Below are positions 1 through 64,000 of a stretch of DNA of 64,000 bases, one piece after another. Origin of the DNA: Selaginella moellendorffii (lineage: Eukaryota > Plantae > Lycopodiophyta); the NCBI RefSeq assembly GCF_000143415.4, contig NW_003314371.1:203380-267379 (forward strand). The letters are read 5' to 3'. How positions within the stretch are numbered: position 1 is the first letter of the stretch; each line of letters begins with the position of its first letter. A program made the position numbers and the translations under genes. The notes beneath the pieces were generated by a model. It saw only the letters and a list, made by a program, of their open reading frames with translations, searched no databases and had not been told where the DNA came from.

Positions 1-94
1 CAATCGCCCAAAGCAATGCGCGATTCCTAGGAGCGCGATGCCCTCAAATCTCTAGAGAGGGTGAGAGAAGAGAATAGCAGAGGGAGATAGTGAG

Positions 95-1145
95 AATGGG
101 GCTCTGGAGAAGGGCTCTTTATACTGCCTGCTTTCGCTCGAAGGACTCTTAAAAGACCATTTCTTAACGCGACTAGGTCCGAGCTGTTTTTTCTACCTCG
201 ATTCACTCTCTGTGAAGAACTGGGCAAAAAGAAAAAATCCAACACGGTGTGGGGTCGTGTTGCCAGCTTTCACACCTCGAAGCTTCAACGAGAATGGCAC
301 TTTGGAATTCTTCCACTTTCTTTTTAGGAGCAGCAGGATCGCGAACTCGTTGTTTGGTGGTCAGTCCGAGTCGCTCTTAGCTCGTCGATAGAGTTTAATG
401 GCTCGAGCTCTGAAAGGAAAGAGCTGTTCGAACAACCAGATCCTCCTGAAATGCACGAGCTTGACTTTGGAGTTTTGGTTTCATTCTGGACTTGAAACAG
501 TGGTTTTCATTCAGCTAACCTGGTCTCTTTCCTTCAAAGTGAAAGAGAGTGATTCCCGCGGACAAGAATAAATCGATCGATGATCAAAATCGTATTGTTT
601 ACTCCAGCGACAGCTTCTCGAGCCAATGTGGCCGGTAAAAGCACGATAAGTACGATAGTCTTTTGTACGTTTTCACTGCGGTATCACTGACTTTGTTACA
701 CCACGCTGATTGATCGAGTCTTCTCACATAGAATTTCTGTTGTTTGGCCAGCCTACCATTATTGACAACGTCGTCGCGTGTTTCGTGGCATGTCAGAGCG
801 TGCGCTGATCGCAAGCCCGGGTTTGATCAAAACATGGCACGGAGGTTCAATTCAACAATTCCCGCTGGTGAATCCCCAACCAACACTCTCTTGAAGGATC
901 TCGAAATTGATCGAGAGGAGAGAGCCCAAATGCTAGACGACAGTTTGGAAGAATCTTATAGGTGTCGAAGCGACTCCAATTTACAACACCGTGGTCATTC
1001 GTATTCTTTTGGTGACCAAAGTTTTTCCAATTCTCTTCCTCAGCAAAAATCTTTTACTGAAGCTATCGAAAATTTTAGAAAAGAAGAAGAAGAATTGTCC
1101 ATTGTGCTATGGCTGGCTCTCGAATGTTGAATGTTTGGTTTGTAT
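95..1145. repeat. Segmental duplicate (copy 1) of the extensin upstream region; diverged paralog of 3664-5065
   Basis: Collinear shared blocks with 3664-5065, e.g. ctctttatactgc, aactcgttgtttggtggtcagtccgagtcg, gaataaatcgatcgatgatcaaaa, tgtacgttttcactgcgg, ttacaccacgctgattgatcg. Both copies contain a minus-strand TATAAA. Confidence 0.85.
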
Positions 1146-1699
1146 CGATATTCATACAGTCCCTTTCAATCAGACGAATGAGAAGTTTCCTCTCTGCACT
1201 ACTGTAGCTGATTGAAATTCTGGCAGGATCACGTAGCAGCCTTTGAATCCAGTGCCGGTCATCTTCACCATGTGGCTCGTGGCAGTGGAGTCCAGCTTGA
1301 GAGGAATCTGGAAGAACACGACCGGTAATGTCATCCCCAGACCTGTGTACTGGATCCACAGCGTCTAAGAGAAGTGTTGCAAACGTTTGATCCCAAAAGC
1401 ACATATAGGCGAACCTGAGAGGAATTTTCTCGACTTTGGAGAGCTGCGCGGGCAAACTCGTGTTCTTGGAGCTCAGCACGGCGACGTTGCGGCCTTTCTT
1501 GCGGCAGAGGATGCCGAGGAACGAATCGGACGTATGTGGGTGGAGTTCACAAAGTCTGCGAGATAGACAATGGAGTTTCCATCTTTGCCAAGCAATGCAC
1601 AGCCATAGGCAGCAGCAGTAACACCAATGACATTTTCAAGTCTGAAAAGAAAAGATTAGCTCCTAGCTGTGATAACTCTCAAGAACAGAAGAACTACCA

Positions 1700-2790
1700 C
1701 GTTTAATTGAAGAGGCAATCGTCTTGCTTCGTGATAGCCATGGAGCAAGAGCTACGTAGAGAGCCTGTACATGAGCTTCTGTATGCGAGGCACACAAAGT
1801 GATTCTTAAGAAGTAAGGAGTTCTAGATACGAGAAAATGTGGTTACCTGGAAGAATTTGGAGGAACAATTGGCGGTCTAATTGGCAGTACATGAAAACCA
1901 GCCTTGAGAACGTCCCTACGTAACGAAAAAAGAGTTGTAAACATGCATATGACCACCAGAGCGATTATGCCGTCAAATTAGCAATCTGTTTTACTCTGCT
2001 CCACAGTTGCCTAACAACCACGAGAGCAGCAGCCATACAGCAAAAATCCATAAGCAAGATCACGAGAAAAAAGATACGTTCTAAGCTTGGTGCCTTCACC
2101 ATTGATTCCTAAAGAAGCAAAATGATCAGGAGCTTATAATTGACAGACTATTTAGAACAAGGAAGAACATGATGGAAGCATGATTTAGCTCATCGGAAAA
2201 GATATCTGCGAGACGTCTGGAATGGTCATGGAGATTATGCATCCGTTTCACGCATATTAGCTGCAAATCCTATAGGACACAGCAAGCATTCCTACAGAAG
2301 AAAAAAAGTAAAGCATTGTAGCACAGTGGAAAAGAAACCTCAAGTGTTCTTAAGCGCTGCTAGAACAAGATTCAAGTCTTCTGTGATGAATTGTGTAGCC
2401 ACAAATGAGAGCCACTTAGTCCCATTCCAAATTCGATAGCAGCCTGGAAAGGAGTCTGCGGCGGAGCGAACAGCCGGATGCATAGAGAGTTCATGATGAT
2501 CGTTTCCAGAAAATTGGATGAGCAATCGCATTCTTTCTTTCTCTCTAGTCGATTCTCCGCCTGCTTCCAGGTCTCCGGTGCGATCATGGAAGAAAGACAC
2601 TCGCATAATTTCTTGATGGATCACGTATTTCTTTCTCCCTTGCATTCTAATCGATGGTGTGAAAGAGCTTCTGGCCCATGTGAGCGAGTGCGCGTCCAAG
2701 ATCGAGACTGCGAAGCTGTGCGCGATTATTGCTGGCCAAGCTGTCGAGCGCTAAACATACATAAGTTTTTCTTCCGAGGACTCCCAGAAA
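1700..2790 (-). pseudogene. BIOF: 8-amino-7-oxononanoate synthase (BioF/KAPA synthase) pseudogene
   Basis: Minus-strand fragments in BioF order: FSGND..LSMHP, AAIEFGMG (different frame), ECLLCPIGFAANM, DIFSDELNHASI, LWSRVKQIA, LKAGFHVLPIRPPIVPPNSSR, LRITLCASHT. Frameshifts, a stop and large internal deletions are present, and the PLP-lysine region is not recognisable. Confidence 0.8.
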
Positions 2791-3392
2791 TAACGCGCCC
2801 GTCAACGCGCGATTCTGCTTCGCGGCCGCACAATCCAAATCAGTGGTGATAGGAAATTCCGAGCGCTAATTGGATGTCAAGTGCCATCATAGCAAGGAGC
2901 ATAAGTAAAATTCTAAATTTATTTATGAAAATTAATATATTTTGTCTAGCATCAGCTAAGGGTGAAAGCTACTCTGTGGTTGTCAATCTTCCCGTATGAT
3001 AGATGTCTTGCAGGGGCCTCAATCTTCGTGACGACCACGGCAGGAATGGATCTTTCTTCTGCAGCTGCTCCTCCACTCAAATTTCTCAAGTTTCAGACAA
3101 AAACATCCAGAGCTAGCTGTGTGGTGTTGTCATCTTTGCTTTCGGACTCTGCAAAAGACTGGCGTAATGCCAGAATCATATCCTCGTGTGGATCACTTCC
3201 AAGGCTGTTGGTAAATCGATTTCATCTTACCCTTTGAGACACTCAGAAAATTGCTTTTTATTTATTCCATATGATCAAAATAACCCGCTCAGACAAGATC
3301 ATCGAACATTGGCCGAGCAAGAAAAGCAGCAATTGCATGCGCTCGCTCAAATATTTCCAGATTGCAACGGAAAGATCATTGTTCTTATGCGC

Positions 3393-3551
3393 TTAGTAGT
3401 GGTATGGAGGTGGCGGGGATTTGTACTTGTACACCGGAGGCGGTGGAGAATACACTGGCGGAGGTGGGGATTTGTACTTGTACACTGGAGGTGGTGGGGA
3501 GTAAACCGGAGGTGGTGGAGACTTTGTATTTTAAACCGGTGGTGGTGGGCT
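3393..3551 (-). CDS. Extensin (hydroxyproline-rich glycoprotein), 3' part; the rest lies in the assembly gap
   Basis: Reverse complement reads SPPPPVYSPPPPVYKYKSPPPPVYSPPPPVYKYKSPPPPYHY*, i.e. SP4 repeats with YKY cross-linking motifs. The sequence next to the gap has an apparent indel/stop, probably a contig-end error. Confidence 0.9.
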
Positions 3552-3651
3552 NNNNNNNNNNNNNNNNNNNNNNNNNNNNNNNNNNNNNNNNNNNNNNNNN
3601 NNNNNNNNNNNNNNNNNNNNNNNNNNNNNNNNNNNNNNNNNNNNNNNNNNN
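3552..3651. other. Assembly gap (100 N), probably collapsed extensin repeats
   Basis: Run of exactly 100 Ns between the extensin repeats and their upstream region. Confidence 0.98.
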
Positions 3652-3663
3652 GAGAACTTGTTA

Positions 3664-5065
3664 GAATGGGAGAATGGGGGAAGAGCGCTCTTTATACTGC
3701 GCTCGAAGCAGTCCTCGAGAGTTACTGGCTCTGGAGCCGCTTGGGGTTACTAAAACCATTTCTTAAAACGCGACTATGGCGTGTAGAGGTTGACGAGGTT
3801 TTTATTTTTTTTCTATCTGTGAAGAACTGCGCAAGTAAAAACAACACGGTGGAAGTGGGGTCGCGTTGCCAGCTTTCCCTCGAGAAGTTTCAAGGAGCAT
3901 GGGAAGCCAACTGGGAAATGGTCTCATCACATCTCCAAGACAAACTAATCTCTAGACTTTGGAACCCAAAAAAAAGAAAAAAGTGAGGAGCAGCAGTTTT
4001 GCTAGAGCTCAAACTCGTTGTTTGGTGGTCAGTCCGAGTCGTGTTTGGCGAGTTGTCGGATTCGAGCGCGGCGACTTGCACCGTTTTCTTGCTCATTTTT
4101 TAATTGGTTTCGCCCTCTTTGCTTGTCGATACAGTGTAATGACTCGAGCTCTCGAAAGAATGAATCAAAAGAAAGGGCTGTTCGAACAACTAAATCCTCC
4201 TGAAATGCGCGAGCTTAAAAAAAACGCAAAGGGGAGAAACGGTCGCAGCGATTTGTAGGATGTTTTCCATGAGTGGCAAGTTTTGGAGTTGGAGTGAAAA
4301 GTTATTCTGGCTTTGATCACTTCACTGTGGAGTTGTCGGTGTGTGGAAGAATGAAGAACAGTGTTCATTTTAGCTATCCTGGCCTCTTTCCTTCAAAGTG
4401 ACGTCCAGCAAAGGGAGTGATTCCCGCGGACTAGCAGGAAAACTCATTTAAAAATGTCAAGAATAAATCGATCGATGATCAAAACCGTATTGTTTACTTC
4501 ATGCCAGCGAGATCTTCTCGAGTCAATGTGGGCGCCTGTCCGAGGTAAAAACACGATAAGTACGATTATCTTCTGTACGTTTTCACTGCGGAATCACTGA
4601 CTTTCTTACACCACGCTGATTGATCGTTAAACGAAAAGCTTGGAGCTTTCGATGTATGATTGTTTGCTTCCCTGTTTTCTAGCCAACCTACCATTGCTGA
4701 CAACGTCGTTCGCTTCTTTCATGGCATGTCAGAGCGTGCGCTGGTTGATTTACGCCCGACTTTCGATCATCTAACATGGCACGGAGTTTCCGTTCAACAA
4801 TTCCCGCTGGCGTATCCAGACCCATCGAGATCGATCGAAAGGAGACACGAGAGCCCAAATGCTGGAGGACAAGTTAGAAAAATGATTTACCAGTCGCGCG
4901 GCGGCAATGTACGACGCCAGAGAATGCCTTGGTACATTCCGATTCTCTTCATGTCACCGACAAAATAGCTTTGACTGAAGCTATCGAGACATTTAGAGAA
5001 AATCGTCCCAAATTTGTCAATGCGTGCTCCGGCGCGGGTCTCAAAGGTTGAATGTTTGGTTTGTG
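3664..5065. repeat. Extensin upstream/promoter region (copy 2 of the duplication)
   Basis: Collinear with 95-1145; minus-strand TATAAA at ~3691-3696. Confidence 0.85.
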
Positions 5066-5121
5066 CCGCTATCCGTACGGCTCCTTAAAAAATCTCGAAG
5101 CGAGTACGGACGCGAAGTTCG

Positions 5122-5157
5122 GCCACGTGGCGAGATGGGGCCTTTGTGCCACGTGGC
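5122..5157. promoter_or_regulatory. Paired perfect G-boxes (GCCACGTGGC x2) upstream of UXE
   Basis: GCCACGTGGC at 5122-5131 and 5148-5157, about 140-175 bp before the ATG at 5298. Confidence 0.55.
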
Positions 5158-5297
5158 TCATTTCGAATGGAGGGATTCTGTGTTCATGGTATTTTTGCTG
5201 CCCCGCTGTATTATTATTAGGTCAATCCCTTAATTGTGGAACTCATCGTCGTTGATTTGGTCGTCGTTGAATTCTCCGCGATCGGAAGAGCTCCCCA

Positions 5298-7332
5298 ATG
5301 CCGGGATCGCCCCTCACGCGCCGCAGGAACCCTCATCGGTCCCAGGCGTGGAGCTTCTCCGGTAAGCGCGCGCGCGCCCACCAGACGACTGTAGTAGCTG
5401 TGCCTGTGCGTGGTTTAGCTCCATCTTTCTTTGTGTTAGGGTTTGATCCAGATCGCAGCGCTTCCCCCCTCCCCCTCTCGCGGATCTGCCGCTGCGCTGC
5501 TGGAGCTGATTGAAATTCTCGCATGCCTGTGCGTAGATCAGGTGTCTGTCAGTCGAGATTTTGGTGTGATTCGTCGCCGAGAGCTGAATGTTGCTCCCTT
5601 TGTTTGCTCGTAGGTATGGATTATGGTTCTTCTAGGCCGCGATCGCACTTGGTGGCCAAGGTTTTGGTAGCGGCTTCTCTGACCGCCTTGTGCATGTTTA
5701 TTCTGAGGCAATCGTCGACAAGCACCACAGATCTTGTAAGTTTCACCTTGAATTTTCGCACAGTGTTCTTGCATCCGGCACTGTTTTTTTTTCTTTCTTT
5801 CTTTCTTTCGTTCTCTGCGTGTTCTAAGAGAATTTATTGCTTGTTCTGTGGTAGTTTGCCCACCGACAAGAGGGTGTAATGCACGTACTTGTCACTGGAG
5901 GTGCAGGGTTTATAGGATCACACGCGACTTTGCGGCTTTTAGCGGATGGACATAGAGTTACGATAGTGGTAAGCTGAAAAACATAGTTTCTTTTTGCTTG
6001 AAGATTTTGGGACTCATGTGGAAACTTCCAGGATAATTTGTCACGGGGAAACATGGGTGCTGTTCATGCACTTGAAGAGATTGCTAATCCCGGTATGCTA
6101 CAATTTATCAATGCGGATCTTGGTGACAGAAAGGCGGTCTGTATCTTTTGTTCTTATTTCCATTGTCGCATCTTTTTGGTAAAACTGGAGACTTTGCAGG
6201 TTGACGAGATTTTTAAGAAGAATGCCATTGACGCGGTGATGCACTTTGCTGCCGTTGCCTACGTTGGAGAAAGCGTGGCAGAGCCACTGAGGTAGTGTGA
6301 GATTCCCAGAGAACTTGTCTATATGTCGTCATGCCTTGTTTGCAGATATTACCACAATATCACGTCAAACACCTTGACTGTTGTAGAAGCAATGACGGCA
6401 CACAATGTAAAGAAGCTGATTTATTCGAGCACCTGCGCTACCTATGGCGAACCAACAAAGATGCCTATAGTGGAGGAGACGGAGCAAGTGCGTTTTGCTT
6501 TTTAGTTCATCGATGATGTGCTAAACTCTTACCTTGCTTGTCAGGTGCCGATCAATCCTTACGGCAAAGCGAAAAAGATGGCTGAGGATATAATCAAAGA
6601 CTATACTAAGGCGTCATCGGACTTGGCCGTCGTCATTCTAAGGTGCTTCCTTTTAGCTCCTAGGCCGAAAAGTTACTCACTTTTCCATGTTTCTGCATTG
6701 GCTTTCAGGTATTTTAATGTCATTGGATCAGATCCACTTGGAAGGCTTGGAGAAGCACCTCGGCCCGAGCTCCGCCACATGGGACGCATATCCGGTGCGT
6801 GTTTTGATGCGGCTTTGGGACATATTCCCGAGTTGAAGGTAATCAAGCGAGTGTTCTGTAAACTTCTCAAACGCTTTGCTTTGTAGGTAATGGGGACCGA
6901 CTACGACACGAAAGACGGAACTTGCATCAGGGACTACATTCATGTCACGGATCTAGTTGATGCTCACGTCAAGGCTCTGGCGCACGCTTCCGAGGGAACG
7001 GTGAAGGTTTACAACGTTGGAACGGGCGTGGGTTAGTCTCAATCCCCTCGATTGCTCTGAGCTGTGGTTTAATGCTGTCCTTGCTTACTCCAGGAGTATC
7101 GGTGAAAGAATTCGTGGAAGCCTGCAAGGCCGCGACGGGAGTAAACGTGAGCGTATCTTATTTGGAGCGAAGGCCGGGCGACTATGCCGAAGTTTACAGC
7201 AATCCCTCGAAGATATTCCGCGAGCTCGGCTGGAAAGCCAGGCACACGAATTTAACCAAAAGTCTTTCGGTGGCGTGGAAGTGGAAAATGGCCCATCCAA
7301 ATGGCTATGGCGACGCGAGATCCAACAGCTAA
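5298..7332 (+). CDS. UXE: UDP-arabinose 4-epimerase (UDP-D-xylose 4-epimerase, MUR4-like), multi-exon
   Basis: Exon 1 [10 protein letters not shown]...; TM anchor [19 protein letters not shown]; [14 protein letters not shown]; [13 protein letters not shown]; [11 protein letters not shown]; PINPYGKAK; [11 protein letters not shown]; [11 protein letters not shown]. Short GT-AG introns; stop at 7332. Confidence 0.93.
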
Positions 7333-8182
7333 ATCACAGGTCAAGTACACCCTGAAAAAATCGCTATTTTTTGGAGGCTCCAATGTCTTGTTCTTGTACA
7401 TAACCAAATGTTAAACGGTACGTCGGATGCCCCCGATCCAACGGCGGAGCACTGCACTGCAAGATCAACGGTCGGGGATAGAGTAATCGGATATTTTTCC
7501 TCTCACCATGATGGCCGTTAGATGAAGGATCCAACGGCGCCCGTCTCTGATGCTGGTTCGTCCGATGGCGTCAATCGCACGATGAGTGTCATTCCGTCGA
7601 CGGGCTGGACGGGCAGTGACGTGCGGACCCCAAATTTTCGTCACATTAGGTTTTATGTTCTCTCCTCTTTGTTCCTCAGCTAGGGAGTGTGGTGTTCATC
7701 GGGATCTGGAACGCCGCTTGCCCGCGCCAGTGATCCGCGCATCGATCGCCCACGCCCGGCCACGCCGATTCTTCCGGGAGCTCCGTGCGCGACGATTACG
7801 CTGCGCCGGGAGCTGGAGATTTCGGAGCTGGATTGTAGAGGGGGTAACGAAGCGTCGGGAATGCGCCGGCGTGGGGAGCTGGGGAGGCGGGGATGAATGG
7901 AAATATGCCGCTGGCGCGCCAGTGATTCTCGTGGTACGTTATCGCAATGCTGCTTTCTGGCGTGGCGCTCCATGCGTAGCTTAGGTTCTAGGCACAGGGG
8001 CTGGAGAGAGTGAGATTTGGGGAAAGGCGAGCAGCGCCCGGTGGAATCCATGGCTTAGTCTGGCAAATCGTGCATTGTGGAGTCTGGAGCTAAATTCCAG
8101 GGTCGGCAGCCATGGGCGGCTTTTTAGTCTTCTCTATAGCGTGGGATGCTAGAAGTTCTTCTTGAGGCCACCGTGGTGGTGT

Positions 8183-11100
8183 ATGGAGAATTATTCCACC
8201 CAGATGGAAGCTCGGCAGCAGGGTGGAGGATCCTTCTCGACGTATAACCTGGACGCTGGAAGCCTGGTGGACGACGATTTCCTGTTCCTGGATCACAACC
8301 TTCCTTCCATCGACAGCATTGCGTCCGACTTCTCGGCGTTCCTCGACTCCGCGGGGCCAAACGGCTCCTTGCTTCCGGCCGACGAGTGGTCGGGCACTAC
8401 GAACACTTTGCCGGACACGCCCAGCTCGCATCAGCAGCAGCTCCAGCATGGTCTAGAGGGATCTTCTCCGCTCCAAAGTCAGTTGCAAGGGCCTGTGATC
8501 CAAGCCAAGCAGCAGCAGCAGCCTCTCCAGCAGCATCAGCAGCAGCAGCAGCCACCACAGCAATTTGTTTTCGAGAGCCATGCACCACCACCCTCGCAAC
8601 CAAGCGCTCCGGATGTTTTGAGCGGCCAACACAGCGCTCATGGCGTCGATCAGATGGATAGCCTGAGACAGCCGCAGTCTCAGGCAAGGCCCGGTGCGTT
8701 GCATCTCGAGAACCAAGCGAGGCACGCCAACTTTCCAAGCCGGCAGGTGTTGCTGAACGGCTCGACGCCCCAGCAGTCGCTTCCACCAGCGCCATCAGCA
8801 GCATCAGCAGGAGCTGGAAACACGGCACGGGAGATGGTGGTAGAGGGTGCTGGTTTTCAGGGGGTGCAATCGGAAACAAGTGGCATGGAGTCCAACTTTA
8901 GCGGCCAGAGAAATTTCGAAAGTCTTCAAGGTCGACAGCTTCCGGGAAACATGCCAGGTTTTCAAGGACAGATGGAAGGGTCTCAAGCCGGGCTGAGGCT
9001 GTCGTTTCCCAGGGGCTTGATGGCAAACGGCCATTTTGGCATGACTGGGAGCACCCCGCAATTGCCGATCCAGGGGCAGCAAGCAGCTATGAATCACCTG
9101 CCAGGCGCGGACGCAGATGGAAACGGTGTGGCACTTCAATCGCAGCTCATTAACAATCAAACCAACTTCTCGGGCCAGTTTATGTCTAAAGTAAACAACC
9201 GACAGTCAATCATTCCTGGACACGCCTTGAGCAACATCCCATCGTTCCAGCTACAGGTAAGTTTTCGCTCGGGCGACTGGTGGCTGAACAGTGTCTCTGG
9301 TTTTGTTGCAGCCGTCGTCTCATCAACTTCAGCTGCAGGGACAAACGAAACTGCATCCTCAACTTATGAATCAGCAAGTCATAAATCAAGGGCTACTGCA
9401 ACCGCGGCAAATCCAGCTTGGATCCCAGCCATCGGTGTTCTCGTCTCCGCAGCAGCAGTCTTCATACCAGCTGCTCCAATCGCAGGGCTATCAAATGCAT
9501 CCAAATGCGGGAAACCACTTGCCAATTGGTCGCCAAATGTTTCCACAGATGCAGCCGAGGTTACAAAGTCCGCTGATACAGGGCTTACGCTACGGTGGTG
9601 CTCTTGGCTCGCGACAGCTTGGTCCACAAATAGTTGGCCCACAGATTGGTACAGGAGTCCCCGAGATGGGAACACGGTACCCTCCATCAGGAACAAACGC
9701 AGCCAAGTGCGCGCAAGTGTTTATGCTTTACATACAGGAGCAAAGAAAGCGGCCACAGGTAACGATTCCCAAAATTTTCCATTTGTTCTCTTTTCATTTT
9801 ATCCAACTCACAGGACAACAACATCAACTTTTGGAGGGCATTTGTACACAAGTACTTCGCTCCAGGGGCGACTAAACGTTGGTGCTTGACCAGCTACAGC
9901 ACTACACCTGTTGGTAGACATGCTCAAGGGCTTTTTCCTATGGTATGTGGGAAAAAAATCGCATATCACATTTCAATTGTGCTTCTTTTTCAGGACTATT
10001 GGTACTGTAATTTATGTGGAATTCAACCAGGAAGAGGATTTGGTATGTACTTCTCCTTCCTGGTTGGCTGCGAAATTTAACCTTCCATCTTCTTGCAGAA
10101 TCTGGTACAGACGTTCTACCAAGACTTTTCAAAATCAAATACGACAGTGGTTTACTCGATGAGCTTTTGTTCCTGGACGTTGCCACAGAGTAAGTGGGAC
10201 TCTTATAACGATAGCCCTAATTCTTACTTTCCTCTGAAAGAAAATATTCTGTACCATCCGGAAAAGTGGTTCTGGAGTATGCCAGGGCCGTTCATGAGTC
10301 GGTGTTTCTCGAACTTCGGGTAACTGAACTGCAGATGAAATGTAGTGGTGCTAAGTTTCCTTGTTCAGGTAATTCGTCATGGCAAGCTGCGTATAACTTT
10401 CAACAGTCAGTTTAAGGTACTGTTTTAACATGCATGCATGAGGGAACTTTTAGCTGACACTTTTATTTATGGCCAGATTTGCTCATGGGAGTTCTGTACT
10501 AAGGCGCACGAAGAAGTAGTGCCGCGGAAAAATTTGCTTCAACAGGTACCTCGTTTTTTCCAGTCTAGTCTCGCTTTAAAATAGTCTCTTGTTTTGTAGG
10601 TGCACCAGCTGGCGAGCCTTGTCATAGAATCCGACCAGGAGAACTTTGACAAGAGCGCAGAGAACTTAAAATCTCATTGCAATGCGTACGTTGCCAGATC
10701 TTTGAAATCACTTTTTTTTTTCCCACTTTCCCGTTCTGCAGCTTTACAAAAGCGGCAAAGCAGCTGGCTGTTCAACTTGACGCGCCAATGGTGAACGACC
10801 TTGGGTTCTCGAAACGTTATGTAAGATGCTTGCAGGTATGTGGTGGAACAAAATGGTATTGTTAAGTAGATTGTCGTGCGTTGTATGAACAGATCGCAGA
10901 AGTTGTCAACAGCATGAAGGACCTGATATCGTTTGAGAGGAAAACCGGCCTAGGCCCAGTCGGTAAGTCGCTCATGCTTTGACTTCCATATGCTCATGCA
11001 AAAACAAATTTTCCAGAGAGCTTGAAGCGTTTCCCGACTGTCAAAAAGCTCCAGATGGAAGGCGGCCTCGCCGGCTTGCCTCCATCCTTAAGCCTGACTC

Positions 11101-11621
11101 AGATGATCACCGAGCTCACCCAAGGTACAACGTCTCTACAGTCCTCCACGGTCACGCGGCTCCAGTCGGAATCAATGTCCGAGGCGCAGGACCAAGGCGA
11201 TGGTAACCAACAAGCCCACTCATCCTCCGTTTTCAAGGGAATGGAAGCAGCAGCAGCAGGGCCGCCAGTGAATCAGCAGCGGAGTTCCATGGAGTCGCGC
11301 TTGCAGCACCTCCTCCAGTCGTCATCGGAGGCTTTCAACCAGATCCAACCATCTCAAGCGGCGCAGTCCATAGGCTCCCAGCTAGCGTCTCCATCTCAGG
11401 CTCCAGCAGTGGTAGCACAGGCTCCAGGCAAGCAGCAGCAGCAGCAGCAGCAGGCAGTGGCGAGCAACCAGATTGGTGGCGGAGCGGCGCAGCAACAGCA
11501 GAACTTCCAGCCGGTTGTTTTGAAGTCGGGTGCCGCAAAGTCTTCGCTGTCTCAGCCGCATCAGTCGAGCTTGCCGGGAACGCCTCAAAGCGAGATGAGC
11601 GACATGAGGTCCAACACTTGA
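8183..11621 (+). CDS. SEUSS/SEUSS-like (LIM-domain-binding) transcriptional co-regulator, multi-exon
   Basis: Q-rich N- and C-termini. LDB domain exons: DNNINFWRAFVHKYFAPGATKRWC, LPRLFKIKYDSG, SWEFCTKAHEE, DLGFSKRYVRCLQIAEVVNSMKDLI. Confidence 0.92.
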
Positions 11622-12203
11622 CGGATGGATGGAGAGAAGGGCTGATTATATACTGACGAAAAAGAGAAGGTTGGGCAGCCAGCGAGCAAGCAAGCAAGGT
11701 GTACATAGTGTGCTTGAAAAGAAACGATCTCTCTCGGCTGGGACTGCGGGATGGACCCCCATGATCTCGCTCTCTCTCTTAAGAGGGGAGGAGAAATGCA
11801 AAGTGACGAAGAAGAGGGGATTCTTGCGGGAGTCCGGTTGAGGTTGAGGTGTGACTAGGACGACGACGTAGTAAGTTTCCAGTCCCCACGAGAAGAAAAA
11901 AAGGTTTGGAGAATGGAATGGGTTTTACAAAGCTGTTGTTGTGAAAGGTTTAGAACAAACACACAATCTTTTATACAAGGACGTAAGATTTTTTCCCTTT
12001 GCTTTAGGAAGTTTCATGGTGGTATTTACAAAAAGTTTTACGATTTAATATTTTAACATCTTTTCTGCATATATAAATCAAGTTGATGCGAGAAAGATGC
12101 CGGCGAGTTGTGTAGCAAAGAAAGCCGAAATAATGACACATTAAAACTGACGCAAGCGTTTTGTTAATTTAAAGACTATTGGCCAACTATTAAGCATATC
12201 TTA

Positions 12204-12850
12204 GGTATATCCACGAAACTGTGATCGCATCTCCACCGTCCGTCTGCATCATCCCAGCCGTCGAAGCTAGGTCCAAACTTAGCCCGAGAGTCTATTTTTA
12301 GTATCTAGCTCTTACAAAAGCACAGTGCATCATCTAGGGTTTTCTCGTGAGGATGAGGGGCGGCGCTCCGACGCCCTAGACAGGGCCAGGGTTTTGTAAG
12401 CCCGGGGGCCCTATCGCTCAGTTGCGGGAGCGATCCATTTGTTGTGCGTCACCGGGATTGAAGGCTTTGGCATAGGGATGTCACAGTACTGTGGTACAGA
12501 GAAGCACATCGCACTGGAGGTGATTTCTTTATCACCTGCGGCTCCATGTACTTCTCCGTGCCACAGTACTGGGAACGAAAGAGGTACGATCGTATTGCTT
12601 TTCTTTTATTTCCAGGTATTGGAGACTGGCAGCCAAGATTTGGCCTTGTGTCTATGCAAACGCAAACAAGCTCCAAAGCCAAAGCTCTCAAGCTCCAGGG
12701 CGGTTCCAAAGCTCGAGCGAGGCATCAAAGTTCCATCAAAGGCTCCAAAGCTCAAACTCAAGAGTTTGGGGTGTTTTTGTTTTGTGTGCTATGTAATTTT
12801 TTGTCAGCTATGAAGATTTAGCACAAGGAACTATGGCTTTGCTGATACCA
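12204..12850 (+). repeat. Hairpin-containing repeat module, copy 1
   Basis: Shares the leader catcatcccagccgtcgaagctaggtccaaa, a telo-box-like ctagggttt, the hairpin at 12484-12571 and a short gtacg...ttccag intron-like segment with the other copies. Confidence 0.85.
12484..12571 (+). ncRNA. Candidate pre-miRNA-like/hpRNA stem-loop (copy 1)
   Basis: 5' arm cagtactgtggtacagagaagcacat...aggtgat pairs with 3' arm atcacct...atgtacttctccgtgccacagtactg. Expression is unknown. Confidence 0.45.
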
Positions 12851-12856
12851 GGCGAG

Positions 12857-14850
12857 ATTATTCCCTGCTTGCCCTGTTGTTGTGCGAGTTGTTTAGAGTC
12901 GATTGCTTGGTCCACAAGCAAGTAGCGCTCGATTCTCCTTTGGTTGAGATACCAAGCTTGTCTGAGACGAAAGTCGTGGCGATAGTCTCCGCTTCCACAT
13001 CTCGGCGCCGTACGCGTAGTAACCTCTCCTTGTAACTCATCTACGGACGCCCCACTGGGTCGGTTCTGTGAATGATTTCTTCGATTGATTCGCAGGCCCG
13101 TGTCTTGGTAGAAACGGTAGAGTGTATCGATGTGAATGGTGTTCCTTCTGCTCTGACGAGGTCGGGTGGGAAATAGAGCAGCTGGTCTCGCATTGCTGGT
13201 GCCTGGATTCGCATGTCCAGGTAGTGGTTCTCCTCGTCTTGTTTGATGACTACGGCCCCCAGATCACGTAGATGACTATGCCTCCATTTCTCGTCCCATG
13301 GATGTTGCTTTCCAGTTCCATGCTGTGCTGACGTCAGGGATCCGGCTCTGCTGGTCTTCCCAGCGATGATGTCGAAATGCTCTTATTCAGTCCGCAGTCG
13401 TGTGAGAAGCCGCCGATGTTCATCACCATCACCATCTCCACCATCACCGTCACCGTCACTTGCAATGTGTCCGAGTGCTGTTGCTTGTGCTGTCTGTTTC
13501 CTTTGCATTTTGTTGTTGTGGCGTTATAGGCAGTATCTTGTAAAGATCTTTGGGCTTGGTATCTTGTAAAGATTATGGCGAATTTTAAATCCTGTAGGTA
13601 GTGCTCTTGATATCTTAGTTCTCGGTGTGGTTCCCTGCAGCCAGTGCTGCTGCATGGCGTTTTTTCTGGGCTCCCACTTGGGCTTGGAGCGTGACCAATC
13701 ATTGCTGAGCGTGTTGGAGCGTTTGCGGTTCAGTGTATGCATTGTGTGCCATGGACACAAGTGTGTTGCCCGCCTCCGCTTCTTGCTGCTGGCCTGATGT
13801 AAGATGCATCATTCATCGCCCAACCGCGACCAGCTTAGATGGCCGCCGATCGGGAAGGTTGGCTTGATCACCTTTTTGGACATTTCCTTGCGTTTGCGGT
13901 TTAGTTGGACTCTTACGCAACGAGGTCCTTTTGCCCTTTGCTGTTGTCTTTCGGTGGCGGCTGTTTCACGACTGCGGGTGTAACTTGTTGATTGCCTAGG
14001 ATCAGACGCGGTGCCTTGTTTGTCGTTTTTGCTCAGCTTCCTCGGCAACGTCAGTGTGGAGCCTGACGAGTGCATCCTCTAAAATCTTCTACGCCTCATT
14101 CATAGCTGTTCTCGCACTGACTCGCTTGTGGTGCCGTCCCCTCTAGCTGCCAGGTATTTGGAAAGCTACTCTTGAGGCTCATTGCTGTCCGTGGACGTTT
14201 CTGTCGTCTGTTTGTTTCTGTTGTTGTATGGAGGTGTTTTCGGGTGGTGGTGGCGTGCTCTCTTTGCTTCCTCAATGTTCCAGAAGCGCCGAAATCCTTG
14301 GTGACGTTCAGGCGCTCTGGAATGTTGACGTACTAGGGCGCGTACGTGTGTTGTCCCATGATGATCCTCGCTGAGTTCTTTTCTCGACTGGAACCTCCAC
14401 GGTGACCACTCCTGATTTCACGTTGGTGAAGATGATGTGTCCCAGTGCCCGGAGGGCCTCCTTCGTGGTCTCTCTCTTGGCCTGGAGTCCACCGGGCTAA
14501 AGGCATGTTTCAAGCATCACCTGGCTGGTTTCCCTCTCTGGGCCGTTCTCCGCGAACCCGTTGTGGTGTTTGAAGGTAACCAGGAATTCGCTGTTGATCG
14601 CCGTGCTGTGAATTCAGAGCTTCGCGATCTGGTGCCTCTCGTACGTGTAATGGCCAAACCAGGGGTTCACTTCCTCTCGGTTGAAGCGTGGGTGGTCAAT
14701 TCACACACTGCATCAGGTCTCCATATCTTCTATCATTCTGCAATAGTTTCTGACTGCCTTGGTTTTGTGATGCTGAGTGTAGTTTTAGAATCAGCACTGG
14801 GTCTTGGGATCCAACAGTGGGGATCTTGGGCTCGATGTTGGTGGTGACCA
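12857..14850 (-). mobile_element. Decayed L1-like LINE fragment (ORF1-like region plus start of an APE endonuclease-like ORF2)
   Basis: ORF1-like: FLVTF...EALRALGHIIF..VVTVEVPV...YVNIPERL. APE-like: GGIVIYV..VIKQDEENHYLDMRI..LYFPP..RRIERYLL. Stops and frameshifts present; inverted homolog at 26090-27570. Confidence 0.6.
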
Positions 14851-14912
14851 ACATCGAATAGTTTGAATAGTGTGTGACCGGCGTTTTCTTTGCTTTGAAT
14901 ATACTACATGTT

Positions 14913-15425
14913 AGGTGTATCCGCTAAATTGTGATCGCGTCTCCTAGCTCGAGGGTCTTGCTCTTAGCATTTTCTCCAGAGAGTAGGTTTTCATGCTCCA
15001 GAATTGGGGCGGCGGGGATGGGCGAGGATCCATTTGAGGGTCATTGTCTCTTCCTTGAGATGCACAATAGGGAGATGTCACAGCACTGTGGTCCAGAGAA
15101 GCACATCGCACTGGAGGTGATTTTCATCACCTGCGGCTCCATGTACTTCTTAATACTGGAAACGAAAAAGGTACGAACTTTTCTTTTTTTCCCAGGTATT
15201 GGAGGGACTGGCAGCCAAGATTTGGATGATGCGCCGTGGAGATGGCTGAAAAAATTATGTACTTTTTGTAGGATTCCCAAATTCTAGGTCCAGCTTGATC
15301 GAGCGCTTCCCTGGGCTCAAATGTTCAGCTATGAAGATCTAGCACAGGCCACCTGCTTGCCCGCGAAATTTTTATCCAAGCCACAATTCAGCAAATTTAA
15401 ACGCTGGACTCAGTTTAGCTAGTTA
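14913..15425 (+). repeat. Hairpin repeat module, copy 2 (leader and 3' arm partly deleted)
   Basis: Hairpin at 15081-15158 with about 10 nt missing from the 3' arm; same downstream gtacg...cccag|gtattggagggactggcagccaagattt segment. Confidence 0.82.
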
Positions 15426-15454
15426 AATTGGAAGCGCACAGGTCCAAAGCTTCT

Positions 15455-16335
15455 TCATTGTCCGACTGCTTCTGTTTCTTCGCTTTGCTCCGATTCTGCC
15501 TTTCTGTTCTTGTGTGGAGGTTGTTTCTGTGACGGGTGAGATGGTGGTGGTGGCATGCTCTCTTTGGTTGCGGGTGCTGCCGCGATGTTCCAGAAGCGCC
15601 AATTAAAGGTGAAATCCTTGGTGACGTTCAGGCGCTCTGGAATGTTGAGCTTCGCTGAGTTCTTTGTCGGCTGTCTTCTCGCCATATTCTTGGAGGTATG
15701 CCAGGTGATAGTGAAACACGTTGGGGTGTTTGGAGGTAACCAGGAATTCGCTGTTGATCGCCATGCTGTGAATTCAGAACTTCGCGATCGGCCAAACCAG
15801 GGATTCACTTCCTCTCGGTTGAACAATTCACAACACGCAATGCATATGGCAGGGGCTCTTGTCATTCGGCAATAATCTCTGGCCGGTGGGTCGTAGTGTT
15901 CAGCGCGATCCCTTGACGTTCTCGGGCTCCTGGTCTCCGAGCGCATGCCTACTCAAGCGTGGTTGTTCTTTGGCCATGTCGCTGCGCGGTGGTGCTGCAT
16001 GCATGGGTGCCGGGTGCCGGGTGGAGTCCATTCTGTTGCGGCGTGTAATGGCCATGTTGACGAGCGCACTGTGGTTGGCATTGTGATTGGCGTGGAGCTG
16101 TGCATGCCTGCTGAGTGGTCGTCTCTCTCATACCTCTCAGCCCTGGGTCTTCCAACACTGGGGATCTTGGGCTCGATGTTGGTGTCGTGGCTGCGCCAGT
16201 ACTGCTGCGTTGGCGTGCTTCTGAACTTTTTTGCCGACAATGCCTTTGCTTGAGGACGTGTTCGTGACGATCACTGGAGGCGTTATTGGTTGAGTTATGA
16301 TCCCTGCCTGGCAGCTGCCGTGACCGGGAGGACAA
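15455..16335 (-). mobile_element. Second decayed L1-like LINE ORF1 fragment
   Basis: Shares FNREEVNPWFG and NIPERLNVTKDF with 12857-14850; homologous in reverse to 25440-25950. Confidence 0.6.
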
Positions 16336-16981
16336 CAACACAGGGTGCACGTCCAGACTTGGGTGTAGTGAACATTGTGGAGGAGGAAATTCATGACTCA
16401 ATTCTGGGCCTTACTATGTGTTGAGAAAGATAAACGTGTCACATGCATGAAAGTCAGTTCCAAAAAATACAGTGGTGCCAAGCATAACAGGATATAAGAC
16501 TTGGCAGGACAACATGATCATCCAAACATTTTGGTTGTGTGCAGATGACATTCAACATTGTTGGGACCAATTGGGCGATCTTAAAGGGTTCAGTTGTGCT
16601 CCATTACAATGGCTAGTTGCTGAAAGTATATTGATAACTTTGGCAGAGCCACACCAGCTCTAGAAGAAACTCCACTGGAGGATCCAATCCCATCAAAACC
16701 TATTCAGGTGCACCAAGAAATAATGGACAAAGAAATCTTAACACCAACTCCAACATCAACTGCTTCAGGTAAATGATCTTTGAAAAAAATTAATATCTCT
16801 TTAACATTTGCCTCTCCTGCTAGCGGGGTGGTCGGTGGAGCTAGGCTTCAACCTTTGGGACCTTCATTTCTTGAGCTTGGGCTGAAACACTCCGTGAATG
16901 TGGAAAAACTTACAGCTCGGGCATGCCGTCCACATTGGTGGTTTTGTTTTTGGGAGACCCCTCGAATATACGAGAATATTA

Positions 16982-17612
16982 GGTATATCCGTTAAATTGT
17001 GATCACCGTCCGTCTACATCATCCCAGCCGTCGAAGCTAGGTCCAAAGTTAGCTCGAGGGTCTATTTTTAGTATTTAGCTCTTACAAAAGCGCAGTGTAT
17101 CGCCTAGGGTTTTCTCCAGGGAGTAGGTTTTCATTTGGGGGTTCGATCGGCCCTATCTTTTGCTCACTTGCGATGAATGGGTGTTGAGGGTCACTGTCTC
17201 TTCCTTGAGATCCACAAGGAGATGTCACAATACGTCACAGTACTGTGGTCCAGAGAAGCACATCGCACTGGAGGTGATTTCCATCACCTGTGGCTCCATG
17301 TACTTCTCTGTTCCACAGTACTGGAAACGAAAAGGTACGTATTGCTTTTTCTTTTTCTTTTTTTTTTCCAGGTATTGGAGGGAGTGGCAGCCAAGATTTG
17401 GATGATGCGTTAAGAAACTTCTCATCCGTGAAGATGAGCTATCCAAGTTGTCCAGGTTTTTGTTTTGTGTCACATTTGGATTTGGATTCCCAAATTCCAG
17501 CTCCGGCTGGATCGAGCGCTTGCCCAGGCTCAAATCTATGAAGATCTAGCGAACGGGTATCATACCAGGCTTGGATCGCTGGATCAAATTTCGGGAGCCC
17601 TTGGGCAAGCAG
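16982..17612 (+). repeat. Hairpin repeat module, copy 3
   Basis: Hairpin at 17238-17323; leader nearly identical to copy 1; the terminal ~45 bp (17570-17612) is inverted relative to copies 2 and 4. Confidence 0.85.
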
Positions 17613-18639
17613 GCATTCTGGTTTTAATTTATTTAATATAAATACAATTGCATTGCCTTTGAAGATGACCTAAACTTGAAAGCAAACGGGCATTTAAATT
17701 TGCTCCACATTTTTATGGAAATGAATTGTACTTAGTGATAGCGAGATGATTGCCTCCCACCGTCACCACTGCCACCATCCTCACCACCACCACCACAGGA
17801 GACGGGGACAGGGACAAAGAATGGCAAAGAATAGCACAATCATATAACTTGAATTGGGATCGACTCTTCTTCATGTTGATCATCGGTAGCTGCTGCTGCT
17901 GCTGCTGCTTGGATTTCACGAGACATCACCAGCATCATAGCTGGATTGGGATTATCAAGTCATCATCAGCATCATAACTGGATTGGGATCATCAACTCTT
18001 CATCGCCAACATAGTAGGAACGTTTTATGATATTAAAAGAGCTCAATCGCCAACATAGTAGGAAATAATAATCTCAGTATAGGAATGCTCACTAAAACGG
18101 CGTTGGGTGAGATCCGCCTCTTGCATCTCCGCTCGGATGGTTGTGCCAATGGAGGCTGTGTCTCACTTGGTTAATTCCATACAAAGTAGCATCCCCTTCC
18201 ATAGACAGTTTACGGCCAGTTTAGCTCGTTGCCCTCCAAAACTTACGGAGCCAATCTTTAAACTGTGCAAGTCAAAAGAGTGAAAAGATTTCAGGAGAAA
18301 AGAGAACTTTCTTTCGAGCGTTACACAGGAATTGTGAGTTCACCTCTTTTTTCTCCGGATCTTGAGCCGTCAATCTCCATGGCCGTTGCACGCATGCATA
18401 CTTCAAGAATCCACGAAAAAGGCTATGAACAGCTCGTAACAAAAGGTGGCGGGGCTACATGTGAGCGTCGGCTTGCTTGCTGGGCAGTGGTAATACCAAG
18501 ACGCGAAACGCGGCAGGAGATCGGCTCCTGTGCTTGCTGGTGGGGTGGCGTTTATAAGAGTTGGCAAGCAAAAACAAAGTCATAGATCTCTCGATCTCGC
18601 AAAAGAAGGTTGGCCGGATCCATACATCATCAATTTATC

Positions 18640-19101
18640 ATGTCGTCGACGAGTCCCAGTTATCTGATGATCCTGCTGCTTCTCACCGCTACTCTTGTCT
18701 GTGGTGATGAGTTCTCAGATCCGCCACCTTCTTCTTCTTTGCATTCTCCTCGAAACAGTAGAAAGCTTTCGCCATTGTTGCTAGGCTTGATGAGAGGCCG
18801 AGGAGCAGTGGGATCGAGTGTGGAGTGCTCCCAGGGTGAATCGGGTGGAACCTTTTGCCGTGCTCAGGCATTGTTCGCGGCAAGCGGATCGAGTGCGTCG
18901 TGTTGCAATCGGCGGTGTGTGGACGTTGGCGTGGATCTGTTCCACTGCGGCATTTGCAACCGGCGGTGCCAAGACGGGGAGTCGTGCTGCAGGGGATTTT
19001 GCGTAGATCTCAACACCAACAGGAAGAACTGTGGCGAGTGCGGTTTCAAGTGTCCCAGAGACGTGCAGTGCCAGTTTGGGATCTGTGGCTATGCTGGATG
19101 A
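18640..19101 (+). CDS. STIG1-domain (GRI-like) secreted cysteine-rich protein
   Basis: Signal peptide YLMILLLLTATLVCG; C-terminal CCNRRCVD...HCGICNRRC...CCRGFCVDLNTNRKNCGECGFKC...CQFGICGYAG; TTATAA about 90 bp upstream. Confidence 0.92.
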   Translation: MSSTSPSYLMILLLLTATLVCGDEFSDPPPSSSLHSPRNSRKLSPLLLGLMRGRGAVGSSVECSQGESGGTFCRAQALFAASGSSASCCNRRCVDVGVDLFHCGICNRRCQDGESCCRGFCVDLNTNRKNCGECGFKCPRDVQCQFGICGYAG

Positions 19102-19305
19102 TCAAGGAAGAACATCTCTACTCGTTTTGCATCATTCTTTAGTTCTTGATTATGAGATCCTTCATCGATTTTATTCATTTTCTTCATTGTCTGAGTTTGT
19201 TACCATGAGAAGAGGAAAATTCATGTATTTGCTTGATTCATTCATTCATTTATCCAAGAGCCAAGTGTTTATCTTCCGGGTCTTGAGAGTTAATAGTTTG
19301 TGTCG

Positions 19306-20928
19306 TCAATCTAGCCTCAGAACAAGACCACCACCACCTTCCGCCTTGCCTCCTCCTCCTCCTCCCTCTTGCGATCCGCCTTGCGAGCTCTTCCGGCTTC
19401 CAGACGGCTGCTGCGACGCCGAGTTTCCACCGCCGCCCCCCTGCTGAGGCTGCTGAGCCCGAGGAGGCGGCGATTTCGGGCGGAGGGCCTCTATCTCGTT
19501 CGTGGTCCCCAAGAGATGCGGAGCTTCTGGCTGAGGATTGCCTCGTCCTCCCTGCCAGACATTGCCTTCCGAGTCTGCAAAGTATCTTGTATACGTCTGA
19601 AACATCGCAAACAAACAAACTTTGTCGTAGAAAAAGAGCAAGCTTTCCAAAAAGAAAAAGAGCTTCCAGACTTACCTGGCTGCTGAAGTTGGAGGACGTG
19701 AGACTCTTCCCGATGGTTACCCAGCCAGCACGGATGTTATGGTCTTCGCCGAATAGCTCCAGCCGCCGCCGGCCCAGCGCAAAATGCTCTATGATGTGGT
19801 AGAGCTCTTCTGGTTTAGCGACGGATCCTACAGACAAGCAGCCATTAGCTTGAGAGAGTTTTGAAGTTGAGAGACAACTCACCGAACGGAGGCTCCTCCG
19901 AGATAATCACGTCGGTGTCAACGTTGGCATGAATGATATGTCCATCACTGCTTCTTCTCACGGTTCCTTTTATACCCATCAAGCAGTGTTCCTGACAAAC
20001 CGAAGCGTGGGTTAGGCCACTACTAGCAAGCTCCGAGTGTCACGTACCTTTGAGTGCTGGAACAAGGTGTTGGAATCGTGTCTTAGTGGCGGAGATGGAT
20101 TTTGTTTGTTCGTCTTCACCCAGCAGATATCTTCACACCTTCTGAATCCCCACTATGGAATCCGTTAACGAGAAGAAAAAACGTATTTTGTTTCACGTAC
20201 CTTCTTCAAGCACTGCCGACCTTGATCGAGCCCTTCCGCATCTCCCACCCATAGAAAAATAAACGAGGGTGTATCAGCGATAGCCTGCGATCCACTGCCG
20301 TGAAAATCAAGCTCAAGAAGAACAAAGACAGAGAATGAGAAAGAAGAAAGAGCTCGTACCTCGATTCGAAGGTTGAGAATCTCCTCAAACGTCCACCACT
20401 CGAGGGAATCCTCCACGCCGGGAGCTCGTCTCACATACTCCTCCCAGGGAGGATCCACCAGGATGACATCAAACTTGGTGCCGAAAAGCTCTGGACCCAA
20501 AGCCTGCGTCTTCAAGTCACACTGCAAGTACATTGGCGGCGTTGCGCGCTCGGCGATGAGCGAATCCTTCCTCGTGACGAGCTCCTTGAGCTTGGGATAC
20601 TCCTCGAACCGGTCAGCCAGATCCACGTCCCGGATGAAATTGTGAGGACGCAATCCAGTGTCGACAAAGTGCTGCGAGTAATCGTTCTGCTCGCCCCGCG
20701 ACGGAGCTCGACCCAGGCCTCCTCTCCCTGGAACAATCCCCGCCGGGAACATCCCAGCGCCACAGCCCCAGCCCATGGACGCCGCGAAATGCGAGGAATA
20801 CGCGGCCCCTGGCGGGGGAAGCACACCTGATCGATCGAGCCAGAAAATCTCATGGAATCAGAGGGAATCAAGCGATTGCTACCTGTTCCTCGCCCCCTGC
20901 TCGTGGATCCCGCGCGCTGTGGCTGCAT
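19306..20928 (-). CDS. MTB: m6A mRNA methyltransferase non-catalytic subunit MTB (METTL14 ortholog, MT-A70 family)
   Basis: [78 protein letters not shown]. Exon 1 MQPQRAG... splices in frame. Confidence 0.93.
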
Positions 20929-21242
20929 TGCTTGCTAGAGCCCTAAACCCTAGTAGAGGAGATGCCATTGTCAAGCATATTCACGCCCACACGCCAATCC
21001 AGGGGAAAGAGAAATGTTTGTGGCGCATCGGACGGTACGTACAGACGTGGCAAAACGAATCTTCAGTGGACTGGACACATTCGCCCACTTGGCAAGATTG
21101 CGACCGTGGATCACTCCGCGTGGACGGGCCGATTTACTGGCCGCCATAGCTAAGAAGCCCTTGATTGACCCTTCTCTCCCCTTTTGGTTGTCTCAAAGAG
21201 AGGCGCAAATGGTGAAGTCTGTGGGGAAGAAATCCAGGGTGA

Positions 21243-23427
<2,185 letters not shown>

Positions 23428-23759
23428 AACTCCATTGCTTCCAAGGACGCGAGGAACGGTCACGATTTCCCATCAAGAACGAGCATTGCTATATTCAACG
23501 AGGAAGAAAAACACGGTATACAAAAACCGATCACTCACCTGGAAGATCGAGAGCTGGCGGTACGCCATCTCTTCCCCGATTTGACATTGTTTCGATTCAT
23601 ACAAGACCGGGACGCATAAATTTAAGTGTAAATTTTAAATGTGTGAATATTTAACCTAAATTATAATAATTTAAAACTTATAGCCCTAAATTATACTAAT
23701 TTTTAAATTACAAAATCATTAATGCAATTGTAGGTATGTTATTTCCCATTCACATCATT

Positions 23760-24390
23760 GGTAGAATGATTGTTCGAAAATCTCCAGCAGCAGGGAAGGG
23801 CACCTGGGGTGCAGATCAAGCTGCAGTTCGTTTTGAAGCTGCGAGGCGAAGGAACTCCATGGCATCGTGAGATACTACCATATTCATCGTGTAGATGGAA
23901 CATGAGTTTGGCAACAACACCCCAAACTGCATCATAGGGGACGAATACACTTGCGAAGTCGTCAAGAAGCTGGACTTCGTTGCAAAATTAGACCACAGAC
24001 AGCGCTACCCAGGCACGATCACGAAATGGCCAACCACACCACCACCCGTCTACTGGCTCAAATGCGACGATACAGAACACGGGATGGGCACGCCAACCCA
24101 CATGGGAGGCTATACAACATCGCAAACTATGTCAGACGAAGGAATCAGGAAATGGTGGAACCAGCTGCGCAGAACTCCAAAAGATGGTGACCAACTCCAC
24201 TGACAATTCCAGAAGGTGGCATGATCCACACCAAGCGTCCAAGAAGAAGAGTGCCTGTCCTCATTGACGAAGTAGAGACGAACTCAGGAATTTGCCATGC
24301 GACATCCCACTGACCTATGAGAAACAAATTCAATACCGCCGGTGGCTCCAGATGTGTACGGCTACTCCTCCAGATGCTGAACACGCAATG
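23760..24390 (+). mobile_element. Probable LINE ORF2 C-terminal relic (post-RT / zinc-finger region)
   Basis: Fragments IKLQFVLKLRGEGTPWHREIL, IRKWWNQLRRTPK and ACPH*RSRDE..LPC resemble the LINE post-RT and CCHC region. Heavily decayed. Confidence 0.35.
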
Positions 24391-24569
24391 AGAAGATTTT
24401 TTGAGGATGCATTCGTCACCTTTTGTTCTTAACGTGTGCATGCGTGCAACGGCCGGCTCAAGATCCAAAGGAAAAAGAGGTGAACACACAATCTACATCG
24501 AAAGCAAACTTTCCTCCTCAAATCTTTTATGACTCTTGATTATGACTCTTGACTTAGAGAGACCTGATG

Positions 24570-25180
24570 TTTAAATTTGAAGTCTAGCGTTTAAATTTTT
24601 TGTTGAAATGAATTGTGGCTTGGATCAAAATTTTGCGAGCCCTTGGGCAAGCAGATGGCCTGTGCTAGATCTTGGGCAAGCGCTCGATCAAGAATTTGGG
24701 AATCCTACAAGAAAGTTTTCAGCCATTCCCAGAACAAGAACAACCTTAGAAGACATCTCCACGGATGAGAAGTTTCTTACCATGCCAGTTCCTGCAATAC
24801 CTGGACAAAATGAAAAAGCAATACGTACTTATTTCGTTTCCAGTACTGTGGAACAGCGAAGTACATGGAGCCGCAGGTGATGGAAGAAATCACCTCCAGT
24901 GCGATGTGCTTCTCTGTACCACAGTACTGTGATGCCAAAGTCTTCCTTGTGCATCTCAAGGAAGAGACTCAAATGGATCCTCGCCCATCGTCGCCCACCT
25001 CGCCAGATAGGGCGGATCGAAGCCCAATTCTCTCTGGAGAAAACCCTAGACAATGCACTGTTGCTTTAGTAAGAGCTAAATACTAAAAATAGACCCTCGG
25101 GCTAAGTTTGGACCTAGCTTCGACGGCTGGGATGATGTAGACGGACGGTGGAGATGCGATCACAATTTAGTGGATATATG
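24570..25180 (-). repeat. Hairpin repeat module, copy 4 (inverted orientation)
   Basis: Reverse complement of copies 1-3; hairpin at 24841-24929, plus a small adjacent hairpin tcttccttg-tgcatct-caaggaaga. Confidence 0.85.
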
Positions 25181-25199
25181 CTCAAATATTCTAGTATAT

Positions 25200-27570
25200 T
25201 CGAGGAGTTAAAAACAAAACCTGGACGAAAATGTCGGCAGGCAAAGGCACGCTCAAGCTGTAAGTTTTTCCACATTCACGGAGTGTCCGCTATGGTGTTT
25301 CAGCAAGAAATGAAGGTCCCACCCCTCGCAGCAGTCTTCCTCAACATGCCCAAAGCACCGCACCCACAGCTGCAACAATCCACCAATGACCAATCCCTCG
25401 CCAAGCGCACTTCAAGCGGGAGAGATCAGCGTCAAACAGAGACGAGGAGTCACGGCAACCATCACGCGGGGATCGTCACTCAACCGATAACTCCTCCAGC
25501 GATCGTCGTCACCGTGTCATTCAACTGGGATCTCAACCAAGGAACACGTCCTCAAGGAAAAAAACGCCATTGCCGGCAGCAACGGTCACACGAGAAACTA
25601 CTATTCAAACATGGCAATGGCTGATGCATAGCACAACACCGCCACGACACTGGCCAACACCAACATTAAGCCCAAGATCCCCACTGTTGGATCCCAAGAC
25701 CCAGTGCTGACCCTAAAACTACGGGCGAGGAGAGGATTTCGGACCAGAGACGACCACTCAAGCATCACAATGTCAACCGCCAGCGCGCCCGTCAACATGG
25801 CCATTACGCCGTAACAGAATGGACTCCACGGCGCAGCACCCCCGCCCAGCGACATGGCTAGAGGACAACCTAAGGGGAGAACAGCCGCATGCGCTCGGAG
25901 ACCAGGAGCCCCAGAACGTCGAGGGATCACTGAACACTAAGACCCGATCTACCACCAACCAAGGACTATTGCAGAATGAGAGGAGCCCCTCCCATACAGA
26001 AATCACTTCCTGCGTGGTTACAACTTTACCAAGGGACCACATAAGAGCTCCATGTACTTTCAACTGCTGAAGTAACGGGTCTGGATATTGGAGACCTGAT
26101 GGAGTGTGTGAATTGACCACCCACGCTTCAACGGAGAGGAAGTGAACCTGGTTTGGCCGTTACATGTACGAGAGATCGCGAAGTTCTGAATTCACAGCAC
26201 GGCGAATTCCTGGTTACAACCGGCTATCTGGGGCGAGGGCATGTTTCACTATCGCCAGCATCACCTGGCTGATTTCCCTCTCTGGGCCGGTCTCTGCGAA
26301 CCCGGTGGACTCCAGGCCGAGAGAGAGACCACGAAGGAGGCCCTCCGGACACTGGGACGCATCATCTTCACCAACGTGAAATCAGTGGTCACCGTGGAGG
26401 TTCCAGTCGACAAAAAGAACTCAGCAAGGATCACCATGGGACAACACATGCACGCGCCCCAGTACGTCAACATTCCAGAGCGCCTGAACGTCACCAAGGA
26501 TTTCGGCGCTTCTGGAACATAGGCAGCAAAGAGAGCACGCCACCACCCGGCACAGAAAACACCTCCATACAACAACAGAAACAAACAGACGACAGAAACG
26601 TCCACGGACAGGAATGAGCCTCAAGACTAGCTTTCCAAATACCTGGCAGCTCGAGGGAACGGCACCACAAGCGAGTCAGTGCGAGAACAGCTATGAATGA
26701 GGACTAGAAGATTTTGGAGGATGCCGTCAAGCTCCACACTGACGCTGCCGATGAAGCTGGGCAAAAACGAGCAACAAACAAGGCACCGCGTCTGATCCTA
26801 GACAATCAACAAGTTACACCCGCAGTCGTGAAACAGCCGCCACCGAAAGACAACAGCAAAGGGCAAAAGGACAACCAGAAACGCAAGGAAATGTCCAAAA
26901 AGGTGATCAAGCCAATCTTCCCAACCCTGACCAACTTAGATCCGTGATCAGCACAGCCGTGGCGATGAATGATGCATCTTACATCAGGCCAGCAACAAGA
27001 AGCGGAGGCGGGCAACACACCAGTGTCCATGGCACACCACACATACACTCAACCCCAAGCAGGGTCCATCATGACGAAGTAACGCTCCAACACACTCAGC
27101 AATGATTGATCATGCTCCAAGCCCAAGTGCGAGCCCAGAAAAATTGCCACGCAACAGCACTGGCTGCAGGGAACCAGATCAAGAGCACTACAAGATTTAA
27201 AATCCACCATAATCTTTACAACAAGCTCAAAGATCTTTACGTACTCTACTTTTGTAGCTGATTTTGGACTGCCCTAACGCCACAACAACAAAATGCGAAG
27301 GAAACAGACAGCACAAGCCGGCACATTGCAGTGACGGTGACAGTGATGGTGGAGGCAGTAAAGGTGATGACATCGGCAGCTTCTCACACGACTGTGGACT
27401 GGGTTTAGCGGAATATGGTCATCGCACTAGCTGAAACATGCAGAGCCGATCCCTGAACCTCCCAAGCTTCAACACACACAGCACATCCATGGGATGAGAA
27501 AATGAAGACATAGTCATCTACATGATCTGGGGCTGTAGTCATTAAATAAGACGAAGAGAAGCACTAATTG
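25200..27570 (+). mobile_element. Decayed L1-like LINE 5' portion, ending abruptly at the AT-rich island
   Basis: Reverse-complement homology to 16960-16850, 16330-15890 and 14730-13230; contains EALRTLGRIIFTNVKSVVTVEVPVDKKNSARITMGQHMHAPQYVNIPERL. Confidence 0.62.
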
Positions 27571-27574
27571 GCCT

Positions 27575-30500
27575 GATGGATAATATAAAGAATTGTTATC
27601 ACTATTGAGAATTTTTTATATTAAAATATTTTTATATCCTAAATGAATGGTCTAGATTAAAACTAATTCAACAGTTGTAAAAAACCCACTACAGTCATAC
27701 ACTTAGACCTCAAAATATCCCCTCCTATTAAAAGGATGAAAGGTAATCAAAGTTTTTTAATGGATAGGCTGAGATCAAGAAGAACATCAAGAAGAGGCAT
27801 TAATGGATTTGTAAGTGGTGTTAATTATTTTTAATCCCTTTATATGAAGTGTTTCAATTGTTCCACATGCATAATTTCTAGAGGATTGGCTTATTGAACA
27901 TCATACTAAATTTCATAAATTTGTAATCTAATTTGCTACAATATTTAATATAATTCCTTCCAATGAGCAAGGAGCCTTTTAAACAAATTACGTACCATAA
28001 AATTGGGAAAATATATTAACACTAAATCATTTATTTTATACTTTATAGGTGAGCGATGATAGAAGTTATAGCACCATTGTTGTCCCACTTGTATAGGGTT
28101 TAAATGTTTAATAAACTCTACTTAGACAAGTGAAAGAATACTTTCTAAATACTAATACTAAGATGTAACATCAATAACTCATGATAATAGTCAAGGTAAA
28201 CTCAACTTTATTAACAATATTAAATTATGACTATATAGGAGTTTATATGGCGCAGCACCAACAAAACTTTACATTGCATATACATATTAAAAAGATGGCA
28301 AACAACTATTTCAATCTGAATATTAAAAGTTCATATACTTCACAATTATTCTTTTGAAGCTTCGAACAAGCCCTTCCATCAAACCATCTGACTGTGGATA
28401 ATGAACTTAATTTGGTTGTATTACTATGTAGGCAAAGCTTTAGATATATGATTTCGAAATTGTTTATCGCATAGGGAGTTTTATGGTTGATAAACAGAAT
28501 TACCCACATATAAGACAATATCATATTGCATCTTTGACCAATTAAAATACTTATATAACTTCTCAATCACAATTTGATGTTTTATATGCCCTCATAGAAT
28601 AAGAGAGTCATGATAAGCATGGAAAAAGTGTAGAATAAATATCAAAGGCATTTTCAGTCATAAATAATCATTAAAATCAATTTTAATAAAATAAACAAAG
28701 TTGTTCTCAAATTGATCTTGAGTATATAAATGCTAAAACAATAGCAAGTGATGCAAGATTCTCAAACCCTTTATGAAGCCTTTGGATCCATGACTAAACC
28801 TTTTAAACTTCACGAACTTTGTTAATAGAAGGTAAATCTTGTTTTGCACCTTGTGGACATTAAACATAAAATATAACAACATTTGATGACATAGAATTTT
28901 TGTTTAAAAAACCATAAATGCTAAAACAACAAGATTATAAAAAGCATCAAAGAAAGGAAAGGAGCTTGAAAAAGAGTAATAACCTAAATTGCTACTAAAC
29001 ATTTATTCTATGTTATAAAGTAGTTCACCTCCATTATTTATAATGTATGGTTGATATATGCAATGAGATGACATTAACTATACACAATTGTACTCTTTTG
29101 CATTAAGATACCCTTAAGATTAATATTTGAAACATCCACACACAAAATGACAAATTTAATGCAATCAAGATATACCAAAATTGAAGGATTTGTTAATAGC
29201 TCTTTAAGATCTATAAATGCCTGTTTATAATCCTTAGACTAAATGAAAGAGATTTTGAAAAACTTTATATATATTTGTATGGTTCTTGGATATTATTAGA
29301 AGGTGATCATGATATGGTTACTTCGTTATTGAAGCGAAATAACTTGGCTGATTATACATTTCCTTGATGTTTGCTCATAAAATCTTAATATTTTTTGGAG
29401 ACCATGACAAAAAAAAACTTTGATTGGATGAGCATTGGAATAAGATGATGTATTGCAATCTTAACCCCAAATGATAAGTCAAATTTTGAGAGATCCTTCA
29501 TAAGTTGGTCAAGTACTACAACACAAAGACTATTAAATAGCTCTAAAGAGTAAAATGGAAATATAAAAGGAAGTAATGAGGAACAAAAGTGATGGAAGCA
29601 AAGGTAAAAATAAAAGGACGAAAGAGAATAAAAGTGAGAGGAATAAAAGAAATATGAAAAAGTATAAAACAAATGGGAAAAGCCTCAAAATCACATTTGG
29701 CATAATTATGCCATAAAAAATTTATACTAAAGATGAGGTCAAAAGCTTAACTCATCATCACTTGCAATAATTGAAGCTAAAACTTGAGATTGCCCACATA
29801 CACAACTAGATTTGCTTTATCCTGTGCATAAGCGTATGTAATGAAAACTGGCTCTATTGCATGACACAAATATAGATGCTAATGTATGGCGACAGACTGA
29901 GTAATAAAAGATAAACTTGAACTTATATGAACCAACATAGAGAGAGATTTTTTGTTATAAAAACAAACTTAGAAAATAAATACTAGATGAATTGGTGCAA
30001 AGTGAACTACTCAATTATACTCCTGAAAGAATAATGGAGGGGCCACTAACTTATTTGTAGAAGGACCCTCAATTACTCGCATGACTCCTCGTTTTTCAAA
30101 AGAATTTTAGTATTCAAACCTTCCATCATAGTAGCACTAACAAAATGTTGTTAATGTTAATGCTTCCACGAGGATGCCAATCCAAAAAATACCGATAACA
30201 TTGATATGTGTGGCCAACTTTATTACATGCCCAATAGTAAACACTATGGCCATGACCATGTCCTCGCCCTTATCTTTGAACATGAGCAATAGCAGCATCA
30301 ACTTTCATTGGAATAAAACTATTTCCCACAAAAAGTGGAAGTAAAGGATATATAGCAAGAAGTGGAAAAAGTGATATCTTATAACATTGCACCAGTTAAA
30401 AAAAATCATTTAGAATGGTTAGAGTAAGTGTATGTACAAATCTCACAAGATTTTGATAAAGCACTAACCACAACATTCCTAACTTGATTCATTCTGACAT

Positions 30501-31430
30501 ATTTGGCTTCATATAAAGTAAAAGGTTTCGAAAGTAAACACCAAATTACATCATTGACTCAAATAACTTTTAATGAAAACAATGCAATTGTTAGAAAGTA
30601 TCATCACAATCATCAGTATTTTTAAATATGCACTTGAAGACATTTAGAAGAATACTCAAATTCGCACAAATGGCTACGTTAACACCATTTTACCACTACA
30701 ATGCCACCCTTTGGAGACATAAGAAACTCACGTAAACATTGAATATTATCCCAAGAATGATAAGTAATAATCACCATAAAATGGTTGAACTAATAGTTCA
30801 CATTATTCCTATGGAAGAACTTTGATTGGATGTAAGGATTAGCAGTAAGAGCAAAAGGAATTGTACCACGTGCTATGAATACCATTATTAATTGAGTTTG
30901 ATTGTTTAATTCTAACCATATAGCATTTAACAATTGCACTACTTACTACTTTAGAGTCAAAGGAAGAAAAGGTTACTAAAGATGAATAAAAAGGAAAAAG
31001 ACCAAAAGAGAAGAAATTGAAAAAGTTACAAGTAAGATTTGGATAATACAAAAACTAAATCTTAACCAAAATCCCAAATCTAAATGAGTCACTCCTCAAA
31101 GATAATCAAAATTGCCCCTCACCTCCACTAATGTGACTACATAGAATATAAAAAGGGAATACAAAAGTATATATATTAATTAACCCAAAAATTTTAGGTT
31201 ATATATAAGAGCAAGTGGTTTGAATTCAAATTAATCTCACTAGTATCAAAAACTCATCACGCTAATATTAGTATATGCCACTAATATTAGTATATGCCAT
31301 ACATTTAGACCTCACAACACCATTAATTTTACATATAAATTCTATTTCAAATTATGCCACTATATATTTTATTAATAAACTATTTAGTTTTAAGATTGTA
31401 AAAATATTTTAAATAGAAATGGAAATTATT
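27575..31430. mobile_element. AT-rich, CpG-depleted island; probable ancient DNA transposon relic(s), possibly hAT
   Basis: Abrupt compositional shift and no long ORFs. The plus-strand fragment IAILTPNDKSNFERSF (~29450-29500) resembles the hAT C-terminal ERxFS motif. No TIRs found. Confidence 0.35.
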
Positions 31431-31650
31431 ACATGAAATTTTCCCAAGTTTGTTTAGTGTCTAGAACCTTCATTTTTCATTGTTTAGATGAGGAAAGCAG
31501 GATGAGACATATATAGTTCCTTTTAGAACTCACATTGTTTTGTCTGTTTGAGTCTGGTTGAAATATATAGTTTGGAAGAAGAGGAGAAAGGAAAATCTCC
31601 ATTGCTTCCAGCGACTCAAGGAAGGGTCACGATTTCTCATGAAGATCACC
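31430..31650 (+). pseudogene. Degenerate duplicate of the CIPK last exons and 3' UTR
   Basis: Matches 23190-23480: ttttcat.gtt.agatgaggaaagc, gaactcacattgt, gtttggaagaa, ctccattgcttcca, ggtcacgattt. Confidence 0.8.
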
Positions 31651-31682
31651 CTGGTCTTGTATGAAACGAAACAATGTTAAAA

Positions 31683-33434
31683 TCAACGATTGTTTGTTTT
31701 CTCTTCTCTTTCTGGAGTGATCGGGCGAAGGTCCACCCCATCGATCCTTGCAGCGTTTGCGAGGACAATGTAGGCCGGCCCATTGCGCGGCTCGAGCTCT
31801 AAAACATTCTCCACGGCGAGCCTCCTGCGCTGGAAATGGCCATAGCTTTTGCACGAGCTCTTGCAAGAGCTCAAGAAACAAAGCCAGTCCACGGCGTCGG
31901 CCACGTACGGCATGCCCGCCACCAGCCCGTACGCATCGTCGACGTGCCCGGCTCGCCCCAGCGCGTCGATCACGCAGCAGTAGTGCTGCTTGGATGGGCG
32001 CAGCCCAAAATCCACGCTCATCGACCCAAAGCACTGCCTCGATTGATCGACCCGGCCGTCGCGGCTGCAAGCCAGGAGGAAATTCGTGAAGCACGCGTCG
32101 TGGGCGAGATGATCCCACGCTTGCATCTCGTGGAAGACGCGGCGGGCATGGTTGGGAATGCCGGCTTGCGCGTGGGCCGTGAGGATCGTCGCCCACGCGA
32201 TGAGCTCGCGCTGGCCGTGGGGCATTCGATCGAAGATCTTCTCCGCGCTGTGGAGCTTGCCGGCGCGAGCGTGGGCGACGAGGATGGTGTTCCAGGCGAT
32301 GGCGTCGCGATCGGGCATAGCGGCGAAGATTTGCCTTGCCTCTTGCAAATGCCCTCTATCGGCAAATGCCGCGAGCATGGCGGTTGAAAGGATAGAATCT
32401 TTGCAAGGAAGAGAAGAGAATATCTGGCTAGCGGCATGTAAATCCCCATTACTGGCATATGCTGTAAGAAAAGAGCTCCAAGAAGAAAGGCTGTGGACCG
32501 GCATGTTGTCGAGTATGCTCTTTGCGCACTGCAGATGCCCGTGCCTGGCATATGTATTGAGCATCGCATTGCAAAGCGCTAGGGTTTTCTCTGGCGCTCG
32601 ATCGAAGAGGTGCTTCGATTCATCGATCCGGCCGCTTTCGCCAAAGGCAGAGAGCATCGTCGTCCAGGAAATCAGGTCTTTCTCTGGCATCGCAACGAAG
32701 ATCTTGGCGGCCTCGTCGACGATCTTGCTGTGCGCGGCAATGAGAGAGTTCCAGGACACGAGATTCTCCTCCGGCATCGCGGCGAAGAGCCTGGCGGCCT
32801 CGATCGGCTGATGGGAATACGCAGCGATGATGGAATTCCAGGAGACGAGGCTGTGCTCCGGCATGCGATCGAACGTCATCCTCGCGTCGTCGACTCGGCC
32901 GGCGTGGACGTAGGCAGCCAGGATCGAGTTCCACAGCACGAGATCCCTCGCGGGCGCGCGATCGAACGCTTCCTTGGCTCGATCGAGCTGCCCGGCGCTG
33001 GCGAACGCCGTCACAATGCAGGTCAGGGAGATCAGATCGTGCTGCGGCATCGCCTCGCGGAAGAAATCCTCGGCCTGGTGGATCATCCCCCACAGCTGCG
33101 CGTAGGCGCCGAGCATCGAGGTCCAAGAAACAAGATCCCTGGCCGGCATCTCGCGAAATATCGCCGCGGCGCTATCCAGCCGCCCCGCCCGGATGGACGC
33201 CGCCAGGATCGAGTTCCAGGACACGAGATTTCGATCGGGCATGCGCCGGAAGATCGCGGCGGCGAGGTCGAGCTCCCGGCCGCGAGCGCAGGCGGCAAGG
33301 ATCGCGTTCCAGGCCACCAGGTTCCAGGCCGGCATGGAATCGAAGGCGCGCATCGCGTCCGGCAGGGATCCATTCCGCGAGTGGTGGCCGATCGCCTCCA
33401 CGGAAGCGCGGATATTGTGATCGCCGCGCAGCAT
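31683..33434 (-). CDS. PLS-class pentatricopeptide repeat protein with E-like C-terminus (no DYW)
   Basis: Intronless; tandem ~31-aa repeats (A..F..MP..DLVSWN..L.A); QHYCCVIDALGRAG...AYIVLAN. First ATG is at 33434; the ORF track starts at a non-ATG codon. Confidence 0.92.
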   Translation of the reverse strand: MLRGDHNIRASVEAIGHHSRNGSLPDAMRAFDSMPAWNLVAWNAILAACARGRELDLAAAIFRRMPDRNLVSWNSILAASIRAGRLDSAAAIFREMPARDLVSWTSMLGAYAQLWGMIHQAEDFFREAMPQHDLISLTCIVTAFASAGQLDRAKEAFDRAPARDLVLWNSILAAYVHAGRVDDARMTFDRMPEHSLVSWNSIIAAYSHQPIEAARLFAAMPEENLVSWNSLIAAHSKIVDEAAKIFVAMPEKDLISWTTMLSAFGESGRIDESKHLFDRAPEKTLALCNAMLNTYARHGHLQCAKSILDNMPVHSLSSWSSFLTAYASNGDLHAASQIFSSLPCKDSILSTAMLAAFADRGHLQEARQIFAAMPDRDAIAWNTILVAHARAGKLHSAEKIFDRMPHGQRELIAWATILTAHAQAGIPNHARRVFHEMQAWDHLAHDACFTNFLLACSRDGRVDQSRQCFGSMSVDFGLRPSKQHYCCVIDALGRAGHVDDAYGLVAGMPYVADAVDWLCFLSSCKSSCKSYGHFQRRRLAVENVLELEPRNGPAYIVLANAARIDGVDLRPITPEREEKTNNR

Positions 33435-33514
33435 TCTCGAGGGCAGCGATGTTATGACATAGGTAAGTAGCCGTTTGTTCCAGGGTTCCACCGATAGTAG
33501 GGTTGGGAGGAGGA

Positions 33515-33761
33515 ATGGGGGGAGAAGACAACATGATCGATCTTACCAGCGATGACGATGACGATGAGGTGGAGATCATCGGCTCCATCTCCTCCTTCGT
33601 CAAGATTGAGCCAGTGGACAAGAACACACACGTCAAGGTAGAGCCAGCGCCAGTGCAGTGCTCGGGGGGAGAGACATCCGACTCTTCCTTTCGGCATTTC
33701 TGGAGGGCTGGAGACTACGAGACCTCCTCTTTCGGCATGTCTGTGCAAGGTAAGTGAAGAA

Positions 33762-33815
<54 letters not shown>

Positions 33816-36664
33816 GTTTCAGTATTGATCGGTGGTCTCAGGTGGCATGGATCACGTCCGAGTCCATCCCAAGTTCCTACATTCCAATGCAACTTCTCAC
33901 AAATGGGCTCTTGGAGGTGTGGCTTTTGTTCTCCTTCTTTATACATACATTTCCCTTTCGCTTTAAACTAAAAGGGAGCTTTCATGTCCTCGTTTTTGCA
34001 GCCATCGCGGAGCTTTTGGATAATGCCATTGACGAGGTACATTCTGCTGTTGTGCTTGGTGCTTGGTTAACTCTTCGTTTTTTTTTCCTTTCCTTCACGC
34101 TGCTTTATTCACAGGCAAATAACGGTGCCACTTTCATCAAGATCGACAAAGTGACCAATTTTCGTGACGGAAGCCCTGGTCTTCTTTTCCTAGGTGTGAG
34201 TTTTTTTCTTGCTGAAGCCAGAGTTTACGTGCTTGCCCTTGCAGACAATGGAGGTGGTATGAGCCCCGAGAAGATACGTCAGTGTATGAGTTTTGGCTAC
34301 TCCCAAAAATGTGCCAACGCAATCGGCCAGTGTAAGTGGCCCTGGACTCGGTCTCTCCTTGCCTGATTTGTCCTTGCCTGCAGATGGAAATGGATTTAAG
34401 ACGAGCACAATGCGTCTAGGTGCGGATGTTATCGTTTTAACACGTTGTGTCCGTGACAGGTTCGCTTTGTTTACTCGCTTTCGACACGAAAGTCTGGATT
34501 ATTTGGCTTTCTTTTTCTCTCTTTTGTTTGCAGCGTTACAACACAAAGCGTTGGACTACTTTCATACACTTTCTTGAGAAAGACCGGTCGTGGGGATATT
34601 CTAGTTCCAATGGTTACTGTCCATAACATGAGCGAGAAATTGCGCTGGCTAATTTTTTATATTGTCTCAGGTGGATTACGAGCGCGTATCAGGATCTCCT
34701 GGACATGTCAGCAGGGTGATCAGAAGCACTACAGAGGACTTCGAGATGAACCTGAACACAATACTACAGTGGTCGCCATTCTCCACCGAGGCTCAAGTTT
34801 TGGCGCAGGTCTCTCTTTCTATTTTTTAAGTTGATTCCAGTGGTCCATCAAATAGCTAATTTCAAACATGTTACCTGCAGTTCGAAGATATGGAGTCGCC
34901 TCACGGAACCAAAGTGATCATCTACAACTTGTGGTTGAATGATGACGGCGTTTTGGAGCTCGATTTTGACACGGATCCGCATGTACAGTTTTGTTTTTCA
35001 TCTCCAACTGACTGGATGGCTGTTTAACAGGATATAAAGCTCCGCGAGAATGGAGCTAAGTCGGATGCGCGGGCTAAGGAGCTACATAAAAAGCATCTTT
35101 CTTATCAATTGCGATACTCTCTCCGGGTTGGCTTACCGAAGTCGTGATTCCCATCATGCTCACCGATCCTTTCCAGGCTTATGCGTCGATACTTTACCTC
35201 CGACTGCCATCTGGCTTCCGTATCACGCTGCGAGGAAAGCTTGTGGTCCATCATAAAATAGATGACGACCTCAAGTTTCCTGAATACATTATGTATAAGC
35301 CTCAAGTCGATGGCATCACTTCTGGAGAGGTTCACTTGGATTTATGTTTGTTTGTTTGATATTCTTCTTTTCTCTGAATTGTTTCAGGTGGTTACATGTA
35401 TTGGTTTTACAAAAGAAGCGCCTTTGCTGAATGTTCATGGATTTTGCGTTTACCACAAGAATCGCCTGATAATGGTACTCAGTAGTGCTGGAGTTGTATT
35501 TGTTTATTTGTTTGTTTTTGCTTGGCAGCCATTTTGGAACGTATTTCACGACAATAGCAGCAGAGGAAGGGGTGTTATTGGTGTGTTACTGATGAAGTTC
35601 ATAAAGACATTGCTCTCTCACAATTGTTTCCAGGGATTCTTGAGGCCAACTTTATTGAACCAGCTCATGATAAACAAGATTTTGAGAAGACTTGTTTGCT
35701 GTTGCGCCTGGAAAACAGGCTGAAGCAAATGACCCTCGAATACTGGTAGGCTGCTGGTTTTCGTTTTCTGTTTTTCAGTGGACGAGTTTTGCAGGAACAC
35801 GAACGCTTCGAGGATTGGTTACCAGACGAAACCGAAGCAGAAGAGGATTACTTATCCTGCTCCTCCTCGTCTTCTGCGACGTCCAGAACCTGTGCCTGAA
35901 GAACCCGATAATGTTTCCGACGAACGCCCTAGTGAGCAGCCTTATCCCGATGAAGAGCGGCCCACTATCTCAAATGCGAATGAAGAAACTCCGGGAAGGA
36001 GTTTACGCAAAAGAACCCGTACCGTTGATTATACAGAGTGCTCCACTGAGGTAATTGTTTCATATTACTTGTTTTACAAGAGTTGCCGCTTGGGACCAGG
36101 TCCCAGAGGAGCGAGAACGTGAAGGAGCTGAAAGAGCCGAAAGAGTTGCAGGCAAACGTTGTCCAAAGTTAGTAACACATTATATCATGCCTCTATTGTA
36201 TTGAAACGCGCAAGACTGTAGATGCACAGAGCTGGAATCCAAGAACAAAGAGTACGAGAGGGAACTGGCCGCGAAGAGTTCCGAAACGAAAGAGCCACCA
36301 GATTACGCAAAACAGCTGGAAGAGTTGGAGCTGAAGAGCTCGAGCCTGGAGAAGAAATGCCAGGCCCTGGAGCGGGAGAAAACAGAGGCCGAAAGCAGGT
36401 GCATGGAGCTACAGGTGCAGAACTTCGCACACCTCGAGAAGGTACATCAAAGCTTGACTTGTTCGCAAGTTTCACAGCCTTTTTCCCTGTGTAGGTGAGC
36501 GCTCTGGAGAATGAGCTGCTGCGGACTAAAAACAAGTACATAATGCTGCTGATGACATCAGGCGAAGGAAGAGGAGTGGCGGCCGTGAAACAAGGTAAGA
36601 AAACCCGTCTCTTGCAGATTTTGACGCTACGCTCGTTGTTTGCTTTGCTTCCGCAGAGGCATAG
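33515..36664 (+). CDS. MORC: MORC family GHKL ATPase (gene silencing), multi-exon
   Basis: HFWRAGDYE, HVRVHPKFLHSNATSHKWA, AELLDNAIDE, DNGGGM, GNGFKTSTMRLGAD, GFCVYHKNRLI, GRGVIGILEANFIEPAHDKQDFE, C-terminal coiled coil. Confidence 0.93.
33764..33813. repeat. (CT)n microsatellite in MORC intron 1
   Basis: About 25 consecutive CT units. Confidence 0.95.
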
Positions 36665-37410
36665 GGAGCCGGCTCTAAGTTGTCCATGGCGATACGGTGA
36701 AATCGAAATAACACAAGAGTCATTGCAACAGTGTTTGCAGCGTTTGTAAGTTTTCCTTTGCAATCTGGAACTTAATGTGTTTAGTTTCTGGATGCAAGAA
36801 AGAGCAAAGCAATCTCCAGCAGGAGGTCCCCGTCAAAACTGGCGTGAGTGTTTTTGACACCGACAAAAGCCTACGCGAAAGAAGAACTACATTGCTAGCT
36901 GCTGCTTTATACGATGCGGGGGAAAGCTAGAGGGAACCAAGTTCAACGCTACGCATACAATTGAGCCTTCTACGCGAGTCAGTAACGATCTGACATGGGC
37001 AACAACGCAACAGGCGAGGCATGACACGTCCAAGCGACGAGAACACACGAACGCGTGCAAGGACGATTCGGGGACGAGCCTGAGGAATCGAGGAATAGTT
37101 CGCGTGCCCTTTGAGTTGGAGCAAAGGACCCCGCCCCGCCCTCTCTCGAGACCTCTAAAGTTAAGTTTTTTTCTTCGTGTTCTTTCTTTTTTTTCTTTTT
37201 TTTTTGTTTCTCTTGCAGCAGCCCCGCAGCATCTCAAAAGCTAGAGACTCCCCCGGCAATCAAGCAACGGCAGCAATCAGATGCGTCAACACGAAGGACA
37301 GAATCGATCAAAGCGAAGAAAAAAAGGCGAAGAAAATCGAGCGAGAGTCGCCCGGGAAACTAAAGTTTCTCCGTGGGATCAACGAAGTGTCAACCGGGGG
37401 TCTGATCCTC

Positions 37411-37426
37411 CGCGCCACGTGGCGCG
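37411..37426. promoter_or_regulatory. 16-bp perfect palindrome centred on a G-box
   Basis: cgcgccacgtggcgcg upstream of the DUF630/632 gene. Confidence 0.45.
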
Positions 37427-38247
37427 ATGGCGAGCGTTGGATGGGAACATGAAGCATTCCCGACGAGATAAAAATAAAAGGCGGTAAGGAAATAAAAAAG
37501 TGAAAAAAAACTTCCAGGTCCTTCCAACACAACACGCATAGCATATCGCATCGCAGGGAGAAATGTTTTACCCCGCCGGGTTACGCGGGTAAAGAAAGTC
37601 CAAGGTCTAAAATCTTTGGCGAGAATCTTTCCGGGTTAGAAAATCAAATTTTAGGGAGTTGGGGAAAATCGACCCACATTTACCTACTTTAAACTCTCGC
37701 GATAGGACGCAAGAGAAAAAGAAAAATTAGGATGAGAGAAAGAGGAAGAGGGTTGGATCGAAGGAGAAGGCGCCGGCCCTCGTAGAGCTCGGTCAGTCTT
37801 CTCGGGCTCTCGCGATCCATCGGGCAGTCCGAGAAGAAGGAAGAAAGAGAGGGAAAGGGATAGAAGAAGGAGCTCAAGAAGAAGCCCAGCTATGGAGTCA
37901 ACATAGGCGACGCGAAAGCGAGCAAAGCAACGAATCGCTACTTCCTCGACAGGTTCTTTGCTTGTTCTTCCTCTTTGATCCTCATCGCCGGCGGCACGCG
38001 TGTGTCTTGAGCGTTTTTCCCCGAGAGATTCGAGAATGGGCAGTGGGATATGGATTCTTCTGTGGAGAACTAGCGGCGGCCTTGGCTCTCACTCGCTCCT
38101 CTCCAATCCCACTTGAGGGAGAGGTACCAAGAGGGTTTGCTCGAGCGAGCGACCTATGGTGGAAGACGAGCTGGATAGATAGGTAGCGATAGGAACAAAG
38201 ATTTCTTTCTTGGCAGCCAAGGAGGAAGGATAGATAGGGGATAGATC

Positions 38248-41143
38248 ATGGGGTGCACTGGATCCAAGGTCCAGAACGAGGCCGGGATTTCGCGCTGCCG
38301 GGCACGCAAGCGCACGATCAAGCACGCGGTGCGATGGCGCAACCAGTACGCGCTCGCCCACACCGACTACCTGGCGTCGCTCAAGAACCTTGGCGGCGCA
38401 TTCAAGCAGTTCACGGATGGCGAGTTCCGGGACCAGCTCTCCTCCGCCTCCTCCTCCTCCGCCTCGGCCTCCTCCGCCTCCTCCACGCCCGTGCCGGCCA
38501 CGCCCACCACGCCGCCGCTCAAGAACAGCAAGAAGCCCGAGGACGAGGAGGACTTCTTCGTGGAGGAGATCGTCCGGCGCGTCAAGCTCCGCCCCATGGC
38601 GCTGCGCAGCAAGCCCGCGGATCCCATCACGGTGGTGCTGCCCAAGCGCGGCGGGGACGACGACGACGCCTACCAGCGCTACATGGAGGCGGATGCACCG
38701 CCAGATGGGCTGTACAGTGACATCCCCCAGCCCGGCAAGCCGCGCGGTACTGCCGGCGGTACGTCCTCCGCCTCGGTCGCCTCGGCCTATCCCGTCTCGG
38801 ACAACTCGGACTACTACTCGGGCTACAATTCGGCGTATATGATGCAGCAGCCAGACTCGGCGCCGTCGTGGGACATCTTCGGGATCTTCGCGGTGCCGTC
38901 GATGATGCATCCGTTCCAGCAGGTGGTGGAGGAGGACGAGGAGGAGCTCAAGCGGGCCATGGAGGAGGAGGACATTCCTGCATTGGAGATGGCGTCACCG
39001 CCGCACAGGCGGCGCGAGGAGTCACCGCCGCACAGGCGGCGCGAGGAGTCGCCGCCGCCGTCGGCCAAGGCCAAGAAGAAGAAAGTTGCCGAGGAGGAGG
39101 AGGAGCGGGAGGAGGCGGCGAGGAAGAAGGCCGAGGCCGTGGAGAAGGAAGGGAAGCTGGAGAAGGCGAAGAAGAAGGTGGTGGAGGAGGTGGAGAAAGT
39201 GGTGGAGAAAGTGGAGAGATTGGTGGAGAGGGCCGAGAAGGGGACGCAGACGCACAAGCCGGAGAAGAAAGACAAGCAGAAGGAGATCGTGGTGGAGGAG
39301 GAGCCCGAGATGGACGTGGCGGAGGAGCCGCCGCCGGAGAAGTTTAAGTTCCACCACCCGAAAGAAGAAGACCAAGAACACGATCGCCACCACCACCATG
39401 AAGCTGCTCGAGACATGGCCTCGAGCTCTGGAACTTCCGGGGACGATATCAACTTCAAGATCGAGACGGAGGGGTACAAGAAGCTCGCGGAGGCGACCAA
39501 GAGCTTGTACGAGGAGGACGAGGCGTCGACGTCTTACAAGGAGACGGACGTGGAGGCGGAGGCTCCCCCGCCGCCACCGCCGCCTCTCGCGTCGCTGGGG
39601 CCGAAAAAGGACCGGGAGCTGTGGGACGTGCTCCGGGGGATCGAGAAGGAGCTTTTCAAGGCGTCCAGCTTCGGATCGGATGTTTCTCGGCTCCTGGAGG
39701 CACGGAAGAATCACAGTCATAGTTTCTTGGATACTCGAGGCAAGTACACTTTGGAAAGAGAGAGGTTTTTGTGATCAGATCACTGATCGCATGTGTTTTG
39801 TGATGTGTGTAGGACTGACTGAGCGGTCTGCCAGAATCTTCCGTGCGATGTCACGGTCGCAGTTCTCGCCGAGGTCTCATTTCTCGTGGAGCGAGGACTC
39901 GTCCAGCGACGACTTTGCCGGCAGCGTCTCGACGAAAGGTGGTGGCGGCGGCGGCAGCGGCCATGCGACGACGCTGGACAAGCTCTACGCGTGGGAGAAG
40001 AAGCTGTACGTGGAGGTAAAGGTGAGAAAGGCTTCCCCCTCGTCACGTCTTTGCCTAGCGTTTGGGTTTTTCTCTTATTCGTGTTCACCAAAGTTGGTGG
40101 CAGGAAAATGATTCCATCAGCGCAGAGTTTGAGCGCAAGTGCAAGCTGCTCAAGAAGCTGGACGCGCGCGGGGCGAGGGACGAGGCCATCGACAAGACCC
40201 GCGTCGCCATCAAGATGCTGGAGACGCAAATGCAAGTGTCCATGCAGGCCATGAAGGCCACGTCCCAGTCGATCCAGGAGGTCACCGACCGGGAGCTCTT
40301 CCAACAGCTCAAAGAGCTGCTCGAAGCGTAAGCTTTCGTGAATGTATAGATGTTCTTACGCAAGTTCAAACTTTGGTTTCTTCCAGGACCATGATCATGT
40401 GGAAGAACATGGACGCTTGCCACCAGCGGCAGAAGAACGAGGCCAACCGGCTCAAGGGGGCCGGGAGCTCGCCGCTGGAGGCGACGAGCAACTCGCATAA
40501 GCAGGCGACGGTCCAGCTCGAGGTGGCGCTCAACGAGTGGCAGCGGGGGCTGGCGTCGCTGGTGACCAAGCAGAAGGAGTACCTGCGCAACTTGAACTCG
40601 TGGCTGCGGCTCAGCATCTACACGCCAGACCGGAAGTCGGACAGGCGGCCCCCCGTGCAGGCGCTGTGCCAGGCCTGGACCGACGCGCTCGAGCGGCTGC
40701 AGGAGCAGGAGCTGGTGGAGGCGATCAAGAGCTTCGCGGAGAAGATCCACAACATTGTCCGGCAGCAGGAGGACGAGACGCGGGCGCAGAAGCGGGCCGA
40801 GTCCATGGCCAAGGAGCTGAGCAAGAAGTCGTTGGCGCTCAACAACTTGGAGAAGAAGCTGGCGGCGGAGACCAACACCACGCCGGAGGAGACGCTCAAG
40901 GAGAAGAGGGACGCGCTGCAGGAGAAGAGGGACGCGCTGGAGGCGTTCCGGCAGAGGGTGGATGAGGAGAGGGACGGGTTCACGCGGGCGATGCAGATCA
41001 CGCGCAAGATGACGGTGGGGATCCTGGAGATGGACTTGCCGGTGGTGTTCAGCCGGCTGGCCGAGTTTAGCAGCGCCTGCTCCCACTGCTACCGCGAGCT
41101 TGAGCACAAGTCACGCAACAACGAGCTCGACACGACGGAGTGA
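38248..41143 (+). CDS. DUF630/DUF632 protein (APSR1/NRG2/REL2 family), 4 exons
   Basis: N-terminal MGCTGSKV...CRARKRTIK..V..R..YA.AH.DYL.SL; SWDIF; HATTLDKLYAWEKKLYVEVK; MWKNM..CH..Q. Confidence 0.92.
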
Positions 41144-42478
41144 GGATATAAAACTTCAGCTTCTTCCCGGAGGCTCTCTCTTTCGGATGGATACGGAAGC
41201 TCCATTCCCATATCTTCGAGGCCGCGCGGCTCGAGATCCAGGAGAGGCCGTGAGAGGGAAAAGGTGGCGCAGGGGGAAAGGCTTTGAAAGCTTTGTGCTT
41301 TGAGAGAGGGGGAGGGAGATATTCTCTCCCACACGCCAAGCAAAGCAAGGCAAAGCAACGCAAGGCAAGGCGAGCAGAAAGAAGCTTTTTTGTCACTCGG
41401 GCTGTGAAGAGGGCAACGAAGCCAGGCTAAAGTGAGGTTGAGTACAAAGCTTGGAACAAACAAGGTGACAAAAGCAGCCGAGATTCCTGCCAGGGACGGG
41501 GCTTGCATGCGCGGACCTGGCGATTTTTCTGCGGTGGGATCCTCCTCTCTACTACTGGACGAATTCGAAGAGCTCTGGATCAAAAGCAGGAAGAGATGGA
41601 GCGATGGAGGAACGAAAAAAGTGACAGGCAAGCTGGCTGGCTCTGGCTATGGAGGAGGGGGGCCATTTTCGTTTGTTTGTTTCGTAGCTTTAGTGGTGGT
41701 ACTACACACTCTCGAACTCACTCATGCTAACCCCATTCATCGTTTTCAGCTGATCTGAGCGGAGGTTTTTCTGTTTTTTTTTTTGCTGTTCTTCTCATTC
41801 TCTTCTCTTCTCTTCTTGGGGATTTGGTGCTGCTAGCGACGGGAGCTCTCGCTCGATCTCTAACACCATTCGTTACCGAGTGGCCGCGGTGGGGCTGGTT
41901 GTACAGTGGAAGATTACAATGTGGTTTTTGCCAAGCTCTGGATCATGGGAATAAAACGAAAGTTTTTGCAAAAAGACCAATCTCTTTCTCTTGTCTCTTT
42001 CTTTGTGTTTTTGTTTTGAGCTTCAAGTTGGGCGATGCCGCCGTAGATCTGGAGGGCGGGACGACACCGACTTGATGTGCACATTGCGGAAGAACAGAGA
42101 ACGGAAAAGCAAGGAGGGGTACTTTTGTTTGGAGAGCATCTCGTGGAGGTTGTGAAAAAGATGGCGAAGAAGTGGGGTTTCTATGCTAGCCTACCACTGT
42201 CGCTGCGAAATCAAAGTGGTCACATCCCAAGTTGCACTGATTTTCTATGAGAAGTTTCTCATTGAATTGGATTCAACTTGGCGATGCAATAATTCTTATA
42301 AACCGAAAAAGCCAAAGCAGTTGACGAAGTTGACGCTGGCATAAAAGGTGAAAGAAATTCTAAAAAAGTTAACAGTCAAAGAAAGTCAAAAACCATTATA
42401 GAACATTTTCCTTACGTTAAGAACTAGGGCACAGCATGTGGAGAAGAAAAATGTTGGTGAAAGCGAACTCTTTAGGGA

Positions 42479-44068
42479 ATGGACCAATGCATCAAGCTTA
42501 TCAGATCGTGTGGGTCGCTTGCGGAGGCGGAGGATGCCCACTCGCGAGTCTCCCACCTCCGGGAGATCACTGCATCCAAATCGCTCCTCCTCTCCAACAT
42601 GATGATCCAGGCTTACGCGCGGTGTGGCAGCTTGGATCGCGCTCGCCGGGTCTTCGATTCCATCCCTGCAGCGTCCAGAGATCGCTACTCCTGGGGACTC
42701 ATGCTCTCTGCCTATGCCCAGAGCGGCAAACTCGACCAGGCGCGGCAGCTGTTCGTGGCCATGCCGGAGTGGAACCTGGCGGCCGTGAATGCGATGCTCT
42801 CGGTGCTTGCCCGGCTCGGGCAACTGGACGAGGCTAAGAGCCTGTTTGATTCAACGCCGGAGACCGACGAGATCACTTGGACTAGCATACTCTCAGCTCA
42901 CTCGCGCAGCAACGATATCGAAAACGCAAGGAAACTCTTTGAAGCTATGCCGGAGTGGAGCTTAGTTTCGTGCAATGCTATCCTCGCAGCATTTGCCGCG
43001 AGTGGGTATTTGTCTAAAGCGAAAGCTGTTCTAAGCGAGATGAAAGAAATAAATCTAGTGTCGCTTAACACAGTACTTAATGCGTACTCTAAGCACGGAT
43101 TACTTGCTCAAGCTAGAACCTTCTTTGAGAATATGCCGGAGCATAATCTTGTTTCTTGGAACTCACTACTCACTGTATATACCCAGAAGGGGCAAATTTC
43201 CCAAGCGATGGATCTCTTCGATCAAATGCCGGAGCTGGATCTCCTGGCCTCGACCTCCATTCTATCCGCTCACGCCCAAGCCGGAAACCTCTATCAAGCA
43301 AAATATCTCTTTGATTCAATGCCCGCCAGGGACGTGGTTGCATGGTCTGCTATCCTAGCAGCCTATGCCAACGCCGGCGATCTCCAAGAATCCCTCTCGA
43401 TCTTCGGCCAGATGCCCGAGCACGATCGCTTCTCCTGGACCTCGCTCCTCATCGTGCTCGCCCACAACGGATTCGTCCACGAGACGAAACAGCTCTTCGA
43501 CTCCATGCCAGAGCGCGACGCCGTGTGCTGGAACGTGATGATCGCGGCGCTGGGGCGCAAGGGCCTGCTGGACCGCGCGCGCCAGGCGCTGGATCGAATG
43601 CCCGATCCAAGCCTCGCGGCCTGGAACGCGATGGCAGTGTCGTGCGCGCAGCATGGCGCCCACGACCGCGCCGCGCGGATCGTCTCCTCCATCGCCATGC
43701 AAGGCCTCGAGCCCGACGACATGTCCTTCATCTGCGTCATGCTCGGGATCACGCACCGCGGCGACGCGAGCTCCGGCATCCATCTCTTTCGATCGATCGC
43801 CCAGGACTTTGGGCTGGATCCTCCCAGCAAGCAGCTCCACTGCTGCGTGATCGATCTGCTGGGACGGGCGGGGCGGCTGGACGAGGCCGAGGAAGTGATC
43901 CACAGCATGCCGTTTGAGCCCGAGTTCCAGGACTGGCAGTGCTTGCTCGCGGCTTGCAAGAGCCACAGGGACGACGATCGAGCGGCACGCATTGCAAAGT
44001 ATCAGTCCTCGAGCCGCGCGTCCATCGCGAATGCCGCGCCATATCTCATCGTCGCGAGCATGGCTTAG
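42479..44068 (+). CDS. PLS-class PPR protein with E-like C-terminus (no DYW)
   Basis: Intronless 529-aa ORF of tandem PPR repeats; LHCCVIDLLGRAGRLDEAEEVIHSMPFEP...W..LLAAC. Confidence 0.93.
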   Translation: MDQCIKLIRSCGSLAEAEDAHSRVSHLREITASKSLLLSNMMIQAYARCGSLDRARRVFDSIPAASRDRYSWGLMLSAYAQSGKLDQARQLFVAMPEWNLAAVNAMLSVLARLGQLDEAKSLFDSTPETDEITWTSILSAHSRSNDIENARKLFEAMPEWSLVSCNAILAAFAASGYLSKAKAVLSEMKEINLVSLNTVLNAYSKHGLLAQARTFFENMPEHNLVSWNSLLTVYTQKGQISQAMDLFDQMPELDLLASTSILSAHAQAGNLYQAKYLFDSMPARDVVAWSAILAAYANAGDLQESLSIFGQMPEHDRFSWTSLLIVLAHNGFVHETKQLFDSMPERDAVCWNVMIAALGRKGLLDRARQALDRMPDPSLAAWNAMAVSCAQHGAHDRAARIVSSIAMQGLEPDDMSFICVMLGITHRGDASSGIHLFRSIAQDFGLDPPSKQLHCCVIDLLGRAGRLDEAEEVIHSMPFEPEFQDWQCLLAACKSHRDDDRAARIAKYQSSSRASIANAAPYLIVASMA

Positions 44069-44153
44069 AGGTTTCTTGGCTGGACGAAAGTTGGCAACTT
44101 ATCAAGCTTTGGAGCTTCTATCTTGCGTGACAATTCAATCGTGCATAAACATC

Positions 44154-44700
44154 GGCACTTTGGCCGCGCGATCCAGGTATCATGGAAAAGTTGGCACGTC
44201 AAGCTTGGACTTCTCAAGGAAAGATCTTCTGTGACCATTCAATCTTGCGTGGGAATACATCTTGAGAAGTACTCTAGAATATTATAGATATCAGACTTTG
44301 GCCGCGCGCGATGGAGCGTTTCATCTGGCTGGAATTTTGGGAACTTCTAAAGGAAAGATCTTCTGTGACCATTCAATCTTGCATAGAAATGCATCTTGCC
44401 AAGCACTCTAGAATATTATAGATATCACGGGCCATGGAGCATTTCATCTGGCTGGAATTTTGGGAATTTCTAAAGGAAAGATCTCTGTGACGATCTTGCA
44501 TATCTTGCATGAGAAGTACTCTAGAAATCAGTGGCCACTTTGGCCGCGCAATGGACCATTTCATCTGTAAAGTTGGCTGGAATCTTTGGAACTAATGAAG
44601 GACAGATCTTCTGTGACGATCTTGCATAAAAATACATCTTGCATGGAAGTACTCTAGAATAATTACAGATACAGTGGCCACTTTGGCCACGCGAAACTTT
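44154..44700. repeat. Degenerate tandem repeat, ~110-145-bp unit, about 4 copies
   Basis: Recurring actttggccgcgc, aaggaaagatcttctgtgac, aatcttgc and tactctagaatattatagata blocks. Confidence 0.85.
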
Positions 44701-44755
44701 CCATGGGGCTTTTCATCCACTGCCGGATGAAAGAACCATGATCCAGTCATTCTCG

Positions 44756-46090
44756 TCAGAAGGAATTCATCTCCAGCAAGTAAGTCCGGCGCCTCGCAAG
44801 CAGGCAAGCGGCGGTCTTGAACGGCTCCCCGAAAGCTCGAGCTATGAAACCATCGTCCTCCTTGGTGGTCGGCCGCTCGCTCGGCCGAATGGCCACCAGC
44901 GTCACGCCTTTCATGGAGCAGCCATTGGGGAGGCTCAAGCTCGGCGCGTACCAGAGCTTCATGTTGAGATCCGGTACCTGCGTCCTGCTCGACGACGCGG
45001 ACGCCGCCACCGGCTTGTCCCTGAAGTCGTGGAGCTGCCGCTTGCTCATGCACAGCAGCCCCTGATCGTCCGCGTCCGTGAGAACCAGCGTCTCCAGCGT
45101 GAGATGATCCGAGATGATCTGCTGGAGCAAGTAGTGCCGCGCTGAGGCAGCGATGAGCGAGCTGATCGTCCACACCACCCGCTTCTTCAAGCCCCCGTCG
45201 GTGTAGAACGAGTCCGGGATGCATCCGCCATCGCCACCCTCCTCGGGCTCCTCGAGCTCCTTCGCCGCTGGCCACTTTCCATCGGCCTCCACCATGGACG
45301 CGGCCCCGAGAATGACGCAGCTCTCCAGCGTGCTCCCAAACTCGGCCTTCCACTTGAGCAGCACCCCTTCCTCGATCCCGAGCTCGCCACCGGGGAGCTC
45401 GATCCTCAAGTGGCGGATCACCTTGAAGCTCTTGAGCACCTCGCTGGGGGAATGGTGCGAGACCTCGGCCAGGACGGCGCTCTTCCTCGGCCCCAGGAAG
45501 TGCTGGAGGAGCTGGAGCGGCCTCACGAAGCTCCCGAAGACCAATCGCATCAGCTGGCCCAGGAAGCCTTTGCTCTTGCCGCTCAAGTTGCAGTCCTCGC
45601 CCGAGATCACGCAGTCGACCTTGACGGTCACGTCCTCGACGTGGGCGGCCAGCGCCTGGAATCGCTTGGAAACGGCGCAGCACCTCCCCAGCACCTTGAT
45701 ATCGCCCACCTTGTTGAGGATCAGCACGAGGAGCGAGTCGGGCAGCTGGTCGAAGCAATCCGTACCGCAAAACCCTGGAGAGCCCTCTCCTTCGCTGTCC
45801 GAGCTGGGATTCACCGCCTCCCACCATCCATCCTCCTCCGAGTCGAGCATCGCGGCGAACATCGCTGGGCCGCAGCGTAAACCTGGCCAATCCGCGCGGC
45901 GGCGATAGGCGGCTTGTTCTATCGCCGCCGCCTCCGCATTCCCGGATTCTAGGAGCCGCCTTACCGCAAGATCGCGTTGGAGATCGAGCGCGCTTTCCCT
46001 AGCCGCCGCGCGCCACTGCTCCGTGGTTAGCCCTAGCCCGAGGGGACCTCGGTTCCACTGACAGAGCTCGTACACCCCAGCACCGTACAT
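44756..46090 (-). CDS. F-box protein (AUF1/At5g46170-like family), intronless; true start uncertain
   Basis: FDQLPDSLLVLILNKVGDIKVLGRCCAVSKRF; LLKWKAEFGSTLESCVILGA; GGLKKRVVWTISSLIAASARHYLL; C-terminal TYLLEMNSF. Confidence 0.9.
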   Translation of the reverse strand: MYGAGVYELCQWNRGPLGLGLTTEQWRAAARESALDLQRDLAVRRLLESGNAEAAAIEQAAYRRRADWPGLRCGPAMFAAMLDSEEDGWWEAVNPSSDSEGEGSPGFCGTDCFDQLPDSLLVLILNKVGDIKVLGRCCAVSKRFQALAAHVEDVTVKVDCVISGEDCNLSGKSKGFLGQLMRLVFGSFVRPLQLLQHFLGPRKSAVLAEVSHHSPSEVLKSFKVIRHLRIELPGGELGIEEGVLLKWKAEFGSTLESCVILGAASMVEADGKWPAAKELEEPEEGGDGGCIPDSFYTDGGLKKRVVWTISSLIAASARHYLLQQIISDHLTLETLVLTDADDQGLLCMSKRQLHDFRDKPVAASASSSRTQVPDLNMKLWYAPSLSLPNGCSMKGVTLVAIRPSERPTTKEDDGFIARAFGEPFKTAACLLARRRTYLLEMNSF

Positions 46091-47568
46091 AGAAAGCCGT
46101 TAGGCATCTGTCTAGCTAACGGATCTTTCTAGGCCGACGGCTCGGATACCGCCACGTCAGTCACATTCTCTCTAGATATTTCTTTTTTCCAACTAACGGC
46201 TACCTCAAGTTTTTTAGGGCATGCGCACAGTTTAGAATTAAAGTGAAATCATAGAAAATCTTCGTTCTTTTCGGATCACAAGTGGATTGCCGCTGTCTCT
46301 TTCGATTCTCGATTCTATAATCACAAGTAAAACCCTTTGGAAGATCTGGATAGAGTAGCAAACGCTCAACTAGGAGCCAGTGGAAAAAATCCCTGCTCCT
46401 CCAAAATCCACCCATTGAGCTCGAATCTCCACGCGCCCACATTTTTCCTTGCAAGATCCTGACCCCCGGATCTCTTCCAAGCGATTTCTTTATCTAGGGG
46501 ATCTAGCAAGGGCCCTTGTAGTTTCAACGCTCCAATCCAAAAGATCAAACTCCTCCCGCCACGAAAGTGGTCCCTAGAGCTAGGGCTCCACGATGACGGA
46601 ATGTTCCAAAACCCTAATTCCTTGTCACAACGCTGCTGCGATCCATCCATGCCAGGAGACAAAGGAGGATTTGTCCAGGCCTTTGGGGCTGACGAAGGGC
46701 GGCGATCATCCCCACAATGGGGAGGGGATGGATGAGAAGAGAATTTTTCCAACCACCAAATGTCGCGATACCTTTCCCTTGCCACAAGCTGGCAGCCTTG
46801 TCGGCATGCGTGTTTAGCTGGCTTGTCTTTGTCCCATTGCTTACCAAGGCCAGCCATATCCATGGGCCGCGTAATGTGGATGCCAGCCCTAATCCGGCGC
46901 ATATTCTCCGGACGTGAATCATAAGATAATAGAATATGCGCTTGATGCCAGATGGGCATACACATGGGTGGGGGGTCATGGGTACGGCCGGCAAAGGTGC
47001 TTGGGTCCCACGTATGGCTGGACGCCATGTGGCCGCACACGCGACATGCGTCATGCGGGGCGGGTCATTCCATTCTCCCCCACCATGTGCGTGGGTGGCA
47101 TGGCCATGGCCATGGCCATGCGCATGCACGCCATTGGCTGGCATTGGCGGCGGGGCCCGTTGGCCACCTCATGCCACCCTTGCCAAGAAGAAAAGAACGG
47201 GCGGAATGGTAAAAACAGACAGGCCAAGGAGTGGAGAGGATGGGTAAAAAGTGGAATAAAATAACAGACAGGCGCTGTGGAGGATCCGAGGTAAATAACG
47301 CCGCCGTAAATTTGGAGGCTGCATTGGCTATGAAAATGAATGAACAAGGGGTTGCAGCATTGAAGAACAGGGACAGCGCCGAGGAATAGCCGACGACGAA
47401 ACTCCTCCAAGAGATTTTGGATTCGATCGATCGGGGATCAAGGGCGAGAGTGGGGATTTCTTCTCCTCAACCCTCTCAATTGGGAGCTTAATTTGCAGTG
47501 TAGTGTGAGTTTGTGAGAGCGTGGAGAGTGTGAGAGAGTGTGTGGGGAGGGAATATAGTCAATCATAG

Positions 47569-49504
47569 ATGGCGGCAGAGGACGTAACAGAGGTCACTAA
47601 ATCGCCAGAGCCTGTCGCTCCTGCCGAGGAGCCTGTGAAGGAATCGTCTCCTCCGGAAGCTCCGGCTCCAGCTCCTCCAGCGCCAGCAGGGGAGGCGGTG
47701 GCCAAGGAGGGAGAGGAAGCTCCAGCCAAGGAAGGAGGAGAGGAGGCTCCAGCCAAGGAGGAGGGCGGCGATGTAGCGGCGGCCAAGCCGGCAGCGCCAC
47801 CCAAGCCGCCCAAGCCCACCAAGGAGGAGCTGGAGAAGAAAGCTCTCGAGGAATTCAAGCTCAAGGTGGCCGAGGCGATCAAGGCCAACGCTTTCGTGCC
47901 GCCTCCTCCGCCACCACCGCCCAAGGAAGAGCCCGCCAAGGAGGAGGAGCCCAAGGAAGGAGTTGCCAAGGAGGAGGAGCCCAAGGACGCCGCCGCCGCC
48001 GCCACCACGGAGGTGGCGGAGACGAAGAAGCTGGATGAGGAAGCCGCGGAAGAGAAAGCTCCCGAGGAGCCTGCGCCAGCGCCAGCGGCGGTGGAATCGA
48101 GCGAGAAAGCGGTAGAGCCGGCGGTAGAGCCAGTGGCGGCACCACCAGCGGCGGAGGAGAAGATCGAGGAGGAGCCCAAGGCGGCGGAGGAGCCGGAGAC
48201 GCCGCCCGAGGACGTGTTCCTGTGGGGGATCCCGCTGCTCCACACCGAGGGCGACGAGCGCACGGACGTGATCCTGGGCAAGTTCCTCAAGGCGCGCGAC
48301 TTCAAGGTCTCGCAGGCGCTGGCGATGCTCAAGAACTGCGTGCTGTGGCGCAAGAGCTTCAAGGCGGACGAGATCCTGGACGAGGAGCTGGGCGCCGACT
48401 TCGATGGCATGGCATTCATGTTTGGCGAGGACAAGGAGGGGCACCCGGTGTGCTACAACGTGTTTGGCGTCCTCCAGGACAAGGATCTCTACTCCAAGGT
48501 GTTTGGCGACGACGCCGCCAGGTTCCTGCGCTGGAGGGTCCAGCTCCAGGAGAAGGGCGTCAAGATGCTCAAGCTGGAGCCGAGCACGCCCAATGCGCTG
48601 CTCCAGGTGATCGATCTCAAGAACGCGCCATGGCCGGCTAAGAAGGTGCGCAGTGTTCTTCTCAAGGCGATCAGCCTCCTCCAGGACAATTACCCCGAGC
48701 TGGTCATCAAGAATGTGAGTATCATCCTCTTCCTCGCAAGATCTCTGTTTGCTCACTCAATTTGGCCGATCGATCGATCGATCGATCTCGCAGGTGTTCA
48801 TCAATGTTCCATGGTACTACAGCGCCGTCTTCTCGCTGCTCAGCCCCTTCCTCACGCAGCACCAGAAGAACAAATTCGTGGTCACGCGGCTGGGCAAATC
48901 GACCGAGGCATTGTTCAAGTAAGTTCCTCTCTCTCACTCGATGCGAGTTCTCCGGGATTGATCTGGAATTTCTGGATTGGAATCCAGGCTGATCTCGCCG
49001 GAGAAGGTCCCCATCCAGTACGGTGGATTGGGCAGGGCCGGGGACGACGAGTTCTCGGGCGCCGACGCACCTGTCACGGAGCTACCAATCAAAGCCGGGG
49101 AGAAGAAGACGGTCGAGCTGGCAGTAACCACGGTGAGTACCACGGTTCACCGCATATGCGTGGAATATTCCCCCAGCGCGAATATTCACCTGCGGGGTTT
49201 GGAATATTCGTCCGGATTTGAAAAATCTCACCCTTTGTTTTTCTAACAGGGCGGATCAAGCATCACTTGGGACTTGGTGGTGGTGGGGAGCGAGGTGAGC
49301 TATGGCGCCGAGTTCCAACCGGATCAGGAGGGCGGCTACACGACGATCATCGAGAAGACGAAGAAGATCTCGGCGCAATTAGAGGAGCCCATCCGGAACT
49401 CGTTCAAGGCGTCGGAGCCCGGCAAGGTGGTCCTCTCCATCGACAACTCCTTGTCCAAGAAGAAGAAATCGGTGGTCTACAGGCACATTGTCAAGGCTGC
49501 GTGA
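47569..49504 (+). CDS. PATL: Patellin (Sec14/CRAL-TRIO plus GOLD domain), 4 exons
   Basis: E/K/P/A-rich N-terminus; LWGIPLL..DERTDVILGKFLKARDFKV; GHPVCYNVFG; LLQDNYPELV; FINVPW; GOLD exon EPGKVVLSIDN..KKK.VVYR. Confidence 0.94.
49152..49209. promoter_or_regulatory. Cluster of four P1BS (GNATATNC) elements in the last patellin intron
   Basis: gcatatgc 49152, gaatattc 49163, gaatattc 49180, gaatattc 49202. Confidence 0.65.
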
Positions 49505-52074
49505 GTGGCAACAGCAATCGGAACAGCGATAACACTCGAGGGCGGGCGGACGATTTTAGTTTACCAGCGTACAGATCGGATCTTGCGGGAGTTTTTGGGG
49601 CTTTCTTCTCTCCTTTCTCACTCTCTCACTCTTCTTTCTCTTCTCATCATCTCTTCTCGATCCTCCTTCCTTCCTTCTTCAAAAGCGTTTGAGACTGGTA
49701 CTCTTATGTACAGCAGGGATCAAGCTGGTTGTGTGAATGTCTTACTTAGAGAATTCTTTGGTTGAATGATAATGGACAGATTATAACTTTTCTTCTCTTC
49801 GTGCTTCCCGTTCGCTGCCACGCCAAGCAACAGCGTCATTGCCCAAAGCTTGGAAGATTCGGTTGGAGGCACATTGAATTCGTGACTGGCTGGCTGCTTC
49901 GCTGCGGGCCAAGAGCGCGAGAGTGCGCGTGTGATCGCTGGCCGGTAGGATGGTGTGCCTCGCTGTTCTGCTGGCTTTCTTGGTGTCCTTGACAAATAAA
50001 TTTGCTGCTGGCGGCACGACCCAAGGCACGAACTTGCAGCCAGAGTTTTTAAATTTGCTTCTTCGCTGGTGTCTCGTTCGATTGATTGCTATGGCTGGTG
50101 CTGGAGGCGATCCTGGTCCTGCGATCAAGATCCACTCATTCATTCATTCATTCATGTGCGTGTTTGTGGGCGTGTTTTTGGCGCAGGCATCTGGTGTTTT
50201 GTGTGTCCCCCCTTCACCTCTTTAAGAAGCTGTGGAAGTTGGGGGCGGTTTGGTCAGCAACAAGAGCAGCAGGGAGGCAGGGCAGTGGTGCTGCAGTCCA
50301 AGTCTATCCATGTCTCTTCCAGGATCTCCACTCCAGTTCCCAGCCTATAGGTGGTGGAAGCGGCTAAGGCAACAGTGAGTCCATGTGCGTTTATGGCGCT
50401 TGCTTGCTTGCTTGCTTGCCTGCCTGCTTGTCGTCCTCTCCTCTCGCCAGTTTGAACACTGGAATTCGCGCTCGTGGTTAAAAAGTCATTTTTAAGAGTG
50501 GTGATCTGGGTGGCATCACAATCTACAGTGCTGTGGGCCACCTTTCAACTCTCATTTGAACTTGTTTAGACCTTTCTAAAAACTTTAATTTATTCTTTCT
50601 CAAATTGCGTTATTTAATTTTTCTCCTAAAGTTTTTGTGATAAGTAATATCTATATTTTAATACAAGAGCATCACTTCTAAATTTAGTTTATATATAAAT
50701 ATTTTCTTAAAATGTATAGTTTTTTACTATTAATGTTTTCTAAGCTAAGCATGTAACACATTAAAAGTGAATATAAATTCTTGAAGCAATTTGGAGTGTA
50801 TGTGTAGGATGAAATGTAAAGATTATGAGACAAAAAATTGGTTTTCTTGCAAATTAAATTCAGATGATAAGCTGATACACAGAGCTGCTCATAATGTCAA
50901 GTACGGTAAGCTTGATGAAGATTGATTTCTCATCCAAAATCTATTAAACCCACTGCAGGAAAAAGAGTATTTTTTACACTTACTCATTTCCTTCAGCTTT
51001 TATCCACTCATCATTTTGTTGTTCCTACTCAGCTATAGTTTCCATGGTTCTTCTCGGTGCAATTTATTTGTTTCACAAAGGACTTATGGTGTCTTCACCA
51101 ATGTCAATTTCTTCAACAAAAAAGAATCTGCATTGGGTGCTTTTCAACTTTGACAATCCTGCCCACTGGGAAAAACTAGTTGCTGGCAAGACTGTGATAA
51201 AAAAAATTCGAACATTGCACCTAGACTTATATGAGTCAAGGCTCAGTGTTATAGTTGCAGAACAAATATCTCACCTGGAATTCTACGTGTCAAGGCTGGG
51301 TGTTATAGTTCTCAATCAACACCCTCACATCACAATCCATATGCCCTTAAACCATGATATAATTCATGCACGAAGGTGGTCTTGTCAGGATGGCCACTGT
51401 GGTGCCTTGGTTTGGCAAACCATTTTGATTTGTTCAAAAAGTCCTGTAAGTTTTATTGGAGGAGCCCTCTGAACACGTTCCATATTATAGTAGGATAGTG
51501 GAGTTTGCAAAACCAGTGCATGGAACTCTATGCCTCGTTTCATGTGGCAGCGGCTTTGATGATAGTGACCAGTTTGTGGTCTTGGAGCTGCATGGCGGAG
51601 AGTGAAGGATCTGGTGCTTGTGGTATGTGAATTGCTGGCCAAGCAAGGGTTCAAGCAGCATCCAGGCTGTATTGCAACGACGATTAACCCTTCATCTGTG
51701 AGTTCTTGGCGTGTGTGTGTGTGTGTGTAAGAGAGAGAGTTTGGAGTGTAATTCTAAAATCATAGAAAATTTGCTCAGCATAAAGTGTTTAGTTGGTAAA
51801 GTGTTTTTGATTTATATATTATCTCATCACAATTGACGCATTGTTTAGTAAGAATGGAATTAAGGGAGCTAGAAATGCCATTTTGATTCTTGCCCAAACA
51901 TGCATATCACATGTTTCAAATTTCTTTTCTCTCTCACAACACTGTGCGAGACAATAAAATTTTATTAAAATATTTCAGTAAAACATAGTTAAAGAAATGA
52001 CAATTACCCCTCCATCCGACGGCTGGCATTGGCTGGATCTATATTATTATAGATAAGTTGCCAGTAACAAGCTC

Positions 52075-52955
52075 CATCCGAGACTGACCAGGATCTGTTG
52101 GGGACGCCTTGGCCAGTGATGCCCGGCGAGGAGTATGTAGACAAGGCCGTGGAGGTTTTCCGCGTTCCTGGCCATCACTTGTGCCTCCGACTCCACTATG
52201 GCGCGAATGCATCCAGCACCCGTTTGTCGCTCGTCCAGTGCTCCGGCTGCATGCCAGGTACTCTGCGTCGGATGAGTGCGCGGAGAGGATCTCAATGGTT
52301 GTCATCAGCTTCGGCTTTGGCGGAGAAGGATGAGAGGTAGAATTTCTCCCCATTTCTTTGCAGCTGTTTATATTCTTCTGTGTCTTCGTCAGGATTGAGC
52401 TTGTGAGCAATGGTCGGCCTGTTCACTGGGAATCTAGCGTATGCGCACTGGCCAAAGTTATGGTGGTACGATGGGATCCAAATCATGGTGGTGAGGGCCT
52501 CGATCAAGTTTGCTTTTGTTTTCATGTCTGTCCATCCAACTTTCTTGTCTGCGTGACCAACACTCACGATTTCTTGCCACCATGCCTGGAGTTCAGTGCC
52601 ATCCCGGACTGAAGCATGTAGAAAGTGTCTGCGTAGTCTGTCACCCATTGCTTCAATGCACTCCAGATGTTCAGTCCATCCACTGCATAAGAGTTTCAAG
52701 CTAGAAATCCCCTTTCCTGGCGATCAAGTCAACTGGAAGTCCCTCTTGGTCGAATCTCCACAGCGATCCATAGATGACAGCACTCAGTTCTATGGAGTAC
52801 TTTCCCGTCGTGATGATTCCTGATGCATTGATCAGTGCTTGGCGAGCTTTGAAATTGAAGTGCGGAATCAGCAGGAGGTAGATTGGATGAAGAATGCTCA
52901 GCTGCCTGTGCGTAGCAATTTTAAACGGTTCCATGACGGCATGCATCCTCAGCCT
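52075..52955 (-). pseudogene. LOX: Lipoxygenase C-terminal half, pseudogene
   Basis: [31 protein letters not shown]; [12 protein letters not shown]; ELQAWWQEIVSVGHADKK; NFGQ.AY; IEILSAHSSDAEYL. Frameshifts and deletions, including part of the HAAVNFG iron-ligand motif; no 5' half. Confidence 0.88.
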
Positions 52956-53417
52956 GGATGAGAGCGATCAGGTACGCATTGCTATATATTTTTTATATAA
53001 TTCTTGGATTCCTCGGGTTTTTTTACTTGATTTAATGGCAGCACGTGGAGAACAAACACTTTGCGTCGGTACGAGCTTTGTCTTTCTTTCCTTTTTATTT
53101 CTTTCGTTTTCGGTTTTTGAGGAGTGGCTCCAAGCGATTCCTACCTGGTGGCGAAGTTCCAGCGGTCCAGACTCCCAGTTCTAAACGAAACCTGAACACT
53201 GTCAATTTGTGATGTGTACAATGGAAAAATCCGAATCATGATCATCTTCAGCTAGGCCTTGTTGATAAAATATGGTGTTGGCCAGTCTTAGCCAATTTTC
53301 TTGACCGCCATTGTTCTCAACCATTATTTCTTAGGGATTGCTAGACTAATTTATCAAAGTTAAGCATATGCAACCATAGTTCATAGAGAGGAAACAAATA
53401 TAGAACAAGAGCTTTGC

Positions 53418-55565
53418 CTAAGCAGTTTTTCTACTTTTACTTCGAAGATCAGCCAGATCAAACAACATCTCCTCGTTGGTGGCATTGGCTCTGATCTTGT
53501 ACATCTTGCACAATGATTGAAGACGTTTGCGCTTCACCCTACCATCTGCAATGTCACGGATCTTTTCCAAGTCGTCCAGCTCGCTTCTATCACACACCAA
53601 GTCCCTCTTCCAATATTGGAGCTTTTCTTGGACAAGTGACTTCTCCGGTGGATCTTCTAAAGCTTCCTCGGACTCTATGCAGCCGAGAGCCTCCTCCCAA
53701 GTCCCTGGCAAGTTCACATCTAGAGAAACCACATCCATCTCGTGGCTCATCTCTTCTACATAAGGACTTCCAGACACCGGTACGGCCACCTTACACTGCA
53801 CAATCCCTGGTAAAGAAAGAAACTGTAACTTCACATATCTTGCTCATATGAAATCACTCACCTCTGATAGCTTTCTGAGAAACCTTTCTAGATGATCGGT
53901 ACTTCTGGAACTTGAAGCCGCGATAAGAATCCGGGGGTAAAAAGAAAACCAGCAGAGTTTCATCGTTGTCGGGGTGGCCGCTGTTATAAAACAGCTCTCT
54001 CCAGGCTTTCAGAGCCTGCTGCGCCTTGATCGTAGCCTCGAGAACGGGCTTGTGGTCAGTACAAGCAACGGTAACCTGTCCCAGCGTGCGTGGTAACAGC
54101 ACAAAATCAAACACCGCATTGTTCTTTCGAAGTGGCCTCCACATATACTTAATCGCATCCTCACCTGCAGGGTAGAAAGGAGGAAATCAATAAATAAATA
54201 AATCAGATACTAACCAGCTGCGACCAAAGTGTCTTCCAGATCACCTTCGTAATATCGTAGAACAAGACCAGGGCCGGAAGGAGATGCTACCAGAGCCTTT
54301 GGCTCACCTTGGCGATTTGCACACTCGTATTTAAACTGGAACTTGAATTGCACGTCGACACATCTGGTATGGTACCAGCGCAGGCAGGTCCCGCACTGGA
54401 TCCACGAAACCGTAACATCCGCGCTTGGATCCTCGGTTTGGGAACAACGTTGGCAGTGAGCAGTGTCAACCTATAGCATGCAAAATAAAACATTCAAATG
54501 GTAAAAAAGCACCATCGGCATCACCATAATTTGTTGTGACAACGCCTGCCCGATGACATATTGCTCGAAAACGAAGCCTCTCAGGGCTGAGTACTCGCTG
54601 AACGGCTGAGAAGCCTCAAGAAAGCTGCGGATCTTGTCCACGTCGGTTCTACACAGGTAGCCAGCGTAGAGATTGGCCACCTTCTCCGAGCAAAACGTGT
54701 ACTGAAACTCTCTGAAACCGGTGCCAGGCGTGACATTGAAGTGGAACAAGCGCCAAGATATGTCCTTGGCATTGTGAGAGCTCTGTAGGATCAACGATAA
54801 ATTCTTGAGTTTGGTATTCGCCAGGCACTTCATCACGTCCGAATGGAAGTATTTCTCCGTTAGATTTCGCACCTCTTGATCCCAAACATGCCGCGGGATG
54901 CCACCGTACCAGGCGAACACTAAATCAGCAGCTTTGACCTTCAACCTTACATCGTTTGCGTCGTTACCCGTCATCTTGTTCGCCGCCGAGTTCCACACAG
55001 CGAGAAGCAAACCAAACTCCCCCCTGTCCCATGGTGGCAGATAGAACGTATAGGTCAGGCGAACTTTCCTGATATCCTTCGTATTCGTGTCGTCTGGCGA
55101 TGCCGCCACAAGCGCTCGGTTGCCAATGGGTCGGTCAGGATAGACCCTTTGGTCGATCAGATGGAAGGTAACTGCCGGCGATTGGATAACGTCGAACGGA
55201 TACTTCTTCTTTGGCACCACCCGAAGATCCCCGCTGCCACGAAACTCCCACACCCAGACACCAGTCTCATAGAGAAGTATGGACTCTGGATTGTCAATCC
55301 CGGTCCGGATGATGAAGTACCAGAGAAACGCCGACTTGCCCACGCCGGAATTGCCATTCAAATGGCACAGGGCGAACTCGCGTGTAACAAGCTCTGATAC
55401 AATCTCTTTGTAGAGCGCATCGAAAACATCTCTTACGAACAAGATATGAGAAGACATGGCTGCCAAACTGACACATGCCTTTGGGAGCTCGATTACCGCG
55501 CCTGCCGCATACCAATCTGCCGTTTTTCCAACAATACCCCCCCACCATTCGGCCGCCGCCACCAT
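53418..55565 (-). CDS. Crinkler/RHS-type P-loop NTPase plus REase-fold nuclease with inserted PHD finger and C-terminal SAP-like motif (666 aa, 4 exons)
   Basis: Exons 55565-54513, 54470-54215, 54164-53862 and 53806-53418 join in frame via GT-AG introns (2001 nt). Walker A GNSGVGKS; FHLID; VAASPD; YLPPW; YGGIPR; GFVFEQY; PHD CQRC..WIQCGTCLRWYHTRC..YEC; WRPLRKNNAVFD; QVTV...H. Confidence 0.8.
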
Positions 55566-56415
55566 TGCGCTTGCGATAGGGCTTAAAGAATATTCCTGGG
55601 TTTTGCTCGGTTTGAGAGGATTCCAGGTTTTGCTTTTTTCAAGCCAACCAAAGCCATATAAAATTCTTAATTTTTTAATTTAATTTGCTTGCTCTTGTTA
55701 GTCAGCCTTTTGAATTGGATCTTATTGTGAGCTTGGAAATCGCAGAAGGAATGCAAAGATTAGTGAAAAATCACAGAAAAGAGGCAAAAGTCAATAAGAA
55801 TCAATGAAATATTGTCTGTTGCATCCAGCAATGTTTAGTTTGTTTGATGGTAGTGTTATAACTTTTAGTGTATCTATTAAAAATTAGTCAACTGAATATT
55901 TATAATTTATAAACACAAGATTAAATGGGATGGTTTGATTCCCATTGATTACTAGCTACTAACCACAACCTTGGCATCACTCTCTTAAGCTTGACAAGTA
56001 ATTCTTGACCCTCTCCCACACCTCATCATCCTTGACAATAGCATACCCTTTGCTCCTGCAATCCTTGATACACCTTGACTTGCTCCTCCTTACCACCCAA
56101 GAAGAAGACAAAGTAGCATAGTCACAACTCAAAGGCAGCTTCAAGGCAGCGATTCCCATGGGCTGCTGCCCCAGATCAAGCACATCCCCCTTTTGCAGGG
56201 CCTCAACAGGCGCCTTGACTATAATCAACCTCCTCATCGTTGTGGGGGGATGCAGAAAGCTATCCATCGACTTCTGGATCATCCTTCCTTCCACAGATTC
56301 AGTTGTTAGATTGAAGTTTAAAAAATAAGAACAATTCATTTTTCATTCTCTTCCCACCACCTCATCTTCCAGCATTCATCCTGTTCATAGCGAAGCATAG
56401 CATGGTCATGTTTAA

Positions 56416-57996
56416 TCAAGAGGGTTCTTCACTTGTGCACATGTTGGAAACAAGAATATATGGCGCTCCACTCGTTGAATCAATGTCCAATGCCTCCTTC
56501 AAGAATCTGCCCTTGCGAACCAGGAGCGACTGCCAATCAATCAGCCCGGGGACATACGGCATGCTAGTCACAAGGTCAGCGGCACTATCTAGATGCCCAA
56601 CACGACCCAGGAGATCAGTCATGCAGCAGAAGATTTCCTTGGTTGGATTCATGGCACGATCCATTCCCATGGAGCAAAAACATGCCCATCCCGAGCGCAA
56701 ATCTCCAGCGTGACTACATCCGTGAAGAATGCTTAGAAAAGAGGTCTCATCACATTGGATTGCCTCCAAATCCATGACTTTGAGGAGCTCCAGGCTCTGC
56801 AAGTACTGGCAATTGCTTGTGTACGCGTTGAGCATTGCATTCCAGGAGATTGTATCACGCTCAGGCATCGCGGCAAGCACAGCTCTAGCGTGGTTTAGAA
56901 GCCCCCTTCTCGCGTAAGCTGACAGCATCGCGTTCCACGCTGCCACATCGCGCAGGGGCATCTTCTGGAACAAATACTTAGACTCCTCCAGATGCCCTTC
57001 CACGGCATATGCATTGATCATTAGCGTCCAAGAAACGAGATTTCTCTCCGGGATTGTATCAAAAACAAATCTTGCTTCTTCCACCTTTCGATGCAGTGCA
57101 TAAGCGTCTAGAAGAGCGTTCCAAGAGACTAGATCCCGCTCGCGCATTTCCAGAAACACGCTTCGTGCCTCTTCTGGATGCCCCGACTGGGCATACCCGG
57201 AGATTAGAGTGTTCCACGACACAAGGCTCCACTCGGGCATATGATCAAAAAAGATTTTAGCTTTGCCAAGGTTATGATTTGCGATGTAGCCCGAAAGCAT
57301 TGAGTTCCACGAGAACTGGTCCCTTCTCGGCATGGCATCAAACAGAGCTCTGGCTGCTTCGGTGTGTCCATGCCGGGCATTTGCCGCAATCAAGGTCGTC
57401 CATGAAATCACGTCCCTCTCCGGCATCTTATCAAACAGTGATTTCGCGCGAGCCAGCTGACTATTGCGAGAGTAGATTCCCAGCATGGCATTTAACGACA
57501 CCACATTCCACTCGATCATAGCGTCGAAGATCTCTTGAGCCCTCCCAAGCTGCCCCGCAAGGGCAAATGCCGAGAGGAGTGCGTTCCACGATATGAGATT
57601 CCTCTCCAGCATCTGGTCAAAGATGCCCTTCGCGCTCTGGATGAATCCATTCCTGGCATACGCGGAGAGCATCGCATTCCAGGGCGCGAGCGTCCATAAC
57701 GGCATAGCATCAAAGAAACGCTTGGCGCTCTCCAGATGCCCATTCTGGGCAAATGCCGAGAGCATGAGCACCCAAGAGAAGCTATCCCTGTTGCTGATCC
57801 ACCCAAACACGCGGGCGGCATCGTCCACGCTCCCGCATTTTCCATACATTTGCAGCAGAAGATTCGCCACATAGGTGTCCGATCTGAGCGTGCGATGCGT
57901 CGCGAGAACCTGCGCGTGGATCTGCTTTGCCGCGGACAAGGTCCGGCACGACGAGATGCGATCGAGGCAGGCATTGCGATCGAAACTGGAGCTCAT
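56416..57996 (-). CDS. PLS-class PPR protein with shortened E-like C-terminus (no DYW)
   Basis: Intronless 526-aa ORF; MYGKCGSVDDA; tandem MP.RD..SWN repeats; FCCMTDLLGRVG. Confidence 0.93.
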   Translation of the reverse strand: MSSSFDRNACLDRISSCRTLSAAKQIHAQVLATHRTLRSDTYVANLLLQMYGKCGSVDDAARVFGWISNRDSFSWVLMLSAFAQNGHLESAKRFFDAMPLWTLAPWNAMLSAYARNGFIQSAKGIFDQMLERNLISWNALLSAFALAGQLGRAQEIFDAMIEWNVVSLNAMLGIYSRNSQLARAKSLFDKMPERDVISWTTLIAANARHGHTEAARALFDAMPRRDQFSWNSMLSGYIANHNLGKAKIFFDHMPEWSLVSWNTLISGYAQSGHPEEARSVFLEMRERDLVSWNALLDAYALHRKVEEARFVFDTIPERNLVSWTLMINAYAVEGHLEESKYLFQKMPLRDVAAWNAMLSAYARRGLLNHARAVLAAMPERDTISWNAMLNAYTSNCQYLQSLELLKVMDLEAIQCDETSFLSILHGCSHAGDLRSGWACFCSMGMDRAMNPTKEIFCCMTDLLGRVGHLDSAADLVTSMPYVPGLIDWQSLLVRKGRFLKEALDIDSTSGAPYILVSNMCTSEEPS

Positions 57997-58061
57997 GAAT
58001 GCCAGGCATGGTAAAGTTCTACTCCCATTTTCTTGGAAGCCCTAAAGACCAAGATTCTTCG

Positions 58062-59527
58062 ATGGAGGCGATGGCGAATGGAGGAGCGGTGGCGCGCGAT
58101 GGCTCCGAGCTCATAGTTTTAGGATCTGGATCTTCCACGGGAGTTCCAAGCCCGGTGTGCTTGCTGCGGCCCAGCGATCCGCCGTGCGCCGTGTGCCACA
58201 AGGCCATTGCCTTGCCTCCACAGATCAACAAAAACTATAGGTGTGTTCGTTGTTCTTCTAGTTTTTCTTTTTTTGTCGTTTTTTGGCTAGAAACATTCAC
58301 TTGGTCGATCAGATCCAATCCTTCCTTGCTCATCAAATTCTTGCATGGTGATGGGGAGCTGCGATTCATCCAGATTGACGCTGGCAAGCATTTCAAGGAG
58401 CAAGTTCTTCGCTGGTATTTGCCGAACAAAGTTCCCAGGCTCGATGCTGTGAGTTCTCGCGTTCTTTTCTTCTTTGCTCCTTCTCCAGTTTTTATTTCTC
58501 GTTTGCTAGATCCTTTTGACACATGAGCATGCTGATGCAATGCTAGGCCTTGACGAGATCCGTGGCGTGCAACCGTATGATTCCTTGAACCGGATCAAGC
58601 CATTGTCTTGTTTCTTGTCTCAGGAAACCATGGACAGGTAACGTAAGTTTCGTCGCGAATAGTCTAACATCCTTGGCGCAGTGTAGCTGAGAAGTTCCCA
58701 TACCTTGTCCAGAAAGGTGTCAAGGAGGGGCAGGAGATCCGGCGAGTGACGCAGCTGAACTACAAGATCGTCCAAACTTCCTGCGATGCGCCGTTTGATG
58801 TGGAGGGCCTCGAGTTCACTCCGCTACCAGTTAAGTTCTCTCGCGCTGCCAGTGTTCTAGCTTATGTTTCTCTCTTCTAACAGGTAATGCATGGAGAAGA
58901 CTATCTCTGCCTTGGATTCCTCTTTGGACGGAAGTCCAGAGTGGCTTACATCTCAGATGTATCGAGGATTCTACCCGAGACCGAGCAGCGTAAGCTAGAT
59001 GATAATATTCTAGTGCTCTTTCCACTCAGATAATTTGTCTATGCTGTAGTGATCTCGCAAGAAAGTGGAGGACAAGTTGATCTGCTTTTCCTCGACACCT
59101 TGTACAAGGTAAAGTTTTGATCTTTTCCTTGCCGGAGCGTTTTTTAATGCTTCGATCGATACCGCAGAAGGACAAGCACAACACACACTTTTGCTTTCCT
59201 CAGGTAACTTCACAGTAGCAGTAGCAGTTTTTCTCACACAAGCTTTGGATTTGTACGCTTGCTAAGAATTCATGCATTCTCGCAGAGCCTGGAGGCAGTG
59301 AAGCGAATCCGCCCCAAGCGCGCCTTGTTTGTAGGCATGACTCACGAATTCGACCATGAGCTCGACAACGAGTTCCTCGCAAACTGGTCCAAGACGTAAG
59401 CGCGTTTTCTTCTTTGGCATTCGTTTTCTTCGCGTGATACAAGCAACCGTTTGGGGTGATGGATTTCAGCGAGGGAATAGACGTCCGCCTGGCCTACGAC
59501 GGCTTGCGAATTCCAATCGATCTCTAG
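58062..59527 (+). CDS. Metallo-beta-lactamase-fold hydrolase (PhnP-like), multi-exon
   Basis: LIVLGSGSSTGVP, NPSLLI, IDAGK, ILLTHEHADAMLGLD, VMHGEDY, AYISDVS, GMTH, LAYDGLRIPIDL*. Confidence 0.9.
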
Positions 59528-59721
59528 AAAAAAGAAAACGCCAGCGCCATCGCTCGCAAGTTACGAATTTTTCAACCAGATTCATTCGATCGTTCGCTCG
59601 CTCGTCTCCCTTTAAATTCATTCCATTCTTTCCATTCATTGTTGGAAGCTCCGCCAGCCAGTGAATGTGAAGCAAGATACAAGCCGTCCGTTCTGGCGGC
59701 CATCCGACGGCTGGTGTCAGT

Positions 59722-59795
59722 GGATATGCCCGCGAGGATATTCGAATCGGCATATACCTAGACACAGGCAACAGAAAATTTGGTCACTATATAAC
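59722..59795 (+). promoter_or_regulatory. Three P1BS elements plus TATA box in the PAP promoter
   Basis: ggatatgc 59722, ggatattc 59736, gcatatac 59750, then ctatataa at ~59787. Confidence 0.75.
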
Positions 59796-59991
59796 CGTGT
59801 GGGACTTCCATCTCCAATGGTGGTACGGTCGTGTACCTCATTTCCAAGTAGCCGCGGTTTGATCGCGAGGGTTCTTGTCAAGCGCGCCTTCTATCCATCG
59901 ATCGATCGATCGGCTTAGCTAAGGTGTGGCTGGTGCCGCGCGCGCAGCTCAACGATCGATTGATCGCGTCGCGGGCGATATTTCGAGCAAA

Positions 59992-61624
59992 ATGGGAGCC
60001 GGCGATGACTATCGCCACGCTAGCGACGAGGAGGAGGCGCTCATTGTCTCCAAGACGAGGGTAAGTAGCGCGATAGATGCGATCGGGCATGCGGCATTCT
60101 AATGTGGGTGTGGATTTTGATTTACTAGGAGGAGCTGCGAGCTAATGATTCCAGGAGATTCTGGATCGTGGTGTCGCTGCTGCTGCTCGTCTCGGTTCTA
60201 GGTCTGGGCTTGCTTTACTCCAGGGCTGGAGGAGGGATCATCACCAGGCAAGAGGAGTTCCCCTTAAATTTCTTGGTGATCGGTGATTGGGGAAGAAATG
60301 GGTTCTACAACCAGTCTCTTGTTGCTAGTCAGGTACCGTTTTTTTTTCTCCCTCTTTTGTTCTTCTTTCTCTTGTTCTTCTTTTCAGTTTTCTAGCTTTG
60401 CAAGGATTGTTCTTGCAGTGTACTGATTTGTTTCTTGTGGTTTCTCAGATGGGCCGAGTTGGCGAGCTCCTCGATATCGATTTTGTTATCTCGGTCGGTG
60501 ACAACTTCTATAACACCGGACTAACCGGTGTTAAGGATCCAAAGTTCACGACCTCATTCAGCAGGATTTATACTGCTCCCAGCCTACAAAAGCCGTGGTA
60601 CACAAGTAAGACTTTTCCATCTCTTCTAGAACTTGGAACAAATTTCTTATGTTTCGTCTTTCCTCGGCAGTTCTTGGCAACCACGATTATATGGGAGACG
60701 CTCTGGCGCAGCTTGACCCGGCCATGACACAGCGTGATTCGCGTTGGTATTGCAGGCGAGAGTTTGAGCTGCGAAGATCACTGTGTGGAAGTCTCAACAC
60801 AGGTAATCGTCAAACTTTGCTTTTCTTTGTTAAGAACACCTGACAAAAAGCTTTAAACACCTTTTGGTCGCTTGTGGCAGGAGCCTGTGAGTCCTCCGTG
60901 GACTTGTTCTTCATTGACACGACCCCCTTCATTGACGAGTATTGGATGCCAAATGCAACTCAAACATTCGATTGGCGAGGATTGGCACCACGCCAAGAAC
61001 AGCTCCGCTCACAAGTCGAGGCAAGCGACGCAGCTTTCACGTAGCATAGGAACTCGTCCAGTAGCTTCTCCTCTCGATTTCTTTTCTAACTGTCTTCCGG
61101 GTTGCTTCTTCCAGCGGCTCGACAGATTGCTGGCGTCGTCTCGAGCAACATGGAAGATCGTTGTTGGCCACCACACGATGCACAGCTTTGGACGCCACGG
61201 CGACTCCGTAGAACTCCTCGACCAGATTCTACCCGTATTGGAGGTAAACAATTTCTCCATTTCCTTGACTCTTGCTTACTCAGGACTTCCTTCTCCAGGC
61301 TCACGACGTTGACGCATACATAAATGGCCACGACCATTGTCTCGAGCACATAAAACACTCGGACAGGTACGCATATGATCTTTCCATTCCCGCGGATCAT
61401 TCATGTTCGGTATGGCTTGTCTTTGCAGCAAGATCACCTTCATCACCAGCGGCGCGGGCTCCAAATCCTGGCAAGGAATCCGCCCCGCCACAGTTGCGAA
61501 CGGCCTGCACTTCGCCTACGATGGCCAAGGCTTCGTCTCGGCTTCCGTGGGGCGCAGCTCGTTTCTGCTAGAGTTCTACGACGCATTCGGGAACGTGTTG
61601 CATACCACGCATCTTAGAAAGTAG
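59992..61624 (+). CDS. PAP: Purple acid phosphatase, low-molecular-weight (PAP3/8/17-type), multi-exon
   Basis: All five metal-ligand motifs: GDWG, GDNFY, GNHD, VVGHH, NGHDH; ITSGAGSKSW. Confidence 0.94.
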
Positions 61625-61884
61625 AAGATCGTGTCTCTGTATGAACAAGGTGCGAGTCTTGTATACAAGGTGGGAGATGGAAGAAAACTCTTTTGTTCTT
61701 GATGAAAGCTTGGAACTCACAAAGATCATCCCTGGCTTTTCCAGATCTTTCCGCGAGCTTGGTTTTCTGGCCTAGTTTATCCACACGAAAAGAGATAGTG
61801 AGAAAGCTCAAGGGCGACGAAAAGAGAGTGCTTGGCCGGCGAGAAGCTCAAGGGCGAGTTTCCACAGCTCGGCTGGCGAGAAGC

Positions 61885-63487
61885 TCAAGGAAGAGGAACT
61901 ACGAGTGGAGCTGGAGGAACAGGCTGCTCCGGATGCTGCCACTCCCAATCGCCAGTCTCGGCGGACAGCGTAAAGAACTTTGGGCTCCACTTGATCCCCA
62001 AGGCCTGCCTCTCCTTGCGGAGCGCTCGCTGCGATTCCTCCACGCAAAGCTTGGCCGCCCGAGCCTTGTCCACTTCTCTCGTCAAGATCCCCTCGGACAC
62101 ACCGCTCCACACGAGCGTCGACTCCATGGGTGATATTGCCTGTGGCCAACTTTGCGTTAGAGCAAGCTATGGCTAGAGGAAGAAGAAGAGGAAGAGTTTC
62201 TTACGTTGAGGTTCTTCACTTGTGGAGGCCGGAGCTTCCCGACCACCGCCCTCGCATCATACAGTGTGCTCGTCGTGCCACTGGAGCTCTCCTTGAGATA
62301 AACAAACCTGGAATTCGCGAGAGGAAGAATGGCGTGAGAAAGAATCGAGGAAAGAAAAGAAGAATGGAATTCGCGAGAGGAAGTAAGAAAGAAGAGAAGA
62401 ATGGAATTCGCGACGAGAGGAGGAACAGCTTGAGTAAGAACAAAGAAGAGAAGAATGCGAGTGATTTTCTACTCACTGGTCCCAATTGCCATGGATTTCA
62501 TAGAGCGTGTTCCCGGTGTTGGTGTCCCAGACCTTGCCACCGATCCTCCTGCTCGAGCCGTGTAATCCAAAGAATCCCTTGTTCTTGTACACGACCGTGG
62601 CCTTGAGCCCCGTCTCGGCGCAGCTCACCGTGGTAGAGCCGCTCCAATCCGTGCCGGGCACGGGCAAGAACCGGAACCCCAGCTTGGGCGAGGTCATCTC
62701 GTAGGATTCGCCGTGCCGCGCGAGCTTGAGGAGCCTGCGGCCTTGGATCGTGATATCGACGCCGCTGCCTGGAAGATCGAGCAAGAAAATGCATAAGAAA
62801 TCCGGGATCCAAATCGCGCAAAGAGAGATCGCGATCGCACCATAGAACCTGGGAGACGCGTGGTGCCAGAATCGGAGCTGGAATCCCTTCTTCTCGTTCG
62901 TGGCATAGAGCGCGCTCACGGGCGGATGGTGAGAGACCTAAAAAAATGGACGAAGCATATTAGAGGATATTCGCGCTTCTTCTTCTCACCTGTTCTAGGA
63001 GGACATTGAGATCGCCCACCGAGGCGTGGTGTGTCTCGCCCAGGATGGGGTTGTACGGCGCCTTGCCAAAGTGGGGCTGGCGAGTGGCGGAGATGTGCCA
63101 TCGCAGGGCGTGGAGGAAGCGATCCATGGGCGTGGCGGCGTCGGCGCATTGGGAGAGGATGTCCTGGGTGAAGCAGTAGACCATCTCGCCGTAGAGCTGG
63201 AGCTGCGACTTGGGGAAATTGAGGTGGACGGGCACCTGGAAGCGCGAGAGGTCGGCGCCCATGCCCTTGAACAGATCCAGGTAGCGCCCGATCCCGCCAA
63301 TCCTCGACGTCGCCGACTTGGCATCGTCCCCGCCGGGCGACGAATCCGACGCCTCCAGCTGCAGTGGCGGCGTGAGAACCGGCATTCTCGGGCGTGGGCG
63401 ATCTTCGGCGGCAGGGGCTGGATCGTGATCGGTGGCTTGCTGGAAGAATCCCAGGAGGCCCATGCTACTGCACAGCTCCAGCGACAT
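61885..63487 (-). CDS. ORP4: Oxysterol-binding-protein-related protein, ORP4 type (start at 63487 or 63463)
   Basis: GADLSRFQVP, PKSQLQLYGE, KAPYNPILGETHH, EQVSHHPPVSA, GNWD, VEESQR. Confidence 0.92.
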
Positions 63488-63671
63488 CCGTGCGCGGGAT
63501 GGGATAACGTTTCCGCGCACGAGCTATAGAGCTTGCAAAGGAAGAAAGATCGATTTCAAACGATCAATCGCGGGCGAGAGAGAGGAAGAGAAGCAATACC
63601 GGGATAGCTGGAATTCTGTGGGAATTTATCCTCAGGGCGACCCAGAGGTCCAAGAGACCTGATATAAAAAC

Positions 63672-63673
<2 letters not shown>

Positions 63674-63723
<50 letters not shown>
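63674..63723. repeat. (GA)n microsatellite upstream of ORP4
   Basis: About 24 consecutive GA units. Confidence 0.95.
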
Positions 63724-63724
<1 letters not shown>

Positions 63725-64000
63725 CAAACAAGGGAAGGCGACAATAGGGCCAATTTGCGGTCACAAGCAAAGACGAGAACCCTCGATCGCGATCAATTTG
63801 ATCACGGTGTTCCTGGCGATGCCAATCAAGTGGCTATCCAAGTTACCGCGTTACTGCCAGCGTGGCTGTCCAGCGCGGAATTCCGGCGCTACGTGGCGCG
63901 AGCTGCGCCCGTCACAAGTGGCACTTTTAGGGCTCTTTTGGCGCTTTCTTCTTCCTCTTTCTGCGCTTTCTTCTTTTACATGGAGCTCGCATGAACAGAT

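Follow-up and report, generated by a model that had tools for sequence, protein, structure and literature searches.

The MIR1094 loci of Selaginella moellendorffii are very probably miRNA genes that were born by inverted duplication of a kinase fragment, and they are predicted to repress the same kinase family. The four hairpins concerned lie in a 64-kb window (the whole stretch of DNA analysed here, part of the S. moellendorffii scaffold GL377675.1) and are the already catalogued S. moellendorffii family MIR1094, with three genes intact and a fourth copy decayed. The first report of the miRBase entries smo-miR1094a and smo-miR1094b is credited in PMC5569507 to Axtell, Snyder and Bartel (2007). 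The hairpins are thus already known, and it is the kinase origin together with the predicted targets that appears to be new. No report of a kinase origin or of kinase targets of miR1094 was found in the accessible literature, which excludes Axtell et al. (2007), and the name miR1094 is absent from the main text of the literature searched. Selaginella is not covered by Nozawa et al. (2012).

Hairpins and transcripts of the MIR1094 array

The MIR1094 genes form a tandem-plus-inverted array adjoining LIM-bind, STIG1, MT-A70 and CIPK genes. The first-pass annotation had located four stem-loops, the second of them damaged, and all four were recovered at these places:

12478 to 12580, forward strand: smo-MIR1094a hairpin (copy 1), Rfam RF03375 116.1 bits, MFE −54.6 kcal/mol, z −6.0
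15075 to 15167, forward strand: decayed MIR1094 copy 2, 69.1 bits, under the gathering score, z −1.9
17232 to 17332, forward strand: smo-MIR1094b hairpin (copy 3), Rfam RF03375 116.2 bits, z −6.35
24832 to 24935, reverse strand: copy 4, an inverted intact MIR1094 hairpin, Rfam RF03375 123.6 bits, z −6.3

That these hairpins had previously been annotated as miRNAs was overlooked in the first reading. Membership of RF03375 (MIR1094) was defined by a covariance-model score of at least the gathering score of 80 bits, by which copies 1, 3 and 4 are members and copy 2 is a non-member. These matches identify the same loci and were not counted as independent evidence. The hairpin of copy 4 is presumably smo-MIR1094c.

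The three intact copies fold with energies of −50.5 to −54.6 kcal/mol (z about −6), and none of 200 shuffled sequences was as stable. Copy 2 reaches only −30.7 kcal/mol because 8 nt are deleted from its 3′ arm, which is the arm of the mature miRNA; a mature-like 3p sequence was sought in this copy and none is left. The stem of about 43 bp consists of long and nearly perfect arms with miRNA-like mismatches, and the miRNA/miRNA* duplex of copy 1 contains 2 mismatches and 1 G:U pair. Folds and copy 1 duplex therefore show the few mismatches and the lack of large bulges that are expected of a plant MIRNA hairpin (Meyers et al. 2008, as cited in PMC5569507).

The MIR1094 locus is transcribed, judging by runs that are apparently RNA. 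The RNA nature of these runs was guessed, their patchy coverage fits RNA, and as contigs they carry no information on small RNAs. Two transcripts were found:

12336 to 12808, forward strand: pri-miRNA-like unspliced transcript contig over copy 1 (475-nt contig, 0 differences, RNA-like run X1)
14986 to 15382, forward strand: transcript of the decayed copy 2, with a 101-nt GT..AG intron at about 15169 to 15269 that begins right after the hairpin

The copy 1 transcript reaches about position 13217 in another run. Furthermore, runs X6 and X13 cover the same copy 1 patch, most of the rest of the 5.6-kb stretch being without depth in these runs. The splice joint 15168>15270 of copy 2 occurs in three RNA-like runs from three studies, and adapter sequence adjoins position 14986 of this transcript.

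Kinase ancestry of the hairpin arms

Re-translation of the arms agrees with the peptides quoted in the first-pass annotation. Copies 1 and 4 have QYCGTEKHIALEVI on the 5′ arm, where copy 3 has QYCGPEK and copy 2 QHCGPEK; reverse-complemented, the 3′ arms give QYCGTEKYMEPQV(I/M), with QYCGTAKYMEPQVM in copy 4. DFG-like pieces had also been reported just upstream of copies 1 and 4. The first of these (EGFGIGMSQYCGT) is indeed in frame, whereas EDFGI in copy 4 is present but one base out of frame with QYCGT; copies 2 and 3 have no such piece. The kinase-like pattern of the arms is not a product of chance. The window contains 7 instances of a 20-nt site pattern, every one of them in the arms, against an expectation of 0.02, and 8 out of 10 positions of an activation-segment consensus are reached in the window by the arms only (the real CIPK gene reaches 9) and by none of 30 window shuffles.

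A profile of the arm peptides was searched against 1.84 billion proteins with a cut-off of E ≤ 1e-3. The 7 matches comprise four S. moellendorffii kinases, a gene model over the allelic hairpin and two unrelated proteins. One of the two unrelated matches was inspected and is a repeat protein. All four kinases carry YCGT(E/A)KYMAPEV (profile E 2e-4 to 6e-4), which matches the ancestral motif that had been reconstructed from the arms. In the searches made here the kinase family comprised about 10 members from S. moellendorffii plus a single distant outsider, and the parental kinase genes are intronless and CaMK/PEPKR2-like. P0015 is the protein that NCBI names PEPKR2, encoded on GL377596.1.

The comparison at the DNA level covers four kinase genes, leaving out P0004–P0008 and P0010. 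In blastn of the window and the allelic locus against these genes, the 5′ arms align in sense to about nt 498–554 of the coding sequence and the 3′ arms in antisense to nt 556–511, including the loop-proximal YMAPEV codons. This comparison, which the first-pass annotation had suggested as a check, gave identities of 76–88 % over 38–57 nt with a best E of 1e-13. Both arms resemble one gene family in opposite orientations and beyond the mature miRNA, as expected under the inverted-duplication model (Allen et al. 2004), and the earlier proposal that they were built from a kinase activation segment is borne out by this homology and by the profile matches. The rest of the 64-kb window yielded nothing against the four genes except one weak stray match (E 0.004).

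The sense homology runs upstream of the stem toward the DFG codons, with an internal deletion of 18 nt:

12456 to 12475, forward strand: relic of the kinase I-G-D-F-G-I-A codons (GATTGAAGGCTTTGGCATAG) just upstream of the copy 1 stem, 16 of 20 positions identical to the P0015 coding sequence

This relic is colinear with P0015 (shuffle p = 0.014), and residues 157–186 of P0015 align to 12457–12528 in tblastn; taken per copy, the homology of the DFG relic is weakly significant (p 0.014 to 0.6). The odd short spacing between DFG and CGT, raised earlier as a caveat, is accounted for by the 18-nt deletion, in DNA that is non-coding. No homology to the four kinase genes was found beyond the DFG codons upstream or downstream of the hairpin.

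The neighbouring CIPK gene was rejected as parent, in line with the earlier remark that it is no close nucleotide match: it shares only generic kinase-motif identity and has no extended DNA match. The idea that an exon-intron border like that of CIPK, whose exon ends in ...APE|GT, survives in the arms was likewise discarded, the parental kinases being intronless and reading GAG GTG ATG. As to the postulated lineage specificity, the kinase matches of the profile are all from S. moellendorffii, and the published mature miR1094 sequences were detected in this species only among about 25 species.

From these data the following course is proposed. A fragment of about 90 nt from an intronless CaMK/PEPKR2-like kinase gene, with the codons IGDFG...MS(K/Q)YCGTEKYMAPEVM, would have been the start, and its last ~42 nt (YCGTEKYMAPEVM) would then have been duplicated in inverted orientation, along the route described for new plant MIRNA genes (Allen et al. 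2004). This course accounts for the orientation of the arms, of which the 5′ one is sense and the 3′ one antisense with respect to the kinase mRNA. The accumulating 20–21-nt species derives from the antisense 3′ arm, presumably through DCL1 processing, which probably proceeds from loop to base because the upper stem measures about 18 bp and the loop is small. At the YCGT(E/A/G)KY codons of the parental kinases, miR1094 is predicted to direct cleavage of the AGO1 type or repression.

Mature isoforms and predicted kinase sites

The small-RNA locus that had been suspected here is the known MIR1094 family, with published mature species of 20–21 nt on the 3′ arms. The registered sequences of miR1094a and miR1094b are both present exactly:

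12549 to 12568, forward strand: mature smo-miR1094a (TACTTCTCCGTGCCACAGTA) on the 3′ arm of copy 1, in antisense orientation relative to the kinase mRNA, exact against the supplement of You et al. (2017)
17301 to 17321, forward strand: mature smo-miR1094b (TACTTCTCTGTTCCACAGTAC) on the 3′ arm of copy 3, exact against You et al. (2017)
24843 to 24863, reverse strand: predicted mature 3p of copy 4 (TACTTCGCTGTTCCACAGTAC), in which position 7 is a G, able to pair with the Ala codon found in the CGTAKY kinases

The three isoforms vary at positions 7, 9 and 12. Position 7 faces the E/A/G (Glu/Ala/Gly) codon which separates the kinase subfamilies, and positions 9 and 12 face synonymous third-codon positions; these differences would spread coverage over the subfamilies. 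The isoform of copy 4 is also borne by the middle copy of the other haplotype.

Each of the four kinase genes contains one complementary site with 0–2 mismatches and up to 2 G:U pairs (best-isoform penalty 2–3.5), and no further miR1094 sites were found in about 43 kb of kinase loci. The site in P0015 has a single mismatch to miR1094a, at position 9 near the cleavage position. miR1094b has a penalty of 2.0 against the sites of both P0015 and P0017, and the best site of the copy 4 isoform lies in P0011 (2 mismatches, penalty 3). The mature miRNA is thus complementary to the parent family in 4/4 genes, as the inverted-duplication model demands, and judged by these sites miR1094 could silence its parental kinases, the capacity that the first-pass annotation had ascribed to the locus.

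The most serious alternative, although an unlikely one, is a kinase-derived hairpin which is only a transient and effectively neutral young miRNA without measurable kinase regulation. Many young plant miRNAs are functionless. The miR1094 family is species-specific and one of its copies has already decayed. In addition, the degradome-supported table of You et al. (2017) lists no predicted or validated cleavage for miR1094, and in their list miR1094b has two unnamed predicted targets, miR1094a has none, and degradome cleavage sites are lacking. However, the hairpin paralogues are 92–97 % identical and their flanks, with many gaps, only 48–77 %, which argues for constraint on the hairpin. Furthermore, neither haplotype has lost any of the three isoforms, the changes between them fall exactly at subfamily-distinguishing or synonymous target positions, and the strand that accumulates is the antisense one. 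It is possible, if somewhat doubtful, that the three isoforms were kept on both haplotypes through co-diversification with the kinase subfamilies, in which substitutions of one base in the antisense arm would retarget individual copies at the expense of pairing within the hairpin. In that case a young miRNA family would be tracking the genes from which it arose, in a small self-contained system, and MIR1094 would be the clean example of inverted duplication in the oldest lineage, that of the lycophytes.

It is very improbable that imprecisely processed hairpin-siRNA or pseudogene fold-backs were misannotated as miRNAs. Their long and nearly perfect arms are like those of proto-miRNAs, and excision precision is judged here from the published annotation, whose counts cover the 3p species alone; but discrete 20- and 21-nt species, the same as the registry entries, dominate with 1393 reads for smo-miR1094a and 309 for smo-miR1094b (You et al. 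2017, supplement), and the stem is short with miRNA-like mismatches in the duplex.

A coincidental kinase-like reading, or a real protein-coding gene such as the 146-aa NCBI model P0001 over the allelic hairpin on the other haplotype, is in effect refuted by the profile matches and by blastn homology in both orientations, although neither the Pfam search of the arm ORFs (no match at E ≤ 10) nor phmmer against PDB returned a kinase, the arms being too short for these tools. Moreover, the similarity is confined to about 30 codons and the reading frame is lost between the copies (frameshifts, CGP for CGT; ORFs of 63 to 137 aa), so that neither a PF00069 domain nor a conserved frame marks a kinase gene or pseudogene. 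A word-index protein search with a 106-aa arm ORF also gave nothing, since full-length kinases are hidden by its length filter. ORFs in the duplicated flanks gave no domain in a Pfam search.

Birth of MIR1094 compared with known systems

The value of the kinase-derived origin is incremental, as the hairpins are known and the mechanism is textbook. Nevertheless, miR1094, which has stood for years in registries without a target named in the accessible literature, gains a concrete parent and a predicted target family, and the predictions are testable, because each site, of the form ...TGTGG(C/A)AC(A/G/C)G..., is known exactly and cleavage would be expected opposite miRNA positions 10–11. The birth of MIRNA genes by inverted duplication is best documented in Arabidopsis, and the model is here extended to a lycophyte. 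The duplicated piece comes from the kinase activation loop, and this motif allows a single family of small RNAs to reach an entire group of paralogues.

With the catalogued smo-MIR1094 (RF03375) the array shares the loci themselves, as seen from identical mature sequences and from three full-length matches that exceed the gathering score; the decayed fourth copy at 15075–15167, below that score, is the difference. MIR161 and MIR163 of Arabidopsis arose by inverted duplication of target genes (Allen et al. 2004, cited in PMC3318440). As in these genes, both fold-back arms of MIR1094 are homologous to the target family beyond the miRNA/miRNA*, one in sense and one in antisense, and miR1094 is lineage-specific, young and predicted to target its parent family. 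It differs from them in its lycophyte host, in its parent, a CaMK/PEPKR2-like kinase and not a PPR or SAMT gene, in an antisense segment of only about 42 nt and in the diversification of the array into three isoforms.

The miR482/2118 superfamily, whose species are 22 nt long, targets the P-loop codons of NBS-LRR genes. Like these miRNAs, miR1094 has its predicted site in the codons of a conserved catalytic or structural motif, so that one family can cover many paralogues, and its variable positions lie opposite wobble positions. In contrast, miR1094 is 20–21 nt long with no sign of phasiRNA triggering, and its predicted targets form a small family of about 10 genes, which the present searches found only in S. 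moellendorffii.

Hairpins of the MIR1094 family

All four stem-loops of the first-pass annotation, which had read them from the sequence alone as an inverted duplication of a kinase activation segment, are present. Windows around copies 1, 3 and 4 fold as RNA at −54.6, −51.4 and −50.5 kcal/mol (z-scores −6.0 to −6.35; 0 of 200 dinucleotide shuffles equally stable), and copy 2 folds more weakly (−30.7 kcal/mol, z −1.9). An Rfam 15 scan of the entire window gave exactly three matches above any gathering score, all to RF03375 (MIR1094; gathering score 80).

MIR1094 hairpins and mature miRNAs in the window
12478–12580, + strand: MIR1094 copy 1 (RF03375, 116.1 bits)
12549–12568: mature smo-miR1094a, 3′ arm of copy 1 (exact, single occurrence in the window)
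15075–15167, + strand: decayed MIR1094 copy 2 (RF03375, 69.1 bits, permissive threshold only)
17232–17332, + strand: MIR1094 copy 3 (RF03375, 116.2 bits)
17301–17321: mature smo-miR1094b, 3′ arm of copy 3 (exact, single occurrence in the window)
24832–24935, − strand: MIR1094 copy 4 (RF03375, 123.6 bits)

In the RF03375 alignment copy 2 lacks 8 nt of its 3′ arm, which destroys the lower stem. Published mature sequences are smo-miR1094a, TACTTCTCCGTGCCACAGTA, with 1393 reads and smo-miR1094b, TACTTCTCTGTTCCACAGTAC, with 309 reads (supplement of You et al. 2017, PMC5569507); miR1094 is detected there in a single one of about 25 tabulated species, and the named entries belong to S. moellendorffii. 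From the RF03375 matches and the exact published mature sequences it follows that the hairpins, previously proposed as a small-RNA locus, are miRNA genes which had already been catalogued. RF03375 describes S. moellendorffii miR1094 precursors, presumably with these loci among them, so that the Rfam match is an identification and not independent support.

Array, haplotypes and transcription

The hairpins are carried by duplicated units, copies 1–3 in tandem and copy 4 inverted. LIM-bind, STIG1, MT-A70 and a CIPK are their neighbours in the window; over the hairpins themselves the S. moellendorffii assembly GCA_000143415.2 (GL377675.1) has no annotated protein gene. STIG1, MT-A70 and the CIPK are bracketed by a large inverted segmental duplication (12206–14850 and 25062–27566) with pieces of 77–99 % identity. 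A 198-aa gene without Pfam domains (26241–27434) and its degraded counterpart are also found within this duplication; an assembly gap of 100 N is located at 3552–3651. Among the paralogues the hairpin is 92–97 % identical versus 48–77 %, with many gaps, in the 170 nt on either side, a sequence comparison which points to constraint acting on the hairpin.

Three tandem hairpins, all of them above the gathering score, are present at the allelic locus L002 of the other haplotype (GL377576.1). Isoforms a and b and the third, predicted one are present on each haplotype, but the third stems from the inverted copy 4 here (24843–24863, − strand) and from the middle tandem copy there (L002 2975–3075), whereas the middle copy in the window is dead. 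The haplotypes thus differ in array structure but share one set of isoforms. An NCBI hypothetical protein of 146 aa (P0001; L002 5001–5478) overlies an allelic MIR1094 hairpin; as it lacks Pfam domains and the copies do not share its reading frame, it probably results from an annotation error.

Contigs of three sequencing runs presumed to be RNA, from three studies, were compared over a 5.6-kb stretch. They are patchy, whereas a presumed-DNA run covers the whole stretch, which supports the RNA assignment. Contigs over copy 1 are unspliced, and one spans 12336–12808 with zero differences. For the decayed copy 2, 14986–15168 is joined to 15270–15382 in all three RNA-like runs, the intron (101 nt, GT..AG, ~15169–15269) starting a few bases past the hairpin. 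Copy 2 is still transcribed and spliced in these runs (14986–15382) although a mature miRNA is no longer obtainable from it. A conserved block, TAGGGTTTTCTCCAGAGAGTAGG, including the telobox-like TAGGGTTT, occurs at 12335–12350, 14965–14990, 17105–17125 and 25035–25055 (−). Since RNA contigs begin at this block (12336/12341 and 14984/14986), the core promoter or the start site of the pri-miRNAs may lie here.

Kinase homology of the hairpin arms

A profile from an alignment of seven arm peptides, searched against 1.84 billion cluster representatives, retrieved seven proteins at E ≤ 1e-3. These comprise the 146-aa model that overlies the allelic hairpin, two unrelated hits, of which one was inspected and proved to be a repeat protein, and four kinase-domain proteins with MSKYCGTEKYMAPEV or QQYCGTAKYMAPEV, all four from S. 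moellendorffii (SELMODRAFT_416658, SELMODRAFT_413628, XP_024521750.1, XP_024530416.1). A family search from one of these kinases found about ten S. moellendorffii kinases, with NCBI names such as PEPKR2, CaMK type 1-like and AtPK1/6-like, and one distant outsider (42 % identity). The family consensus at the site, VIGDFGxATDxxxxMSQYCGTxKYMAPEV, contains the ancestor reconstructed in the first-pass annotation. Four S. moellendorffii kinases were examined at the DNA level, namely P0011 (locus L003), P0015 (L004), P0016 (L006) and P0017 (L005); the first three are intronless, as their DNA translates directly to protein; the P0017 model gave no such direct translation. The parental kinases form small tandem clusters (L003 5–2429; L006 1–6912). 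GL377852.1 carries a pair of neighbouring kinase genes, and GL377567.1 has three or four, including one that is fused to PPR repeats or lies next to them.

In a blastn comparison of the entire 64-kb window, as well as the allelic locus, with these four coding sequences, matches were confined to the hairpin arms, bar one stray at E 0.004. Both arms match kinase genes in opposite orientations, the 5′ arms sense to nt ~498–554 and the 3′ arms antisense to nt 556–511, with 76–88 % identity over 38–57 nt (best E 4.7e-9 for the window, 1.2e-13 for the allelic copy). In addition to the miRNA segment the similarity spans the loop-proximal YMAPEV codons. On the sense side it runs past the stem for another ~20 nt in the upstream direction (CAGGGAGATGTCA) and, beyond an 18-nt gap, reaches the I-G-D-F-G-I-A codons. 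Copy 1 keeps a relic of these (16/20 identical, p 0.014 by shuffling), which is weaker or missing in the other copies. The unusually short DFG-to-CGT spacing, raised earlier as a caveat, is explained by this gap relative to the kinase genes. Farther upstream or downstream of the hairpins no homology to the examined kinase genes is detectable. The neighbouring CIPK was rejected as donor by comparison with the arms.

The earlier arm translations are correct, save that copies 2 and 3 have CGP in place of CGT in their 5′ arms. The DFG-like piece upstream is missing from copies 2 and 3, and EDFGI of copy 4 does not share the frame of QYCGT. In a simple count of activation-segment consensus positions, 8 of 10 are reached by the arms only (the real CIPK has 9) and in 0 of 30 window shuffles, which suggests that the kinase resemblance is not due to chance. 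No kinase was among the Pfam (E ≤ 10) or PDB matches to the arm ORFs. A derivation of MIR1094 from a kinase activation segment is considered very probable.

Predicted targets and relation to known systems

Sites were sought on either strand of about 43 kb of kinase loci and scored by the penalties usual for plants (mismatch 1, G:U wobble 0.5, both doubled at positions 2–13). Each of the four kinase genes has one predicted site, and the scanned sequence holds no further ones.

Predicted miR1094 sites in the kinase genes
P0015: isoforms a and b, one mismatch each, penalty 2
P0017: isoform b, two G:U wobbles only, penalty 2
P0011: copy 4 isoform, two mismatches, penalty 3
P0016: isoform b, one mismatch and two G:U wobbles, penalty 3.5

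Positions 7, 9 and 12 vary among the three isoforms. The first of these faces the second base of the Glu/Ala/Gly codon distinguishing kinase subfamilies, the other two the third-codon positions of Thr and Gly. G7 of the copy 4 isoform pairs with the Ala codon, yet is mismatched in its own stem. The strand accumulating in published data is antisense to the kinases. Isoform a was reported without predicted target and b with two unnamed ones, with no degradome site (You et al. 2017, PMC5569507). Regulation of the kinase family by miR1094 is a well-founded prediction, which we regard as rather likely.

The MIR1094 family itself is already catalogued. In the searchable literature, to which Axtell et al. 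(2007) does not belong, miR1094 was found in the main text of no paper, a broad search on Selaginella, miRNA, inverted duplication and kinase returned nothing relevant, and Selaginella is not included in Nozawa et al. (2012). Given this coverage, kinase origin and targets of miR1094 are provisionally regarded as unreported. The initial observation is confirmed and its reading of the origin supported; the kinase-segment derivation together with the candidate targets makes MIR1094 a new, clean instance of a known mechanism.

Follow-up and report, generated by a model that had tools for sequence, protein, structure and literature searches.

What use does a free-living plant have for a gene of the Crinkler/RHS (CR) type? 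Such modules are mostly known as weapons, wielded by oomycetes, fungi and trypanosomes. PMC12957317 raises the question why free-living eukaryotes as well, including land plants, retain these modules, and a locus of the lycophyte Selaginella moellendorffii offers, together with about a dozen paralogs, a concrete and testable plant case of this retention. The locus lies in a stretch of 64,000 nt of contig NW_003314371.1 (positions 203,380 to 267,379 of the forward strand), which is called the window below. Its product has the appearance of a conflict module that the plant has kept for use in the nucleus. It is a headless member of the CR proteins with an NTPase and a restriction-endonuclease-fold (REase) domain, and as the best explanation we consider it, at slightly better than even chances, to be retained by the host as a conflict module that acts in the nucleus.

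The advance is incremental rather than categorical, since the gene is already annotated as hypothetical and the relation of land-plant proteins to CR modules is published. CR modules with NTPase, HTH and REase domains are credited to Zhang et al. (2016, Nucleic Acids Res 44:3513) in PMC5289972 and PMC12957317, and land-plant homologues are mentioned there with the same citation. A full-text literature search, with Zhang et al. (2016) outside its scope, returned no relevant text on Selaginella with Crinkler, REase or PHD.

Gene structure and transcripts

The gene is located on the minus strand and consists of four exons:

53418..55565, minus strand: whole coding sequence from ATG to stop, 666-aa gene SELMODRAFT_429045 (EFJ08298.1)
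54513..55565, minus strand: exon 1 (aa 1-351), with the AAA+/STAND-like P-loop NTPase, the helical lid, the winged-helix region and the first helix of the REase fold
54471..54512, minus strand: intron 1 (42 nt, GT..AG), as in a paralog and the RefSeq model; reads cover introns 2 and 3, not intron 1
54524, minus strand: alternative in-frame donor of intron 1, giving a 54-nt intron
54215..54470, minus strand: exon 2 (aa 352-437), with the PHD insert and the first core strand of the REase fold, LVLRYY
54165..54214, minus strand: intron 2 (50 nt, GT..AG); a spliced X1 contig skips these 50 nt, CT..AC on the plus strand
53862..54164, minus strand: exon 3 (aa 437-538), core of the REase-fold domain
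53807..53861, minus strand: intron 3 (55 nt, GTGAGT..CAG); a spliced X1 contig skips these 55 nt, CT..AC on the plus strand
53418..53806, minus strand: exon 4 (aa 538-666), with the final nuclease-fold strands, an acidic region predicted as disordered and the helical tail

All three introns are of the GT..AG type, and the spliced product of 666 aa contains no internal stop. It is identical, residue for residue, to the GenBank entry EFJ08298.1 (SELMODRAFT_429045, "hypothetical protein"; P0120 in our set), which served as reference sequence for the Pfam scan, the alignments and the tree. The gene model is therefore not new, and the four minus-strand exons with introns of 42, 50 and 55 nt that an earlier note had assembled from the bare sequence match it exactly. 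As to the three junctions, RNA-seq run X1 has spliced contigs of 100% identity that span introns 2 and 3 and so establish both; intron 1 is outside the read coverage, and its junction is the same in the RefSeq paralog P0009. In the GenBank model of the other haplotype, intron 1 begins 12 nt earlier, at an in-frame donor, and the protein is shorter by 4 aa.

X1 contigs cover 21 of 30 bins of the coding sequence at 100% identity. Expression is very low, with 0 to 6 reads per run in three deep RNA-seq runs, counted over about 12% of each run's reads. Part of these few reads derives from a paralog. The locus is a bona fide expressed, spliced nuclear gene of Selaginella moellendorffii.

Affiliation with Crinkler/RHS proteins

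A phmmer search with exon 1 gave 106 matches and reached Crinkler-headed proteins directly, among them GMF31914.1 from Phytophthora lilii and CAI2166028.1 from Funneliformis geosporum. In a profile comparison (hhalign), the Selaginella family aligned with Crinkler-headed proteins at 99.8% probability and an E value of 5e-28 over 440 columns. Both results bear out the CR NTPase-REase affiliation that had been read from the motifs. The alignment with the headed proteins starts at residue ~3, directly after the Crinkler header, and homology with the post-header module of these proteins extends over residues ~3 to ~540 of the window protein, with the same motif series and predicted folds. Among 71 relatives, the RHSP P-loop model was found in 14, the Crinkler header in four and nSTAND3 in 27 (E <=0.01, those inspected scoring below Pfam's cut-off).

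The window protein differs from headed CR proteins in several respects. It carries neither the Crinkler Ubl/LxLFLAK header nor an evident secretion signal, as the earlier note had stated: neither exon 1 nor the complete protein gave a Pfam match to the header (PF20147, LxLFLAK-type), a 120-aa ORF upstream had no Pfam match, and the N-terminus, MVAAAEWWGGIVGKTADWYAAG, shows by eye no long hydrophobic core. Added to the module are a PHD finger within the REase fold, an acidic linker and a basic, HeH-like tail. Unlike CR effectors, the gene resides in a free-living plant, has introns of plant size and lies among housekeeping-type genes. The affinity to trypanosomatid RHS proteins (Pfam RHSP, PF07999) consists of the P-loop match in the 14 relatives and a similarity of the C-domain model to RHS/RHSP clusters of the ESM Atlas with TM scores of 0.49-0.56, whereas the window protein itself has no RHSP score and no RHS_N, and carries the PHD finger and the tail. 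The N-terminus of the hornwort relative scored against the Crinkler header at E 0.06 (Pfam) and E 0.11 (hhalign), a register that is suggestive only, and a header is not claimed for it.

The NTPase half

The N-terminal half and the following region contain these conserved elements:

55332..55355, minus strand: Walker A (aa 71-78), GNSGVGKS, with G, G, G and K nearly invariant among the 71 aligned family members
55152..55166, minus strand: Walker B strand, FHLID (aa 134-138); Asp followed by Gln, not Glu/Asp
54891..54905, minus strand: GGIPR (aa 221-225) in the helical lid; G222, G223 and R226 (P0009 numbering) nearly invariant
54741..54758, minus strand: SWRLFH (aa 270-275), conserved Ser/His strand of the winged-helix-like region; family consensus SHxLxH; in the P0009 model, helices 238-263 precede the strands 272-276 and 285-289

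Two further motifs are AASP (aa 154-157) and YLPPW (aa 175-179). Every member of the motif series given in the earlier note was recovered, and the motif positions coincide with nearly invariant columns of the 71-member family alignment and are thus not due to chance; what needed correction was the spacing of PxxxNxxxD, which in the window protein (PLRKNNAVFD) is PxxxNxxxxD, one residue off. The GGIPR motif of the lid is presumably GxP-like, as in STAND NTPases. The Walker B aspartate is followed by Gln, so that hydrolysis may be slow.

Both structure models are of the paralog P0009, which is ~65-76% identical across three tblastn segments. Over residues ~6-306 of this model, the N-terminal half resembles CED-4, AVAST5, TnsC, ClpC, Orc1/Cdc6, NLRs and NOD2 (Z ~9-10, Foldseek E ~2e-5), in accordance with the P-loop NTPase that had been proposed, here of AAA+/STAND-like fold. 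The alignments with CED-4 and Orc1/Cdc6 extend to residue ~305 of the model and hence include the region between NTPase and REase, where helices (226-263) are followed by two strands (272-276 and 285-289). This winged-helix-like (HTH) region was seen in the P0009 model only. The Z scores of the STAND and NLR matches tie with those of generic AAA+ proteins (Clp, RFC, TnsC, mS29). nSTAND_NTPase5 scored E 0.15 on the window protein (Pfam), in which a sensor repeat domain of the STAND type is absent. By its modelled folds the protein would share a nucleotide-binding domain, a helical lid, a winged-helix region and a nuclease fold with the prokaryotic Avs/AVAST and McrBC systems. It differs from these STAND/AAA+ nuclease systems by the lack of sequence-level membership and of sensor repeats, and its order is NTPase, then nuclease.

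The nuclease-fold domain

Three conserved elements mark the C-terminal domain (model positions are those of the isolated nuclease-fold model):

54564..54578, minus strand: GFVFE (aa 330-334) with the conserved Glu, first helix of the REase fold (model helix 36-56); G, F and E nearly invariant
54106..54135, minus strand: PLRKNNAVFD (aa 447-456), Asp456 at the position of the PD aspartate, a strand following directly in the model; P and D nearly invariant
54052..54078, minus strand: QVTVACTDH (aa 466-474), QxT strand at the (D/E)xK site (model strand 174-178) and conserved His; Q, T and H nearly invariant

In an all-against-PDB-representatives search (VIA), about 40 of the best 50 matches of this domain were REase-fold nucleases, McrC among them, with Z scores that are individually modest (<=6.1). 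Against the ESM Atlas, TM scores of 0.61-0.67 over 190-205 residues were obtained with clusters containing the Crinkler header and RHSP. Foldseek with the isolated nuclease-fold model gave no match in the PDB at E <=0.001; the best was DdmD (E 0.04), accompanied by scattered matches to XPF, Mus81, BstYI and Bax1. The profile of the domain retrieved only noise from the PDB sequences, mostly nanobodies. Since the Foldseek matches in the PDB were not significant, the assignment to the REase fold rests on the VIA search and the ESM Atlas; on this basis, and with the model being that of P0009, the nuclease domain of the earlier note is upheld as a restriction-endonuclease-like fold.

The canonical (D/E)xK was not found after Asp456. 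In its place stands QxT (Q466, T468), which is nearly invariant throughout the family; nuclease activity is hence unproven and catalysis would need a non-canonical site. Even in very distant relatives, Crinkler-headed proteins included, the residues E334, D456, Q466, T468 and H474 hardly vary. In several paralogs the conserved Asp is replaced by Gly, and some of these also lack the Gln and the His; their PHD fingers and reading frames are intact.

These observations bear on the question whether the protein cuts at all. A derivative in which the REase fold no longer cuts, and is reused as a DNA- or protein-binding module within a switch or scaffold that binds chromatin or DNA in an NTP-dependent manner, appears rather unlikely to us. 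It would account for the family-wide QxT, for the paralogs devoid of Asp, Gln or His with intact PHD finger and ORF, and for the constraint on NTPase and tail. Yet the near invariance of the five residues is the pattern of an active site, and the review PMC5289972 states that CRN8, a protein of different CR architecture, no longer caused cell death when its REase domain was mutated.

The inserted PHD finger

The earlier note had described a PHD finger that interrupts the nuclease region. Pfam and the family alignments agree and place it inside the nuclease-fold domain, between helix 1 and strand 1:

54312..54455, minus strand: PHD finger (aa 357-404, C4HC2R) in exon 2; Pfam PHD (PF00628) E 1.5e-5, and alignments

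With PF00628, exon 2 alone reached 25.4 bits (cut-off 24), the whole protein 19.6 and the paralog P0010 24.5. The window allele has seven of the eight zinc ligands (C357, C360, C377, C380, H385, C388 and C401), followed by R404: the last pair reads CANR, with Cys changed to Arg, as opposed to CASC in the other haplotype and CxxC in all other aligned PHD-bearing paralogs. The allele retains Trp374 and Trp383, which occupy the W-x-x-C and W-[FY]-H positions (W-I-Q-C ... W-Y-H). In PHD fingers, tryptophans at these positions contribute to the aromatic cage. The solved PHD fingers nearest to that of the paralog are KDM5A PHD3, KDM5B, BPTF, PHF8 and ALFIN-LIKE 3, and both putative cage tryptophans are shared with the H3K4me3 readers KDM5A PHD3, BPTF, PHF8/PHF2 and the plant ALFIN-LIKE proteins. 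The window finger differs from these readers in being embedded in an enzyme-fold domain and, in the window allele, in having Arg as eighth ligand. Both Selaginella subfamilies have the insert; the hornwort sequence and all non-plant relatives lack it. Judged from its sequence, it is a Selaginella-specific insertion of the putative H3K4me3-reader type.

Between the two haplotypes, the finger has accumulated 11 non-synonymous changes and one synonymous change, in contrast to 12 and 18, respectively, in the rest of the gene (Fisher p 0.005), where dN/dS is 0.19. The PHD finger at the window locus thus appears to evolve in a relaxed or diversifying way. Together with the incomplete zinc site, this leaves chromatin reading by the window copy unproven.

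The excess of amino-acid changes in the finger can also be taken as the mark of an NLR-like immune sensor, a reading to which we assign a low probability. The STAND-like NTPase would oligomerise and unleash a nuclease-fold effector by the logic of Avs/AVAST and plant NLRs, the trigger being a pathogen or transposon product detected by the PHD finger, as sensor or bait, or by another part. The plant would then have built an immune or genome-surveillance device from a Crinkler-type toxin module: once oligomerised, the ATPase could license an REase-fold nuclease of non-canonical type, and the PHD finger could target or sense, possibly by offering a bait to factors directed against chromatin readers. 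If true, this would explain its allelic amino-acid excess. Such a device is consistent with best fold matches that include AVAST5, CED-4/Apaf-1, NOD2 and plant NLRs, with the nSTAND3 scores in 27 of the 71 relatives and with a lineage expansion, seen on one scaffold of 3.09 Mb, where one subfamily has at least six gene models (SELMODRAFT_409319-409326). The tie of the Z scores with Clp, RFC, TnsC and mS29 and the lack of a repeat-type sensor domain argue against it, and the excess in the finger comprises 12 substitutions and is explained equally well by relaxed constraint, including the loss of the zinc ligand.

The C-terminal tail

The last part of the protein follows the acidic region and contains a basic patch:

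53445..53534, minus strand: KRKR patch (aa 629-632) and helix-loop-helix tail, RLQSLCKMYKIRANATNEEMLFDLADL, at the site of SAP/Rho_N in subfamily-2 paralogs

In the P0009 model, pLDDT is below 50 at residues 544-609, and helices are located at 608-659. The KRKR patch is NLS-like by inspection, and it is from this patch only that we infer a nuclear localisation. The SAP-like motif that had been assigned to the C-terminus was undetected by profile in the window copy, as neither SAP (PF02037) nor Rho_N (PF07498) matched its tail at E values up to 10 (Pfam). It is demonstrable only in paralogs: the tail of the subfamily-2 paralog P0110 scores E 2.4e-9 with Rho_N and E 8.5e-4 with SAP, and that of P0013 shows the same SAP-like motif by eye. 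An hhalign comparison of the subfamily-1 tails with the SAP tails of P0110 and P0111 was not significant (E 0.22), with the expected residues aligned.

Proposed role in the nucleus

From N- to C-terminus, the protein is composed of a P-loop NTPase, a lid, a winged-helix-like region, an REase fold with a PHD finger, an acidic linker and a tail of helix-loop-helix type preceded by a basic patch. The loss of the header, the PHD finger inside the nuclease fold and, in some members, a tail of DNA-binding type form the signature expected of nuclear domestication. In the explanation that we prefer, the host-retained CR protein, the nuclease-fold domain would be gated on DNA by the NTPase, which would serve as nucleotide-dependent switch or as oligomerisation device. 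The PHD finger, where it is intact in the family, and the basic, HeH-like tail would tether the protein to chromatin or DNA, and its role would plausibly be in genome defence or surveillance. At the window locus the finger may be losing constraint, and the window copy probably depends on its NTPase, nuclease-fold core and tail, which are all under purifying selection. Natural variants, i.e. complete and incomplete PHD zinc sites and paralogs that lack the Asp, provide a ready comparison set for the parts that are needed.

The family and its genomic setting

The family is specific to the Selaginella lineage, with at least a dozen loci in the genome, and forms one clade with the hornwort sequence. 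Its members share 32-68% protein identity with P0009, and by their sequences the paralogs appear to be old and divergent. Many truncated fragments of the family are also present in the genome.

The window copy is surrounded by ordinary plant genes: its position does not differ between the haplotypes, and its PPR, CRAL-TRIO and F-box neighbours are collinear in the two. This setting and the Selaginella-size introns led us to dismiss contamination or a recent transfer as the explanation.

The earlier note had left open whether the protein is a transposase of an uncharacterised element. This alternative, extended to an accessory gene of a mobile element, would be in line with the descent of the NTPase-REase dyad from prokaryotic transposons, proposed by Zhang et al. 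(2016) according to PMC5289972, and with TnsC among the tied fold matches and the multi-copy state of the family. The genomic setting speaks against it, and we regard it as extremely improbable. Within 10 kb of the gene, a search for terminal inverted or direct repeats gave short, chance-grade matches only. DNA similarity to the locus of P0009 (L001) is confined to the coding sequence (75%), and the only flank in common, a lipoxygenase fragment shared with locus L003, is of a kind typical of segmental duplication. The unchanged site with its collinear neighbours in both haplotypes and the age and divergence of the paralogs are further arguments against mobility.

A decaying family member without remaining function is very unlikely, less so than a mobile element. 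No coding indel separates the haplotypes and the ORF is intact in both; the low dN/dS outside the PHD finger, the correctly spliced transcripts and the retention of all family hallmark residues in the window copy likewise stand against decay. Pointing the other way are the zinc ligand lost from the finger of the window allele, the very low read support in deep RNA-seq, the truncated fragments elsewhere in the genome and the region upstream of the gene, which is highly diverged between the haplotypes.

Gene model and transcription

The window is nuclear DNA of Selaginella moellendorffii, as its three MIR1094 precursors and the closest protein relatives indicate. The gene lies on the minus strand of the window (55565-53418) and consists of four exons that join into an uninterrupted frame of 666 codons, with introns of 42, 50 and 55 nt, each bounded by GT..AG. 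Since many alternative GT..AG combinations at the locus also keep the frame open, the open frame alone is no proof of this model. It is fixed by three independent lines, namely GenBank identity, paralog exon borders and spliced contigs. The spliced translation equals P0120 (EFJ08298.1, SELMODRAFT_429045, UniProt D8T4W0) residue for residue, and in alignment the exon borders are those of the RefSeq paralog P0009 (XP_024516943.1, 663 aa); the four-exon structure that an earlier note had read from the DNA therefore stands. Contigs assembled from the public RNA-seq run X1 match the window at 100% identity and leave out exactly 55 nt at intron 3 and 50 nt at intron 2 (CT..AC on the plus strand). 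RNA-seq thus confirms two of the three junctions; intron 1 is unsupported by reads, one contig stopping exactly at its acceptor. The GenBank model of the other haplotype uses an in-frame donor 12 nt upstream for this intron, and the 42-nt form is favoured by the paralog alignments. Coverage of the gene was 0-6 reads per run in three deep RNA-seq runs, based on ~12% of the reads in each. At 53996-54069, three X11 reads with two mismatches and loose ends match P0009 (…EFYQDNNNDD…) and not the window gene, so that part of the apparent coverage comes from paralogs. The gene is transcribed and correctly spliced, with low expression in the samples examined.

Affiliation to the Crinkler/RHS module

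A phmmer search with exon 1 against 1.8 billion representatives yielded 106 hits. Selaginella paralogs were the strongest, followed by a transcript of the hornwort Nothoceros aenigmaticus (E 7e-19) and then by Glomeromycota, Phytophthora and unnamed metagenomic proteins; all close protein relatives are from Selaginella moellendorffii. In an alignment of 71 members the nearly invariant columns are GxxGxGK, the Walker B Asp, SP, PxW..E, GGxPR, FAS, GxxFE, P..N....D and QxT..H. Every one of these motifs is intact in the window protein, and the motif series listed in the earlier note coincides exactly with these columns. Pfam recognized the RHSP P-loop model in 14 of the 71 relatives, nSTAND3 in 27 and the Crinkler N-terminal header in four. 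Full headers occur in P0084 (Phytophthora lilii) and P0054 (E 3e-19 and 4e-20), a weaker one in P0030 (Funneliformis, E 2.9e-5). A profile of 12 Selaginella sequences matched these three headed proteins with 99.8% probability (E 5e-28, 440 aligned columns), which bears out the proposed dyad of NTPase and restriction endonuclease (REase) of the Crinkler/RHS (CR) type. On the plant side the match begins at residue ~3, which pairs with the first residue past the header, and it extends through the nuclease-fold domain to its end; Pfam found no header in the window protein or in the upstream ORF, as the note had observed. Because the match starts where the header ends, the plant protein is, judged from its sequence, a CR C-terminal module without the header.

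The hornwort relative P0015 carries a 130-residue N-terminal extension (residues 1-135) that aligns with the Crinkler header in correct register but short of the threshold (E 0.06 with Pfam, 0.11 with hhalign), with LNLWLFN at the position of the LxLFLAK-type motif. If this header is real, a land-plant lineage retained what Selaginella lost; the sequence stems from a transcriptome, in which contamination is possible. One 3.09-Mb scaffold of GCA_000143415.2 bears six or more gene models of subfamily 2, some full-length and some truncated, within eight consecutive numbers (SELMODRAFT_409319 to 409326; LOC9650130, LOC9650134); the numbering suggests a local tandem expansion.

Predicted folds and candidate active site

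Both structure models were calculated for paralog P0009, which is ~65-76% identical to the window protein across three tblastn segments. In the full-length AlphaFold2 model (pLDDT 75, pTM 0.72), residues ~6-306 match AAA+/STAND-type ATPases (Foldseek E ~2e-5; VIA Z 9-10, all tied), among them CED-4, AVAST5, NOD2, Apaf-1, plant NLRs, Orc1/Cdc6, RFC, Clp, TnsC and mS29. In the model the AAA+/STAND-type class is clear, but matches to individual subclasses tie; an NLR-like sensor, to which the matches with NOD2 and plant NLRs would point, is possible and thinly supported. The C-domain folded alone (residues 286-545) was confident except for the PHD insert. Foldseek returned nothing significant for it. 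Against 48,161 PDB representatives, about 40 of the top 50 matches had the restriction-endonuclease fold (Z <=6.1), including R.BspD6I, N.BspD6I, McrC, NgoMIV, Cfr10I, Card1, Can2, FokI, SgrAI, HindIII, NucC, VRR-NUC and Shedu. Its nearest neighbours in the ESM Atlas were Crinkler-header or RHSP clusters (TM 0.56-0.67 over 184-205 residues), next RHS proteins (TM 0.49) and then bacterial Mrr_cat proteins. Both folds expected by the earlier note, a P-loop and a PD-(D/E)xK-type nuclease, are thus matched by the P0009 models.

In the model, the conserved Glu (E334 of the window protein) lies in the first helix of the nuclease fold, and the conserved Asp (D456) stands at the entry to a strand; QxT (Q466, T468) is on the strand after that and is followed by H474. 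QxT occupies the canonical (D/E)xK place across the whole family, Crinkler-headed members included, and is therefore a family trait and not decay of the window copy. As it replaces (D/E)xK, nuclease activity of the family is putative. The chief competing reading is an ATPase switch that binds chromatin or DNA and whose nuclease fold no longer cuts. In five paralogs on other scaffolds (P0121-P0124 and P0002) the PHD is intact and the conserved Asp of the nuclease fold is replaced by Gly; in P0124 and P0002 the conserved Gln and His are lost as well. The window copy is the reverse, with core residues intact and the PHD zinc site damaged.

PHD finger and C-terminal tail

The PHD finger that the note had seen interrupting the nuclease region was recovered by Pfam in exon 2 (E 1.5e-5), as an insert of ~75 residues that separates helix 1 from strand 1 of the nuclease fold. 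At this site the hornwort sequence and the non-plant relatives show no more than a short hairpin. In the tree, the hornwort sequence groups with the 11 Selaginella sequences (SH-aLRT 100), and the PHD is found in both Selaginella subfamilies; by this distribution, the insertion is older than the expansion of the Selaginella family and younger than its separation from the hornwort sequence. The finger of P0009 is closest to H3K4me3 readers, i.e. KDM5A PHD3 (E 5e-5), KDM5B, BPTF, PHF8/PHF2, ALFIN-LIKE 3 and TAF3, and both cage tryptophans are conserved (W374 and W383 in the window protein). The last zinc ligand is Arg in the window allele (CANR) and Cys in the other haplotype (CASC); all other aligned PHD-bearing paralogs have CxxC there.

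In the window protein an acidic stretch, probably disordered, leads to a C-terminal end made up of a KRKR patch and then a helix-loop-helix, RLQSLCKMYKIRANATNEEMLFDLADL. At the corresponding position the SAP/Rho_N motif of subfamily-2 paralogs is unmistakable (P0110: Rho_N 2.4e-9, SAP 8.5e-4; P0013 reads similarly). The window tail had no Pfam match, and its profile aligned with the P0110 motif in the expected register without significance (E 0.22). The SAP-like end of the earlier note fairly describes the family; in the window copy it is putative.

Alleles and selection

Gene model P0127 (EFJ30118.1) lies in locus L002 in the order 526-aa gene, P0127, CRAL-TRIO, F-box-like, 529-aa gene, collinear with the window, where the counterparts of the 526-aa and 529-aa genes are PPR genes. 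Given these neighbours and flanks 97.5% identical, P0127 is the allele of the other haplotype. The coding sequences of the two alleles differ by no indels. Apart from the PHD, they differ by 12 non-synonymous and 18 synonymous changes (dN/dS 0.19), so that purifying selection acts on the NTPase, the nuclease-fold core and the tail. Residues 346-412 show 11 non-synonymous differences and one synonymous (ratio ~2.8; PHD versus rest of the gene, Fisher's exact test, p 0.005). Here the PHD is under either relaxed constraint or diversification, and comparison with the P0009 sequence suggests derived finger changes in both alleles. Directly upstream of the start codon (55580-56336), identity between haplotypes falls to ~79% with many indels, against 97.5% in the flanking genes; the promoters of the two alleles may differ.

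Genomic surroundings and proposed role

The earlier note had offered two readings, the transposase of an uncharacterised element or a domesticated protein of defence or genome surveillance. The transposase is not supported: no convincing terminal repeats were found around the gene in a search of 10 kb, the DNA resembles the P0009 locus in the CDS only (75%), and the gene occupies the same site in both haplotypes. A flank is shared with locus L003 alone; it is a lipoxygenase 3' fragment downstream of the gene (Pfam Lipoxygenase, profile positions ~474-672):

52095-53004 of the window, minus strand, lipoxygenase 3' fragment
~12150-13141 of L002, lipoxygenase 3' fragment
10540-12717 of L003, region of the lipoxygenase 3' fragment

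In L003 the 3' part of a CR-type gene, 86% identical to exons 3-4, precedes the lipoxygenase fragment, and an intact lipoxygenase gene lies next to them, which is a signature of segmental duplication. P0127 (830 aa) joins the lipoxygenase fragment to the gene via an extra splice. The arrangement points to segmental duplication and mis-fused gene models.

The window gene is an intact plant gene, and the reading we favour is that of a conflict module that has been domesticated and serves genome defence or surveillance in the nucleus. PMC5289972 assigns the toxicity of CR modules to the REase domain and its control to the NTPase. By analogy, the nuclease-fold domain would act on DNA in an NTP-gated manner; the KRKR patch and the PHD, together with tails of the HeH type in the family, would place the protein in the nucleus, and family members with an intact PHD may be tethered to chromatin through it.

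GenBank lists the gene as a hypothetical protein, and UniProt labels the allele and several paralogs "PHD-type domain-containing". CR homologues from land plants are on record in two papers, PMC5289972 and PMC12957317, which both cite Zhang et al. 2016. The literature searched, to which Zhang et al. 2016 did not belong, contained no description of the PHD-inserted, headless Selaginella form. The gene is real, coherent and testable; it is not categorically new.

Other features of the window

Rfam matched MIR1094 precursors at three sites (116-124 bits; gathering score 80):

12478-12580, plus strand, MIR1094 precursor match
17232-17332, plus strand, MIR1094 precursor match
24832-24935, minus strand, MIR1094 precursor match

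An assembly gap of 100 N lies at 3552-3651, and 28001-32000 is markedly AT-rich (GC 0.29-0.36; window mean 0.49).
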